Under the pieces are notes generated by a model. It was not told where the DNA came from and searched no databases. It was given only the letters and a program-made list of their open reading frames with translations. This document shows positions 1 to 64,000 of a stretch of 64,000 bases of DNA, piece after piece (positions within the stretch are counted from its first letter, which is position 1; each line of letters starts with the position of its first letter). Made by a program: the position numbers and the translations under genes. This DNA is from an uncultured delta proteobacterium (GTDB taxonomy: Bacteria > Myxococcota_A > Polyangia > Polyangiales > Polyangiaceae), in the NCBI GenBank assembly GCA_963841435.1, contig CAWJCS010000002.1:608001-672000 (forward strand), read 5' to 3'.

Positions 1-693
1 CGTCGGCCAGAGCGCGCTTCTCAGCTGGGCGTCGGCCATCCCGCCTTCGCCGAGCGCTTCGGGCTTCGCGTAGCCACCGGCCTTCGGCGGGGAGCCGGTG
101 AGCATCCAGTAGAGCAGGCCCGCGGCGGCCCAGGCGTCGTCGGCGACGCTAGGCGCCGAGCCTTGGGTGCGCTCGGGCGCGTGCAGCGGCTCGCCCTCTT
201 CGCTCGGGTAGAAGGCGAGCACGGGCGGTTCACCCTCCGGATCGACGACGACCGAGCCGGCATGCACGAAGCCGTGCACGGCGCCGACCGCATGCAACGC
301 GTTCAGCGCGTCGGCGATGCGCAGCGCCATGCGGACCGCGTCGACGGGCGCCTTCTTCCCGATGACGCGCAGCCGCTCCTCGAGCGTTTGCCCCGAGACG
401 CGCGCCGCGACGGCGAGCTTTTCGCCCCCGGGGTTTGTGACGACGTCGAGCAGGCGACCGAGGTGCGGGTGCTCGACGGATGTGGCGGGCGAGAGCTTCT
501 CGGCGTGTTCCGCGCTCACCGGGATCAACACGACCGCGTCGCCGCCCTCGGTGTCGCGCCCGAAGAAGCTACCGGACGGACCGTGCACCGGGGCTTCGAC
601 GATGTAGTGCGACCCCACGGTCTGCCCGCTGTCGAGCGCCGGGCTCTTGGGCGCCTCCGGGCCCTCGGTATCGGAGTCGCTTTCGCGAGTCAC
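1..693 (-). CDS. Ser/Thr protein kinase-like protein (probable pseudokinase), 3' end outside the window
   Basis: Not in the ORF track because it runs off the edge. Manual translation from GTG 693: MTRESD...HPHLGRLLDV...RIADALNALHAVGAVHGFVHAGSV...LHAPERT...DDAWAAAGLLYWMLTG. Hanks-kinase subdomains IV, VIII (APE) and IX are recognisable. Confidence 0.7.
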   Translation of the reverse strand, partial: MTRESDSDTEGPEAPKSPALDSGQTVGSHYIVEAPVHGPSGSFFGRDTEGGDAVVLIPVSAEHAEKLSPATSVEHPHLGRLLDVVTNPGGEKLAVAARVSGQTLEERLRVIGKKAPVDAVRMALRIADALNALHAVGAVHGFVHAGSVVVDPEGEPPVLAFYPSEEGEPLHAPERTQGSAPSVADDAWAAAGLLYWMLTGSPPKAGGYAKPEALGEGGMADAQLRSALWPT

Positions 694-779
694 GGCTTCG
701 AGCGTCGCATTTGCGACCCGAAAGGTCCAGAAGGCGACCTCGCGACGACGGCGCCCCGGTAGGTTATCGTTTCCCGGCG

Positions 780-1721
780 GTGCGGCTCAGAACCGGAACG
801 AGCGGCTTCAGCTACGACGAGTGGCACGGAGGCTTCTACCCTGCAGATCTTCCCGCAGCGGAACGACTGTCGTTCTACGGGAGCCGGCTCCCCACGGTCG
901 AGATCAACAACACGTTTTATCAGATGCCCAAGCCGGAGCTCCTCGCGCGCTGGCGGGACATGGTGCCGGCGGATTTTCGTTTCGCCTTGAAGGCGCCGCG
1001 TCGGATCACGCACGTGCTCCGGCTCAAGGACGCGCGCGAGCCCGTCGAGCGCTTTCTCACGGTCGCGGCGACGCTCGGCGAGCGGCTCGGCCCCTTGCTG
1101 TTTCAGCTACCACCGTTTGCGCGCATGGACGCCGCGTTGCTCGGGGACTTCCTCGCGCTTTTGCCGGCGGGACAGCGCGTCGCGTTCGAGTTTCGCCACC
1201 CGTCGTGGTTCGACGAGGCGATCTACGAGCTTCTGCGCGCGCACGACGCGGCGCTGTGCGTGGGCGATTCCGACGACGGCGCTCGCTCGCCGCCGCTCGT
1301 CGCGACGGCGCGTTGGGGCTACCTGCGGCTGCGCGCACCGTCCTACGACGCGCGCGGCCTCGGTGCCTGGAGCGAGCGCATTGTCTCCCAGCCGTGGGAC
1401 GAGGCGTACGCGTACCTGAAGCACGAGGTGAATGGGCCCGCCTACGCCGCGTACCTCGATGCCGTCGCGGTCGGGCGCGGGGCGCCGCCGCTGCCCGAAA
1501 GCGAGCCCGGGCTCGTGCCCGCGCGGCGTGAAAGAAAGAAGCGTTCGCGCTCCGCCGCGGCGACCGCGCCCACGCCCGAGCGCCCCGCCGAGACGGCGAA
1601 GAACGCGAAGCGAACGGCCCCGAAGCCCGCGGTCGGGACGGCGACCGAGAAGCCCGCGCGCTCTAAAGGGCCTCGCGCGACGCAAAAAGCCGCAGCGCGG
1701 CCCGCGCGAGGCTCGCGCTGA
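780..1721 (+). CDS. DUF72 (YecE-like) protein with basic low-complexity C-terminal tail
   Basis: GTSGFSY, TVEINNTFY, FALKAPRRITH, LFQLPP, AFEFRHPSW, YLRLR motifs. Start placed at GTG 780 within ORF 480..1721. Confidence 0.9.
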   Translation: MRLRTGTSGFSYDEWHGGFYPADLPAAERLSFYGSRLPTVEINNTFYQMPKPELLARWRDMVPADFRFALKAPRRITHVLRLKDAREPVERFLTVAATLGERLGPLLFQLPPFARMDAALLGDFLALLPAGQRVAFEFRHPSWFDEAIYELLRAHDAALCVGDSDDGARSPPLVATARWGYLRLRAPSYDARGLGAWSERIVSQPWDEAYAYLKHEVNGPAYAAYLDAVAVGRGAPPLPESEPGLVPARRERKKRSRSAAATAPTPERPAETAKNAKRTAPKPAVGTATEKPARSKGPRATQKAAARPARGSR

Positions 1722-1730
1722 GGTTCGCGG

Positions 1731-4265
<2,535 letters not shown>

Positions 4266-4340
4266 GCCGACGCTGCTAGGAAAGCGGACGGGGCCCGCCG
4301 GCCGGCCAGCCAAATGGCGGGATACGCTCTGAAAATCGGC

Positions 4341-4568
4341 TCAGCGCCCGAGGCCCGCTGGGGGGCCCGCGCCGCCTTGGTCGTCGTCCTCGAGGACGGT
4401 GGCAACGACGACGGCTCCGACGAGTGGGAGCAGCCAAATGAGCTTGCTCTGGGCGATTTTCTGTCCCTTGTCGAAAGCTTCGGAGCGCCACACGCGGCGG
4501 GTGATGCGCACCTGGAAGGCGATCACCGCGAGCAGCAGAACGAGGGCGACCCAATGAGCGCGGTCCAC
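4341..4568 (-). CDS. Small 2-TM membrane protein (PLDc_N-like)
   Basis: Hydrophobic helix followed by K..LIWLLPLVGAVV, resembling PLDc N-terminal domains. GTG 4568 start inferred. Confidence 0.5.
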   Translation of the reverse strand: MDRAHWVALVLLLAVIAFQVRITRRVWRSEAFDKGQKIAQSKLIWLLPLVGAVVVATVLEDDDQGGAGPPAGLGR

Positions 4569-4681
4569 GGCTTCGCAAGCTAAGGCGGGGCCTCCGGGCG
4601 CGCAAGAGCTCGCCCTTTTGGGTTTCAGCCGAGATTTCGGCATTTGCATCGAGCGCACGGCGGCGTGAGCGTTCGTCGGAC

Positions 4682-5335
4682 ATGCCCGAAGTCCCGACCC
4701 CCTCGCATGGCTCCCTCCGTCTCGTCGGCCGGTCGAGCTCTCATTTTACGCGCCTGGTGCGCATCGTCGCCCACGAGCTCGGCTTGGAGCTGGAGCTCGC
4801 GCCCGTCCTCGACCTCTGGTCGCGCGACGCCCGCACCTTCGGTGACAACCCGACGCTCCGTGTGCCGTCGCTCCACACCACCGAGGGCACGTGGTTCGGC
4901 TCGCTCAACGCGTGCCGCGAGCTCGCCCGTCGCGCGCCGCGCCCCTATCGCATGATCTTTCCCGAAGCGCTCACGGAACCGCTCGCGGCGAACGCCTTCG
5001 AGCTCGCCACGGACGCCATGGGCGCCACGGTGACGGTCGTCATGGCGCGGCTCGCCGGGATCGCCAACGACAACGCGGTCCTTCAGAAGTCGCTCGCGCG
5101 GATCGAGGGCACCGTGACGTGGCTCGACGAGCGGCTCGCCAACGTCCTCTGCTCGCTCCCGCCGCGTGACCTCAGTCTGCTCGAGGTCGCGCTGTTCTGC
5201 TTCGGCGAGCATCTCGAGTTTCGTGAGATCCTCTCGCTCGAGAAAAGGCCGCGGCTTTCCGCGTTTTGCCGCGATTTTTCGCGCCGGCCGTCGGCGCTCG
5301 CCACGCCGTACGCGTTCGATCGCCGGCCGTCCTGA
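4682..5335 (+). CDS. Glutathione S-transferase family protein
   Basis: N-terminal SSHFTRLVRIVAHELGL, NPTLRVPSL (cis-Pro loop), helical C-terminal domain; 217 aa. Confidence 0.8.
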   Translation: MPEVPTPSHGSLRLVGRSSSHFTRLVRIVAHELGLELELAPVLDLWSRDARTFGDNPTLRVPSLHTTEGTWFGSLNACRELARRAPRPYRMIFPEALTEPLAANAFELATDAMGATVTVVMARLAGIANDNAVLQKSLARIEGTVTWLDERLANVLCSLPPRDLSLLEVALFCFGEHLEFREILSLEKRPRLSAFCRDFSRRPSALATPYAFDRRPS

Positions 5336-5467
5336 CGCAACGCCGCGTTGCAGTCGGCCGTGCTCGGGCGCGGTGAGGCTCGGGCGCTCTTCGCGGAGTT
5401 CGTTCGACGGCCACGACACCACGGGCTTCGGGGAGCGCCGCCCGCCGTTCGGCGCTATCGTTCGGGC

Positions 5468-5935
5468 ATGACTTTGCTCGTTCGAGAGCGCTTGGTAATA
5501 CGCGGCGCGACCGCCGACGACGTGGGCTTCGTCGAACGGACGGGTCGCGAGGCGTTTGCCGAATTCGACCCCCACGCCGGTGCCCACTCGCGCGCGATCG
5601 TCCGACAACCGGGCACCGTGACGTTGATCGCGAGCGTTGACGGCAGGCCGTCGGGTTTCATCGCGATCGAACGCGTGGGCCGGGGGGCCCTCGTGCAAGC
5701 CATCGCCGTGCGGCGTGTCGATCGCGGCCGAGGACTCGGGGCGCGACTCCTGTCGGCCGCGGAGCGCATCGCCCGAGACGGCGGCGCGCGAACGCTGTCG
5801 CTCGCCACGGCCCAGGCCAACGTCGAGGCGCTGTCGCTGTTTCTGAAGGCAGACTTCGAGATCGAGCGGCGCATGCAGCGTTTCTACGCCCGCGGGCAGG
5901 ACGCCTGCTGGCTCGTGAAACGGCTCGACGCCTGA
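5468..5935 (+). CDS. GNAT family N-acetyltransferase (RimI-like)
   Basis: IAV...[10 protein letters not shown] acetyl-CoA motif, N..A..LF, RFY..GQDA C-terminus. Confidence 0.85.
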
Positions 5936-6003
5936 GCTCGGAGCGTCACGCCCGGAGCCGGCCTTCGTCGCCGGGCGGGATCCGAGCTAGAACGCTCGCC
6001 GTC

Positions 6004-6930
6004 GTGGACGCGATCCTCTCCATTCGGAACCTGAGCAAGCGGTATGCGTCTGGCTTCCAGGCGCTCACGCACGTCGACCTCGACATCGAGCGCGGCGAGA
6101 TCTTCGCGCTGCTCGGCCCGAACGGTGCCGGCAAGACCACGCTCATCAGCATCGTCTGCGGGATCGTGAACCCGACCGAGGGCACCGTGCTTGCCGACGG
6201 CCACGATGTCGTCCGCGACTACAAGCGGGCCCGCGAGAAGATCGGCCTCGTTCCGCAAGAGATCAGCACGGACATGTTCGAGCGCGTGTGGGACACGGTC
6301 ACCTTCAGCCGCGGGCTCTTCGGCAAGCCCAAGAACCCCGAGTACGTCTCGAAAGTGCTCGCGGATCTGTCGCTCTCGGACAAGAAGCACGCCAAAATCA
6401 TCACGCTTTCGGGGGGCATGAAGCGCCGCGTGATGATCGCCAAGGCGCTTTCGCACCAGCCGGAGATCCTGTTTCTGGACGAGCCGACCGCCGGGGTCGA
6501 CGTGACGCTGCGGCGCGCCATGTGGGAAATGGTGCGGAAGCTCCGCGAGCTCGGCGTCACCATCATCCTGACGACGCACTACCTCGAGGAAGCGGAGGAA
6601 ATGGCCGATCGCGTCGGTGTGATCGACAAGGGCTCGCTCGTTCTCGTGGAGGACAAGCGAAAGCTCATGCAGAAGCTCGGGAAAAAGCAGCTCACGCTCG
6701 AGCTCGTGCAACCACTCGCCGCCTTGCCGGCGGCGTTCGCGGGCGAGCCACTCGAGCTCTCCGACGAGGGGCGCCGCCTCACCTACACGTTCGACGCGCG
6801 AGGCAGCGAGCCCCGCGTGGGGGAGCTCCTGCGGCAGCTCGCGGCGAGCGGCATCGACTTCCGGGATCTCGAGACGCGTCAGAGCTCGCTCGAGGAGATC
6901 TTCGTGAAGCTCCTCGACGGAGGCGCATGA
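6004..6930 (+). CDS. ABC-2 type exporter ATP-binding protein (YadG-like)
   Basis: GPNGAGKT Walker A, LSGGMKRR signature, LFLDEPT Walker B, TTHYLEEA. Confidence 0.93.
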
Positions 6931-7688
6931 ATCGGCACGCCGTGGCCGCCATCTTCGGTTTCGAGATGGCACGCACCTTCCGTACGCTGATGCAGAGCAT
7001 CGCGTCACCCGTGCTCTCGACGGCGCTCTACTTCATCGTGTTCGGTTCCGCGATCGGCTCGCGCATGATGGCGATCGACGGCGTCAGCTACGGCGCGTTC
7101 ATCGTCCCCGGCCTCACCATGCTCTCAATTCTCACCGAGAGCGTGTCGAACGCCTCGTTCGGCATCTACCTGCCGCGTTTCTCGGGCACGATCTACGAGG
7201 TGCTGTCGGCGCCTGTCTCGGCTTTCGAGATCCTGTGCGGCTACGTCGGCGCGGCCGCGACGAAGTCGGTGCTGCTCGGTGCGATCATCCTTTTGACGGC
7301 TCGTCTGTTCGTGCCGTACGAGATCCAGCATCCCGTGTGGATGGCGACGTTCCTCGTGCTCACGTCGCTCACGTTCAGCCTGTTCGGCTTCGTGATCGGC
7401 ATCTGGGCGGACAGCTTCGAGCGGCTTCAGCTCGTGCCGCTGATGGTGGTGACGCCGCTCGCGTTCCTCGGTGGCAGCTTCTATTCGATCGACATGCTGC
7501 CGCCGGTCTGGCGGAAAGTCGCGCTGCTCAACCCCGTCGTTTACCTCGTGAGCGGGTTTCGCTGGAGCTTTTACGAGAGCTCCAACGTCGGGGTGGGGGT
7601 CAGCCTCCTCATGACGCTCGCGTTCTTCGGCGTCTGCGCCCTCTTGGTCACCTGGATCTTTCGGACCGGCTATCGGCTGAAGGCTTGA
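6927..7688 (+). CDS. ABC-2 type exporter permease (YadH-like)
   Basis: ATGA overlap with the ATPase; about 6 TM helices; [35 protein letters not shown]. Confidence 0.9.
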
Positions 7689-7977
7689 CGGTCGGCCCCC
7701 CGGGCCGCTCGCCGCGCGGTCGAGCGAGCCGTACGATTTCCCAGGCGATCACGGCGAGCGGGAGCTCGATCACGAACAGCACGAGAATCAGGCGGAGCGC
7801 CGAATCGAGGAGCCCAGGGGAATGACCCTCGAGCGGGGGGACTTGCCGCGAAAGGGTGCGCACGACGAGCAACCCCGAGGAAAAGCACAAAAGGGCGGCT
7901 GCCATGGCAAGGCGCGCGCGCCGGGACCGGCGGCCACGCTCGAAAAGAAAGTCCCAGAGGCGTGCGATGACGTCCAA
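7648..7977 (-). CDS. Hypothetical small 2-TM membrane protein
   Basis: Two hydrophobic segments in the 3' part of ORF 7648..8604. TTG start at 7977 inferred; overlaps the permease end by about 40 nt. Confidence 0.4.
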
Positions 7978-8157
7978 GCTCGTTGTCCGACAGCGCGGAA
8001 GGGACAACGTTCCGAGGCGCGCCCGCTCGGGCGAAGGTCCGGGCGTCTCGCCTTCCGCTGGTCGCATGATTCGGCTTAGTCTCTCGTATCGTCCCATGAC
8101 GCCCCGCCTGCCCAGTGATCGCGCCCGGGGGCTCCGCCGAGCCCGCGAAGGGGCGCC

Positions 8158-8634
8158 GTGACCTGCGCCGTCGCGGATCTGGTCGCGGGCACGATTCACG
8201 CGGCCGTCGAGATCGCTGCCGCGCCGGACGCCGTCTTCGACGCGCTCGTCGATCCGGAGGAGCTCGCCCTCTGGTGGGGCTCGCCGGATACCTACCGGAC
8301 GCGCGACTGGCGCGTCGACCTCAGGCCCGGAGGCGGCTTCAGCACGCGCGCCAAGCGCGTGCAGGATGGGCGCGTCACGGAGGTCAAGGGTCGCTACCTC
8401 GAGGTCGAGCGGCCGCGGCTCCTCGTGCACACCTGGGAGCAGGGGCCGGGGGTGCCCGACGAGACCGTGATCCGCGTCGAGCTCACGCCGACGAACGCGG
8501 GCACGCGCGTGCGGGTGACGCACAGCGGGTTCGCCGAGCACGGCGCGTCCGCAGCCGCCCACACCGAGAGCTGGCGTCGCGTGCTCGGCTGGCTCGACGC
8601 CCACGTCGGCCGGCGCGCGCGCGCTCGCGCCTGA
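8158..8634 (+). CDS. SRPBCC/AHSA1 domain protein
   Basis: IAAAPDAVFDALVDPEELALWWG, DLRPGG, GRYLEVERPRLLVHTW, TRVRVTHSGF. Confidence 0.88.
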   Translation: MTCAVADLVAGTIHAAVEIAAAPDAVFDALVDPEELALWWGSPDTYRTRDWRVDLRPGGGFSTRAKRVQDGRVTEVKGRYLEVERPRLLVHTWEQGPGVPDETVIRVELTPTNAGTRVRVTHSGFAEHGASAAAHTESWRRVLGWLDAHVGRRARARA

Positions 8635-8659
8635 GCGTCGTTCCCCGCGCCCGGTGCTG

Positions 8660-8722
8660 CTGACACCACGCTGTCGGTAGTCCGCACGGCCGTCACGACA
8701 CCTGACACTAGGCTGTCAGTAG
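8660..8722. promoter_or_regulatory. Two tandem palindromic operators CTGACA-N6-TGTC(A/G)G, probable binding sites of the adjacent WYL regulator
   Basis: CTGACACCACGCTGTCGG at 8660-8677 and perfect CTGACACTAGGCTGTCAG at 8702-8719. Both are followed by TAG and lie 42 bp apart, upstream of the VOC gene. Confidence 0.7.
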
Positions 8723-8787
8723 CGGGTCGCTATGACGGTTCGTGTTCGCGGGGCACTTTCGCTCCGCGCGACGAGGAGCATATCGAC

Positions 8788-9138
8788 ATGGCAAACAAGG
8801 TGATGTGGTACGAGGTTCTCGGTAAGGACGGCACGAAGCTCAAGCACTTCTTCTCGGAGCTTTTCGGCTGGTCCTTCAAGGACGCGCCGGGCATGAACTA
8901 TGGCATGACCGATCCGGAGGCGACGGGCATCGGCGGCGGCATCGGGGCTGCCCCCGCGCCCGGCGCGAGCTGGTCGACGTTTTACGTCGGCGTCGAGAGC
9001 GTGGAAAAGGCGCTCGCGCGCGCCAAGGCGCTCGGCGGCAAGGAGCTCATGCCCGTCACGAAGCTGCCGGACGTGACCATCGCGGTCTTCGCCGACCCCG
9101 AGGGTCATCCCGTCGGTCTCGTCGAGCACCCGGCCTGA
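8788..9138 (+). CDS. VOC (glyoxalase/bleomycin-resistance-like) family protein
   Basis: VMWYEV, FFSELFGWSF, GIGGGI, FADPEGHPVGL; GAGGAG RBS upstream. Confidence 0.9.
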   Translation: MANKVMWYEVLGKDGTKLKHFFSELFGWSFKDAPGMNYGMTDPEATGIGGGIGAAPAPGASWSTFYVGVESVEKALARAKALGGKELMPVTKLPDVTIAVFADPEGHPVGLVEHPA

Positions 9139-9153
9139 GGGCGCCCGGCCGGG

Positions 9154-9180
9154 GGCAGGAGGGTTCCGGGCCCTCCTGCC
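9154..9180 (+). terminator. GC-rich hairpin after the VOC gene (probable terminator or attenuator)
   Basis: GGCAGGAGGG-ttccggg-CCCTCCTGCC, a perfect 10-bp stem with only a weak U tail. Confidence 0.5.
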
Positions 9181-9223
9181 TTGCCGCGCCCCGCTTTCTG
9201 CCGCATTGGGCACGGTCTGGGTC

Positions 9224-9970
9224 ATGCGACGCGCCGATCGTCTGTTTCAGATCGTGGGCCTCTTGCGATCTCGGCGGCTCACGACGGCCGCCGAGATCGC
9301 CGCCGAGCTCGAGGTCTCGACGCGCACCGTGTACCGCGACGTGCAGGATCTGATCGAGAGCGGCGTGCCCATCGAGGGTGAGGCCGGCGTGGGCTATCGC
9401 ATGCAGAAGGGCTTCGAGCTCCGCCCGATGACGTTCACGGTCGACGAGCTCGAGGCGCTCGTGCTCGGCGCGCGCCTCGTCGAGGCGTGGGCAGATCCGG
9501 ATCTCGGCGTGGCAGTGCGCGGCGCCATGCAAAAAATCGAAAGCGTGCTCCCCGAGCCGCTCCAGGCGTCGATGCTGAAGACGGCGCTGTTCGGACCCCC
9601 GCACCGCACGCGCGGTGAAACCTCCGAGACACTGCGGCGCTTGCGCCGCGCGCTCGGCAACGAGCGCTGGGTGAAGCTCGTTTACGTCGATGCCGCCGGC
9701 GCGGAGACGGAGCGGACCGTCGTGCCGCTGGGGCTCTATTTCTGGGGGCCGGAGTGGTTGCTCGCAGCGTATTGCTGGCTGCGCGACGACTACCGCTCGT
9801 TTCGCGTCGACCGCGTCCAGGCGCTCGAGGATGCCGAGCCGGAGCCCGCCCGCCTCGCCGAGCGAGCCGAGGCGCCGACCCTCGCGGGCTACGTGCGAGC
9901 CATGGAGGAGCGCCGTGCCGCCGAGATCGCGTCCGGGCGCTGTGGCCCTAGCGCGCGATCGGCGCGGTGA
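9224..9970 (+). CDS. YafY-family HTH-WYL transcriptional regulator
   Basis: MRRADRLFQIV..LR, ELEVSTRTVYRD, GEAGVGY, and a WYL domain WLLAAYCWLRDDYRSFRVDR. Confidence 0.92.
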   Translation: MRRADRLFQIVGLLRSRRLTTAAEIAAELEVSTRTVYRDVQDLIESGVPIEGEAGVGYRMQKGFELRPMTFTVDELEALVLGARLVEAWADPDLGVAVRGAMQKIESVLPEPLQASMLKTALFGPPHRTRGETSETLRRLRRALGNERWVKLVYVDAAGAETERTVVPLGLYFWGPEWLLAAYCWLRDDYRSFRVDRVQALEDAEPEPARLAERAEAPTLAGYVRAMEERRAAEIASGRCGPSARSAR

Positions 9971-10013
9971 ACGTCGACCCAAGGAACGCGGCGGCGCGCG
10001 TGTTTCAGGGCTC

Positions 10014-10385
10014 GTGCGTGCGCTCGTGTGCTTGCTCTTTTCGATCGCCTGCGCGCCGGACACACCGGCCGCGAGCGTGCCCCACGAGGAGCAGAGCTAC
10101 GCGCAAGCCGTGCGCATGATCTGCGAGGTCGATCGCTACGTCGAGGTCGACCCGGACGACGTGCTCGGTGTCTCCGCCGCGCGAGAACAGTATTTGATCG
10201 ATCACGTGAAAAATGGTGATGGCATTTATTTTCTCACGCTGTTTCGCATCGAGGGGCCGAGGGAGCAGGCGCGCATGCTCGCGCAGGAAGCAGCGGAAAC
10301 GAAGCTCCCGAGCTGCCCGCTCGTCGCCGCGCTCCGCGCTTTCGACGAGCCCGCGCCCACGCGGGCCGAGGCTTCGTCACCCTGA
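10014..10385 (+). CDS. Hypothetical lipoprotein
   Basis: GTG 10014 gives MRALVCLLFSIAC, a lipobox-like signal, followed by a globular-looking sequence. Confidence 0.6.
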   Translation: MRALVCLLFSIACAPDTPAASVPHEEQSYAQAVRMICEVDRYVEVDPDDVLGVSAAREQYLIDHVKNGDGIYFLTLFRIEGPREQARMLAQEAAETKLPSCPLVAALRAFDEPAPTRAEASSP

Positions 10386-10435
10386 CGAGTCGCGTGGCCG
10401 GTTGAAAGCCTGGACGCTTCGTTGTACTGGGCGGC

Positions 10436-11167
10436 GTGCCGCGCGTTGCCTGGTTGATGGTCGCCTGGTCGCTCCTCGCGTGCGGTTCCTCGCCGGAGCC
10501 GGAGGCGGCCACGGCGCACAGCGCGGCGAAGCACCCGGCGGGCAGGCAGAAGTCGAAGGCCGCTCCGCGCGCGTTCACGGCGGCCGGGCTGCCGGCGCGC
10601 TGCGAAAAGCAGCGCTGGCCCTGCATGCCCCCGAAGCGCTGGGTGAGCAAACTCTGCGAGGACGTTTACCCTGACGTCGCGCTGCACATGTTCGCTCCCG
10701 GCACGCCGTGGCAGCGCTTCTACATGCTGAAGAACGCCGACCCCTTCAACGCCTCGGGTGGCGCCTCGCTCATGGGCGACAAGATGCGGCGCGGTGAGGA
10801 GGTGATCGCGCTCAAGCGCAACAACGCGCACAACGGCATCCAGACCTCCGACATCGGCGGCTACGACGTCCTCCGCTGGAACGGCGCTTGCGCCACGGTG
10901 CACGACGGCGAGTTCGCGACGAAGCCCCTCTCCTACGTGGAGCACGCCCACCTCGAATGGCGCCAGCTCGGCTTGCCCATGCGCTTGACGCTCGAGGCCG
11001 ACCCCGACGTGGGCGCGACGTACGAGGAGAAGCGACGCCAATGCAAGGGCATCAGCCTGGGTCGCGTGAGCGCCGATTGCGAGGACTACGACAAGAAGCT
11101 CGTTGACGAGGTGGTGCGGTACGTCCGCGAGGGTGGCAAGCTGCCCAAGCCCAAGAAGGTGCCCTGA
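10436..11167 (+). CDS. Hypothetical Cys-containing lipoprotein
   Basis: LLACG lipobox, strong GC3 coding bias, several paired Cys. Confidence 0.7.
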   Translation: MPRVAWLMVAWSLLACGSSPEPEAATAHSAAKHPAGRQKSKAAPRAFTAAGLPARCEKQRWPCMPPKRWVSKLCEDVYPDVALHMFAPGTPWQRFYMLKNADPFNASGGASLMGDKMRRGEEVIALKRNNAHNGIQTSDIGGYDVLRWNGACATVHDGEFATKPLSYVEHAHLEWRQLGLPMRLTLEADPDVGATYEEKRRQCKGISLGRVSADCEDYDKKLVDEVVRYVREGGKLPKPKKVP

Positions 11168-11198
11168 GCCCGGCTCGGGGGCGGTCGATCGGCCCGGG

Positions 11199-11579
11199 AT
11201 GCGCCTTTTTCTATTGCTCTCCACGGCCAACGGCTTTTTGGCCGTGCTGCTCGGCGCGTTCGGCGCCCACGCCCTGCGTGGTCGCTTTGCGGCGCTCCCC
11301 GACGGGGCGCGCCGGCTCGAGTGGTGGCACACCGCGACGAGCTATCACCTCGCGCACGCGCTCGCCTTGGGGCTCGCCGCCTTCGTCGCGAGTCGCGCGG
11401 AGGGCACGGCGAGCATGCTGGGCGGCTACGCGTTCCAGCTCGGCATCGTGCTCTTCTCGGGCAGCCTCTACGTGATGGCGCTGTCCGGAGTCCGCGCGCT
11501 CGGCGCCGTCACACCGCTCGGCGGCCTGTCGCTGCTCGCGGGCTGGGCCCTGCTCTTCTTCGCCGCGTGGCGGCGCTGA
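11199..11579 (+). CDS. DUF423 (YgdD/TMEM256) membrane protein
   Basis: LGAFGAH, YHLAHALAL, GIVLFSGSLY, LGAVTPLGG. Confidence 0.92.
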   Translation: MRLFLLLSTANGFLAVLLGAFGAHALRGRFAALPDGARRLEWWHTATSYHLAHALALGLAAFVASRAEGTASMLGGYAFQLGIVLFSGSLYVMALSGVRALGAVTPLGGLSLLAGWALLFFAAWRR

Positions 11580-11587
11580 CCCGGCGC

Positions 11588-11944
11588 TCAGGTAAGCTCG
11601 AGCAGCTCGACCTCGAACAAGAGCGTGGCGTTCGGCGGGATCACGGCACCGGCTCCCCGCGCGCCATAGCCGAGGCCCGGCGGGATGATCAGGGTTCGCG
11701 CTCCTCCGACCTGCATGCTGGCGACGCCTTCGTCCCACCCAGCGATCACGCGCCCCATGCCGATCGGGAACGAGAACGGACGGCCGCGGTCGTGGGAGCT
11801 GTCGAATTTGCTCCCTTTCTTGTCGTCCTCCCAGAGCCACCCCGTGTAGTGCATCACGCAGGTCTGCCCCGTTTTCGGCGACGCGCCGGTGCCGGCGCGG
11901 GTGTCCTCGTACGAAAGGCCGCTCTTGGTCGTGGTCATCGCCAT
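11588..11944 (-). CDS. FKBP-type peptidyl-prolyl cis-trans isomerase
   Basis: [47 protein letters not shown]. Confidence 0.95.
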
Positions 11945-12027
11945 GTCCGAGCCTTTGCAGACGCGTCCGGGCCCGTCAACCCGCAAACATCCACCCTCGT
12001 TTGGGCGTGTCGGAGCGAGAGTGTCAT

Positions 12028-13200
12028 GTGGCACGCTCCGCCGCCGTGCGGTGCACCGGCGCCCTCGTTCTTTTCGCCCTGCTCTCGCGGGGCGTCTTGG
12101 CACGCGCTGCTGAAGCTGGTCCGAGCGCGCCCGAGGCCCAGGCGCCTTCGAGCTCGACGGGCGCGACCCGCTCCACGCCCGACCGCCGCCGCCTCGCCAC
12201 CGCGACGGCCGTCGTCCCGGGCCTCGTGGCGCACGGCGCGGGCCACTACGTCGCCGGACGGACCGATACCGGCACCCGGTTGCTCGTCGCCGAGGGCGTG
12301 GGACTCGGCATGCTGCTCGTCGGCGGCGGCACGATCGCACTGAGCGGGGCGTCGCGCTACCTCGTGGGGCCTGGCACGGTGGTGACGCTCGCGGGAGCGG
12401 GACTGTTCGCGACGACGTACTTTGCCGACGTGTACGGCGTCGCGTCACCAGATCCCGGCGCCGCGCAGCAACGCTCCCGCGTTCCGCCGTCCGTCGAGAC
12501 CGAGCTCGGCATCGACGGGCTCTTCGCGCCCAAATCGGAGGCGCCTGGGTTCGTGTGGGAGCGCGTGGAGGTTCGCGCGGGTCGACTGCGGGTGACGCCC
12601 GTCGCATGGTTCGCAACCCGTGGCACGATTGCGCGCTATCGCATCGAGGGGGCCTACCGCTTGCACGGCCTATCGCCGGGCTCCCCGAGCCCGGGGCGCG
12701 ACGACTACGTCGACGTGGTCGTCGGCGCCCTGCAGCATCGCGCTCCGGATGCCGGATACAGCCGGGCCAGCGTCGAGCTCGAGCTCGCGTCGCGCTATGA
12801 TCTTTCGCACGTCGGGCCGACGCTCGCGGGCGGGTTCGTCGAGCTGTCGGCGGGCTACGCCGCCGGGCGCGTTGCCTACGAGCTCCCGGGCATCCGTGTC
12901 CCGGCAGACTTCGACCCGGTCCTGCTCAGCCGCTTTGGCTTCGGTGCCGTCCTTCGCGGACCGTTTCGTGCTGGTAGCGAAGCTCTCGTCTACTACGACC
13001 ACCGTCACGACGCGCTCGTGGGAGGGCTCTTGCTGAGGGGTCTCGGCAGCGGTGCCGCGGGTCACTTCGGTGCCAAAGCGACGGGCTTTTTTTGCGACGA
13101 GCTCGGGCTCGCGTTGAGCGGCGAGGTCGGCTCGGCCTGGCTCGCGGGCGTTTCGATGGTCTTCCGCCAAGGCGGGGCCACCCGGGGAGCGCGACGATGA
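12028..13200 (+). CDS. Hypothetical exported protein, possibly an outer-membrane beta-barrel
   Basis: Signal peptide, [11 protein letters not shown] plus hydrophobic segments, then many alternating amphipathic beta-strands. Start uncertain. Confidence 0.6.
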
Positions 13201-14285
13201 GGCTCCGCTTCGTGCTCGCGTCGTGCCTCTGTTCGATGCTGGTCGCCTGCGTGCGACCCGCCGAAGAGCGCGCCGAGCGCGACCTCGAGGTGGGTGAGGC
13301 GAGCGGGTCCGGCCTCGGCGTGCACGTGAAGGACGGCCTCGCGGCGGTGCGCGCTCTCGCGGCCAATCGGCTGGTCTTGTGGTCGAGTGCTCCGGGGTTC
13401 GAGCTTTCGCTCGACGCGCAAGAGCCGCGCACCATCAGCGTGGAAATCCGCAACGTGACGCGCACAGCTGAGCTCGTCCCCGTCGAGGGTGGGCCGGAGC
13501 CGTTGTCGTCGCCGGGCGGCACGCTGCCGACCGAGCGGCGCTACGTGATCGAGCTGCCGGCGGGAACCTCGCGCTTCGCCCTCACCGCACCGGGCGCGAA
13601 GCAGCCGGGGGCGTTCCGCTTCGCGCTGCTCAGCGACGTGCAGGAGGCCATCGTCAACGTGCAGGACATCTTCCAGCGCATGAACCAAGAGGCCGACATC
13701 GAGTTCCTGCTGGGCGCTGGCGACCTCACCCAGGGCGGAAGCGTGGAGGAGCTCGAGCGTTACCAGCGCGAGCTCCGCTCGCTCTTCGTCCCTTATTATA
13801 CCACGCTCGGCAACCATGAGCTTGGCGTCACGCCGCCGCCCTATCAGGATCTGTTCGGGCGCGCGTCGTTTCACTTCGTGCATCGCGGCGTGGCGTTCAC
13901 CCTGCTCGACTCCGGGAGTGCGACGCTCGATCCTCTCGTCGACGATTGGCTCGACGGGTGGCTCGCGAGCGCCCGCTCCCAGGTCCACGTCGTGGCGATG
14001 CACATCCCGCCGCTCGACCCGATCGGCGTGCGAAACGGCGCCTTCGCGAGCCGCGCCGAGGCGGCCGCGCTGCTCGGGCGGCTTGCGGCAGGCGGCGTGG
14101 ACCTGACGCTCTACGGCCACATTCACTCGTACTATTCCTTCGACAACGCGGGCATCCCGGCGTTCATTTCGGGCGGCGGGGGCGCCCTGCCCGAGCGCTT
14201 CGATCACATCGGGCGTCACTTCATGCTGATCGACGTCGATGCCGCGCTCGGCATCACCGCGACCCAGGTCGTGCGCGTCGACTGA
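13197..14285 (+). CDS. Calcineurin-like metallophosphoesterase lipoprotein
   Basis: LVAC lipobox; SDVQ, GDLT, LGNHE, MHIPP, GHIH motifs; ATGA overlap with the upstream gene. Confidence 0.88.
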   Translation: MRLRFVLASCLCSMLVACVRPAEERAERDLEVGEASGSGLGVHVKDGLAAVRALAANRLVLWSSAPGFELSLDAQEPRTISVEIRNVTRTAELVPVEGGPEPLSSPGGTLPTERRYVIELPAGTSRFALTAPGAKQPGAFRFALLSDVQEAIVNVQDIFQRMNQEADIEFLLGAGDLTQGGSVEELERYQRELRSLFVPYYTTLGNHELGVTPPPYQDLFGRASFHFVHRGVAFTLLDSGSATLDPLVDDWLDGWLASARSQVHVVAMHIPPLDPIGVRNGAFASRAEAAALLGRLAAGGVDLTLYGHIHSYYSFDNAGIPAFISGGGGALPERFDHIGRHFMLIDVDAALGITATQVVRVD

Positions 14286-14334
14286 CCCTCCGGTGGGACC
14301 ATTCACCTCGAAGAGGCGGGATGGCGCGGCCCCG

Positions 14335-16404
14335 TCAGAGCTCGATCTGCGCGCCCACTTCCATCACCCGATCGGGCGGAATGCCGAAGAACTTGTTGGC
14401 GGGCTGGGCGTTCTTGGTCATCCAGGCGAAGAGCTTGACCCGCCACGCGGCCATGCCCGCGTGCTCGCTCGCGATGAGGTTCTCGCGCCCGAGAAAGAAC
14501 GTCGTGTGCTCGACGCTGCTGATGACGCCCGCTGCTTCTAGCAACCTGGGCGCGTCGGGCTGTTCCATGAAGCCGTAGCGCGCGGTAATCCGGCTGAAGC
14601 TGCGCTCGAGGCGTTCGACGCGGTAACGATCCTCCTCGGGGACGCGCGCGCGATCGTCGGTGACGATGGTGAGTAGCACGATGCGCTGGTGCAAGACGCG
14701 GTTGTGCATGAAGTTGTGGAGCAGGGCGGGGGGCGTGCCGTCGCGCGTGCTGGTCATGAACACCGCCGTACCCGGGACCGCCGCGGACGGCTCTATCTGA
14801 ACGAGGTCGAAGAAATCCGACAGCGGCAAGAGCTGCTCGCGGAAGCGCTCGGACAGGATCCGACGGCCGCGCCGCCAGGTGGTCATCACCGCGAAGAGCG
14901 CGATGCCGATCACGAGCGGGAACCAGCCGCCGTGCGCCACCTTGGTCATATTGGCGAAGAAAAACGCGAGCTCCGGTACGACGAAGAGGAGCACGACCCC
15001 GCCCACGTGGGCCCGGCCCCAGCCCCAGCCGCGACGCGCATAGAGCGCCACGAGCAGCGTCGTGATGATCATCGTGAGCGTGACCGCGACGCCGTAGGCG
15101 GCCGCCAGGCTGCTCGAGGACCGGAAGCCGAGCACGAGGCCGATCGTCGCGACCATGAGGATCCAGTTCATGGTCGGCACGTAGATCTGCCCGCGCTCTT
15201 CGGCGCTCGTGTGGCGGACGTTCATGCGGGGCAGGAACCCGAGCATCGTCGCCTGCCGCGTGAGCGAAAAGACGCCCGTGATGAGTGCCTGCGACGCGAT
15301 CACCGTTGCCAGCGTCGAGAGCGCGACGAGCGGCGGGAGCGCCCAGCCGGGTGCCATGCGAAAGAAGGGATTCTCGACGGCGTCGGGGCGTGACAAGAGC
15401 AGCGCGCCCTGGCCGAGGTAGTTGAGGAGCAACGCAGGCAGCACGACGGCAAACCAGGCGTATTGGATGGGCCGGCGCCCGAAGTGTCCGAGGTCCGCGT
15501 AAAGCGCCTCGCCGCCCGTCACGACGAGGAAGACGGCGCCGAGCACCGTGAATCCGATGCGGCCCTCGTGGACGAGGAACGTTGCACCGTAGCCTGGCCA
15601 AAGAGCGAGGAGCACGTGCGGATTTCCCCGGATCTGGTGCGCGCCGAGCACGCCGAGGACCAAGAACCAGGTGAGCGTGATGGGCCCGAAGACGCTGCCG
15701 AGGCCGGCCGTGCCGCGCCGCTGCAGATAAAACAGGCCGATCAGGATGCCGATCGTCAGCGGCAGCACGAGCCAGTCGAGGGCCGGTGCCGCAACCTCGA
15801 GGCCTTCGACGGCGCTCAGCACCGAAATCGAGGGCGTGATCGCGCCGTCGCCGTAGAGCAGGGCCGCCCCGAACACGCCGCCCGTGATGACCAACGGACG
15901 CAGTCGCGACCGTGCGAGCGTTGACGAGGCGAGCGCCATGAGCGCGAGGATGCCGCCCTCGCCGTTGTTGTCGGCGCGCAGCACGTAGAACACGTATTTC
16001 AACGTGACGATGAGCGTGAGCGACCAGAAGATGAGCGAGAGCACGCCGAGCACGCTCGCCTCGTCGATGGCGAGGGCGTGGGAGCCGTGGAAGCACTCGC
16101 GGATGGCGTAGAGGGGGCTCGTGCCGATGTCGCCGTAAACGACGCCGAGCGCCGCGAGCGAGAGCTTCACGAGGTATGCGCGGTTGCGGGGCGCTTCGGG
16201 CGGCGCGTGACCGAAGGCGCTCGAGCTCGCGGTGGGCTCCGAAGGCAGCGGCGCGTTGCCCCGGGGAGCGCGGTCCTCGTTCACGGACGCCCGGTCGGGA
16301 GGGGGCTCCGCGCGGGGCCTTCTCTTACTTGGTGGAGGGTCGTCGTCGGCGCTCGGCGGCGCCGGTGTGGCGCCGCGGGCCGCATCGTCGGACATGCGGA
16401 CCAT
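14335..16404 (-). CDS. kup: KUP/HAK/KT potassium uptake transporter
   Basis: LGVVYGDIGTSPLY, ADNNGEGGILAL, GDGAITPSISVLSAVEG, TGGEALYADLGHF. Confidence 0.96.
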   Translation of the reverse strand: MVRMSDDAARGATPAPPSADDDPPPSKRRPRAEPPPDRASVNEDRAPRGNAPLPSEPTASSSAFGHAPPEAPRNRAYLVKLSLAALGVVYGDIGTSPLYAIRECFHGSHALAIDEASVLGVLSLIFWSLTLIVTLKYVFYVLRADNNGEGGILALMALASSTLARSRLRPLVITGGVFGAALLYGDGAITPSISVLSAVEGLEVAAPALDWLVLPLTIGILIGLFYLQRRGTAGLGSVFGPITLTWFLVLGVLGAHQIRGNPHVLLALWPGYGATFLVHEGRIGFTVLGAVFLVVTGGEALYADLGHFGRRPIQYAWFAVVLPALLLNYLGQGALLLSRPDAVENPFFRMAPGWALPPLVALSTLATVIASQALITGVFSLTRQATMLGFLPRMNVRHTSAEERGQIYVPTMNWILMVATIGLVLGFRSSSSLAAAYGVAVTLTMIITTLLVALYARRGWGWGRAHVGGVVLLFVVPELAFFFANMTKVAHGGWFPLVIGIALFAVMTTWRRGRRILSERFREQLLPLSDFFDLVQIEPSAAVPGTAVFMTSTRDGTPPALLHNFMHNRVLHQRIVLLTIVTDDRARVPEEDRYRVERLERSFSRITARYGFMEQPDAPRLLEAAGVISSVEHTTFFLGRENLIASEHAGMAAWRVKLFAWMTKNAQPANKFFGIPPDRVMEVGAQIEL

Positions 16405-16418
16405 TTGCTACTCCGTTC

Positions 16419-18794
16419 TCATTGCCTGATCCAGAACACCGTGAACGCGTCGCCGCCCTCGTCCGGCTCGGCGGCACGACTGTGCTCGACGTAGCCGGAC
16501 CCTCCGAGGTGCTCTCGGACCGCGCTCTTGACTGCGCCCGTACCGTGGCCGTGCAAAACGAAACCGAGCGGTAGCCCTTCGCCCATCATGATGTCCAAAA
16601 ATGCATCGAGCCGAGCGAGGGCGTCGTCGACGCGGGTACCGCGTAGATCGAGCATGTTTTCGCTGGTGCGCACGACGGGCGCGCGGACGCTCGACGAGCG
16701 AGGCTTCTCGGCGCGTGGCTTTCGCGGGCCCGCCCGGTCGGGCGCGGGCTCGACGTTGGAGAGCGGCACGGTGAGGCGAACGGCGCCGGCACGGAGGCGC
16801 ACCTGACCGCGTTCGGGCTCGTCTTCGACCGTGGCGAATGTCCCCAGGCGCTTCAGCCGCACGGTGGCGCCCACCCGGAGCAACGGTGGTGCGCCCGGTG
16901 AGGGTGCTTCGCCGCGGCTCGCGACGTGACGCTCGAGCGTGCCGCCGAGCGCGATGTGCTCCGCGGCACGACTCACGCTGCGCTCGGCGTCGCGCAGCGC
17001 GTCGGCGTCGAGGTCGCCCTGCTTGAGGCGCTGCCGGGCCGCGCGGACCTCGTCGCGTGCGGCGCGCACGAGCGCCGTGAGCTCGCGTGCCTCGCGCCCG
17101 AGCTCGAGGTCCGCCTCGCGTAGCGCTCGCTCCTTGTCGCGCTCGAGATCGGCGCGGATCGCCTCGGCAATGGCGAGCTCACCGCGCAGTCGAGCGCGCT
17201 CGGTTTCGAGCTCGGCCCGCTCGCGCTCGAGCTGTCTGACCGCTTCCTCGCGGTCACGTGCGGCGTGCGGCAAAAGCGCCCTGGCTCGCTCGATGATCTC
17301 GGCCCCGAGGCCGAAGCGCTCTGCCACGAACAGCGCGCTCGAAGGTCCGGGCACGCCGAGCACGAGCCGGAAGGTCGGCGAAAGCGCCACGAAGTCGAAG
17401 CCCACGCTGGCGTTCTCGAGCCGCCCGCCGCCCGCCGCGAGCTCCTTCAAGCGCTCGTAGTGCGTGGTGACTGCCGCGGCGGCGCCGCGCTCGGTGAGGG
17501 CCTCGAGCACCGCGGCGGCGAGCGCGGCGCCCTCCTCGGGGTCCGTCCCCGAGGCGACCTCGTCGAGCAGAACGAGCGTCTTCGGGCCCGCGCGCTCGAC
17601 GATCTCCGCGAGCCGCCGGACGTGTCCGCTGAACGAAGACAAGGAGCGTTCGAGGGACTGGTCGTCTCCGACGTCGGCGAGCACCTCGGCGAACCAGCCG
17701 ATGCGCGACTCGGGCGCCGCGGGGAGAGGGATCCCGGCGCGCGCCATCCAGGCGGCGAGGCCGAGGCACTTCAGCGCGACGGTCTTGCCACCGGCGTTCG
17801 GCCCGGAGATCACGAGCGCGCGCCCACCCTGCACCCGGACGTCGTTCGGCACGACGGCGACGCCGCGCGCGGCGAGCAGCGGGTGCCGCACGTCGCAGAG
17901 ATCGATGGCGTTGCTTTCGTCGGGTGTGATCACCTCGGCACGCGTCGCGCGTGCGAAGCGCGCGAGCGCCGATAGCCGGTCGGCTTCGACGGCCGCCGCG
18001 AGCGCCACCTGGCATAGAGCGCGCACCGCGCCCACGGCGCGCGTCAGCTCCGCGAGCACGCGCTTTTCTTCGCGCTCGACGGCGGCGAGCTTCAGCTTGA
18101 GACGGTTGCCCTGCTCGGTCGCTTCGCGGGGCTCGACGAACAGCGTGCCGCCCGATGCGGAGGTGCCGAGCACGATGCCCTCGACGCGCAGGTGGGCGTC
18201 GGCTCGAACGGGCAGGGCGTAGCGCCCGTCGCGCTCCGTGTAGTAGCGCCCCTGCAGGAGCGCCGCGTGCTCCTCGAGGCTCGCGTCGAGGCGCTCCTTG
18301 AGCGCCGTGCGCGCCTCCCGGGCCCGCTCGCGGGCGTCGCGCAGCGTGGGGGACGCGGCGTCCGACAGCGTTCCGTCGGCGTCGAGCGAGCGCTCGAGTC
18401 GTTCGGCGAGGCGGTCGAGGGCGGGGTCGCTATCGACCGCCTCGGCGAGCGCCGCGAAGGCCGGGCGGCGAGCTTGGGCGAAGAGACGCACGTCGCGCGC
18501 AACGCCGAGCACGCGGAGGATGCTTCCGAGCTCGCCCGCGCCGAGCGTGCCGCCGCGCTCCGCGAGCTCGAGCTCCTCGCTCATGTCGTCGAAATCCCGC
18601 AATGGGAGGCTCTCGCCGAGGGCGTCGAGCGCGAGCGCGTCACGAGCGCGCGCCGCGAGCACCTGCGCTTCGCCCGGCGTTGCGGCCGGCGCGCTCCCGA
18701 GAACGCGCGCCTTGCCGGCGCGGCTCACCGCGAGCGAGGCCAGGTGCTCGAGCAGCGCCCCCCATTCGAGGGCCCTCTCGGTTGCCGCGTCCAT
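16419..18794 (-). CDS. mutS2: Endonuclease MutS2 (MutS ATPase plus Smr domain)
   Basis: SGPNAGGKT, DDQSLERSLSSFSGH, LLDEVASGTDPEEG, TTHY; C-terminal LDLRG...HGHGTG Smr domain. Confidence 0.93.
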   Translation of the reverse strand: MDAATERALEWGALLEHLASLAVSRAGKARVLGSAPAATPGEAQVLAARARDALALDALGESLPLRDFDDMSEELELAERGGTLGAGELGSILRVLGVARDVRLFAQARRPAFAALAEAVDSDPALDRLAERLERSLDADGTLSDAASPTLRDARERAREARTALKERLDASLEEHAALLQGRYYTERDGRYALPVRADAHLRVEGIVLGTSASGGTLFVEPREATEQGNRLKLKLAAVEREEKRVLAELTRAVGAVRALCQVALAAAVEADRLSALARFARATRAEVITPDESNAIDLCDVRHPLLAARGVAVVPNDVRVQGGRALVISGPNAGGKTVALKCLGLAAWMARAGIPLPAAPESRIGWFAEVLADVGDDQSLERSLSSFSGHVRRLAEIVERAGPKTLVLLDEVASGTDPEEGAALAAAVLEALTERGAAAAVTTHYERLKELAAGGGRLENASVGFDFVALSPTFRLVLGVPGPSSALFVAERFGLGAEIIERARALLPHAARDREEAVRQLERERAELETERARLRGELAIAEAIRADLERDKERALREADLELGREARELTALVRAARDEVRAARQRLKQGDLDADALRDAERSVSRAAEHIALGGTLERHVASRGEAPSPGAPPLLRVGATVRLKRLGTFATVEDEPERGQVRLRAGAVRLTVPLSNVEPAPDRAGPRKPRAEKPRSSSVRAPVVRTSENMLDLRGTRVDDALARLDAFLDIMMGEGLPLGFVLHGHGTGAVKSAVREHLGGSGYVEHSRAAEPDEGGDAFTVFWIRQ

Positions 18795-18896
18795 GGGTGG
18801 CGCTGTCTAGCACTTCGTTGTGCGCGCTCGCCGCCCGCGCGCGGTGCGGGAAGCGGGGGGCGAATTTGACCGCAGATTTGACAAGTTAAGGGTGGG

Positions 18897-20612
18897 ATGC
18901 CATCGAAGGCTGCTTCCATGCGGCGCTTCGCTTCCGTCGTTTCCGCCAGCTGGCTGCTCGCGGCAGGCTGCACCGACACGCGCAGCGGCCCCGGCGGGGC
19001 CGATCAGCTACCACCACGCGTCGATAGCGTGCCGGTCGAGGTCGTCGTGGACTTTTCGACGACACTCGCCGAGCGGCCACCGCTCGGCTTCGGCGTCCAC
19101 GCGTCGGTCTACGACAACGCCCTGCACGAGGCGTCCACGCCGGATGCGCTACGCGAGAGCGGCATCGCGCTGCTTCGTTACCCCGGTGGCGGCTACGCCG
19201 ACAACTACCACTTTTCTGTACACCGGCTGTCGTTCTTCCACTCGGGGTCGCGGCTCACGCGCGGCTACCTCGCAAGCAGCAGCGAGTTTCCGAGCTTCAT
19301 GCAGGTGGTGGAGGCGTTCGGCGGCGCCGCCATGGTCACCGTCAACTACGGCTCGAACCTCGCGAGCGTGCCGGACGATCCGCCCGCGACGTCGTCCGGC
19401 GCGAGCCCACCACCGCTCGCCGATCCCGAGGGCAGCGGCCCGGCCACGCCCGAGGAGGCGGCGGCGTGGGTGGCCTACGCGAACGGCGAGCCCGACGACG
19501 ACCGCAGCCTCGGCGTCGACGCTTTCGGCGTCGACTGGAAATCGGTCGGCTACTGGGCTTCGCTGCGCGCCGCCGAGAAGCTCGGCGACGACGATCCCCT
19601 GGATTTCCTGCGCGCGGCGCATCCGGAGCCGTACGGCGTCGTCTACTTCGAGATCGGCAACGAGGTGTTCGGCAACGGTTATTACGGCCGCAACTTCGAG
19701 AACGACCTCCACGTCCCGTACGCGAACGAGCCGCCCGAGCAGCGCTCGCGACATCCGAAGCTCTCGGGCATCACGTACGGTGGGGGCGTCGCCGACTACG
19801 CGAAGGCGATGAAGGCCGTCGACCCGTCCGCCAAGGTGGGGGCCGTCCTCACCGCGTCTCCGCTCGACGACGGCTGGGCGCCCGACTGGAACGCCGACGT
19901 GCTCTCGCAGTGCGGCAGCGTGATCGACTTCGGCATCGTGCACTACTACCCGGGCCAGGACCCGCGCAGCATGCTCGCCGGGCCACGCAACGACATTCCC
20001 TCCATCGCCGACAGCCTGTGGGCCGCCTTCGCGGCGCAAGGCGGCGAGGATCCCGCTCGCATCGAGCTTGCCGTGACCGAGGTCGGCTCGCCGCCGGGCC
20101 TCGATTGGTCCAATTACCCCGCAAAAGATCGCCAATCCTTGGGCCTTTTCGCCATGGATGCAGCGCTCTCGTTCTTCGAGCACGGCGCGTCGAACGTCGA
20201 CTGGCTCGAGCTCCACAACGGCACGTTCCTCTCGGAGGGCTCGTCGGCGGCGCGTGGTCCGGCGTATCAGGGTCTGTCGCTGGCCGCCAAGCTCGCAGAG
20301 CCCGGTGACGCCCTCGTGTCCGTCGAGTCGAGCTACGCCCCCTTGGTCGTGCACGCCGCGCGGCGCGCCGACGGCAGGCTCGGCCTGCTCCTCGCCAACA
20401 CGCTCGCTCCCGACACGTACCGCGCCGTCGTCACCATCGACGTGACGGGCGCCGATTTGCCGAGCGACGCCGAGCGTTTCGACTACGTTCCTGGCGAGAG
20501 CACGCCGGGCATCGTGACGGGGCCGGAGCCATTCGACGCTGCGGAGGGCCCGCTCACCGTCGAGCTCGAGCCCTACCAGGCGACGCTGTTGTTGTTCGGC
20601 ACGCCCCTTTGA
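18897..20612 (+). CDS. Clan GH-A glycoside hydrolase lipoprotein (GH44/51/79-like)
   Basis: AAGC lipobox; LRYPGG, TVNYG, YFEIGNE (acid/base Glu), VHYY, AVTE (nucleophile-like); C-terminal beta-sandwich. Confidence 0.75.
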   Translation: MPSKAASMRRFASVVSASWLLAAGCTDTRSGPGGADQLPPRVDSVPVEVVVDFSTTLAERPPLGFGVHASVYDNALHEASTPDALRESGIALLRYPGGGYADNYHFSVHRLSFFHSGSRLTRGYLASSSEFPSFMQVVEAFGGAAMVTVNYGSNLASVPDDPPATSSGASPPPLADPEGSGPATPEEAAAWVAYANGEPDDDRSLGVDAFGVDWKSVGYWASLRAAEKLGDDDPLDFLRAAHPEPYGVVYFEIGNEVFGNGYYGRNFENDLHVPYANEPPEQRSRHPKLSGITYGGGVADYAKAMKAVDPSAKVGAVLTASPLDDGWAPDWNADVLSQCGSVIDFGIVHYYPGQDPRSMLAGPRNDIPSIADSLWAAFAAQGGEDPARIELAVTEVGSPPGLDWSNYPAKDRQSLGLFAMDAALSFFEHGASNVDWLELHNGTFLSEGSSAARGPAYQGLSLAAKLAEPGDALVSVESSYAPLVVHAARRADGRLGLLLANTLAPDTYRAVVTIDVTGADLPSDAERFDYVPGESTPGIVTGPEPFDAAEGPLTVELEPYQATLLLFGTPL

Positions 20613-20645
20613 GGCCGTCGGGGCCCGCGGCGCTCCGTGTGCGTG

Positions 20646-21125
20646 TCAGCCGGAGCCGGTTGCGGCGAGCGGGTGGGTGAAGGTCGGATGGCTGAATACA
20701 GGCGGATTTTCGCCGATCCGCACGGCGAGGACGATGTCGGAGGCGCGGCCCACGGGCTCGAGGGAGGCCGCGAGCGCCGTGAGCTCGTGCGCGGCGCGAC
20801 GGCCGAGCGCTTCGCTGACGCTCAGCGTCAACAGGCAGCCGCTCGCGGCTCTCAGGTGCGCCATCAGGCCCCGCGCGAGCACCGAACGCGCCGCGTGGGA
20901 GTCCAAGTCGCTCTTGCCGTTCGACTCGAGGACGACCTCGTCGAGCTGCCAGCCCGCCGCCGACAGTCGTGTCAGTCGGTTGGCGACCTGCGCCACGAGG
21001 TCGCTCGGCATGCCCTCGTAATGTTGCGCGACGATGGCAAGGTCACCGGAATGAGCCGGATTTACCCAGCGGGGAAACGCGGCACCGAACTCGATCACGA
21101 TCAGCGTGGCGGGGCGATTTCTCAT
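20646..21125 (-). CDS. Hypothetical alpha/beta protein
   Basis: ATG 21125 with a GAGG RBS. MRNRPATLIVIEFGAAFPRW... shows coding-like composition with alternating helix and strand. Confidence 0.6.
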   Translation of the reverse strand: MRNRPATLIVIEFGAAFPRWVNPAHSGDLAIVAQHYEGMPSDLVAQVANRLTRLSAAGWQLDEVVLESNGKSDLDSHAARSVLARGLMAHLRAASGCLLTLSVSEALGRRAAHELTALAASLEPVGRASDIVLAVRIGENPPVFSHPTFTHPLAATGSG

Positions 21126-21279
21126 GGCGGCCTCTCGCGTCACGACGAGTAGCGGCTCGCGAGCCGTCTGGCCAACAAAGTCGAGCGCCGTGCTTGCCCG
21201 ACCGCGGAGTGTCGATGGCCCCGGAGGCGCGGGTCGGGTATCCTTGCAGTTGGTACTCGTGCCGTCGAAAAGGATCCGC

Positions 21280-22383
21280 GTGCGCTCTCTGGGGCTTTTC
21301 ATCGTCCCGCTCGCGGCGGTCCTCGTTTCTGCCCGCGCCCTGGCCGAGGAGGCTCCCAAGGCGCCCCGCGGCTCCACGCCGGCTGCGGGCGAGACCCCAG
21401 CGCCTCCGACGGCGCCCGCAACCCCGGCTGCGTCACCCGCCGCCGAGTCGCCCGAGGGTGGAGAGGGGTCGCCCGAGCCGAGCGCCGCGCTCGCGGAAGC
21501 GAGCCGGCGCTACGAGCGTGGTCTCGCGCTGTATGCCGACGGGGAATACGTGCTCGCGCTCGTCGAGTTCGAGCGCGCCTACCAACTCGCGCCCGACTAT
21601 CGCGTCCTTTACAACATCGGTCAGGTGAGGATTCAGCTCGGCCGCTACGCCCGCGCGCTGGATGCCCTGAGCGCCTACCTCGAGCAGGGCGGGCAAGCGG
21701 TCCCGGCCGAGCGCGTGGCGGCGGTGCAGAAGGACCTCGACATGCTGGCCGAGCGCACGGCCAAGCTCACCGTCGTCACCAACGAGCCGAGCGCGAACAT
21801 TTCGCTCGACGGTGTCGTGATCGGCGTTTCGCCGCTTTCGGGGCCGCTCGTCGTCGATGCCGGCGAGCACAACGTGGGCGCTCGCAAGGTGGGCTATTAC
21901 GACAAGTTCTCGGCGGTCACGCTCGCCGGGCGCGACGACGTGAGGGTCGAGCTCGACCTCGTGCACGTCAAGGACACGGACACTCGCCCCAAGGTCGTGG
22001 TCGAGCACCGAACGGAGGAGCGCATGGTTCCGACCAGCTCGAATCGCTCGCTCATGTGGATCGGTTGGGCCGCGACGGGGACGCTCGGCATCAGCGCCGG
22101 CGTGGTCGGCTATCTTGGCGTTACCAAGGCGAACGACCTCGAGTCCATGCGGACGGACTACGGCGTCACGCCCGAGCAATTGCAGCAGACCAAGAGCTCG
22201 GCGCGCACCTTGTTCATGGTCGCGGACATCGCCGGCGCGAGCGCTGTCGTGCTCGGCGGCGTGTCGCTCTATCTCACGCTATCGTCGAGCGATCGGGTCG
22301 TCGATCGCGTCACGCGTCACGCGCCGAGCCAGTGGCGGCTCGGAATCAGCCCGAAGGGCGTGCGACTGAGCGGACGCTTCTGA
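21280..22383 (+). CDS. TPR + PEGA domain membrane protein
   Basis: Signal peptide; TPR (YERGLALY...FERAYQLAPDYRVLYNIG); PEGA (LTVVTNEPSANISLDG..IG.SPL); two hydrophobic helices; ends in SGRF. Confidence 0.85.
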   Translation: MRSLGLFIVPLAAVLVSARALAEEAPKAPRGSTPAAGETPAPPTAPATPAASPAAESPEGGEGSPEPSAALAEASRRYERGLALYADGEYVLALVEFERAYQLAPDYRVLYNIGQVRIQLGRYARALDALSAYLEQGGQAVPAERVAAVQKDLDMLAERTAKLTVVTNEPSANISLDGVVIGVSPLSGPLVVDAGEHNVGARKVGYYDKFSAVTLAGRDDVRVELDLVHVKDTDTRPKVVVEHRTEERMVPTSSNRSLMWIGWAATGTLGISAGVVGYLGVTKANDLESMRTDYGVTPEQLQQTKSSARTLFMVADIAGASAVVLGGVSLYLTLSSSDRVVDRVTRHAPSQWRLGISPKGVRLSGRF

Positions 22384-22513
22384 GCGTCGCGCGTCGTCGT
22401 CGCTCGCCAACCAACTTCCCGGCGACGTACCCCGCGTCGGCCGCCGCCCCAACTCGGACGCACTGCGCGCCGCGCGCCCCCCGAAGCGCGCGGCGCGAAG
22501 CGTCACGCTGGGC

Positions 22514-23212
22514 TCAGCAGCCGCAGCGCCCGTAGGTGTTCTCTTCGACGAACGTGGCGTCGTAGCAGGTCCAGGCGCACACCTCCGTCTCGCAGGCACC
22601 GTTCCCGAGCGGCGCGATCATGTCCATGTCGTTGATCGTCTGATTGACGCACTCGTAGTCGCTGGCGCCTAGGTTCTGCGCTTGGCAGTTGATCATGTCG
22701 AGGTACTCGGTGGGTGCGAGCGTGTCGGTTGCGAGACCCACGCAGCTCGTCTCGCAGGCGCTGCCGAGCGTGCACGAAAGCGCGACCTGATCGGCGCAGA
22801 TCGTGGCGCAGGCCTCGGCCAGCGGGTCGCCGCCCGAGCCGCCTTCGCCGCCCATGCCGCCCATCGGCTCGCCGCCTTCGCCGCCCATGCCGCCCGGCAT
22901 GGTGCCCGCGGTGCCTCCCGTGGTGCCGCCGGCTCCGCCGCCGGAAATGCCGCCCGTGCCGGCCTTGCCGCCGGTGCTTCCCGCGGTGCCGCCACCGCCC
23001 TTGCCGCTGCTGCCGCCGCTGCCGCCCGTTGCGCCGCCCGAGCCGCCGCCGCCCTTGCCGGACGTGCCCGCGGTGCCCGAGGAGCCGCCCTTGCCGGCGG
23101 AGCCACCCTTGCCACCGGCACCGCCGGTCGCAGTGTCGTCGTCGCCGCAGCCCCAGACGCTAGCGGTGACACCCATCAAAACCAGAACAGGAAAAAGCTT
23201 CGGCTTGAGCAT
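22514..23212 (-). CDS. Gly-rich linker, Cys-rich lipoprotein
   Basis: VWGCGDDD lipobox, about 100 aa GGxG linker, C-terminal domain with about 10 Cys. Confidence 0.8.
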   Translation of the reverse strand: MLKPKLFPVLVLMGVTASVWGCGDDDTATGGAGGKGGSAGKGGSSGTAGTSGKGGGGSGGATGGSGGSSGKGGGGTAGSTGGKAGTGGISGGGAGGTTGGTAGTMPGGMGGEGGEPMGGMGGEGGSGGDPLAEACATICADQVALSCTLGSACETSCVGLATDTLAPTEYLDMINCQAQNLGASDYECVNQTINDMDMIAPLGNGACETEVCAWTCYDATFVEENTYGRCGC

Positions 23213-23260
23213 ACCGAAGCTTACATCGACGCAGGTCGTAGGCACAAGACTTGAGACGGG

Positions 23261-23324
23261 GTTGATGCACAACTCGAACGAGCGAGTTGTGCATCGACGA
23301 GGGGCGGCTTGCACAACTCGCTCG
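23261..23324. promoter_or_regulatory. Three copies of TGCACAACTCG (inverted/direct arrangement), candidate upstream activator sequence
   Basis: GTTGATGCACAACTCG (23261-23276), CGAGTTGTGCATCGAC (23283-23298) and TGCACAACTCGCTCG (23310-23324) in the divergent intergenic region. Confidence 0.6.
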
Positions 23325-23435
23325 AAGGGGAGGAGCTTTTCTCACAGCCTCGCACCGTGTGCGCAAGTGGCTGATTCGCAGCGTTTTTGAGCATTCTCGC
23401 GCGAGCTCCCTCTGCGAGTGAGCTCTCGAGGGCGT

Positions 23436-23451
23436 CGGCACGATGCCTGCA
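23436..23451 (+). promoter_or_regulatory. Sigma54 (-24/-12) promoter of the CBM2 gene
   Basis: CGGCACGATGCCTGCA has GG at 23437-38 and GC at 23449-50 with exact N10 spacing, close to the TGGCACG-N4-TTGCW consensus. It lies about 47 nt before ATG 23498, which has an AGGAGG RBS. Confidence 0.7.
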
Positions 23452-23497
23452 TTGCTTCCTCCCGAACCCGAACCCGGAACACCAGGAGGAATCATCG

Positions 23498-24718
23498 ATG
23501 AAGAAGCTCGTAGCATTGATTGGAGGAGTGGGCGCGCTGGCGCTGTCAGCTTGTACGAGCGAGGTCATGGATGGCTCCGAGACGGTTTCCAGCGAGAACG
23601 CGCCCCTCGTGACCACCGTGACCGTCACGAATGACTGGGGCGGCGTCTACTGCGCGCACATCTACGTGCGCAACGACCTCAGCGTGCCCGCGAACACGTG
23701 GAACGCGATGATCGACCTCAAGGGCAGCACCATTCAGTGGATCAACGGCGCGCCCAACATGTGGGGTGGCTCACCCAGCGGCCTTTCGGGCACCATCAAC
23801 GTGACGCCGATGTCGTACAACGCCTACCTTTCTCCTGGGCAGGTGATGGATATCGGGTTCTGCGCTGACGCTCCGAATTCGAGCGCGCGCCCGGCGGTCG
23901 TTGCCTACAACACCGGCTCGACACAGTACGCTGCCTGCTCGAGCAACAGCGGCCTCAACCCCACGCGCGCTGCGCTCGCCGTCGCCATGGCGACCGAGCT
24001 CGGCCGCTGGAGCCCGGATACCGACCTCAAGATCACGACGTACGGCTGGGACAGCAAGGTCGAGCTCAGCTCGACTGGCCTCTCGCGCTGCACCAACGGC
24101 TGCCCGAACACGAAGGCGCTGCTCGGCCAGCAGGACAGCGCCGTCACCGGCTACTCCGGCTACAACTCCTCGAACCAACCGGTGTTCGACGCCACGAACT
24201 ACAAGGAAGACCTCAAGGCCTCGTTCAACCGCCAGTACAACAAGATCGACGACCTCAAGCGCAACAACCCCTGGTTGCTCCCGCCCGCTCACAAGCTGAC
24301 GCTCGTCGGCGGCCCCATGAGCCTCGGCGGCGGGGCCTGCGGCCCGCACTACGTGTACAAGGCCACCGATCTGAATGGTAACCCGCTCTCGAGCTCGGCG
24401 GCTTCGAATCTCGCCAACGCGCTCTGCTTCTACGGCCAGGGCAGCTGCGGCCAGAACCCGTACATCGGCTTCGTCACGACCTCGCAGGGTTGCCCGAGCG
24501 GCCAGACTTGCGTGGCCATCGACCCGACCGACGGTGATACGGGCTCGACCTCGACGACCAGCGCCGGTAGCGCGCCGACCTACCCACTCAACCGCGCGTG
24601 GGACCCGTACAACACCCTGCTCGGCTCGACCTGCATCAGGACCAACGGCGTGATGGGTCACATGACCTCGAGGTGCTCGACCACGCCCTCGACCTGCGGC
24701 TACCTGTACTGCCTCTGA
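23498..24718 (+). CDS. Lipoprotein with N-terminal CBM2-like (cellulose/chitin-binding) module and Cys-rich unknown domain
   Basis: LSAC lipobox; NDWGGVYCA.I.V.N...W...MW...YN..L.PG....IGFC matches the CBM2 pattern; AGGAGG RBS. Confidence 0.8.
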   Translation: MKKLVALIGGVGALALSACTSEVMDGSETVSSENAPLVTTVTVTNDWGGVYCAHIYVRNDLSVPANTWNAMIDLKGSTIQWINGAPNMWGGSPSGLSGTINVTPMSYNAYLSPGQVMDIGFCADAPNSSARPAVVAYNTGSTQYAACSSNSGLNPTRAALAVAMATELGRWSPDTDLKITTYGWDSKVELSSTGLSRCTNGCPNTKALLGQQDSAVTGYSGYNSSNQPVFDATNYKEDLKASFNRQYNKIDDLKRNNPWLLPPAHKLTLVGGPMSLGGGACGPHYVYKATDLNGNPLSSSAASNLANALCFYGQGSCGQNPYIGFVTTSQGCPSGQTCVAIDPTDGDTGSTSTTSAGSAPTYPLNRAWDPYNTLLGSTCIRTNGVMGHMTSRCSTTPSTCGYLYCL

Positions 24719-24744
24719 CCCACACGGGCGCGCTCGCGCCTCGG

Positions 24745-24782
24745 ACGAGGTCGGTCCCTTCGGACCGGCCTCGTTCGTTTTT
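24745..24782 (+). terminator. Rho-independent terminator
   Basis: ACGAGGTCGGTCC-cttc-GGACCGGCCTCGT stem followed by TCGTTTTT, directly after the CBM2 gene. Confidence 0.8.
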
Positions 24783-24878
24783 GTGCGTGCATGTGTGCGT
24801 CGGGGTGGGCTGGCGTTCTGGCTCCACGGCGTCGGACGGCTTGGCCACGCGTGATATGCTTTCGAGGGTCCCTGCCCG

Positions 24879-26886
24879 ATGACTTTTCTTTTACGGAGGA
24901 TGAAGCGAAGAAACTCGCTCACGCTGGCTGCGCTGCTCCTGCTTGCAGCCTCCCAGAGCTGCTCGATTTTCTACGACCTCAACACGACCCAGTGCGAGGT
25001 GAACGAGGATTGTCCCGCGCTCGGGCCGCAGTTCGAGAACACCAAGTGCGTCAACCGCGTCTGCGTTCCCATCGAGGAGGGCAGCGGGGGCAACGCCGGC
25101 GGGGGCTCGAGCGGTGGCAAGGGCGGGCAGGGCGGTGGTAGCGCAGCAAGTGGCGGGTCGTCGGCTGGCGGCACGGGCGGCGGCAAGGGTGGCACGGGCG
25201 GCAAGGGTGGCACCACGGGCGGGGCCTCGGGCAGCGGCGAAGGGGGAAGTGGCGCCGAGCCCGAGTGCACGACCAACGGCGAGTGCATCGACGCGCATCT
25301 CGATCGACCCTATGTGTGCCAGAACGGAGCGTGCGTTCCGGTCACGACGAGCGCGTGCCCCGTGCTCCTGCCCACGAACGGCGGCCTCGATTCCCTGAGG
25401 GCGAAGGCGCCGATCGTCGTCGGTGGCTTCGCGACGATGACGAACCCGATGGATTCGCACGACACGCTCGCCATTATCAACTGGGATCTTGCCTTCGACG
25501 AGTTCAATCGCCAGACGCTCGGCGGGCTTCCGAGCAAGGACGGGAGCGGCCAGCTCCGGCCGCTCGTCGCGGTGGTCTGCCAGGGCGCCGACACCGACAT
25601 CATGCCGGCCACGAAGCACCTCGTCGACGAGCTCGGGGTGCCCGCGGTGCTCACCACGCTGTCCGCCGACAAGCTGCTCGCGGCGTTCAACTACACCGCT
25701 TCCGACGACTACCTCACGGGAGGCGGCCAGCCCGTGTTCTTCATGAGCACTGGCAGCGCCGACCTTCGGCTCGCGAACCTCACCGATGACGGCCTGGTCT
25801 GGCACATGCTCGGCAACCCACGCGTGCTCGCTGCCACGACCGCGGATCTACTCGCCCGCATCGAGCCCTACGTCTACGAGCGAAGGAGGGAGCACTTCAT
25901 GGACACGGGGCAAGACGACCCCGATCAGAATCCCCCTGCGCGTCACACTCGTGACCTCCGACGACCCCACGATGACCGACATCGGCGTCGTGCTCACGAC
26001 CCCCGACTCCAAGCACCCGGAAGCCGTCCTCACGTTCAACGGGAAGCCCGCCACCGACGCCGCCAACGCCGACGACTTCCGTCAGGTTGCTGAAGAGTCC
26101 TCCAAGGTGCATATCGATCCCGACACGTCGGGGGCCATCACCGACCTCGAGGCCCATCCACCGCACGTGGTCGTCGCGATGGCCACGGCGGAGTTCGGAT
26201 CGCGCGTCATGCCTTCCGTCGAGGACACCTGGGGCGAGTCGATGAGCCCCTCGGAGGGGCTCGAGCGGCCCTACTACGTGCTTTCGCATCTCATCTACAA
26301 CACGGTGGAGCTACCCGATACCGTCAAGAGCCATGCGGCGATCGCGCCTCCCTTGAGCGAGCGCGTCCTCGGCGTGAACTATGCGCTCGCGCAGGACGAC
26401 CATTCGAAGGCGCTCTACCAGGCGTACCTGGGGCGCCTCCAAAACTCGTATCAGGGCCAGCTCAGCCTGGGCGGGACCGAGAACTACTACGACGGCGCCT
26501 ATTCGCTGCTCTACGCCATCGCGGCCGCGGCCGCGAACCGCGTGAGCCCGACGGGCAACGACATCCGCGACGGCCTCCAGGATCGGGTGTTGTCCACGAG
26601 CAACAGCGCCGATTCGATCGACGTGGGGCCGGCGTTCATCGGGGACGCCGTGGGCCAGCTGAACGGGAGCGCCACTTACAAGATGTCGCTCTGGGGCACG
26701 ATGGGTGAGCCCAACTTCGACCGCTCGAGCGGCACGCGCGTGACGGCGACTTCTGCCTGGTGCATCCAGCTTTCCACGGCCGGGACGAGCTACGCCTATC
26801 AGCCCGACGGGCTCATCTACGATCCTGCCACACGAAGCTTCCAGGATTCTGCAGCGGGCGTGCCCGCGTGCCTTTCGGCTTATTAG
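24879..26886 (+). CDS. Cys/Gly-rich lipoprotein with type-1 periplasmic-binding-protein-like domain; frameshifted at the C5 run 25932-25936
   Basis: ORFs 24879..26093 and 25786..26886 join into one frame if one C is removed (DQN-PLRVTLVT). SQSC lipobox-like site, Cys motifs, LAFDEFN, HLVDELGVPAV, NYYDGAYSLLYA resemble LivJ-like PBP1 folds. Confidence 0.7.
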
Positions 26887-28122
26887 GTGTCGGACTCCTC
26901 CCGTCACTCGAAGCTTCGCGGTGCCCGCCTCGGGGCGCTCTCGCTCGGCGCCATGCTCGTGGCATGCGGTGGTGAGCCTCCCGCAGAAGCGCTCGGGCAC
27001 GACAGCGCGGCCGTGCTGTATGGCGAGCCGTCGGGGCCCACGGAGGACGGGGTCGTCCAGGTCCTCAGCAAGACGGCGACAGCGGAGCAAAACTGCACGG
27101 GAACGCTCGTCGCCGAGAACGTCGTCGTCACGGCGCGCCACTGCATCTCGAACTTCGTCGCCACGAGCTTCACCTGCACCACGGACGGTGAGCTCGCGCC
27201 GGGCAGCCGCGGCGGGCAGAACGGAGCTCTCGTGGCGCCCGGGGACGTGAAGATCTGGCAGGGTGCCCACCCCGACCTCGGTACCCCGCCGGAGGCAGTT
27301 GGCGCCGAGATCTTCGCGCCGCAGGCGACGACGATCTGTCGCAACGACATCGCGTTCGTGGTGCTCGATCGGCCGATCTCGGGGCTCCCCGTCTCCCCGA
27401 TGCGGCTCGGGCGTGGCAACGACCCTGGAGAGCTCTTGCGCGTCGTCGGTTACGGGGCGGACGAGCTCAATCAGACCGGCACGCGCCGCACGCGCTCGGG
27501 ACTCAAGATCACCCTCGTCGGTGAGAGTGTCTACCGGACCGATCCCGACCCGGTCCCGCCGCGCACGTTTCGCACGGACGGGCCCGCGCTCTGCTACGGA
27601 GACAGCGGGGGTCCGGCCTTCACGGAGAGCGGCGCCGTGACGGGCGTCTGGTCTCAGGTGATCGGGGGCTGCAGCGCGGCGACCGCGAAGAACGTCTTCA
27701 CGCAGGTTGCGCCGTTCCTCGCGGAGCTCGTCGTGCCTGCCTTCGAGGCGGCCGGCGCCGAGCCGATCGTCGAGCCCGAGGACCCGGCGACCGGCGGGGC
27801 TGGCAGCGGGTCCACGCCGGGATCGGCCGGCGAGGCGGGCGAGACGGCCGGCGGCGGTGAGGGGGCGACTGGTGGCGACGCCGCGGCCGGCGGCGAGGGG
27901 GGCGCGGGTGACGCCGCCGGCTCGCCGCCCGCGTACCACGGCGTCCGCAAGCCCGGCGGATGCCGCTGCGACGTCGTGGGGGCCCCGGCGGGTGGCACGG
28001 GACTGCTATCGCCGCTCGTCGTGGCCTGGGCGCTCGCCCGGCGGCGCGCTACTTCGCGCGGCGCTTCTTCGGCTGCTCGGGCTCGGCGCTCTCGCCGTCG
28101 CCCGCCTTCTTCGGCGGCTTGA
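26887..28122 (+). CDS. Trypsin-like (S1) serine protease lipoprotein with MYXO-CTERM-like C-terminus
   Basis: LVAC lipobox; catalytic TARHC, DIA and GDSGGP; C-terminal GGCRC..hydrophobic..RRR sorting-like motif. Confidence 0.9.
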   Translation: MSDSSRHSKLRGARLGALSLGAMLVACGGEPPAEALGHDSAAVLYGEPSGPTEDGVVQVLSKTATAEQNCTGTLVAENVVVTARHCISNFVATSFTCTTDGELAPGSRGGQNGALVAPGDVKIWQGAHPDLGTPPEAVGAEIFAPQATTICRNDIAFVVLDRPISGLPVSPMRLGRGNDPGELLRVVGYGADELNQTGTRRTRSGLKITLVGESVYRTDPDPVPPRTFRTDGPALCYGDSGGPAFTESGAVTGVWSQVIGGCSAATAKNVFTQVAPFLAELVVPAFEAAGAEPIVEPEDPATGGAGSGSTPGSAGEAGETAGGGEGATGGDAAAGGEGGAGDAAGSPPAYHGVRKPGGCRCDVVGAPAGGTGLLSPLVVAWALARRRATSRGASSAARARRSRRRPPSSAA

Positions 28123-28912
28123 GCACGCTCGGCGGGGGACTCGGTGCCGTCGCGAGCGTCCGCTTGAGCGCGTCGAAAAGATCGATGATCTGCGCCTTCG
28201 GTGCTTCGGGGGCGAGAGTTATCTCCTGGCCCTGAGCCTTCTGGTCCACGGCGGCGCGCACGCGGTCGCTGTAGGTGTCGTGGTACTTGTCCGCTTCGAA
28301 GGCGTCGCTCGTCAGTTGGTCGATGAGCTTTTCGGCGAGGTCGCGCTCCTTGTCGCTGATGGTGAGCTTCGCGGGAGGCTCCACGTCGGCGAACGCGCGC
28401 ACCTCGTTCGAGTAGTAGAGCTGGTGCAGGATGAGGCCGCCCTCGTAGGGTCGAACGACCACGAGCTGTTCCTTGCCGCGCGCCGCCCAGCGGCCGATGG
28501 CCACCCGCTGCCTTTCGGTCATCGCCTCCGAGAGCAGCTTGTAGGCCTTGTCGCCGCCCTTGTCGCAGCCCAGGTAGTAACTCTTCTCGATCTGCACGAA
28601 GTCGACGCTCGCGAGCGGAACGAATTCGGTGATCTCGATCGCGTTCGAGCGCTCCGACTCGAACGCCTTGAGCTCCTCTTCCGTGAACAGCACGTACTGC
28701 CCGCGAGCGTGCTCGTAGCCCTTGATCGTGTCGGTGCGCTCCACCACCTCGGTGTCGGTGGGACAGAAGTACTGCATCTTGACCCGGCCACCGCACTTCT
28801 TGTGCAGCATGTTGAAGCTCACCTGCTCGCTCGAAGCGGCCGTGTAGAGCTTTACCGGAATCGAAACGAGTCCGAAGCTGATGGTACCGGAGGCGAGAGC
28901 ACGCGCTGCCAT
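28049..28912 (-). CDS. ku: NHEJ DNA end-binding protein Ku
   Basis: ARALASGTISFGLVSIPVKLY.A, IKGYE, EKSYYL, KAYKLL.EAM, IIDLFDALKRTL and a basic tail. Confidence 0.95.
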   Translation of the reverse strand: MAARALASGTISFGLVSIPVKLYTAASSEQVSFNMLHKKCGGRVKMQYFCPTDTEVVERTDTIKGYEHARGQYVLFTEEELKAFESERSNAIEITEFVPLASVDFVQIEKSYYLGCDKGGDKAYKLLSEAMTERQRVAIGRWAARGKEQLVVVRPYEGGLILHQLYYSNEVRAFADVEPPAKLTISDKERDLAEKLIDQLTSDAFEADKYHDTYSDRVRAAVDQKAQGQEITLAPEAPKAQIIDLFDALKRTLATAPSPPPSVLKPPKKAGDGESAEPEQPKKRRAK

Positions 28913-28937
28913 GGACAATTTCTCGGGCGGAGAACGA

Positions 28938-31656
28938 ATGCTAACAAGGGGGAATCGCCACTAGGAAAAACTCGGACAACGTTTCGGGCTCGGGCGGCGA
29001 CCCGCTGCTCGAATACCGTCAAAAACGCGATCCGCTCCGGACGAACGAGCCCTTCGCCCCTGAACGCAAGGACAGCGTCCGGGCCACGCGTCACGGCCGC
29101 TACGTGGTCCACCTGCACGACGCCACCCGGACGCACTACGACCTGAGGCTCCAGATCGGGGGCACGCTGAAGAGCTTCGCCGTGCCCAAGGGGCCGACGC
29201 TCGACCCGACGAAAAAGCACCTCGCCGTGCTCACCGAGGACCATCCCCTCGAGTACCTGGATTTCGAGCAAGTCATCCCGGCGGGCAACTACGGAGCGGG
29301 TCCCATGATCGCGTGGGACCGCGGCCGCGTGCGCTACCTCGACGGGACCGCCGAGGAGGGTCTCGCGCGCGGCAAGCTCGATTTCGAGCTTTCGGGGTTC
29401 AAGCTGCACGGCCGCTTCGCGCTCATCGAAACCGGACACCGCAAGGGCAAGGGGAGCAAGGCCGACGGCAAGGAGTGGCTGCTCGTCAAGAAGCCCGACG
29501 CCCACGCGTCCACGCGCGACATCGTCACCGAGGAGCCGCGCAGCGTGCTCGGCGGGCTGTCCGTCGAGGAGCTCGCCGCGCGCGAGGCGCTCGATGCCGA
29601 GCTCGTCGCGCGCGCGGCCGGTCTCGGGGCGCCCGTCGGTGAGGTCTCCGTGGAGCGGCTCACGCCCATGCTTTGCGCCACGGAGGGCGGCCGGCTCGAC
29701 GACGCGACGCGCCTCTACGAGCTCAAGCTCGACGGCGTGCGCATCGTCGCCGACCGGCGCGGGCGCGCCGTCGCGCTCAGGTACCGCAACGGGCGCTCCG
29801 CCACGGCGGCTTACCCCGAAATCGCGCGGGCCGTGGCCGCCCTGGCGCCCGAGCGCGTGGTGCTCGACGGCGAGATCGTCGCGTTCGACGCCGAGGGGCG
29901 GCCGACGTTCGAACGGCTCGGCCCGCGCATCCACGCCGAGCGTCCCCTCGACGTGCTGCGGGCTCAGGCCGAAGTGCCGGTGACGTTTCTCGTGTTCGAT
30001 CTCATCGCGCTCGGCGATCGTGATCTCACGAGCCTGCCGCTCGTCCGTCGCAAGGAGCTGCTCTCGGAGGTGGTGCGCGGGCGCGGCCTCCTGCGCGCGC
30101 TCGATCACATCGAAAACGACGGCGAGGCGCTGTTCCGCTTCTGCCGCGACCAAAGGCTCGAGGGCGTGGTCGCCAAGAAGAAGCAGTCGCCCTATCGGCC
30201 GGGGCCGCAGCGCACCGACGACTGGATCAAGATCAAATGCGATCGCGACGACGAGTTCGTCGTCGTCGGCTGGGTGCCGGGCAAGGGGACGCGGGCACGG
30301 CTGGGTGCGCTCTGCCTCGGCAGCTTCGGCCCGTCGGGGCTCGTCTACCGAGGGCGCGTCGGCAGTGGGCTCGACGACGCGTCGATCGACGACCTGCTGG
30401 CCCGCCTCGGTCCGGGCGAAATCCCCGGTTTCCCCGGCGTTGGCGGGCCCCCCGCCGAGGCCAAGGGTGCGCGCTGGGTGCGGCCCGAGGTCGTCGTGAG
30501 CGTGCGCTTCCTCGGCTTCACGCCCGAGGGTCATCTTCGCCATCCCGTGTTTCGCGGCGTGCGCGAAGACCTCGAGCCGGCCGCCTGTCGCGCGATGCCG
30601 CCCGAGGAAGCGGCAGCGGCGGGCGCACTTTCTCTCGAGGCCGGCGGTGAGTCGTCGGCGTCGGGCGATGGCGGAGACGTGCCCACGGGCGCGGTTCCCG
30701 ACGAAGACGCGGCGCCCGCACCCGCCCGTCGTGCAACGACCCGCGCGGCGCCCGCTCGCTCGCGCGTGGCGATCACCAATCGCGACAAGGTGTTCTGGCC
30801 CGACGAGGGCTACACGAAGGGCGACCTCATCGGGTACTACAGGGCCGTCGCCCCGGCCATGCTGCCCTTTCTCGACGATCGACCCGTCGTGATGGTGCGC
30901 TATCCGGACGGTATTCGCGGCAAGAGCTTCTTCCAGTGGAACGTACCGCAGGGGACGCCCGACTGGCTGCGTCGCGCCGTGCTCGTGCGCGACGACGACG
31001 ACAAGCGCGAGAAGGTGGTCTTCTTGATCGACGACGTCGACTCGCTCGTCTACCTCGCGAATCTCGGCACGATCCCGCTCCACGTGCTCGCCTGTCGCGA
31101 AGAAACCCGAAATTATTGTGATTTTCTCACGATCGATTTCGACATCGGCGAGCATCCGTTCGAGCGCGCCGTCGTGCTCGCTCTCACGCTGCGCGAGATC
31201 CTCGACGAGGTGGGCCTCGTCGGGTTTCCCAAGACCTCGGGGCAGAAGGGCCTGCACGTGCTCGTGCCGCTCGGCCCCGGCGTGCCCTTCGACGCCGCCA
31301 AGATCCTGTGCGAGCTGTTCGGGCGGCTCATCGTCGCGCGGCACCCGAAGCTCGCGACGCTCGAGCGACGCGTCGACAAGCGGGGCGGGCGCGCACTCAT
31401 CGACATCGGCCAGACGGGGCCGTCACGCACGATCGTGGCGCCGTATTCCGTGAGGGCGTGGCCCGGCGCCACGATCTCGACGCCGCTCTACTGGGAAGAG
31501 GTGCACGTTGCGCTCGACCCGCGGCGCTTCACCATGGTCAGCGTGCCCTCGCGGCTCGCCGAAAGCGGCGATCCGTTCGAGCACATCCTCGATGCGCACC
31601 CCGACATCCCGAGCGCGGTGCAGAAGCTCGAGGCGATGAGCACACCGAAGACCTAG
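28938..31656 (+). CDS. ligD: DNA ligase D (PE-LIG-POL); true 5' end lies upstream of the track ORF, probably frameshifted at G5 28948-28952
   Basis: PE domain LEYRQKRD...HDATRTHYDLRL; ligase ELKLDGVR, LDGEIV, FDL, EGVVAK; polymerase TNRDKVFWP, RYPDG, DFD, KTSG.KGLH, APYSVR. Confidence 0.93.
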
Positions 31657-31848
31657 CGCGCGTCCGACGGCGCCTCGCGAGCGCCCGCCGATTCGTTGCA
31701 CACGAGGGTGCCCGTGGAACGGTGCGCGACCCCTCCGGCTCGGACCGCGCCGCGCGGCGGTCGCCACCCACAAAACCCTTAATTATAGCACGAATCAGGG
31801 CGGTCTTTCGCCGGGCGGGGGCTTATCCGAAGCCCGGCCGCGCTCGTC

Positions 31849-31886
31849 GCTCGCCGTTGCTCGCCGTTGCTCGCCGTTGCTCGCCG
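31849..31886. repeat. Tandem 10-mer repeat (TCGCCGTTGC) x3 plus partial copies
   Basis: Exact units at 31851-31860, 31861-31870 and 31871-31880. Confidence 0.9.
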
Positions 31887-32007
31887 GGGGCTGTTGCCCA
31901 ATGGGGCAAGGGCCAGGCAACTCGCGCCAGCGCATTTCGTGCGCTGTTCTCATTCGTTGATCCGCGACTGAGCGGCGTGACTCGCCCGATGTCGCGTCGA
32001 ACGTGGC

Positions 32008-32190
32008 GCCGTCAACGACATCTGGACGAGCTCACCGTCGAACGACCCCTTCAGCCAGCTCATGAAGACGCGCGGCTGGAACATTTCCCAGCTGAACGAT
32101 TTTTTCGGCGACTGGGCGATGCACAACGTCACGTGGGACTACAAGGATCGGCCACCGACCGCGGGCGGCAGCCAGAGCAGCACGACGGAC
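32008..32190 (+). pseudogene. Internal fragment of a secreted-protein gene (resembles DUF6055-domain proteins)
   Basis: AVNDIWTSSPSNDPFSQLMKTRGWNISQLNDFFGDWAMHNVTWDYKD reads as real protein with coding codon bias, but has an in-frame stop at 31978 and no full gene around it. Family assignment is from memory. Confidence 0.55.
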
Positions 32191-32271
32191 GTCACCGTGG
32201 CACCGCCGTACGCCTGGCGAAACCGAGGCCCCCGCCGGTCGCAGGGGCGGGCGCCGCGGACGGGCGCCGGG

Positions 32272-33189
32272 CTATTCGCGCAGCGCTTCGGCGCCGCCGA
32301 TGATTTCCATGAGCTCGGTCGTGATCGCGGCCTGGCGGGCGCGGTTGTAGACGAGCGTCAGCTTGGCGATCATCTCGGAAGCGTTCTTCGTCGCCGAATC
32401 CATCGCGGTCATGCGCGCGCCGAGCTCTGCCGCCATCGACTCGAGCAGGGCGCGCAGGATCGTGACCTCGACGTACATCGGCAACAGGCGCTCGAGCAGC
32501 ATCGTCTGGTCGGGCTCGAACAAGAACTCGCGGTGGTGCTCCCATTCCTGCGCGGGCGCGCTGCCCGTGGCGTCGCCCACCGCGGAGGGCGTTGCGGGGC
32601 GGAGTGGAAACAGCGGCTCCGCGACGACGCGCTGACTCATCGCGCTCTTGAACTCGTTGTAAACGAGGTAAACGGCGTCGACTCTCTCCTCGACGAAGGG
32701 CACGAGCACGGTGCGCGCAACGGTGCGCGCCTGCTCGAGATCCACCTTCTCCCACACGCCCGAAAAGGCGTGGAACAGGGGAGCCTTGCGGCGCGTGAAA
32801 AAGTCGCGGCCCTTGCGGCCGATCGTCGCCAGCGTGACATCCATGCCCTCTGCCTGCTTCTCCTTCATGAGGCGATCGGCGGCACGCAGGATGTTCGAGT
32901 TGAAGGCGCCGCATTGCCCGCGGTCGCTCGTGACGACGAGCACGAGCACCCGCCTCTCGGGGCGGCGCGCGAGCAGCGGATGGTTGTCGCCGAACTCGCC
33001 CGCTTCCTCGAGCGCGGCGGTGATCTCGCCGAGCACCTCGCCGGTTTTCACGGCGTAAGGCCGGAGCGCGAGAATGCGCTGCTGGGCGCGCGCCAGGCGG
33101 GCGCCGGCGACCATCTTCATGGCGCGGGTGATCTTCTGCGTGCCTTTGACGCTCGAGATCCGCTTGCGAATGGCCTTGAGATTGGGCAT
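32272..33189 (-). CDS. atpG: F1 ATP synthase gamma subunit
   Basis: KITRAMKMVA, SDRGQCGAFN, ELGARMTAMDSATKNA, YNRARQAAITTEL. Confidence 0.97.
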   Translation of the reverse strand: MPNLKAIRKRISSVKGTQKITRAMKMVAGARLARAQQRILALRPYAVKTGEVLGEITAALEEAGEFGDNHPLLARRPERRVLVLVVTSDRGQCGAFNSNILRAADRLMKEKQAEGMDVTLATIGRKGRDFFTRRKAPLFHAFSGVWEKVDLEQARTVARTVLVPFVEERVDAVYLVYNEFKSAMSQRVVAEPLFPLRPATPSAVGDATGSAPAQEWEHHREFLFEPDQTMLLERLLPMYVEVTILRALLESMAAELGARMTAMDSATKNASEMIAKLTLVYNRARQAAITTELMEIIGGAEALRE

Positions 33190-33240
33190 CGATGGGGGGA
33201 GTCAGGTGGTGCGGCGCGACCCGGGGGCGCGCCGGGTGCG

Positions 33241-35588
<2,348 letters not shown>

Positions 35589-35590
35589 GG

Positions 35591-36343
35591 CTAGTTCCGG
35601 GCTCCGAGGCCAGCGCCGGAGCGCGAAAGGCCCGCCAGGTACTCGTCCGCGAGGCGCCGGCGATCGTCGTCGGTGAGCCGCTTCGTCAGCACGTCCGCGG
35701 CCGAGGCTAGCGCCTGCGACACGAGCTCGCGCTTCATGTCGTCGCGTGTCGCGGCAAGCTCCTGGTCGATGAGCAAGCGAGCGTCTCGCTCCAGGCGCTC
35801 GCGCCGGGCCCGCGCGTCGGCGAGCACGCCCTCGCGCTCCCGCTGTGCGGCCTCCCTCATCTGCGCACGGACGCGTTCGATCTCGCTGTCGATGCGGTCG
35901 AGCTTCTTCTCGTACTCCTCGAGGCGAGCCTCGGCGTCCTTCTTCATGCGGGCCGCCTCGTCCATGCCGCGCAGGATGTTCGCCTTGCGGGCGCGGAGGG
36001 CTTCCTTGAGCGGCTTCTTCGTGTAGCGGTAGATGACGCCGTACAGCAGCGCGGCGTTGAGCAGGTACGCGCCGAACGGGGCCTGCATGCCCTTGGGCCG
36101 AAAGAGCAGGCTGGGCTCGCCGTCGTCGCTCTCACCCACAAAGCCGTAAAACCAGTTGATGTCGTCCCACGTGGGCACGTGGTGCGCGCCGTGGCCGTGC
36201 TCGCCGTGCGTCCCTGCCTCGGTCGCCTCGTGCGCGCCCGCCTTTTCGGCGTGCCCGTGCTCCTCGGTCTCCGCCGCGCTTACGACGGCCCCGCCCAGCA
36301 GGCTCGACAGGGAGACGAGCGCGACGACCAGGGCTTTTCTCAT
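35591..36343 (-). CDS. atpF: Fo ATP synthase subunit b, with N-terminal signal-like and His-rich extension
   Basis: TM segment then KKPLKEALRARK coiled coil; position in the operon. Confidence 0.85.
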   Translation of the reverse strand: MRKALVVALVSLSSLLGGAVVSAAETEEHGHAEKAGAHEATEAGTHGEHGHGAHHVPTWDDINWFYGFVGESDDGEPSLLFRPKGMQAPFGAYLLNAALLYGVIYRYTKKPLKEALRARKANILRGMDEAARMKKDAEARLEEYEKKLDRIDSEIERVRAQMREAAQREREGVLADARARRERLERDARLLIDQELAATRDDMKRELVSQALASAADVLTKRLTDDDRRRLADEYLAGLSRSGAGLGARN

Positions 36344-36828
36344 CAGCTCGGCTCCCGGCCGAGCACGCGCTCGGCGACGTCTTGTGCGAGGCGCTCGGAC
36401 TCGCGGCCGAGGTCGAAGCGCATGCGCCCGACCTCCTCCTTGATGTGGCCGCGCCCGTCCTCGACGATACGGGTGACCGACTTACGGGCCTCGTCGAGGA
36501 TTTCGGCTTCGAGCCGGGCGGTTTCGGCCCGCGCGTGATCGCGCTCTTCGCCGGCCACCTGGTTCACACGCGCGTATTCGCGCTCGTATTTCTCGAGCAG
36601 CTCGCCGGCCAGCTCGTCGAGCTCTCGTGCCTGGGCACGCTCCCCGTCGGTCCGCGCCTCACGCAGCGCAAAGACGCGCAGCACGGGCGTGAACAGCAGC
36701 GGCTCCAAGACCAGGATCAAAACCAGGAAGATGAACGCCTGGAAGACGACCGTGTTGTCGAGGTCGAGGGTGACGCCGCCGGCGAGGCCGAGCAACGTCG
36801 GGTGGAGTATCGAGAGCTCCGGGCTCAT
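36343..36828 (-). CDS. Fo ATP synthase subunit b' (second b-type)
   Basis: DLD.T..FQ..IF..L...L..LLF.P....RE pattern, ends VLGR; first gene of the atp block. Confidence 0.85.
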   Translation of the reverse strand: MSPELSILHPTLLGLAGGVTLDLDNTVVFQAFIFLVLILVLEPLLFTPVLRVFALREARTDGERAQARELDELAGELLEKYEREYARVNQVAGEERDHARAETARLEAEILDEARKSVTRIVEDGRGHIKEEVGRMRFDLGRESERLAQDVAERVLGREPS

Positions 36829-36893
36829 GGTGGCGTTGGCTCGGGGGCGGCTCGTAGCATCTCGCCGCGGTCATGTCCATTGGTCCTCGATTT

Positions 36894-37386
36894 CTACCAG
36901 GTGGCTCCACTGCCGCTGATTTCGCGCACGCCGCTCGCGTCCAGCGTCCGTAGAATGTCCCGGTAGGAAACGTCGTCGGTCGGATCGCAAGCGTCGGGTG
37001 CGACGTTCGAGCAAGGGGAAGAGCGCAAACGCTCGCTTTCTCAGCTCCGGATGCGGCACGCTGAGCGCCGGCGTCGCAACGGCCGTGCCCTTCGCCCACA
37101 GGATGTCGAGATCGATGAGGCGCGGCCCCCAGCGCTCGTTTCGCACCCGGCCGAGCCGCCGTTCGATGCCGAGCAGTGCCTCGAGCAGCGCGTCGGGCGC
37201 AAGGCCGATATCGAGCCTGAGCGCGGCGTTCAGGAACCTGGGCTGCGGGGGCCCGACCGGCTCGGTTTCGTAGAGGGACGACCGGCCCCGCGGGCGGCCG
37301 AGGCGTTCGATTTCGAGGGCCGCGGTCGCGAGCAGGCGCCGACTATCCCCGAGATTCGAGCCGAGGCCGATCACGGCGTCCAGCAT
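36894..37386 (-). CDS. folK: 6-hydroxymethyl-7,8-dihydropterin pyrophosphokinase; probable +1 frameshift at 37006-37007
   Basis: IGLGSNLGD, SSLYETEP, FLNA, RWGPRLIDLDIL, PHPEL..RAF.L.PL. Removing one base restores the typical LLDVAPD C-terminus with a stop at 36894-36896. Confidence 0.92.
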
Positions 37387-37502
37387 GCGCCGAGCGTAGC
37401 GGCTTCTGTCGGGTTTCCAAACCGGCCGCGAGCCGCCACGCGGGAGCCCTGCGCGGACTGGCGCCTTCCCCTTTGGCGCCCTCGGAGGCAGGATGGGGGA
37501 GC

Positions 37503-37643
37503 GTGCTGGGTCTCAGCTTCGGCGAGCTGTTCCTGCTGACGTTCATCGTCGGCACGATTCTCTCTGCTCGCTACTGGCCGCGCCTCGGCGAGTGGGTTGT
37601 GCGCCGCATCGCTCGTTCGACCGGCGACAGCGACCCTGAGTGA
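37503..37643 (+). CDS. 46-aa TatA/TatB-like small membrane protein
   Basis: Below the track cutoff: MLGLSFGELFLLTFIVGTILSARYWPRLGEWVVRRIARSTGDSDPE. G-rich RBS-like sequence upstream; one TM helix plus an amphipathic helix. Confidence 0.55.
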   Translation: MLGLSFGELFLLTFIVGTILSARYWPRLGEWVVRRIARSTGDSDPE

Positions 37644-37727
37644 CCCTCTCCGCACGCGCGCAAAGCAGCGGCGCGGCATTCCGGGTGGAGAAACGCGCGG
37701 CCCCACGGTACGCTGCCGTCACCCGAG

Positions 37728-40184
37728 GTGGCAAGCTCCGATCCGAAGTCTGCCCCCGATAGCTCGCCAAGCTCGCAGGGTGCGCTCATCTTCATGAGCG
37801 ACGCCTCGGCGGAGGCAGAGCGCCTGAGTTCCGCGCTCCGCACGCGCGGGCACTGGGTGGTCGACGTGCCGCTCGGGCTGCTCGCGGGACGCGTGGCGGT
37901 GCAGCGCCCGGCCGTCGTGATCTGTGACGCCGACGCCCCGGGCACCCTGGAGACCTTGACGCGCGTCCAGATCGCGGCAGGCGAGCGTACGATCAACGTG
38001 CTGCTCATCGCTGAGCGGCTCGAATCGGTGCCCCAGGGCCGCCGCGAGCTCGAGACGCTCGCGAGCGCGCTGTTCACGCGGCCCGTCGAGCCAGAGCTTT
38101 TGATCGAGAAGGTCGAACAGATCATGGGGCCGAGCGGGTCGCGGCCCTCCGCGAGCGGTGCGTCGAGCGCCGGAGGGCGACCACCCGTGCTGGTCGCCGC
38201 AACCCGCCGCCCGTATCGCTACGAGGGCTCGAGGCCCGGCAGCCGCGGTCCATTGAGTGGCGCGCCGCCTTCCGCCGGAGCGCCGTCTTCTCCGCGGGCG
38301 TCGGGGGGAGGCTCGGCACCTCCCGGCGCGTCGCCCTCGTCGGCGCCGTCGTCGCCGCCGGCGGGAGCCCCAGCGTCCGGGCGACCCTCGAGCTCCCCGC
38401 CCGGAGTCGGGCCGCGAGGGGGATCGGTCGTGCCGCAAGCGATCGGGGCCGTCCCGCACGCGCGCCTGAGCCCCGAGCTCGAAGCGTTGCTCGGCCGCGC
38501 CGAGCAACGGGTGCGCAGCACGGCCGGCATGCCGGTCGTCGCCGAGCGGCTCTCGCCCGAGGCTGAGGTCGAGGCCGTGCTGCCGGCGGAGCTGCTCGCC
38601 GTCCTCGACGAGCCGCTCCAGGACGACGAGGACGACGAGGATGACAGCGTCCCAGGCACGGCGGGAGGCTCGGAAGGCGGCTCGCGCGGCACGCGCGGCA
38701 CCCCTGACGCGGGCACGGCCGCGGGCTCGCGTGGTGTTGCCCGGACCGAGACGACCTCGAGCCGGTCTCGCCACGTGCCCGTCGAGCCCCCACCCCCTGA
38801 GCCGCCGGAGGACAGCGCCGCCTTCGGTCAGGAAGCGCCCACGGCACCGCCTCGCGGCGGGCCGGCGCCGCCCAGCATGCTTTCGACGACGGCGCTCGAA
38901 GGGCTCGAGCATCCGCTCGAATCGCGACCGAGCCGTCCGGCGCCGACGGCACCCGGCGGAGTGATCGAGAGCCTTCCGCCCGTCGAGGTGCCTTCCACCC
39001 GCCCGCCGCGCTCCGCGCATACCGAACGCCGGCCCGAGCCGGACGGGAGGCCCGAGCCTTCGCCGCCGCGCTCGTCCGAGGTGCCGCTGCTCGCTCGCCC
39101 GCCATCGGACCCGCCCTCGATGGTGAACCGCTTGCCGGACGTGCCCGCCGTCCTCGGAGCCGGCGATGGCGTGAGAGCGCTGGCACGCTCGATCGCGTCC
39201 CGCTTCACGGGCGCCGTCGCGTTCGAGGATCCCGCGGGGATCCGCCGCGTCGTGTTCCGCGACGGCGACTTCGTCACGGCGGCGTCCAGCGCCGAGGGGG
39301 AGACACTCGTCGCGTTCCTCGCGCAGCGCGGCGATTTGTCGCCGGACGTCGTGCAGAAGGTGGCGCGGCGGCTGCCGCCGTTCGGCCGTCACGCGGGCGC
39401 GGCGCTCGTGGCTCAGGGGCACCTGCGCCAGGACGAGCTCTGGAGCGTGCTCCGCGCTCACGCGGAATGGTTGCTCGGCCGCGTTGCCGCGCTCGAGCGC
39501 GGCGGGGCGAGCCTCGAGCAGGACGTGCCGCAGCGCTTGCAAGCCGAGCCGGGCGTGTTCGGAGGCGCGACGGGCGCGGAGGTGCTCGTGGAGATGGCCC
39601 GGCGCGTGCTCGCCCCGGCCGACGCCGTCGTGCGGCTCGGTGGGCGCGAGGCTCGGCTCACGGCGGGCGGCGTGCGCGCGCTGCTCGCCGAGTGCGCGCT
39701 GCCCGACGCCGAGGTCTCGTTCGTGCACCAGGCGGACGGCGCAACCGTCGGGGAGCTCCTAGCCCGCGCCGGCAGCGACGATTTCGCGCCGGTCGTGCTT
39801 TGCCTCGTCGAGCTCGGCGTGCTGAAGACCGAGGGCGCGCTCCGGCGTGTTCCCGCGGACGCCGCGCGCGGTCCGGGCGAGTGGGATTCGCTCGATACCG
39901 ACGCCGTGCGCGCGCGCATCGCGTCGCGGCTCTCGCTCGTCGAGGAGGGCGACTACTTCGCCGTGCTCGGCGTGAGCCGCGACGCCACGAGCTATGATCT
40001 GCGTCGCGCGTATCACTCCATGCGGAAAGCGTTCGACCCGGGCGCCGTGCTCACCGCGGCGACGGTCGACCTGCGCAGCGACGTCGAGTCGATCCTCGAA
40101 GTGCTCGACGAGGCGTACGATATCCTGCGCGATCCGGTGCGGCGCGAGCGCTACCGGCGCGCGCTCGAAGCCGTGCCCCGGTAG
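37728..40184 (+). CDS. Atypical receiver + Pro-rich linker + DUF4388-like + J-like domain protein
   Basis: RPAVVICDAD receiver-like N-terminus; FTGAVAF...VVFRDG....A.S DUF4388-like region; DYFAVLGV...LRRAY...EAYDILRDP..R.RY J-like domain. Confidence 0.75.
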   Translation: MASSDPKSAPDSSPSSQGALIFMSDASAEAERLSSALRTRGHWVVDVPLGLLAGRVAVQRPAVVICDADAPGTLETLTRVQIAAGERTINVLLIAERLESVPQGRRELETLASALFTRPVEPELLIEKVEQIMGPSGSRPSASGASSAGGRPPVLVAATRRPYRYEGSRPGSRGPLSGAPPSAGAPSSPRASGGGSAPPGASPSSAPSSPPAGAPASGRPSSSPPGVGPRGGSVVPQAIGAVPHARLSPELEALLGRAEQRVRSTAGMPVVAERLSPEAEVEAVLPAELLAVLDEPLQDDEDDEDDSVPGTAGGSEGGSRGTRGTPDAGTAAGSRGVARTETTSSRSRHVPVEPPPPEPPEDSAAFGQEAPTAPPRGGPAPPSMLSTTALEGLEHPLESRPSRPAPTAPGGVIESLPPVEVPSTRPPRSAHTERRPEPDGRPEPSPPRSSEVPLLARPPSDPPSMVNRLPDVPAVLGAGDGVRALARSIASRFTGAVAFEDPAGIRRVVFRDGDFVTAASSAEGETLVAFLAQRGDLSPDVVQKVARRLPPFGRHAGAALVAQGHLRQDELWSVLRAHAEWLLGRVAALERGGASLEQDVPQRLQAEPGVFGGATGAEVLVEMARRVLAPADAVVRLGGREARLTAGGVRALLAECALPDAEVSFVHQADGATVGELLARAGSDDFAPVVLCLVELGVLKTEGALRRVPADAARGPGEWDSLDTDAVRARIASRLSLVEEGDYFAVLGVSRDATSYDLRRAYHSMRKAFDPGAVLTAATVDLRSDVESILEVLDEAYDILRDPVRRERYRRALEAVPR

Positions 40185-40215
40185 TGGGCGCGACGGCTCG
40201 TCGTTCGCGGCGATC

Positions 40216-42699
40216 TCACTCCGCGGCGCCGGCGGCGTGCTCGTGCGCGGGCTCGACGACGTCGAAGTCGAGCGCGCCGTCGGCGACCTCGAGTAGCGCC
40301 GCCGAACCGCGCGGCAGCTCGCCGCGCAGGAGCCGTTCGGCGAGCGGCGCCTCGACGAGGCGCGCGATGGTGCGTTTCATCGGCCGCGCGCCCAGGGACG
40401 GATCGTAGCCGCCCCGGTCTAGTAGGTGCTCGACGACGTCGGGGCCGTACTCGAGGCGCACGTGGCGCTGGTCGAAGAGCGCCTGGGCGATGCCGCCGAG
40501 CAGGCGGCGCGCAATCTCGCGAACCTCGCTCTTTCCGAGCGGCGAGAACACGAGCACCTCGTCGATGCGGTTGTAAAGCTCGGGGGCGAGTGCCTGGCGC
40601 ACCGCGGCCGTGACGCGTGCCTCGATGTCGCTCACGTCCACCTCGTCGCCGCCGGTGAAACCGACGCGACGGCGGGGGGAAGCGCCGCTCTCCTCGGCGC
40701 CGAGGTTCGAGGTCATCAGGATCACGGTGTTCGTGAAGTCCACGGTGCGACCGCGACCGTCGGTGAGCCGACCCTCGTCGAAGACGCCGAGGAACGCCGT
40801 GAGCACGTCCGGGTGCGCCTTCTCGATCTCGTCGAGCAAGATCACCTGGTAGGGCCTGCGGCGCACTGCCTCGGTGAGCTGACCGCCCGCTTCGTGCCCC
40901 ACGTATCCGGGCGGCGCGCCGATGAGCCGCGCCACGGCGTGGGCTTCGCTGAACTCGGAGAGGTCGAGGCGGGTCATGGCGCTCTCGCAGTGAAAGAGCG
41001 CTTCGGCGATGGCCTTCGCGGTTTCGGTCTTGCCGACGCCCGTCGGGCCGAGCAAGAGGAACGTGCCGATGGGGCGGCGCGAGCCGAGCCCCGCGGCATT
41101 GCGGCGCAAGATGCGCGCGATGCGACGGATGCCGGCGGCGTGGCCGACGACGCGCTCGGCGAGGATCTCCTCGAGCTTGAGCATGCGATCGCCGTCCGCC
41201 TCCAGCAGGCGCTCGACGGGCATGTCGGCGAGCTCGGCGACGACCTCGGCGACCGTCTCCGGGCCGACCGAGAGCCGCCCGCGCCGCCGCGCGCGTGCGC
41301 CCGCGAGATCGAGGATCGAGACGGCCTTGTCGGGCAACGCGCGACCCGGCAGGTAGCGCACCGACCAAGCGACCGCCATGGCGAGCGCCTCGGTCTGGTA
41401 GCCGACGGTGTGGTGTGCCTCGAGCATCGGCTTGAGCGCTTCGAGCACGAGGTAGGCATCCTCCCGACTCGGCTCGTCGACCTCCACGAGCGTGAAGCGC
41501 CGCGCGAGCGCCGCGTCGTTGCCGATCGTCTTCTGGTACTCCTCGACGGTCGTCGCGCCGATGCACGGGATCTCGCCGCGTGCGAGCGACGGCTTGAGTT
41601 CGGAGGCGATTTCCTCGGCGGCATCGCCCGAGAAGAGCTGATGGATCTCGTCGAAGAAGATCACGATGCGCCCGCGCGCCGCGATCGTCTCCTTGCGGAT
41701 GCCGCCGAGGCGCGCTGCCAGGGCGCCGCGCACGCCCGTTCCCGCGACGAGCTCTCCGATCGGGATCTGGATCACGATGCGCTCGTCGAGCGTGCCCTGG
41801 TCGCGGTTGTCGACGATGCGCTGGGCGAGTCCTCGTACGACGCTCGTTTTGCCGACGCCGGCGGCGCCCACGAGGCAGGGGTTGTTGCCCTCGCGCTTGG
41901 CGAGCACGTCGAGCGCCTGCTCGACGACGGCTTCGCGGCCGACGACGGGATCGAGCTCGCCGCGCACCGCCGCGAGCGTGAGGTTCTTCCCGAGCGCTGT
42001 CAGCACGGGGAAGCGCTGAGGGTCGAGCTGGAAGCGCTCCTCGGCGGAGGTATCGGGCCCGCTCGATGGCGGCCTCGCCGGGACGGGGGTCGCCGTGACC
42101 GCCGACGGCTCGGGCAGAACGACCGGCGGGTCCTCGGTCTCCACGGCGTCGGGCGGTGGGGGTCGCCTGGCGGACAGCTCGAACAGTGAGACGGCCGTCG
42201 CGGGTCGGCGCGGGGCGCTTGCCCGGTCGCGCGCCTTCGGTGGAACGGCGGCCGAGGGGACGACCGCGGCGCGATCGGGCAGGCGGCGACCTCCGATCAG
42301 GCCCTGCCCGAGATGCAGCGCCGCCGTCCGCAGGCGGGGCACGTCCGCGCCGGCCTGCTCGACGACCCGGCGCGCTGCCGAGCGCGGCTCCCCGAGCAGC
42401 GCGACGAGCAGGTGGTCGGCGGACGCCCGCGTCTTGCCCATGCGCGAGGCGATGGCGTGCGCCTTGGCGAGCAGCGCCCGGACGGCGTCGGCAAAGTCGT
42501 CGGGGACGTTGCGCCCGAGCCTGAGGATCTCGTCGAGCACGAGCTTGCGTTCGGCGAGCAGGAGCGCGACGGGGCTCGGCCGCGCGGCGATGGCGGCGAG
42601 CAGATGGGCGCTCGTGAGCCGGTCTTTTTGGCGGCCGGCGAGGTCCTCGGCAAGCTGTCTTAGGGCGTGCAGCTCGGGCTCGATACGGGCAGACGTCAT
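40216..42699 (-). CDS. Class I Clp/Hsp100 ATPase (ClpA/ClpC-like)
   Basis: Clp-N repeats (HLL..), LDPVVGR, GAAGVGKT, FFDEIH, GPTGVGKTE, GAPPGYVG, LLDEIEKAH, VGF ClpP-docking loop. Confidence 0.93.
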   Translation of the reverse strand: MTSARIEPELHALRQLAEDLAGRQKDRLTSAHLLAAIAARPSPVALLLAERKLVLDEILRLGRNVPDDFADAVRALLAKAHAIASRMGKTRASADHLLVALLGEPRSAARRVVEQAGADVPRLRTAALHLGQGLIGGRRLPDRAAVVPSAAVPPKARDRASAPRRPATAVSLFELSARRPPPPDAVETEDPPVVLPEPSAVTATPVPARPPSSGPDTSAEERFQLDPQRFPVLTALGKNLTLAAVRGELDPVVGREAVVEQALDVLAKREGNNPCLVGAAGVGKTSVVRGLAQRIVDNRDQGTLDERIVIQIPIGELVAGTGVRGALAARLGGIRKETIAARGRIVIFFDEIHQLFSGDAAEEIASELKPSLARGEIPCIGATTVEEYQKTIGNDAALARRFTLVEVDEPSREDAYLVLEALKPMLEAHHTVGYQTEALAMAVAWSVRYLPGRALPDKAVSILDLAGARARRRGRLSVGPETVAEVVAELADMPVERLLEADGDRMLKLEEILAERVVGHAAGIRRIARILRRNAAGLGSRRPIGTFLLLGPTGVGKTETAKAIAEALFHCESAMTRLDLSEFSEAHAVARLIGAPPGYVGHEAGGQLTEAVRRRPYQVILLDEIEKAHPDVLTAFLGVFDEGRLTDGRGRTVDFTNTVILMTSNLGAEESGASPRRRVGFTGGDEVDVSDIEARVTAAVRQALAPELYNRIDEVLVFSPLGKSEVREIARRLLGGIAQALFDQRHVRLEYGPDVVEHLLDRGGYDPSLGARPMKRTIARLVEAPLAERLLRGELPRGSAALLEVADGALDFDVVEPAHEHAAGAAE

Positions 42700-42786
42700 C
42701 AGGACAGAGCTTCTGCCCGGCGGCGCTCGAACGGCCAAGTTCTGGCCCCGTCCGGCGCGGGGGCCGGCGCGGGGCCACGAGGGCCG

Positions 42787-43905
42787 CTACCGCTCGAGCA
42801 GAACCTCGCCCGCCGGCAGCCCGAGCACCTCGAGCGCCCCGCTGCCCCCGACCGCCACGAACGGCACGTCGTCGCCGAGCACGACGTGCCGGTCCCGGAC
42901 GGCGCGCGCGGCCCAGCCCTCCCCTTCGGGTGGCGGACCCGGCGCGAGCTCGCGCTCGAGGACGAGCTCGGCGGCGTTCGAGAGCACCTCCAGCCGGAAG
43001 CGCCGCGGGCGGCCCGGTCCCTCGTCGACCACCACCACGGCGAGGTAGTCGCTGCTCGCCGCCGCGTCGAACGGCGGGGCCCCGAGCGAGCGGTGCTCGA
43101 GGGTGCGTAGGCGCTCGCCGATCTGAAAGAGCTCGACCGTTCCGTCCGCGCCGACGGCCCACGCCTGATCGACGCGGCGCCCGGGCAAGAGCCGCCAGGG
43201 TCGGAGCGTGGTCGAGAGCGAATGCGTGTGGCCGCCGGGCAGGGCTCTTCTGAGGCCGTGCTCGGCGCGGTAGAGCAGGGTGCCGTCGCGGAGCACCGTG
43301 ATGGGACCGCCGTCGTAGTCGGCGAGCGCGAGCGTGTCAGGGTGCTCGGTGCCGGGCTTCGTCGTGACGGGCTCCACGAGCAGCGAGGCCTGGCGGCGCT
43401 GCACCCCGAAGACGACGCTCGAGTCGCGGCGTTCCGGCAGGAGCAACATGCCCGGCAACCAGAGCAGGGGTGGCAGGTTGACCGGTGCGGTGGCGCCGGG
43501 GTCGATGCGGACGCTCGCCGTCGCCCCGACGACGACCACCGAGCCTCCCGCGATCGTCACCGCGGCGCGTGGTCCCGAAAGCTCGCTCTCGAACGCGAGC
43601 TTCGGCCCCGGCCAGCCATACGCCTCGACACGCTCCTCGCCGAGCCTCACGAGCAGGCGCCGTCCTGCGGCGAGTGGCTGGAGCTCCCATTGTGGCGCCG
43701 CCACGGAAAGCCCCTGTCGTACCGACGCCAGCGCCGAGGCGACGGCTCGCGCCGCGGCCGCCTCGGGGGCCTCGGAGCTCGGCTGTGGGGTCACGCGCCG
43801 GGGCGCACTTTCGCGCTCCTCGCAGCCGCCCGAAAGGCACGCGGCGGCGAGGGCCGCCAAAAGCCAGGCCCGGGCGATCTCCGGCGTGCGGGGGCCACGC
43901 GTCAC
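42787..43905 (-). CDS. Hypothetical lipoprotein (beta-rich)
   Basis: AWLLAALAAACLSGGC signal; open frame with coding bias; start inferred. Confidence 0.55.
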   Translation of the reverse strand: MTRGPRTPEIARAWLLAALAAACLSGGCEERESAPRRVTPQPSSEAPEAAAARAVASALASVRQGLSVAAPQWELQPLAAGRRLLVRLGEERVEAYGWPGPKLAFESELSGPRAAVTIAGGSVVVVGATASVRIDPGATAPVNLPPLLWLPGMLLLPERRDSSVVFGVQRRQASLLVEPVTTKPGTEHPDTLALADYDGGPITVLRDGTLLYRAEHGLRRALPGGHTHSLSTTLRPWRLLPGRRVDQAWAVGADGTVELFQIGERLRTLEHRSLGAPPFDAAASSDYLAVVVVDEGPGRPRRFRLEVLSNAAELVLERELAPGPPPEGEGWAARAVRDRHVVLGDDVPFVAVGGSGALEVLGLPAGEVLLER

Positions 43906-43992
43906 GGTCGAGCCATGCAGGGTCGGAGCGCGCGTTGTCAAGCAGCCCGCGTGGTGCCGCCACGTGGGGCTCCTGCTATAGCGTCGGCTCTC

Positions 43993-44463
43993 GTGAAAGC
44001 TCGATGGCTCGCGGGCGCTGCGGCCGCCCTGGTTCTGCTCCTCGCCTGCGAGCGGCTCTCGACCGTCAAGCGCTGCCGGGCGCTTGCGAAGGAAGTGAAC
44101 CACGCGCTCGACGATATCGAGGCACAGAGCGAGCCGCGAACGCCCGCGGCGTACGCCGGCGCATCGCGCGGCTACGCGGCGCTTGCCCGCTCGCTGCCGA
44201 ACGACGAGCGCGACGCCGGCACCGACGCCGGCGCCGACGCCGCTGTCGTGGCCCCGCCGCCCGACGCCGGCGAGCTCGAGCGAGCGGTATCGGACTACCG
44301 CGCGACGCTCGAGGCCGCGTCGCGGGCGACGGCAGAGCTCGCCGAAGCGCTCGACGCGGGCAATCAGGCGAGCGCCGCCGTGATGCGGCGGGACCTCGAG
44401 GCGCTGTCGCAGAAGGCGAAGCTCAACGTGAAGCGCATCGACGCCACCTGCCGTCCGGACTGA
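43993..44463 (+). CDS. Hypothetical helical lipoprotein
   Basis: GTG 43993 gives MKARWLAGAAAALVLLLAC; helical-bundle pattern with terminal Cys. Confidence 0.6.
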   Translation: MKARWLAGAAAALVLLLACERLSTVKRCRALAKEVNHALDDIEAQSEPRTPAAYAGASRGYAALARSLPNDERDAGTDAGADAAVVAPPPDAGELERAVSDYRATLEAASRATAELAEALDAGNQASAAVMRRDLEALSQKAKLNVKRIDATCRPD

Positions 44464-44518
44464 CCGCCGGGCGGCGGGCGGGCGCGCGCGCGCACGGGCC
44501 CGTCGCCTTTGCGGGCGT

Positions 44519-45768
44519 TCAGCGCTGTTTCGCGGGCGGCTTCTTCGCTCCCGCGTCGGCGTTCTTCTTTTCGTTCGCGGCGCGCTCCTCGATGCGAATC
44601 TGCGCGAGGCGCTCCGTGGCCGCCACGACGCGGCGCTCGCGCGCGCCGACCGTGACGCGTCCCCACACGTAGCTGATGCGACGGCGGAACGCGCCGGGAT
44701 CGTCGCCGCCCAGCAGCCAGATGTCGCGCGGATCGTTTTCGGCGTGGAGCAGCGGCGTCCAGGTGCCGCCGTTCGCCCACGCGAGGGTGCTCGGCTTGCC
44801 GAGCAGAACGCGGGCCACGAGCACGCCGCACGACGCGCGGCGTCCGCTCCCGGCGCACACGCTGAGCAGCGTGAGCTCGTCGTTGCCCGCGGGCCACCAG
44901 GTCCACGATCGCTCGGGCTCGAGTCTGCCGTGACGCAGAAGCTCGCTCCTGGCGTCGTCGGGGAGCGCGCCGAGAAGGAGCGGGACGAGCTTCGTGTCGA
45001 GCCGGTCTCTCGCTTCGAGCTTTCTCGGGTGACGGATTGCGAGCTCGACCTCGGGCACGTTGTCGGGGCCCTCGCAGCAACGAAAGCCGATCGACGCCGA
45101 GCGCAGGTCCGGCGGCCGTCCGATGGTGTTGGCGCAACGCCCGACGAGCTCGCCCGCGGGCGCGTTGCCGCCGCGCACGCTCGTGAGGCCTCGCGCCGTG
45201 CCGCGACCGAACGGGCTCTGCGTCCATTCCCACACGCCGCCGTGCAGGTCGCGCACGCCGAAGTCGCTGCGGCAGCCGACGTGAATGCCGCTCGGGCGCA
45301 TCAAGGGCTGCGTCCCCGTGCTGCAGGGCTCGGGCCGGTAGTGGTCGCCGTACTCGTAGAGGTGATTGTCGGGCCCCTTGCAGGCGCGCTCCCATTCGAG
45401 CTCACTGCACAGGCGCTTGCTGCGCTCGGCGCAGAGCTTCGTGGCCTCGTCCTTCGAGACGCTCGTGAGCGGAATGGCGCCTTCCTCGTTCGGGTAGGGG
45501 AAGACGTCGATGTAGAACGATCGCACGATGAGTTGCTCGCCTGGGACCTCCTCGTCGGCGAGTCGCGGGTAAGCGTCTTTCGGCGTGCCGACGACGAGCG
45601 CACCCGTCGGGATGAACACCATGCCCTGACGCGGCGTCGGCAAAGCCTGGGGTGGCGCGATGCTGCTCGGCCTTTTCGACCCGCTCGGGGCCGCCGCCGC
45701 AGGCTCATTTTTCGGCTTGCTGCACGCCGCGAGCGCAAGCCCGATGGCGAGGGCGAAGGACGGCGCGC

Positions 45769-45772
<4 letters not shown>
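44519..45772 (-). CDS. FGE-sulfatase (SUMF1-like) domain lipoprotein
   Basis: LAAC lipobox; MVFIP.G, KRLCSELEWERAC, FGVRDLHGGVWEWT, RGG, IGFRCC. Confidence 0.85.
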
Positions 45773-47199
<1,427 letters not shown>

Positions 47200-47628
47200 C
47201 GCGCTACTTTCTACGTGCGCCGCGCGCCGGCACGGACGCCGACGACGAGCAGAAAAAGTGGCCGGCGGCTCCGCTCGGGGGCAGGCCTGCCACGACCGCG
47301 GCGCGGTCGCCAATCCGAGCGGCGCTTGCGGCGAAAAGGTGCCGGCTTCGCCCACTCGAGGGCCCGCGCGGCGCGCTTCCCCAGGGCCTTGGAACCCGAG
47401 GCGAAAGGAGGCCAGGCGGACGCGTGGGTCGAATCGGTACTTCGCTAAGCGCGCGCCGGTTGGGGTGGCAAGAGGTGCCGGCAGACCAGCCGGCGCACGA
47501 GAAAGCACGCCACCTGGGACACGGCCGCGGCGGGCGTTGCGACCGTTTCGCGTGGAGTTCTCGGCGCCATCCGTGCTATTCGGTGAAAAGCGCGGGTCGT
47601 CTTTCCGCGCGCTCAGGTAAGTTCTGCG

Positions 47629-48471
47629 ATGCGCTTGGTCCTTGGTTGCATGGCGGCTCTGTCGCTCGTCGCGCGCTCGGGGTTGGCTTGGGCGGAGCAG
47701 CCCACCCACGCCTACGAGCCGTGCACGCACGAGGCGAGCGACGCCGACCTCACGGCAGCAAAAGCTGCGTTCCAGGCTGGCAACGTTTCCTTCAACGAGG
47801 CCGACTATCCCCGCGCCATCCTGTACTGGGAGGACGCGTTCCGGCGCGATTGCAGCGCGCACCCGCTGCTCTTGAACCTGGCGCGCGCCTACGAGCTCGA
47901 CGGGCAGAAGGCCCAGGCCGTCATCGCGCTGCAGACGTTCGTGGATCGCGAGCCCAACAGCACCGAGCATGCGCAGATCGCTCGCCGCATCGAGGTTCTG
48001 AACAAGCAGCTCCAGGAGGAAGAGGCCGCCACCAAGGCGCTGCCGCCGCCCCCTCCTGCGGCCGCGCCCGCGCCCACGCCCGCGCCCGCGCCGCCACCTG
48101 CAGAGCCCAGCAAATCGCCCCCCATCCTGCCGCTCGTCGTCGCCGGCGTCGGTGGTGCGATCTTCATCGCCGGCGGCGTCGTCTGGCTCGGCGCCTCCTC
48201 CGACGTTCGAAAGTACGAGAAGATTTGCCCGAAGGATCCGACTGACGGCGAGTTCAAGTGCCCGGCGGGCAGCGAGGACGCCATCGGTCCTGCGAACGAC
48301 GCCGCCAAGCGTCAGACCACCTCGGGCGTCGTGACGCTCATCGGCTTGCCGCTGCTCGCGGGCGGGCTCATCTGGTATTTCGCGTCCAACCCCTCGAAGC
48401 ACCCGGCCGCGCTCGTGACGCCCGCGCTGGGCCCGAATTTCGCGGGGGTCGCGGTCGACGGGCGTTTCTGA
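47629..48471 (+). CDS. TPR-like exported membrane protein with C-terminal beta-hairpin
   Basis: Signal peptide; TPR (AFQAG...YWEDAF...LLLNLARAYE); Pro linker; two hydrophobic helices; ends in DGRF. Confidence 0.8.
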   Translation: MRLVLGCMAALSLVARSGLAWAEQPTHAYEPCTHEASDADLTAAKAAFQAGNVSFNEADYPRAILYWEDAFRRDCSAHPLLLNLARAYELDGQKAQAVIALQTFVDREPNSTEHAQIARRIEVLNKQLQEEEAATKALPPPPPAAAPAPTPAPAPPPAEPSKSPPILPLVVAGVGGAIFIAGGVVWLGASSDVRKYEKICPKDPTDGEFKCPAGSEDAIGPANDAAKRQTTSGVVTLIGLPLLAGGLIWYFASNPSKHPAALVTPALGPNFAGVAVDGRF

Positions 48472-48474
48472 CCC

Positions 48475-48726
48475 TCAGCGTCCGCCGTCCGAGCTCGGGG
48501 TGCTCGAGCCCGGGGGTGTCTTGCCGTCGTCGGGATGGGCGTCGCCGTCTGCGGGTGCCACGCCGCCGAGCTCGCCGGGCAGCGTGGTCGCGCTGCGGTC
48601 GTAGTGGACGTTGTCGGGGGTGGGCTCCAGCGGCGGCGGCGTTTCGCTGGACAATCCACCGCAGCTCGCGAGGGGTGCGAAGAGCACGGCGCCGACAATG
48701 GCTCCCGCTAGGACTCGCGCGTGCAT
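48475..48726 (-). CDS. Small hypothetical lipoprotein
   Basis: MHARVLAGAIVGAVLFAPLASC lipobox followed by a Pro/Asp-rich tail. Confidence 0.5.
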   Translation of the reverse strand: MHARVLAGAIVGAVLFAPLASCGGLSSETPPPLEPTPDNVHYDRSATTLPGELGGVAPADGDAHPDDGKTPPGSSTPSSDGGR

Positions 48727-48775
48727 GCTCGGCTCCCGATAGCACGGCTCCCGCAAGCTGGTAACCTCGCCGCGC

Positions 48776-49372
48776 ATGATCGGCTGGCTGCGCGGGCGCG
48801 TCCTCTCCGACGAGGTCGGGGGACAGGTCGTGATCAACGTCGGCGGCGTCGGGTACGAGCTCAGCGTGCCGCTCGGCTCGCTCGGGCGTGCGCGCGGCAC
48901 CGATGGCGACGTGGAGCTCTTCGTCCACACGCACGTGCGCGAAGACGCGCTCGAGCTCTTCGGCTTCGCGAGCGAGGCCGACCGGCGCGTCTTCCGCCAG
49001 CTGCTCGACGTTCCGAACATCGGCCCGCGGACCGCCCTCGGCGTGCTCAGCGTGCTGCCCACGAGCGACCTCGCGCGTGCCGTGAGCGAGGGCGACCATG
49101 TGGGCCTGGCACGCGTGCCGGGGATCGGCAAGAAGACGGCCGAGCGGATGGTGCTCGAGCTCAAGGGAAAGCTTTTGGTCAACGGTGAGCCCGCGAAAGC
49201 GGTGGGCCCGTCGGCCAGGTCCAGCGACGCGCGCGCCCGGCTCATGAGCGCGCTGACGAAGATGGGTTACCGAGCGTCCGAAGCCGAACGGGCGGTCGCA
49301 AGCCTGTCGGCCGACATCGAGCAAACGCCGCTGAGCGAGCTCCTGAAACAGGCGTTGGCTCGGCTGGGCTGA
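48776..49372 (+). CDS. ruvA: Holliday junction DNA helicase subunit RuvA
   Basis: MIGWLRG, VGGVGYE, THVREDA.ELFGF, IGPRTAL, VPGIGKKTAERMVLELK. Confidence 0.96.
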   Translation: MIGWLRGRVLSDEVGGQVVINVGGVGYELSVPLGSLGRARGTDGDVELFVHTHVREDALELFGFASEADRRVFRQLLDVPNIGPRTALGVLSVLPTSDLARAVSEGDHVGLARVPGIGKKTAERMVLELKGKLLVNGEPAKAVGPSARSSDARARLMSALTKMGYRASEAERAVASLSADIEQTPLSELLKQALARLG

Positions 49373-49491
49373 TGCCGCGCCCGCGGAAGGACCCTTGACC
49401 CCCCAAAGCTGGCATGGGTAGATTCGACTGATCCGCGGTGGGCCCGGTAGCGGGCCATGTTGAAGGCGGGGTCCCGTTCCGGAGGCCGATT

Positions 49492-50523
49492 TTGATTACC
49501 TGTCCGAAGTGCGGCAAGGAGAACCAGGACCACTACAAGTTCTGTCTCGGTTGCGGTGCGGAGCTGCCGAGAGCTGGCGCTGCGAAGCCGTTCAGCGCGC
49601 AGACGCCACCGCAAGGTGTGCCCCAAGTTTCGGCACCGCGCGCCGGTGCGCCCGCTCAGGCGGCGGCACCAGCGGCAACGCCTTCGGGCGCTCCGCGCGC
49701 CGTTCCGTCCGGGGCACCTGCCGCGTCCGCGGGGCAAGCCGCGAGCGTCGCGTGCCCGCAGTGCGGACATGGCAACGTGCCCGGCAATCGCTTCTGCGCC
49801 TCGTGCGGCTACAATCTCTCGGCACTCTCCGGAACGCAGGCGATGCCGCCGGGTGCGGCCGCCGCGGCTCCCACGGCGAGCGGCGGAAAATCCGTGATGC
49901 TGACGGCGCTGCGCGCCGACGGCACCGAGGCCGGACAGTTTCGTCTTCCTGACGGACCGCAGGTCTCGGTCGGTCGCGACACGGGGTCGATCTTCGCGGG
50001 CGATAGCTACCTCTCACCCCGTCACGCGACGTTTTCCCGGCGCGGCCCGCAGCTCTTCATCAAGGACGAAGGCTCGCTCAACGGCGTTTACCTGAAGCTC
50101 AAGCCGAACGATCCGTGCCTGCTAGAATTCGGTGACGTCTTCCGCATCGGGCAGGAAATCATCCGTTTCGAGGAGCTCAAGGGCCCGGGCCCCTCGCCCG
50201 ACGGCGTCGAGCGGCTCGGCAGCCCGGCCAAGGGCTACATCGGTCGGCTCGCGCTCGTGATCGGCCGCGACACGACCGGCAACGCGTTTCCCATTCCGGA
50301 GCGCGGCGTGCACTGTGGTCGCGAGCGCGGCGACATCCTCTTCTCGGAGGACGGCTACGTCTCGGGGCTTCACTGCCGCGTGGCGCGCGGCACCGACGGC
50401 AAGGTGTACGTCACCGACGTCGGTAGCTCGAACGGCAGCTTCGTGCGGATAGGCGGCGAGCGACCGCTCGAGGGCGGCGACATCTTGTTGATGGGGCAGC
50501 AGCTCTTTCGCGTCGATCTCTGA
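49492..50523 (+). CDS. Double zinc-ribbon + tandem FHA domain protein
   Basis: CPKC..FC..CG and CPQC..FCASCG; two FHA domains (GRD..S.RHA..SLNG and GRE..S..HC..SSNGS); GGAGG RBS before TTG 49492. Confidence 0.88.
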   Translation: MITCPKCGKENQDHYKFCLGCGAELPRAGAAKPFSAQTPPQGVPQVSAPRAGAPAQAAAPAATPSGAPRAVPSGAPAASAGQAASVACPQCGHGNVPGNRFCASCGYNLSALSGTQAMPPGAAAAAPTASGGKSVMLTALRADGTEAGQFRLPDGPQVSVGRDTGSIFAGDSYLSPRHATFSRRGPQLFIKDEGSLNGVYLKLKPNDPCLLEFGDVFRIGQEIIRFEELKGPGPSPDGVERLGSPAKGYIGRLALVIGRDTTGNAFPIPERGVHCGRERGDILFSEDGYVSGLHCRVARGTDGKVYVTDVGSSNGSFVRIGGERPLEGGDILLMGQQLFRVDL

Positions 50524-50558
50524 CGGTTCGCTCACGGGGCGAGCTCGACCGCACGTCC

Positions 50559-50954
50559 ATGGGCATTCCGACCACCATTCGCGTCGTCGCTGCCGTCATC
50601 GCGCGCGAGGGCGCGTACCTCATCACCCAGCGCCGGGCGAGCGCCGTTTTGCCGCTGCTCTGGGAGTTTCCCGGTGGCCGCGTGGAGCCCGGCGAGACCG
50701 ACGCTCAGGCCCTGCGCCGCGAGCTCAAACACCGGCTCAACGTCGAGATCGACCCGGGAAAGCTCATCAGTTTCGTGACCCATCCGTACGAAAAATACGC
50801 CGTCGATCTCTACCTCTACGAGTGCGCGCTCTCGCGCGGCGAGCCGCGCCCCGCGAACGTCGCCGATTTTCGCTGGGTCCTAAGCAGCGACTTCGACCGC
50901 TATCCGTTCACGCCCGCCGACGAGCGCTCGATGACCAAGCTGCTCGGGCTCTGA
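50559..50954 (+). CDS. Nudix hydrolase (MutT/NudG-like)
   Basis: VVAAVI, WEFPGGRVEPGETDAQALRREL Nudix box, PAD. Confidence 0.9.
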   Translation: MGIPTTIRVVAAVIAREGAYLITQRRASAVLPLLWEFPGGRVEPGETDAQALRRELKHRLNVEIDPGKLISFVTHPYEKYAVDLYLYECALSRGEPRPANVADFRWVLSSDFDRYPFTPADERSMTKLLGL

Positions 50955-51018
50955 GGCTCGTTGCGTCACGCCGCCCCGGGCTCGCGCAACCGCGGCCAGG
51001 CATGGACGATGGGAGGGC

Positions 51019-51675
51019 ATGCTCGCTCGCCTGGCGCGCGCGCTCGAAGCGTTGCCCGCGGCGCTCGAAGCGACCCTCTTGCCGCGCGACTGCTCCGCCT
51101 GCGGCGCGGCGCTCGGCCGTCGGCACACGTTCTGCGCGACGTGTGATCGGGTGCTCGACGACGCGAGCGGTTGGATTCACGGGGTGCCGCTCGTCTGCGC
51201 CGGCCCGTACGCGCCGCCGCTCTCGACGGCCATCGGCCGCCTGAAGTTCCAGCGCCGAGCGGACCTCGCGGCCGAGCTGGCGCGCTTGCTCGTCGTACGT
51301 TCACGCACGCTCGAGCTCGTGCGCGACGACGCGTGGGTGCCGGTGCCGCTCCATCGCGGCAGGCTCGTGGAACGCGGCTTCAACCAGGCGGCGCTCGTCG
51401 CCCGCAGTCTCGCACGAGCGACGGGGTCGAGCTTTGCGCCGCGGGTGCTCGAGCGTCGTCGCGCGACCGAGCAACAGGCGCTGCTCGGTCGCGCTGCGCG
51501 GGCGGACAACGTTCGTGGCGCGTTCGTCGTGCGGCGTCCTTGGACCGCCGGTCGCGTCGTCCTGGTCGACAACGTCGTCACGACGGGCGCGACGCTCGGC
51601 GCCTGCATCGAGGCCCTGCGCGGCGCTGAATGCGAGGTGCACGCCGTGGTCGCTTTGGCGCGGGCGGCGGGGTAG
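51019..51675 (+). CDS. comF: ComF family protein (Zn ribbon + PRTase-like)
   Basis: CSAC..CATC, VPVPLH..RL.ERGFNQA, VLVDNVVTTGATL. Confidence 0.88.
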   Translation: MLARLARALEALPAALEATLLPRDCSACGAALGRRHTFCATCDRVLDDASGWIHGVPLVCAGPYAPPLSTAIGRLKFQRRADLAAELARLLVVRSRTLELVRDDAWVPVPLHRGRLVERGFNQAALVARSLARATGSSFAPRVLERRRATEQQALLGRAARADNVRGAFVVRRPWTAGRVVLVDNVVTTGATLGACIEALRGAECEVHAVVALARAAG

Positions 51676-51721
51676 ACTCGCATTCACGCCGCGCGGCCGC
51701 TTCGGCCCGCCCCCTGGAGCG

Positions 51722-53836
51722 ATGACCGACGCCCACGACGACGCGAGACAATGGGCATGGATCGCACCCGACGGCGGCGAAGCCTCGGGTCGCGCGACGG
51801 ATCTCGCGGCGCGGCTGCGCTCGGGGGCGCTGCCGCCTTCCACCTGGGTATGGCGCGCGAACTGGCTCGAATGGATGCCGGCGACACGCGTCGCCGCCTT
51901 GCGGGTCGCATTGCCGGGAGACAAGGTCGAGCCGCCGCGGGAGCCTCGCGTCGGGCCGCACGGGCTCAAGCCGCCCCCGCGTCCGCCGTTGCTACCGCCG
52001 CCTGCCCCCGTCCGCCTCCCGCGCCCGCCCGGCGCCGGACCGGAGCCGCCTGCCGCGGGCGGCGGTGCCGCCCATGCAGCGGACCGGCCGAGCAGCTTCG
52101 GCGTGCTCGGCCGGCCGCGTGGCGCGAGCGTGCTCGGTCCGCGCGGGTCGCCGACCGGCACGAGCACGCTGCCGCGCGCGCCACAGCCCACGCTGACGGA
52201 CGACCCCGTCGGCGCCCGGACGACATTGCGCCCACCGGGTGCCGTGCCTCCGCCGCCGCGCGGTGGGCCGCTCGTCGGCGCGCCGCGTGTGCGGCCCGAG
52301 GAGGAAGCCGTCACGGTGCGCCGGCCGCCACCCGCGCTCGGCAGCGCTTCGGCGTCGCGCGACACGCTTGCCGACGTGACCGAACGTGCACCGGGCCCTC
52401 CGCCGACCGTGCTGCCGTCCGAGCTGCGCCCAGCCGTCGTCCTGCCGGGCGCGCCCACGGCAGTGACCATTCAGCCTGCTTCGACCGAGCACGGTTCCCG
52501 AACGTCGCCCGCGGCCGTCAACTTCGATTCCACGCTAGGCTCCACGCCGTTCGAAGCCGTTCCCGAGCGGGAGCCGGGCCCCCCGAGCACGACGCTCGAG
52601 AGCGCGGGGCCGCCCGTTTCCGTGCCGGGGCCGCCCCCGCCCTCGGACGCCCTTTCACCCGCGCCCGTTCAGGCGGGCGAGCTCGTGCCCGTCCCGAGTG
52701 TGCCGCGTGCAGCCTGGATTGGGATCTTTCTGCTCGGGGCCGTGGTCCTCCTGCTCTCGGTGGGGCTCACGGCGCTCGTCGTCGGCCGCTTGCGTGAAGG
52801 CTCGGAGACACGCGCGAGCGTGCCGAGCGCAGCGGTGCCACCCGTCGCGAGCTCGGCGCCCGCGGCACAGGGGTGCGTGCCCCTTGCGCCTGCCGCGCGC
52901 CTGTCGTCGGGCGTGCACCGCGCCGTGCAGCCCGCGTTCGCCGAGCTCGGCGCCGGAGAGCGTGTCGCCGTGGGTCTCGCCGAAACGCCGAAGGTGGCGC
53001 TCGGGCTGGTCGTGAACCCTGCGACCCTCGACGTCGAGCGTGCCTTCGAGCAACCCGGCGACGACACCGTGCACGGCGTCGTGCCGCTCGCCGCGCCAGG
53101 CGGTCCGACGTTCGCCGTGGATCGCGCGGGGCCCGATCTCACGGACGTGCGGACGCTTTCGCCGGGGGTCGTGCTCGGCGCGAGCGGCGACGATTGGGTG
53201 CGCGTCGTGGGCGGTAGGTCGGAAGTGCTCTGGGCGGGCGCCGCCGCCGACCGAGTGACCGAGCCGCGCGTTGCCCGAAACGACACCGGTCACCTCGTGA
53301 CGTTTCGTCGTGGGGGGCTCGGCGGTCGCGTCTACTACGCGTGGCTCGCACCGGACGGCAAGCCGCTCGCCCCCCCCGTCGCTCTCGAGGTGCCGGGCGT
53401 GACGCAGTCGGGAACCCCCGACGCCGCGGCGGGGCCGCACGGCGGCCTCCTCGCCTTCGCCGGGCGCATGTCGCCAAAGGAGCCGTGGCGCGTGCTGCTC
53501 GCCACGGCGCCCGTCGGCAAGAAGCCGCTCGTCAAGGCGTTCGAGACGCCGCCGGGCGGTGCCGGAGGGGGCAGCATCGCCCCGAGCGTGAGCCGACTGG
53601 GGTCGGTCGGCTGGATCTTGCAGTGGACCGAGGGCACCTCGGGGAAGTACCAAGTGCGAGTGCAACGGCTGTCCCCCGCGCTCGAGCCGCTCGGCGATGC
53701 GCAGCAGGTCTCGCCCAAGGGGGCGAACGCCGGTCAGGGCGCGGCCTTTGCCGCCGGTCAGCGCGTGCTTTCCGTTTTCGTGCAAACCACGGCCGGGCAC
53801 GACGAGCTCTGGGGAGCGAGCCTGACGTGCGATTGA
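51722..53836 (+). CDS. GYF_2 (DUF4339)-like, Pro-rich single-pass membrane protein
   Basis: W.W...L..G.L...TWVWR..W.EW.PA..V..L N-terminal domain; Pro-rich linker; one TM helix; beta-rich extracytoplasmic domain. Confidence 0.75.
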   Translation: MTDAHDDARQWAWIAPDGGEASGRATDLAARLRSGALPPSTWVWRANWLEWMPATRVAALRVALPGDKVEPPREPRVGPHGLKPPPRPPLLPPPAPVRLPRPPGAGPEPPAAGGGAAHAADRPSSFGVLGRPRGASVLGPRGSPTGTSTLPRAPQPTLTDDPVGARTTLRPPGAVPPPPRGGPLVGAPRVRPEEEAVTVRRPPPALGSASASRDTLADVTERAPGPPPTVLPSELRPAVVLPGAPTAVTIQPASTEHGSRTSPAAVNFDSTLGSTPFEAVPEREPGPPSTTLESAGPPVSVPGPPPPSDALSPAPVQAGELVPVPSVPRAAWIGIFLLGAVVLLLSVGLTALVVGRLREGSETRASVPSAAVPPVASSAPAAQGCVPLAPAARLSSGVHRAVQPAFAELGAGERVAVGLAETPKVALGLVVNPATLDVERAFEQPGDDTVHGVVPLAAPGGPTFAVDRAGPDLTDVRTLSPGVVLGASGDDWVRVVGGRSEVLWAGAAADRVTEPRVARNDTGHLVTFRRGGLGGRVYYAWLAPDGKPLAPPVALEVPGVTQSGTPDAAAGPHGGLLAFAGRMSPKEPWRVLLATAPVGKKPLVKAFETPPGGAGGGSIAPSVSRLGSVGWILQWTEGTSGKYQVRVQRLSPALEPLGDAQQVSPKGANAGQGAAFAAGQRVLSVFVQTTAGHDELWGASLTCD

Positions 53837-54672
53837 CGGCAGCGACCCTCGTCGCCTTCAGCCTTGCGGCGTTTCCCGGCTGCCGCTCCTACTTCTACCC
53901 GGAGCCGACCCACGTCGCGCAGGGGCGCTACTACGCGGCTGGAGCGCCGGACTACGACGAGTTCTTCCTCGAGCTCTACCGGACGCAGGTGGCGCTCAAA
54001 GAAGCTCCGGACGAGCTTCTGGCGGGTCGCCGCGCGCTCGAAGAGGGGCTCGGGTTGACGGCGGGCGCGAGCAAGGACGCGCTCGAGAGTGGGCTGCGTG
54101 CCCGCGCGAGCTCCCTCGCAGCCAAGGGCATCGTGCTCAGCATCCAGCGAGATTCGACCGGCAAGAGCTCCCTCTCGCGCCGTGGCAAGCCCAGCGCCGA
54201 CGACGACGTGAAGCTCGTGGCAACGCTCACCGATCTCGTGGCGACGATCGGAGCGCTGCGCGAGCGCGTGCCCGGCTTCGCGAAGGATCTCGACACGCTG
54301 CCGGTGCGCGGCGTCGCGCTCGAGCGCAACGTCAACGACGTGTTCCGTACCAAGGGGGTCGGAAAGCGCGGCGAGGTGCGCGACAATCTCGCCGACGCGC
54401 AGAAGGTCATGGGCCTCATGCGCCCGCTACTCAAAGACGTGGATGCTCGCTCGGCCGAGCTCTTTTCGATCCTCACCGATGTGCTGCGTCCGGCTCCGCC
54501 GCCTCCGCCGGCTCCCGAGCCCGAAGCGGCCGAGCCACCGCAGCTCCGGCCCCACGCTCCGCGCGCCCGGCCAAGGTCACCCAAACCTGCCGCCGCGCGG
54601 CCCGCTTCGCCGCCGCCCGCCGCCCCGAGTCCCAAGCCCGCCGGCCCCGCCAAGCCCGATTTCGAGCCCTGA
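53827..54672 (+). CDS. Hypothetical lipoprotein with Pro-rich tail
   Basis: FPGC lipobox-like site; helical core; ends KPDFEP; overlaps the upstream stop. Confidence 0.65.
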   Translation: MRLTAATLVAFSLAAFPGCRSYFYPEPTHVAQGRYYAAGAPDYDEFFLELYRTQVALKEAPDELLAGRRALEEGLGLTAGASKDALESGLRARASSLAAKGIVLSIQRDSTGKSSLSRRGKPSADDDVKLVATLTDLVATIGALRERVPGFAKDLDTLPVRGVALERNVNDVFRTKGVGKRGEVRDNLADAQKVMGLMRPLLKDVDARSAELFSILTDVLRPAPPPPPAPEPEAAEPPQLRPHAPRARPRSPKPAAARPASPPPAAPSPKPAGPAKPDFEP

Positions 54673-54735
54673 CACCGCCCGGGGCCTCTGCGGCGCTCGC
54701 GTCGAACCTCGGCGTGCGTTCGCGCCGGGGCGCGT

Positions 54736-55968
54736 TCAATCGATGCGGCGGATGCCTTCGAGGAAGCGTTCCGGCGGCACGAAGTCGGTGTAGCGCGCGG
54801 CCTCGCGTCCACGCGAATCGAACACGAGCACCGTGGGCAACCCGACGATGCCGAAGCGCTCGAGCGTCGCGCTCACGGTCGGATCGTCGTCGTTCGTGGC
54901 GTCGACCTTCACGGCGAGGAACCTACCGAGCTCGGCGCCGACGGCCGGCTCGGAGAACGTCACTTTGTCGAGCTCCTTGCAGGCGCCGCACCACGCGGCC
55001 GTGAAATCGACGACGAGCGGCCGGCTCTCGCGTTGTGCCTGCGCCTGCAGCGCCGCTATGTCGCCGCGCTGCCACGCGAGCGCCTCGCTCGGCTTGGTCA
55101 AGCCGAGCACCGCCGAGAATGCCCCCGCCGAAACCAACAACAGTCCGACGCCTTTGGCGACCTTCACGCCTGCACCGGGCTCGGAAAACTCGCGATGAAT
55201 GGCGCCGAGCAGCGTGCCCACGACCACCGCGATGCCCGCAGCGACGAACAGCGCCACGCCCGGCTTCACGAATGCGCCGAGCAGCGGGAATGCTGTGTTC
55301 AGGAAGTACAGCGCTACGACGACGAGCACGACGCCGAGGATCGATTTCACGTGGACCATCCAGTGCCCGCTCTTCGGCAGCTGCACGGCGAAGGTGCCCA
55401 CGGCGAAAAAAGGCGCTCCGAGCCCGAGCGCGAACGCACCCATCGCGAGCGCGCCGAGCGGAGCGCTCTTGGTCTTCGCAATCCACGTCAGGATGCCGGT
55501 CAGCACGGGTCCCGTGCACGGCGAGGCGATGAGCCCGCACGCGAGGCCCAAGAGGAAGGCGCCGCGGTACCCGATGCCGCCGATACTCGCGAGGCGATTC
55601 GTGACCGACGACGGCAGCGCGAGCTCGAAGGCACCGAATAGCGAGGCTGCGAGCAGCAGGAACAGGGCGGCCATCGCCGCAACGACCCAGCGGTTCTGCA
55701 GCACCGCGCCGAAGATCGAGCCGGTGAGGCCGGCGATGACGCCGAGCGGCACGAACATCGCGACGATGCCGAGCACGAACGCCGCCGAGAGTGCCGCGCC
55801 CTCCCAGCGCGTCGTCGACTTGCGCGCGCCGAACACGCTGACCGTCACGGCGATCATCGGGTACACGCACGGGGTGAGGCTCACGATGAACCCACCGGCG
55901 AGGGCCGCGAGCGCGGCATAGACGGGGCCCTTGCTCAGGGCCTCGGTGAACGCATCCGAGGGAGGCAC
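54736..55968 (-). CDS. dsbD: DsbD/CcdA-type thiol:disulfide interchange protein (TM domain + thioredoxin)
   Basis: LTPCVYP and SPCTGP in the TM domain; DFTAAWCGACK thioredoxin; GLPT. No N-terminal Ig-like alpha domain. Confidence 0.88.
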   Translation of the reverse strand: MPPSDAFTEALSKGPVYAALAALAGGFIVSLTPCVYPMIAVTVSVFGARKSTTRWEGAALSAAFVLGIVAMFVPLGVIAGLTGSIFGAVLQNRWVVAAMAALFLLLAASLFGAFELALPSSVTNRLASIGGIGYRGAFLLGLACGLIASPCTGPVLTGILTWIAKTKSAPLGALAMGAFALGLGAPFFAVGTFAVQLPKSGHWMVHVKSILGVVLVVVALYFLNTAFPLLGAFVKPGVALFVAAGIAVVVGTLLGAIHREFSEPGAGVKVAKGVGLLLVSAGAFSAVLGLTKPSEALAWQRGDIAALQAQAQRESRPLVVDFTAAWCGACKELDKVTFSEPAVGAELGRFLAVKVDATNDDDPTVSATLERFGIVGLPTVLVFDSRGREAARYTDFVPPERFLEGIRRID

Positions 55969-56014
55969 CTTTTCATTTTACCCCGCCCGGGGCCGGGCGG
56001 TTTCATCGAAGGGC

Positions 56015-56770
56015 TCAGCGCGGCCGCCGGGCCCGGATCCTGCGCAAAAGGCGCTTGGCGTGGGCGACCTCTCCGGCGAGGGCGACTTCCAGGGCCACGC
56101 GCCCCGTCGTCGCGCGGCGCACGAACATGGCGAGATAGCGCTCGGCGGCGCTGTCGTCGCCCTGCTCGTAGGCGAGGCCCCCGAGCACGAACTGGCCGTA
56201 ACCCTGGCCGCAGGGGGCCTCCTCCAGGCGCTCGCGGATGCTGCGGAGGGCGCCGACCGACTCCCCGGCCGCGCGGCGCGCCAGCGCCAGCTGGGCGCGG
56301 TAGAGGGGCTTGTCGGTCGTCCCCCAGCGCGCGGCGCGGGCGAGGGCACCGGCCGCCTCGCGATGCCGCCCCGCGAGGAAAAGCACGCTCCCGAGCGTCC
56401 AGAGATGGAAAGCGCGCCGCGCCGGAGGGCTCACCCGGCTCGCGATCCTGAGATGCTCGAGGGCGCCATCCCGGTCGCCCACCCCGAGGCAGGCCCGAGC
56501 GGCATCCTGGCGCGCCACGTCCGGCATGATGGCGGAGGTGAGCATCTGCTCGGCCACGATGAGCGCCTCGGCGAAACGCCGCCCCTCCATGTGCGAGAGA
56601 TAGAGCTGCCGGAGCAGCATGGTGCGGGTCGTCCGGTCGAGGGCTCCGCGATGCGACAGGCCGCGCCGAGCGTATTTTGCTCTCGTCACGGGGGTGCGCG
56701 CCAAGCTCGCCTTTCGGAGCATCCCCTCGGGGGTGACCCGCTCTTCGAGGGCGGCGCGCGGTCGCGTCAT
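56015..56770 (-). CDS. TPR-like helical repeat protein
   Basis: Ala/Leu helical repeats (WTLGSVLFLAGRHREA; FVLGGLAYEQGD); start inferred. Confidence 0.6.
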   Translation of the reverse strand: MTRPRAALEERVTPEGMLRKASLARTPVTRAKYARRGLSHRGALDRTTRTMLLRQLYLSHMEGRRFAEALIVAEQMLTSAIMPDVARQDAARACLGVGDRDGALEHLRIASRVSPPARRAFHLWTLGSVLFLAGRHREAAGALARAARWGTTDKPLYRAQLALARRAAGESVGALRSIRERLEEAPCGQGYGQFVLGGLAYEQGDDSAAERYLAMFVRRATTGRVALEVALAGEVAHAKRLLRRIRARRPR

Positions 56771-56887
56771 GTCGTGTTTCAGACTAGCAGGACCTGTACA
56801 GGCGTCCAGATTTCGGCGGCCTCCGGCCGGCCCCCCCCGGCGCCCCATTTGCTACTCCGGGCGGCACGTTTCACGCTCGCACCCGCC

Positions 56888-57238
56888 ATGCGCCACGACC
56901 CAGAGCTCTCCGCGCGCGCGCCGTTTCCTCCGAGCCCCCGGGGGGCCGCGCTCGCCAGTGTGCTCGGCGTGCTGATCGCTGCGGGTGTCGTCGCGGGCTG
57001 CGGGCACCGCGCGACCGAGAAGGACTGTGAGGAGATCGTCGAGCGCGTGGCCACGCTGGAGCTCAGGCGTGCGAAGGTCGGCCCCGACACGTTCGCGAGC
57101 GAGCTCAAGATCGCCAAGGACTCGTTCAAAAAGGACGTCGGCCAGCGCTGCGTCGGTCGGCGCATCACCGACGCGGCCATGCGCTGCGTGCGCTCGGCGA
57201 AGACCGCTCAGGAGATCGAGGACGTGTGCTTCCGCTGA
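56888..57238 (+). CDS. Small Cys-rich lipoprotein
   Basis: VAGC lipobox; C-x8-C...C-x11-C-x13-C. Confidence 0.7.
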   Translation: MRHDPELSARAPFPPSPRGAALASVLGVLIAAGVVAGCGHRATEKDCEEIVERVATLELRRAKVGPDTFASELKIAKDSFKKDVGQRCVGRRITDAAMRCVRSAKTAQEIEDVCFR

Positions 57239-57252
57239 GGCCGCTCGGACGC

Positions 57253-57579
57253 GTGCTCGACGGTCGCTTCACGATTGCCCCCGCGGGGCTCGGCTGCGAG
57301 CTCGTCGCGGTCGCGCTCGCGTTCTCGCTCGCCTCGTGCCAAAAGGGGGTATCAGCCGAGGCGTGCGACGCGCTCTTGGATCGCTACGTCGAGAAGCTCG
57401 TCGGGTCGGATTGGCCGGACGTGGGCGTGGGCGAGCTGGTCCGAATGCAAGCTCGCGCACGCGCGACAGCTCAAACGGACCCGGCGTTTCGTGACTGTTC
57501 GCAGCGCGTCTCGCGCGCCCAGCTCGATTGCGCGATGGAGGCGGAGAACGTCGACCGCATGGAGATCTGCCTGGAGTAG
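57253..57579 (+). CDS. Small Cys-rich lipoprotein (paralog of the previous gene)
   Basis: LASC lipobox; C-x8-C...C-x10-C-x12-C. Confidence 0.65.
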   Translation: MLDGRFTIAPAGLGCELVAVALAFSLASCQKGVSAEACDALLDRYVEKLVGSDWPDVGVGELVRMQARARATAQTDPAFRDCSQRVSRAQLDCAMEAENVDRMEICLE

Positions 57580-57719
57580 AGGCGCTCGCACGCCCAGGGG
57601 TCGGCCCTTTCGCCTTCCCGTCACGCGGTAGGCCAAAGTGGCAAGAGGTGGGCGACCCGCGTTGAATCGCAGGCGACCCCCTTCATTTCCTCGCGGCCCT
57701 CGGGCACGATGCCGAGGCA

Positions 57720-58958
57720 ATGGCCAAGCGCCCTCACGTTCTCGGCATGGTGCTCGCTGGCGGCGAAGGCCGGCGCCTGCACCCGCTCACGCGCGATCGC
57801 TGCAAGCCGGCCGTGCCCTTCGGTGCGAACTACCGCATCATCGATTTCGCGCTCTCGAATCTCGTGAACGGTCGCTTCCTGCGTATCGCGGTGCTCACGC
57901 AGTACAAGAGCCACAGTCTCGACCGCCACATCGCCCAGACCTGGCGCATGTCGCATCTGTTCAACAACTACGTGATGACCGTGCCCGCCCAGATGCGCCT
58001 CGGCAGGCGCTGGTTCGAGGGCTCCGCCGACGCCATCTACCAGAACCTGAATCTGATCGGCGACGAGCGGCCCGATTACATCTGCGTTTTCGGTGCCGAC
58101 CACATCTACCGCATGGATCCCGAGCAGATGGTGCAGGCGCACATCGAATCGGGAGCCGGCGTCACGGTCGCGGCGATGCGAGCCCCGCGCTCCGAGTCGT
58201 CGCGCTTCGGCGTGCTCGTGCCCGGATCGAACGGCCGCATCGCGCAGTTTCAGGAGAAGCCGGAGGTCGCCGAGGGGCTGCCGGACGATCCCGACAAGGT
58301 GTTCGTGTCGATGGGCAACTACGTGTTCAGCACGCGCGTGCTCGTCGACGCAGTCCGGACCGACGCCGAGAACAAGGACAGCGTCCACGACATGGGCGGC
58401 AACATCATCACCATGCTGGTCGAGGCGGGCATGGCCTCCGTGTACGACTTCGCGCTGAACAAGCTGCCCGGCGCCACCGAGCGTGACCGCGGGTACTGGC
58501 GCGACGTCGGCACGCTCGACAGCTACTTCGAGGCCAACATGGACCTCATCAGCGTGCACCCGATCTTCAACCTGTACAACCGCGATTGGCCGATTCACAC
58601 CGGCTTCAGTTCGCTTCCGCCTGCCAAGTTCGTGCTCGAGGAGGGCGACCGCCGCGGCGCGGCCTTCGACTCGATCATCAGCGCCGGCGTGATCGTCTCG
58701 GGTGGCACCGTGCGTCGCTCGGTGCTCTCGCCGGGAGTCTCCGTCCATTCGCGAGCGCTCGTCGAGGACTCGGTGCTTCTCGACGGGGTCGACGTGGGGC
58801 GCGACGCCATCGTGCGCCGTGCCATCGTCAACAAGAACGTGGTCATTCCGCGCGGTGCGCGCGTGGGCGTCAACGTGGACGAAGACCGGGCGCGAGGATA
58901 CACGTTCAGCGAAAACGGCATCGTCGTGCTCGGCAAGGGTGACGTGGTCAAGGCGTAG
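57720..58958 (+). CDS. glgC: Glucose-1-phosphate adenylyltransferase
   Basis: [52 protein letters not shown]. Confidence 0.96.
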
Positions 58959-58976
58959 TCACGCCTCCGAGCCGAC

Positions 58977-60194
58977 ATGCAAAGAGAGCGCCGCCTCCAG
59001 GCCGCCATCGTCACGCGCGAGTACCCGCCCGAAATCTACGGGGGTGCGGGCGTTCACGTCGAACACCTCGTTCGCGCGCTCGCTTCCCATGTCGAGGTGC
59101 GCGTGCACTGCTTCGGCAAGCCTCGCGAGGCGCCGGAAGTGGCGGGCTGTTACGAGCCCTGGAGCGCTCTTTTGGGCTCGGAGCCCGAGCTCGCGGCGCT
59201 GCGCACGTTGTCGCTCGACCTTCTCGCAGCGCACCACCTGCGCGGCAGCGACATCGTGCACACGCACACCTGGTACGCAAACCTCGCCGGCCACCTCGCC
59301 AAGCTCCTCTACGGCGTCCCGCACGTGATGACTTCGCATAGCCTCGAGCCGCTCCGGCCCTGGAAGGTCGAGCAGCTCGGGGGCGGCTACGCGGTCTCGA
59401 GCTTCGCCGAGCGCACGGCGATCGAGAGTGCCGACGCCGTGATCGCCGTCTCGCAGGCCATGAAGCGCGACATCCTCGTGGCGTACCCCCTCGTTCCGAA
59501 CGAGCGCGTGCACGTGATCTACAACGGCATCGATCCGGACGAATACAAGCCCGACGGTGGTAGCGAGGTGCTCGCGCGCCGCGGTGTGGACGAAAAACGG
59601 CCTTACGTCGCCTTCGTAGGGCGCGTGACACGGCAGAAGGGCATCGTGCATCTCTTGCGCGCGGCGCGCTACACGGCCCCCGGCACGGCCTTCGTGCTCT
59701 GCGTGGGAGAGGCCGACACGCCCGAGATTGGCGCCGAGTTCGAGACGCTTGCTGCCGAAATCCACCGCGAGCGCGGCGGCATCGTGCGCATCGACGGCAT
59801 GGTGGCACGCTCGGAGGTTGCCCAGATCTTGAGCCACGCGCGCGCCTTCGTGTGCCCGTCGGTGTACGAGCCATTCGGCATCGTCAACCTCGAGGCCATG
59901 GCGTGCGGCGTGCCCGTCATCGCTTCGAGCGTCGGCGGCATTCCCGAAATCGTGGTCGAGGGCGAGACGGGATTTCTCGTCGCGTTCGAGGGTGACGGCA
60001 CCGCCAAGAACGAGCCGCGCGATCCCGAGGCGTTCGCTCGTGCGCTCGCGTCGCGCATCGACGAGCTCGTGAGCGATCCCGAACGAGCGCGCCGCATGGG
60101 CGAGGCCGGGCGCACCCGCGTCGTCGAGCACTTCTCGTGGGCCGCGATCGCCAAGCGCACGGCCGAGCTCTACCGGAGCCTGGTCGGGCGCTGA
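58977..60194 (+). CDS. glgA: GT4 glucosyltransferase, actinobacterial GlgA/GlgM type (alpha-maltose-1-phosphate synthase-like)
   Basis: TREYPPEIYGGAGVHV, HTHTWYA, HSLEPLRPWK.EQLGGGY, GRVTRQKG, PSVYEPFGIVNLEAMA. Confidence 0.9.
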   Translation: MQRERRLQAAIVTREYPPEIYGGAGVHVEHLVRALASHVEVRVHCFGKPREAPEVAGCYEPWSALLGSEPELAALRTLSLDLLAAHHLRGSDIVHTHTWYANLAGHLAKLLYGVPHVMTSHSLEPLRPWKVEQLGGGYAVSSFAERTAIESADAVIAVSQAMKRDILVAYPLVPNERVHVIYNGIDPDEYKPDGGSEVLARRGVDEKRPYVAFVGRVTRQKGIVHLLRAARYTAPGTAFVLCVGEADTPEIGAEFETLAAEIHRERGGIVRIDGMVARSEVAQILSHARAFVCPSVYEPFGIVNLEAMACGVPVIASSVGGIPEIVVEGETGFLVAFEGDGTAKNEPRDPEAFARALASRIDELVSDPERARRMGEAGRTRVVEHFSWAAIAKRTAELYRSLVGR

Positions 60195-60231
60195 CCCGAG
60201 GGGCCGGACGCCGCCCCTCACGCTCGAGCGC

Positions 60232-61572
60232 TCACGGTCGGAGTCGCAACACGAAGCGTTGCGGCGCGAGGCTTCGCGGCTCGGTCGCGAGATCGACGCT
60301 CGGGTCGATGAGGCGCTGGCTCGGTCGCCCGTTGAGGGCCGCCCAGGCGTCGGCATAGACGCTCACGTGGGTGTGCCCGCGAGCGCGGTAGCGCTCGGCG
60401 ACGTACAGAGCGTACTCGTGAATCATGTCCGGTTGGATCGACATCATCGCGTATTGCATCGGCGTGAGCTCGTCGTCGGGGAGGGCGCGGAGGCGCCGTG
60501 GGGGCGTGTCGGCGACCACGGTGAGCTCGACGTGCCCCGTCTTCTCGTTCAGCATCACGCGCCACGCAAAGCGAAAGCCCTCCTCGGTCCAGCTCGCCGC
60601 TCCGGGATAGAAAAGGGAGCGAGCGGGCAACACGAGCTGCGCGGCGAGCAGGATCGCGAGCGTGACTCGTTCGACACCGCGAACGACCCGTGGCTCGAGC
60701 CGCGCGGCGGGCTCTGGCCCCGCTCGCCAGGAGAAACGCAGCCAGCCGGGCTCGAAGAAGACCGTACAGGTCAGGACCATCAACCAGGAAAACACGCCGA
60801 TCGGGAACAGCAGCCCGACGAGCCCGTGAAACGCGACGGCGACGCCGAACGCCGCCGCCCGCGAGCGCCGAAAGAGGAGGAGCGGCACGATCGCGAGATC
60901 GAAGGCCACGCCGGCAAAGCTCGCCGCGTACGCCGTGGCGGGCGACGCGACGAGCGGGCCGACGAGCGGGAGCTCCGCGAAGCGACCGAGCCAGAGCCCG
61001 AGCGGCTGGGCGGAAAACAGCCAGTCTGGGTTGAGCTTGGCGACCCCCGCGTAAAAATACACGATGAAAAGCTGCGCGCGAAGCGCGTGGTACGCGAACG
61101 CCGGCACCTTACGCTCGTGGCCCCGGCGCCGTGCGTCGAGGGAAAAGGCCGCCCCAGCGTCGAGGATCACGAAGTAGAGCGCGACGAGACTCGCGAGATA
61201 GTAGTGGTTGAGGTACGTCGCCTTGTCGAAGAGCTCGGCGAGCGTGAACGTGACGAAGAACGTGAACGCCGCGAGCCGCGTCCACGCGCCGAGCATCAGC
61301 GCGACCGCAGCGAGCGCCATCAGCGAAAAGTGCACGGCGAGGCCAAAGGCTGGCCAGGGCCGCACCCATTCGAAGCCGAGATAGGTAAAGTGAAAGGAAG
61401 GCGCGAGGTAGAGCTCGGAAATCCAGCCCTTCGCCACGAATCGCAGGGTCGAGAGCAGCATCAGCGCGCCGAAGCCGATGCGGAACGCGGCGAGTCCCGC
61501 GGCATCGACGGGTCGCGCGAGAGCGGCGAGGGCGCGGCGAGCCAGGCGACGGCCGTGTTCAGTCGCCGTCAT
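60232..61572 (-). CDS. HTTM domain / vitamin K-dependent gamma-carboxylase-like protein
   Basis: LAAFRIGFG, F.F.Y.GFEWV, DKATYLNHYYL, VYFYAGVAKLNPDW, IGVF, WTEEGFRFAWRVML.EK, QPDMI, LNGR..Q.LIDP.VDL. Confidence 0.92.
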   Translation of the reverse strand: MTATEHGRRLARRALAALARPVDAAGLAAFRIGFGALMLLSTLRFVAKGWISELYLAPSFHFTYLGFEWVRPWPAFGLAVHFSLMALAAVALMLGAWTRLAAFTFFVTFTLAELFDKATYLNHYYLASLVALYFVILDAGAAFSLDARRRGHERKVPAFAYHALRAQLFIVYFYAGVAKLNPDWLFSAQPLGLWLGRFAELPLVGPLVASPATAYAASFAGVAFDLAIVPLLLFRRSRAAAFGVAVAFHGLVGLLFPIGVFSWLMVLTCTVFFEPGWLRFSWRAGPEPAARLEPRVVRGVERVTLAILLAAQLVLPARSLFYPGAASWTEEGFRFAWRVMLNEKTGHVELTVVADTPPRRLRALPDDELTPMQYAMMSIQPDMIHEYALYVAERYRARGHTHVSVYADAWAALNGRPSQRLIDPSVDLATEPRSLAPQRFVLRLRP

Positions 61573-62635
61573 TTTGGCTGAAGCCCACGCTCAGTGCGAG
61601 CGCGTTCACCATCTCGATCTGCACGAGCCGACCGAGCGCCGCGAGCGCGTCGACGGCGCGGCTGACGTCGCGCGGGCTCTCGCTCACGGCGCGAGTGAGC
61701 GGCTCCGGCACGGCCTCGACCGCCGCGCGTGCCGCGGTGAGTCGCTCGGTCATCACCCCGTCGAAATCGTGCCCGCGCGAGCGCAAGTACCGGCCTAGCC
61801 CGCTGCCCGCAGGGTCGCCGAAGTAAACGAGCGAGACGCCGTCGAGCGCGTCGCCGAGATCCGCGAGCGAGCGGCCGCTGAAGCGGGACTCGGCGGCGTC
61901 CGGGGCGGCGCTGCCCTCGGGTGCCTGTCCCAGTGGCTTTTCCAGTCGATCGATGCGCATCGCTTCGAGCGAGACGCCGAGCTCCTGCAAGACCGCCGAG
62001 ACGGCCAGCGTGAGCGACGCGTAGCGCGAGCTCGTGCGACCGGCGCCGACGAGCTCACCGAGATAGTCGTCGCCCGCCGGGTCCCAGGCCGCACGCAGCT
62101 CCGTGGCGCGGACCCGGAGGTCCTCCGTGAGCGCGAGCAGGTATTCGCAGCGTCGCGGAGTGTCCGAGAGCTCGGCGACGAGGTCCGCGTTCGGCTCGTA
62201 GAGCAGATACTCGATGGCGGGCATGCCCTTCTCGGCGGCGCCGAGCGTCGTCGGCCCCTCGTCGTCGAGCGTCAACGTGGAGGCGAGCACGCCTTCGATG
62301 GCGGCCGGGCGTGCCGGCCAGAAGTCGATCTTCGGGCCCAGCCTGAGCGGCTCGTCCGAGTAGGGGCCGAAGGCGAAAGCGTCCCCGCGCTTGAGCGGCG
62401 CGCGTGCCTCCCACCATGCACCGCGCGCGGACTCGAGCGAGCCGTCATCGGGCATCTCGCAGAGCGCCTCGGTCTCGTCGCGGAGCACCTCGGTGCGCGC
62501 TTCGAAATCCCGATAAACCGGCAGCACGACGCCGCCACCGAACGATTCGAGCCACGCGCGGCGCGCGTCCGGCACCTCGTACGGACTGCACGCACCGGCC
62601 ACGAAAAAGAGGGCGAGCGGTAGCGAGCGCCTCAC
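61559..62635 (-). CDS. Imelysin-like (peptidase M75 fold) lipoprotein
   Basis: AGAC lipobox; AR.AW, FGP, IDFWP, KGMPAIEYLLY, ESRFS..SL, C-terminal GFSQNDGD. Confidence 0.88.
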   Translation of the reverse strand: MRRSLPLALFFVAGACSPYEVPDARRAWLESFGGGVVLPVYRDFEARTEVLRDETEALCEMPDDGSLESARGAWWEARAPLKRGDAFAFGPYSDEPLRLGPKIDFWPARPAAIEGVLASTLTLDDEGPTTLGAAEKGMPAIEYLLYEPNADLVAELSDTPRRCEYLLALTEDLRVRATELRAAWDPAGDDYLGELVGAGRTSSRYASLTLAVSAVLQELGVSLEAMRIDRLEKPLGQAPEGSAAPDAAESRFSGRSLADLGDALDGVSLVYFGDPAGSGLGRYLRSRGHDFDGVMTERLTAARAAVEAVPEPLTRAVSESPRDVSRAVDALAALGRLVQIEMVNALALSVGFSQNDGD

Positions 62636-64000
62636 AGTGACTCCACGAAGACGACGAGCGCCGAGCGCTCCTCCAACGTCATGCTGCGGAACGCCTCGCG
62701 CGAGCTAGCGCCCTCACCGTCGTGCCACAGAACGGCTTCGGCGACGCCGCGAGCGCGCCCGTCGTGCAATAGGCGGTCGTGGCCGTTGACGGCAGGGACG
62801 CGGCCGACGCCCCAGAGCGGCGGTGTGCGCCACTCGCTCCCACCGGCGCCGAAGCTCGGGCGACCGTCGGAAAGCCCTTCGCCGAGGTCGTGCAGCAGAA
62901 GATCGGTGTACGGGAAGATCACCTGATGGGAGAGCTCGGGTAGATCCTCGACGTTGCCGGTCTCGTGTCGCGGGACGTGGCAGCGATCGCAGCCCGCGCT
63001 CGAAAAGAGCGCCTGCCCGCGCCGCACGGGCGCCTGGGCCGCGTCCTGTCGCGCCGGTACGGCGAGCAGCCGTGCGTAGATCTCCACGCGGTCGAGGATG
63101 TCGGGACCGACCTCGGGGTCGCCGCCCGTCACGCGTGCGGCGCATTCGCGCTCGGCGGCCGTGCAGTCCTGCTCGACGAAGAGCGGTGTCGTGAGCCCGA
63201 GGTCGCCGAGGAAGGCGCCCGCGGCTTGCTGGCGGACGGAAGGCTGCTCCGCTTTCCAGCCGAAGCGCCCCGGCTCCTCACGGCCGAGCGCCATGTCCCA
63301 CACGCGATTGAGGCGCCCCGAGATGCCGTCCTCGTCGGCATCGTCGGGATCCTCGAGCGCGTCGAGCCGCTCGACCGGTATCGCCTCGAGCAGGCCGAGG
63401 CCGATCATCGCGGGCGCCACGCGCGGTGACACGACGAGCTCTGGGTCGAGCTCGCCGTAGCCGGGCTCGTCGATGCCGTACGTCGGGGCGAGCAGCGTGT
63501 ACGGCTCGCCGTCGGCGAACGTTCCGGCCACCTCCTCGACCTCGAGTCGCGGTGTCCCCTCGACGGGCACGTCGTCGATCGCGAACGGCTGGAGCTGTCC
63601 GCCGTACGTCGGCTCCGGCAGGGGCTCGCCGTGGGGGCCGCGCCCGGGGACGCCGAGTCGCAGGAGCAAGCCGAGGAACGCCTCGTGCGGATTCGAGCGG
63701 CGGCCGGCCGCGGCCATCCTTGAAGTGGCACGCCGCGCACGAGCGTGCGTTGAAGAGTGGTCCGAGGCCGTCGCGCCCTGCCGTGCTCGAAGGCGCCTGC
63801 ACCCAGGGCTGGTTGAAGTACGCATTGCCCGCGAAAAAGAGCGGCTCGTGCTCGTCGCTCAGATTCGCCGCGGGCAGCGTGAAAGCGTTCGAGCCGCCGA
63901 GCAGCGTGTTGGTCGTGGCGCCGCCCGGCATGCGTTCCTCGAGCGCGGGTGACGTGTCCGATGGAGCTTGCGTCGAGCCGGAGCAGGCGAGCGTCGCGAG
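62632..64000 (-). CDS. Di-heme oxidoreductase-like (DUF1111/DHOR) cytochrome c lipoprotein; 5' end outside the window; +1 frameshift near 63692-63693
   Basis: LAC lipobox near the edge; DGLGPLFNARSCAACH (heme 1); SPRVAP..IGLGLLEAI, DGISGR, GRFGWKA, CDRCH (heme 2), YTDLLLHD, EWRTPPLWG, LHDGRAR. The two track ORFs join if one base is removed. Confidence 0.88.

Follow-up and report, generated by a model that had tools for sequence, protein, structure and literature searches.

Genes and features at the locus

The window, a stretch of 64,000 nucleotides from genome G000, ends in three overlapping minus-strand genes, whose positions and overlaps of 14 and 4 nt agree with those given in the initial annotation. 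Together they form the 3' half of an operon that continues past position 64000, where coordinates refer to L005, the locus sequence of the same genome that runs beyond the window. The following features were discerned (all on the minus strand):

60232..61572, minus: HTTM / vitamin-K-dependent gamma-carboxylase homolog (Pfam), 446 amino acids, terminal gene of the operon
61559..61572, minus: overlap of 14 nt between the IME2 stop and the HTTM start (ORF coordinates)
61559..62635, minus: IME2, an IPPA-type imelysin-like lipoprotein (Pfam Peptidase_M75), 358 amino acids, GTG start
62632..62635, minus: overlap of 4 nt (GTGA) between the DHOR stop and the IME2 start (ORF coordinates)
62632..beyond 64000, minus, to window-equivalent 64036 (L005:4036): DHOR (DUF1111) di-haem oxidoreductase gene, frameshifted (Pfam DHOR)
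63688..63700, minus: single-base frame change in DHOR, where one frame reads '...CHFKDGRGRPPLE' and the following one 'NPHEAFLGLLLRL...'
L005:4033-5199, minus: IME1, an ICMP-type imelysin and lipoprotein (Peptidase_M75, 7.4e-77)

Extension of the contig confirmed the expectation that more genes of the operon lie past 64000. The complete order reads: promoter with a Fur-like box, beta-barrel-like protein, small CxxCH lipoprotein, ICMP-type imelysin, DHOR, IPPA-type imelysin and HTTM. The second imelysin that had been anticipated upstream is the ICMP-type protein, which has a lipobox ('AAAGC') and the canonical GxHxxE motif, present as 'GYHAVEFLLWG'. An ORF of 199 amino acids that overlaps its start (L005:5196-5795) was dismissed as an Arg-rich off-frame artefact. 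The lipoprotein signals on both imelysins and the Arg-rich, cytoplasmic N-terminus of the HTTM protein fit the periplasm-facing system that had been proposed, and the 14-nt overlap is a predicted case of translational coupling between IME2 and HTTM.

The initial annotation had missed that the di-haem gene DHOR is split over two frames. The Pfam DHOR profile was recovered in two pieces that lie in different frames (4.9e-70 for profile positions 211-499 and 1.6e-13 for 7-85), so that the full profile and both CxxCH motifs are present, divided over two frames: the first motif, CAACH (63725-63739), lies in the 7-85 piece and the second, CDRCH, in the C-terminal part. In a tblastn search, 7 of 7 homologous DHOR proteins aligned in two frames, with segments abutting at the site of the frame change (a switch at about 63690-63698), and in relatives both Pfam pieces occur in a single open frame. 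The interruption may be a genuine frameshift or may have arisen in the assembly; given the frameshift, this copy may be decaying.

The HTTM protein and human GGCX

The HTTM protein matched the Pfam domains HTTM (2.5e-74, 250.6 bits) and VKGC_lumenal_dom (8.9e-43, 146.3 bits) far above the cut-off of 27.7 bits that applies to each. In a phmmer search against PDB chains all 8 matched sequences were GGCX, human GGCX scoring E 2.8e-38, and the two proteins share 27-28% identity, both domains and an active side that is topologically outside the cytoplasm. The alignment paired N122/H123 of YLNHYY with N159/H160 of GGCX, K179 of YFYAGVAKL with the catalytic base K218, FRFAWRVML with YGYSWDMMV, and LNGRPSQRLIDP with INDRFQQRIFDP; furthermore, W184, D225 and F261 correspond to W223, D263 and F299 of the human protein. 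According to the available text of PMC12647623, Lys218 is the base that deprotonates the quinol, Asn159-His160, Trp223 and Phe299 form the pocket for the Glu carboxylate and CO2 (Phe299 being the CO2-pocket residue), and Tyr395 hydrogen-bonds the substrate Glu and thereby helps to hold the carboxylate. All six residues N122, H123, K179, W184, D225 and F261 are invariant in 28 aligned homologs with a mean column identity of ~52%, which bears out the earlier remark that the GGCX motifs are kept.

The AlphaFold model of the protein (pLDDT 81.4, pTM 0.81) gave the same picture. All 16 Foldseek hits at E ≤ 0.001 were human GGCX, with TMq values of 0.68-0.83 and an rmsd of about 4 A; 14 of the 16 fell between 0.81 and 0.83, and the two lower ones (0.68 and 0.76) were apo structures. 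Normalised by the length of the target, the TM-score was 0.55-0.58. The superposition proposed in the initial annotation thus indicates, at a TM of 0.82, that the modelled fold matches; in structure the HTTM protein is a homolog of human GGCX, with the quinol-deprotonating Lys, the Asn-His pair and the Phe of the CO2 pocket retained. There are also differences. With 446 amino acids against 758 the bacterial protein lacks the N-terminal extension, and it stops where the alignment reaches residue 459 of the 696 in the GGCX chain, so that the C-terminal lumenal half, which binds the propeptide in GGCX, is absent from both the alignment and the model superposition. The position of Tyr395 is occupied by F333, a Phe that is nearly invariant across the clade. 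Finally, the bacterial gene resides in a probably iron-regulated operon, beside the gene of an imelysin lipoprotein.

The genome also accounts for a supply of quinone. Both menB (463.5 bits) and menD (391.7 bits) scored above their cut-offs and the futalosine pathway (PF02621) had no match in the 95% complete G000, which carries the classical men pathway and makes menaquinone; in addition, it has VKOR homologs (two matches).

The constant partner is an IPPA-type imelysin

IME2 (Peptidase_M75, 8.8e-44) has a lipobox Cys16, a G137xxxxE142 motif without His ('GMPAIE'), E224, E249 and a C-terminal D-G-D; conservation was judged on 74 and on 31 homologs. It aligned over its full length with 3pf0, an imelysin-like protein of Psychrobacter with an identical C-terminal DGD. 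The model (pLDDT 91) matched 4ecg and 3pf0 with TMq values of 0.76 and 0.73 and gave weak matches to EfeO, EfeM and Algp7 (TMq 0.41-0.50).

To specify the gene associations, we used the best-scoring 80 of 587 public HTTM loci, which are mostly from Bacteroidota and, being relatives, are not independent observations. Within these best 80 of 587, upstream sequence was available for 78 loci, and 75 of them had IME2 as the immediate upstream neighbour of HTTM, in the same orientation (confirmed by Pfam in 16/16 loci checked); a TonB receptor of the siderophore-receptor type followed 3' of HTTM in 71 of the 80, and IME1 plus DHOR occurred in only 21 of the 80. The taxonomic order of the window was sampled with 61 genomes, and HTTM genes of at least 126 bits were considered VKGC-type. 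A Peptidase_M75 match lay within 3 kb of 37 of these 38 genes, and IME2 was directly upstream in 19 of the 20 HTTM genes of the order that are not near DHOR. The VKGC-type HTTM genes of L006 and L087 are solitary. Besides the HTTM gene of the operon, G000 has five low-scoring HTTM matches, and these are not close to any imelysin, because the genome contains only two imelysin matches, both of which belong to this operon.

The constant partner of HTTM is therefore the IPPA-type imelysin alone and not the di-haem protein. The supposition that HTTM is conserved with the genes of its operon holds for the former and fails for the latter, which is missing from most cassettes that carry the pair; for this reason the suggested link from menaquinol to the di-haem protein is poorly supported. 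This constancy of the imelysin as partner is what is new here; the pairing holds across phyla, and the conserved working core of the operon is best explained as an IPPA-type imelysin lipoprotein plus an HTTM membrane enzyme. When longer proteins were searched for HTTM-imelysin fusions, the 6 hits all lacked an imelysin domain, which is weak evidence, and NCBIfam had no model for the HTTM, IME2 or DHOR of this operon. Our literature search recovered no paper that joins HTTM with imelysin and none on DUF4856; the only paper found with an imelysin and a gamma-carboxylase together was PMC5609570.

Cassette types and a substitute for HTTM

Basically two cassette types can be discerned. Type A, to which the operon of the window belongs, has the order imelysin-DHOR-imelysin-HTTM and lacks a TonB receptor and DUF4856, and type B has the order DUF4856-imelysin-HTTM-TonB receptor. 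The pair of IPPA-type imelysin and HTTM is common to both. The TonB receptor that was expected near the operon is thus found in the cassettes of relatives and not in the window's own.

In sister cassettes the place of HTTM is taken by a membrane protein of the FA_hydroxylase family, a di-iron hydroxylase. The order IME2-TonB receptor-hydroxylase was observed in G030, G049 and G057, in G047 the hydroxylase lies directly upstream of IME2, and in 2 of 5 long frames scanned (L118 and L119) hydroxylase and imelysin are fused in frame. Gene overlap and fusion are what one would expect of 1:1 partners more than of an enzyme acting on a substrate. Considering that a hydroxylase cannot make Gla, its replacement of HTTM speaks for a wider role in oxygen or redox chemistry, and a shared oxygen-dependent or redox role fits the substitution at least as well as carboxylation does. 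A comparison of HTTM-linked and hydroxylase-linked copies of IME2 revealed no Glu or Asp that is specific to the former: all 7 hydroxylase-linked copies likewise have Glu at the position of E249, and position 224 is E, D or Y in both groups within the window's order. IPPA-type imelysins also occur without HTTM, namely in L108-L110 and as 3pf0 of Psychrobacter, which has the same motifs.

Evidence for regulation by iron

When Bacteroidota loci were searched with the Riemerella Fur-box 19-mer (at most 3 mismatches), 32 of 53 had a site ahead of the gene that opens the cassette, versus 0.3% of shuffled regions. The 1.07 Mb of sequence contained 58 sites of this quality, and 38 of them were concentrated in those 17 kb of upstream regions. 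The cassette RAYM_09779-09794 (TonB receptor, 'vitamin K-dependent gamma-carboxylase', imelysin and a hypothetical protein) appears as iron/Fur-regulated in Table 4 of PMC5609570; in the available text it is listed there only, without analysis. The iron link proposed for this gene set is thus documented for the Riemerella homologs. As for the Fur box sought in G000 itself, a site that differs from the classical consensus by 5 mismatches overlaps a promoter-like site upstream of the operon, a score reached by 0 of 200 shuffles; L005 contained no match at ≤3 mismatches and the 64-kb window no site at ≤6. The iron/Fur evidence is strong for the type B relatives. The imelysin-HTTM pair occurs within iron cassettes of the TonB/Fur sort, of which there are two kinds, and the operon of the window is probably best explained as an iron-starvation operon.

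Relation to known systems

The operon is a variant of a known iron cassette, with HTTM as a new member. The fourth gene of the P. aeruginosa form, PA4373, is presumably a DUF1513 gene. As far as the available text of Xu et al. 2011 (PMC3143127) goes, the Fur-regulated imelysin operons PA4370-PA4373 (icmP) of P. aeruginosa and VC1264-VC1267 of V. cholerae share with our operon the order of a GxHxxE imelysin, a DUF1111 di-haem gene (divided over two frames in G000) and a GxxxxE (IPPA-type) imelysin, as well as lipoprotein signals and, probably, iron regulation. They differ in that the fourth gene is HTTM in G000 and DUF1513 there, and in that the IPPA-HTTM pair also occurs without the first two genes. 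The DUF1513 form is present within the window's own order, in the HTTM-less loci L109 and L110. The iron-restriction-induced cassette of Riemerella anatipestifer, RAYM_09779-09794 (PMC5609570, available text), is the type B cassette that was also found in Riemerella columbina (L043), whereas the type A operon of the window has an ICMP-type imelysin and DHOR and lacks the TonB receptor and DUF4856.

The Leptospira VKGC ortholog and MloH are, like the protein studied here, HTTM enzymes of bacteria in which the catalytic residues of GGCX are kept, but MloH carries an additional fused domain and is encoded in a PKS-NRPS cluster. Leptospira also has an imelysin, LruB (LIC_10713), with LIC_10711 and LIC_10712 as STRING neighbours, which we mention as a lead only. 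With the EfeUOB system for ferrous-iron uptake the operon has in common that a periplasmic metal-binding protein of the M75/imelysin type is paired with an oxidoreductase; it differs in having HTTM as the membrane component and in lacking the EfeU permease, the cupredoxin domain and the DyP peroxidase.

Proposed function and alternatives

Our preferred reading, to which we assign a probability of roughly 0.55, is that of an iron-starvation operon with a core of IPPA-type imelysin and HTTM, in which HTTM would be catalytically active, depend on menaquinol and O2, have its active site towards the periplasm and act on the imelysin or on cargo held by it. Against it speak the Phe at Tyr395, the missing propeptide half and the lack of an HTTM-specific acidic residue in IME2, and furthermore the IPPA-type imelysins without HTTM, the lone HTTM genes and the frameshifted DHOR. 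The single most likely chemistry within this reading, put forward tentatively, is carboxylation of an imelysin Glu to Gla: a carboxylate-bearing residue would be carboxylated while the imelysin crosses the inner membrane and would then bind hard metal ions, Fe(III) for example, more strongly. Next, and rated about as likely, comes a chemistry without carboxylation, in which quinol would drive redox or oxygen reactions of iron bound to the imelysin or of an imported chelate. No Gla substrate is known for the HTTM protein. A more far-reaching version is rather unlikely, namely that this is the first bacterial Gla-protein system, in which a menaquinol/O2-dependent carboxylase makes Fe(III)-binding Gla on the imelysin or another cassette protein under iron starvation, the animal GGCX descended from it and the sister hydroxylase makes an equivalent ligand.

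The alternative that survives best, itself doubtful, holds that HTTM is a quinol-linked redox partner that does not carboxylate at all: deprotonated menaquinol, with or without O2, would shift the redox state of imelysin-bound iron or attack an imported chelate, a role equal to that of the sister di-iron oxygenase. The hydroxylase in the equivalent place and its fusions favor this, as do the Phe for Tyr395, the missing propeptide-binding half and an IME2 without an HTTM-specific Glu. The Leptospira homolog points the same way: Rishavy et al. in 2005 reportedly saw epoxidation of vitamin K while test peptides were not carboxylated. However, reduction or oxidation of metals is known for no HTTM protein, type A operons already have a di-haem oxidoreductase, and the 28 homologs invariably have the Asn-His pair and the CO2-pocket Phe, residues with a function in carboxylation by GGCX (PMC12647623, available text).

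It is quite improbable that the substrate of HTTM, for carboxylation or another modification, is a small molecule, such as a metallophore or its precursor, which the imelysin binds. MloH provides the precedent, as it carboxylates a non-protein intermediate in malonomycin synthesis (cited in the available texts of PMC12647623 and 10.64898/2026.08.19.745780), and the siderophore-receptor-type TonB receptor after HTTM in 71 of the best 80 of 587 loci would fit, but the annotated cassettes contain no NRPS, PKS or NIS biosynthetic genes and every cassette protein is extracytoplasmic. Least credible of all is that HTTM merely docks the imelysin lipoprotein at the membrane or helps to assemble it: the gene overlap and the imelysin fusion of the alternative membrane protein do suggest 1:1 partners, but an invariant catalytic Lys, Asn-His, Trp, Asp and Phe at ~52% identity would be unexpected in a non-catalytic anchor.

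Implications

Bacterial homologs of the vitamin-K carboxylase were first noticed about twenty years ago, and the Gla modification has been thought confined to animals. The bacterial HTTM family now gains a constant partner protein, a regulatory signal (iron, Fur) and a cellular side (the periplasm), and the question of what the bacterial VKGC homologs do becomes tied to the question of how 'EfeU-less' imelysin iron cassettes work. The pair occurs in genetically tractable aerobes, for instance flavobacteria and myxobacteria. If Gla were found, the origin of an animal modification would lie in bacteria and the modification would have a part in capturing metals; if not, the family would gain a new quinol-dependent chemistry. 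Either outcome would also explain which membrane step has been missing from a widespread system of iron uptake.

Organization of the operon

The initial annotation described three overlapping genes for a di-haem protein, an imelysin-like lipoprotein and HTTM, a homolog of the vitamin-K-dependent gamma-carboxylase (VKGC/GGCX), and expected more genes beyond position 64000. The overlaps are borne out by ORF coordinates and Pfam matches: in the window, with its G+C content of ~70%, the gene of the DUF1111 di-haem oxidoreductase (DHOR) and the imelysin-like gene IME2 overlap by 4 nt (GTGA), and IME2 and the HTTM gene by 14 nt. The additional genes are likewise present, as an imelysin, a CxxCH lipoprotein and a 278-aa protein are encoded upstream of DHOR in L005, a stretch covering positions 668001-688000 of the same contig (L005 coordinate = window coordinate minus 60000). 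This imelysin, IME1, is the second one that an extension of the contig was expected to reveal, and its gene shares a 4-nt overlap with the DHOR start.

Features of the operon (window coordinates, unless marked L005)
60232-61572, minus strand: HTTM gene, 446 aa (Pfam HTTM 2.5e-74, VKGC_lumenal_dom 8.9e-43)
61559-62635, minus strand: imelysin-like gene IME2, 358 aa (Peptidase_M75 8.8e-44)
62632 upward, minus strand: DHOR/DUF1111 di-haem gene (DHOR 4.9e-70)
L005:4033-5199, minus strand: IME1, ICMP-type (GxHxxE) imelysin (Peptidase_M75 7.4e-77, lipobox AAAGC, motif GYHAVEFLLWG)
L005:5216-5545, minus strand: 109-aa lipoprotein with one CxxCH (PF09626, 22.5 bits; cut-off 22.2)
L005:5542-6378, minus strand: 278-aa protein with signal peptide and beta-barrel-like sequence
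L005:6416-6388: promoter-like site TTGAAA-17-TATCGT, upstream of the 278-aa gene
L005:6390-6408: Fur-box-like site overlapping the promoter-like site

The imelysin/DHOR/imelysin trio corresponds to the known icmP/IrpA-type cassette, as outlined in PMC3143127. The two head genes of the operon (L005:5216-6378, minus strand; 673216-674378 of the contig) are located just outside the window, the stop of the 278-aa gene overlapping the start of the lipoprotein gene (GTGA). The 109-aa protein shows a likeness to the final haem domain of TorC (6e-8, well below the family cut-off), the 278-aa protein had no match to any family, and neither was seen beside the cassette in other loci in a tblastn search with the longer upstream frame as query. 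A 199-aa ORF over the imelysin start was rejected as an Arg-rich artefact. HTTM is the last gene of the operon, because the glycogen genes downstream, judged from ORF translations alone, are convergent.

The DHOR gene occupies two frames. Its N-terminal piece, with the first CxxCH, ends '...CHFKDGRGRPPLE' and the remainder resumes one frame over as 'NPHEAFLGLLLRL...'. The alignment of each of 7 homologous DHOR proteins to the DNA breaks into two adjoining segments in different frames (junction at ~63690-63698 of the window), and in relatives both DHOR Pfam pieces lie within a single open frame. The split represents either a true frameshift or an assembly error.

Two neighboring genes may be mentioned. 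The gene at L005:6541-7911 (plus strand) diverges from the Fur-like promoter region. Its 456-aa product is a secreted protein whose signal resembles that of lipoproteins; it has a linker rich in Gly and Ser and matches VWA faintly (E 0.0065, below cut-off). Within the window, the translation of a minus-strand ORF (54736-55968) resembles a DsbD/CcdA-type membrane thiol-disulfide transporter fused to a thioredoxin domain (WCGAC).

Association of HTTM with the IPPA-type imelysin

Of 600 candidate stretches from a scan with a 28-sequence alignment, using one genome per species, 587 were confirmed, and the analysis continued with the best 80. These derive mostly from Flavobacteriia, Cytophagia and Saprospiria, next to Polyangia, Binatia, a Trueperaceae and a Balneolaceae; the set is dominated by Bacteroidota, and its related genomes are non-independent observations. 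Annotation relied on profiles built for this analysis, with the ORFs of high-GC loci taken from stop to stop. Of these best 80 of 587 loci, 78 include sequence upstream of HTTM, and in 75 of them the adjacent upstream gene encodes an IME2-type imelysin in the same orientation. HTTM is directly followed by a TonB-dependent receptor in 71/80 loci, and in 57/80 the imelysin is preceded by a DUF4856 gene of the same orientation. The three exceptions to the imelysin rule have a TonB receptor between IME2 and HTTM (L018), a receptor at the contig edge (L025) or no imelysin (L006). Pfam checks of 16 loci, including 8 whose imelysin had been missed by tblastn, recovered the imelysin and the receptor domains in all 16 and DUF4856 in 14.

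In 61 genomes of the window's order the HTTM matches split into two classes, of at least 126 bits (VKGC-type) and at most 91 bits. In the co-occurrence check proposed initially, 37 of the 38 high-class genes had a Peptidase_M75 match no more than 3 kb away, and 16 of the 38 had a DHOR match no more than 5 kb away. The surroundings of 20 of the 22 high-class genes away from DHOR were annotated: IME2 is the adjacent upstream gene in 19, and a TonB receptor and DUF4856 are present in 16 and 11, respectively. No imelysin was found near the five low-scoring HTTM matches of the source genome. The presumed conservation of HTTM with its partner genes holds for the imelysin and not for the di-haem protein: HTTM tracks the IPPA-type imelysin.

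Two cassette types share one core pair, the IPPA imelysin and HTTM. Type A, to which the window belongs, consists of ICMP imelysin, DHOR, IPPA imelysin and HTTM, and is also found in L007, L008, L009, L011, L033, L060 and L070, and in L018 with its intervening receptor. Type B consists of DUF4856, IPPA imelysin, HTTM and TonB receptor. The converse fails, as IME1-DHOR occurs on its own in two loci (L106, L107) and together with an IME2-like gene, without HTTM, in three (L108-L110), two of which carry DUF1513.

Several other arrangements were observed. Two VKGC-type HTTM genes (L006:9887-11323 and L087:453-2075) stand alone: their neighbors are sulfate-activation genes or an H+-pyrophosphatase, and the flanking DNA examined contains no imelysin; one of the two is the closest relative of the window protein in the genome collection (54% identity). 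In two genomes of the window's order HTTM is convergent to an imelysin-DHOR-imelysin operon, and not its last gene (G006:C104:5986-10681 and G038:C1:6660728-6665653), and at G020:C4:275669-280043, in the same order, two imelysin matches and DHOR are followed by HTTM with no imelysin between the latter two.

Iron regulation

Table 4 of PMC5609570 lists four consecutive genes of Riemerella anatipestifer that are up on iron restriction and in a fur mutant, encoding a TonB receptor, a 'vitamin K-dependent gamma-carboxylase', an imelysin lipoprotein and a hypothetical protein. The Fur-box 19-mer from that paper was sought in the 320 nt preceding DUF4856, which could be done for 53 of the 57 DUF4856 loci. 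It occurs with at most 3 mismatches in 32/53 and with at most 4 in 43/53 loci, against 0.3% and 2.1%, respectively, of the shuffled controls (n=2650). At the stricter threshold there are 58 sites in 1.07 Mb of loci, 38 of them inside the 17 kb upstream of DUF4856. DUF4856 is faintly like FEA1-related lipoproteins (6e-6) and the cassette TonB receptor resembles siderophore receptors, both below cut-off.

For the window's operon, the search for a Fur box suggested initially yielded a Fur-box-like site (L005:6390-6408), albeit with 5 mismatches to the classical consensus; its score was equalled by 0/200 shuffles of the region, and the 64-kb window contains no site with 6 mismatches or fewer. Five of 9 type A loci, including the one in the source genome, have a site with at most 5 mismatches to the classical consensus, equalled by at most 1/200 shuffles.

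The HTTM protein and its imelysin partner

Human GGCX was the sole phmmer match of HTTM in the Protein Data Bank (8/8 distinct sequences, E ~3e-38). As read initially from the motifs, the Lys and the Asn-His align with the GGCX active site.

HTTM residues and their human GGCX counterparts (phmmer alignment, corrected for the construct's 31-residue offset)
N122-H123: N159-H160
K179: K218
W184: W223
D225: D263
F261: F299
F333: Y395

In GGCX, Asn159, His160 and Tyr395 hold the Glu carboxylate, and Phe299 and His160 the CO2, according to the structural description in PMC12647623. N122, H123, K179, W184, D225 and F261 are invariant among 28 homologs (51-59% identity to the query), and position 333 is a nearly invariant Phe. 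The superposition on human GGCX that had been called for agrees: the AlphaFold model (pLDDT 81.4, pTM 0.81) matched GGCX structures only (16/16 with E<=0.001, 22-28% identity), at a TMq of 0.68-0.83 (0.81-0.83 for 14/16) and a TM-score by target length of 0.55-0.58. Since the alignment reaches only to about human residue 490, the lumenal domain lacks its propeptide-binding part. Compared to human GGCX, HTTM is a truncated homolog with the GGCX-like catalytic core intact. Judged by its gene content, the source organism can supply the menaquinone cofactor: menB and menD score 463.5 and 391.7 bits, respectively, both over their cut-offs, and lie together on contig 6. MqnA had no match in the genome, and two VKOR-family matches are located elsewhere in it.

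IME2 is a predicted lipoprotein, with the lipobox Cys retained in 98% of 74 homologs. Its GxxxxE motif lacks the His present in canonical imelysins; Glu is conserved at positions 224 and 249, and the C-terminal D-G-D is invariant. The IME2 model (pLDDT 91) adopts the imelysin fold, and the protein aligns end to end to 3pf0, which ends in the same D-G-D and is the imelysin-like protein of Psychrobacter that Xu et al. present as type of the IPPA family (PA4372, VC1266; PMC3143127).

A hydroxylase in place of HTTM

Imelysin matches without adjoining HTTM in the window's order were checked for FA_hydroxylase; the counts are minima. IME2, a TonB receptor and FA_hydroxylase follow each other on the same strand in at least three loci (G030:C169, G049:C29, G057:C11), and the hydroxylase is directly upstream of IME2 in at least one (G047:C46). 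In 2 of 5 long open frames scanned, among the matches listed, FA_hydroxylase is followed by Peptidase_M75 in a single frame (L118:3932-6049, minus strand, and L119:1592-3919, plus strand; G058:C7 and G016:C204, in the order given), each with a TonB receptor gene next to it. The imelysin part of these two frames is of the kind found with HTTM, here fused to a membrane di-iron enzyme. The IPPA-type imelysin would thus work with either of at least two oxygen-dependent membrane proteins that are unrelated to each other, and such alternation supports a physical and functional unit. Since a hydroxylase is able to replace HTTM, caution is needed in equating the role with carboxylation.

Possible function

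The analysis shows that HTTM and the imelysin are paired, that their setting is iron-regulated, most clearly in type B relatives, that all partners are placed on the periplasmic side, that the GGCX-like core is intact and that menaquinone can be supplied. HTTM would be an active quinol- and O2-dependent enzyme that acts on the imelysin or on the imelysin's cargo. The initial annotation had offered Gla formation and a quinol-linked metal role. Gla formation on the imelysin by HTTM agrees with the invariant Asn-His and CO2-pocket Phe of HTTM and with the acidic metal site of imelysins. However, the Tyr395 position is a Phe, the propeptide-binding half is missing, a hydroxylase can stand in for HTTM, and the 1:1 gene arrangement points to partner proteins more than to an enzyme and its substrate. 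Moreover, no Glu specific to HTTM-linked copies emerged from the comparison with hydroxylase-linked copies: E249 is Glu in 90/93 of the former and 7/7 of the latter, and position 224 varies among E, D and Y in either group within the window's order. Given these points on either side, we put the probability that HTTM acts as such a quinol/O2 enzyme at 0.55, within which Gla formation and quinol-linked redox/oxygen chemistry are about equally probable.

In a literature search no paper combined HTTM with imelysin and none dealt with DUF4856; imelysin and gamma-carboxylase came together only in the Riemerella table. Another HTTM partner, DUF5819, is named in a 2026 preprint (10.64898/2026.08.19.745780). 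The conserved union of HTTM and imelysin, in which HTTM follows the IPPA imelysin and not the di-haem protein, appears in no paper searched. Through this pair the function of bacterial VKGC homologs becomes directly testable.
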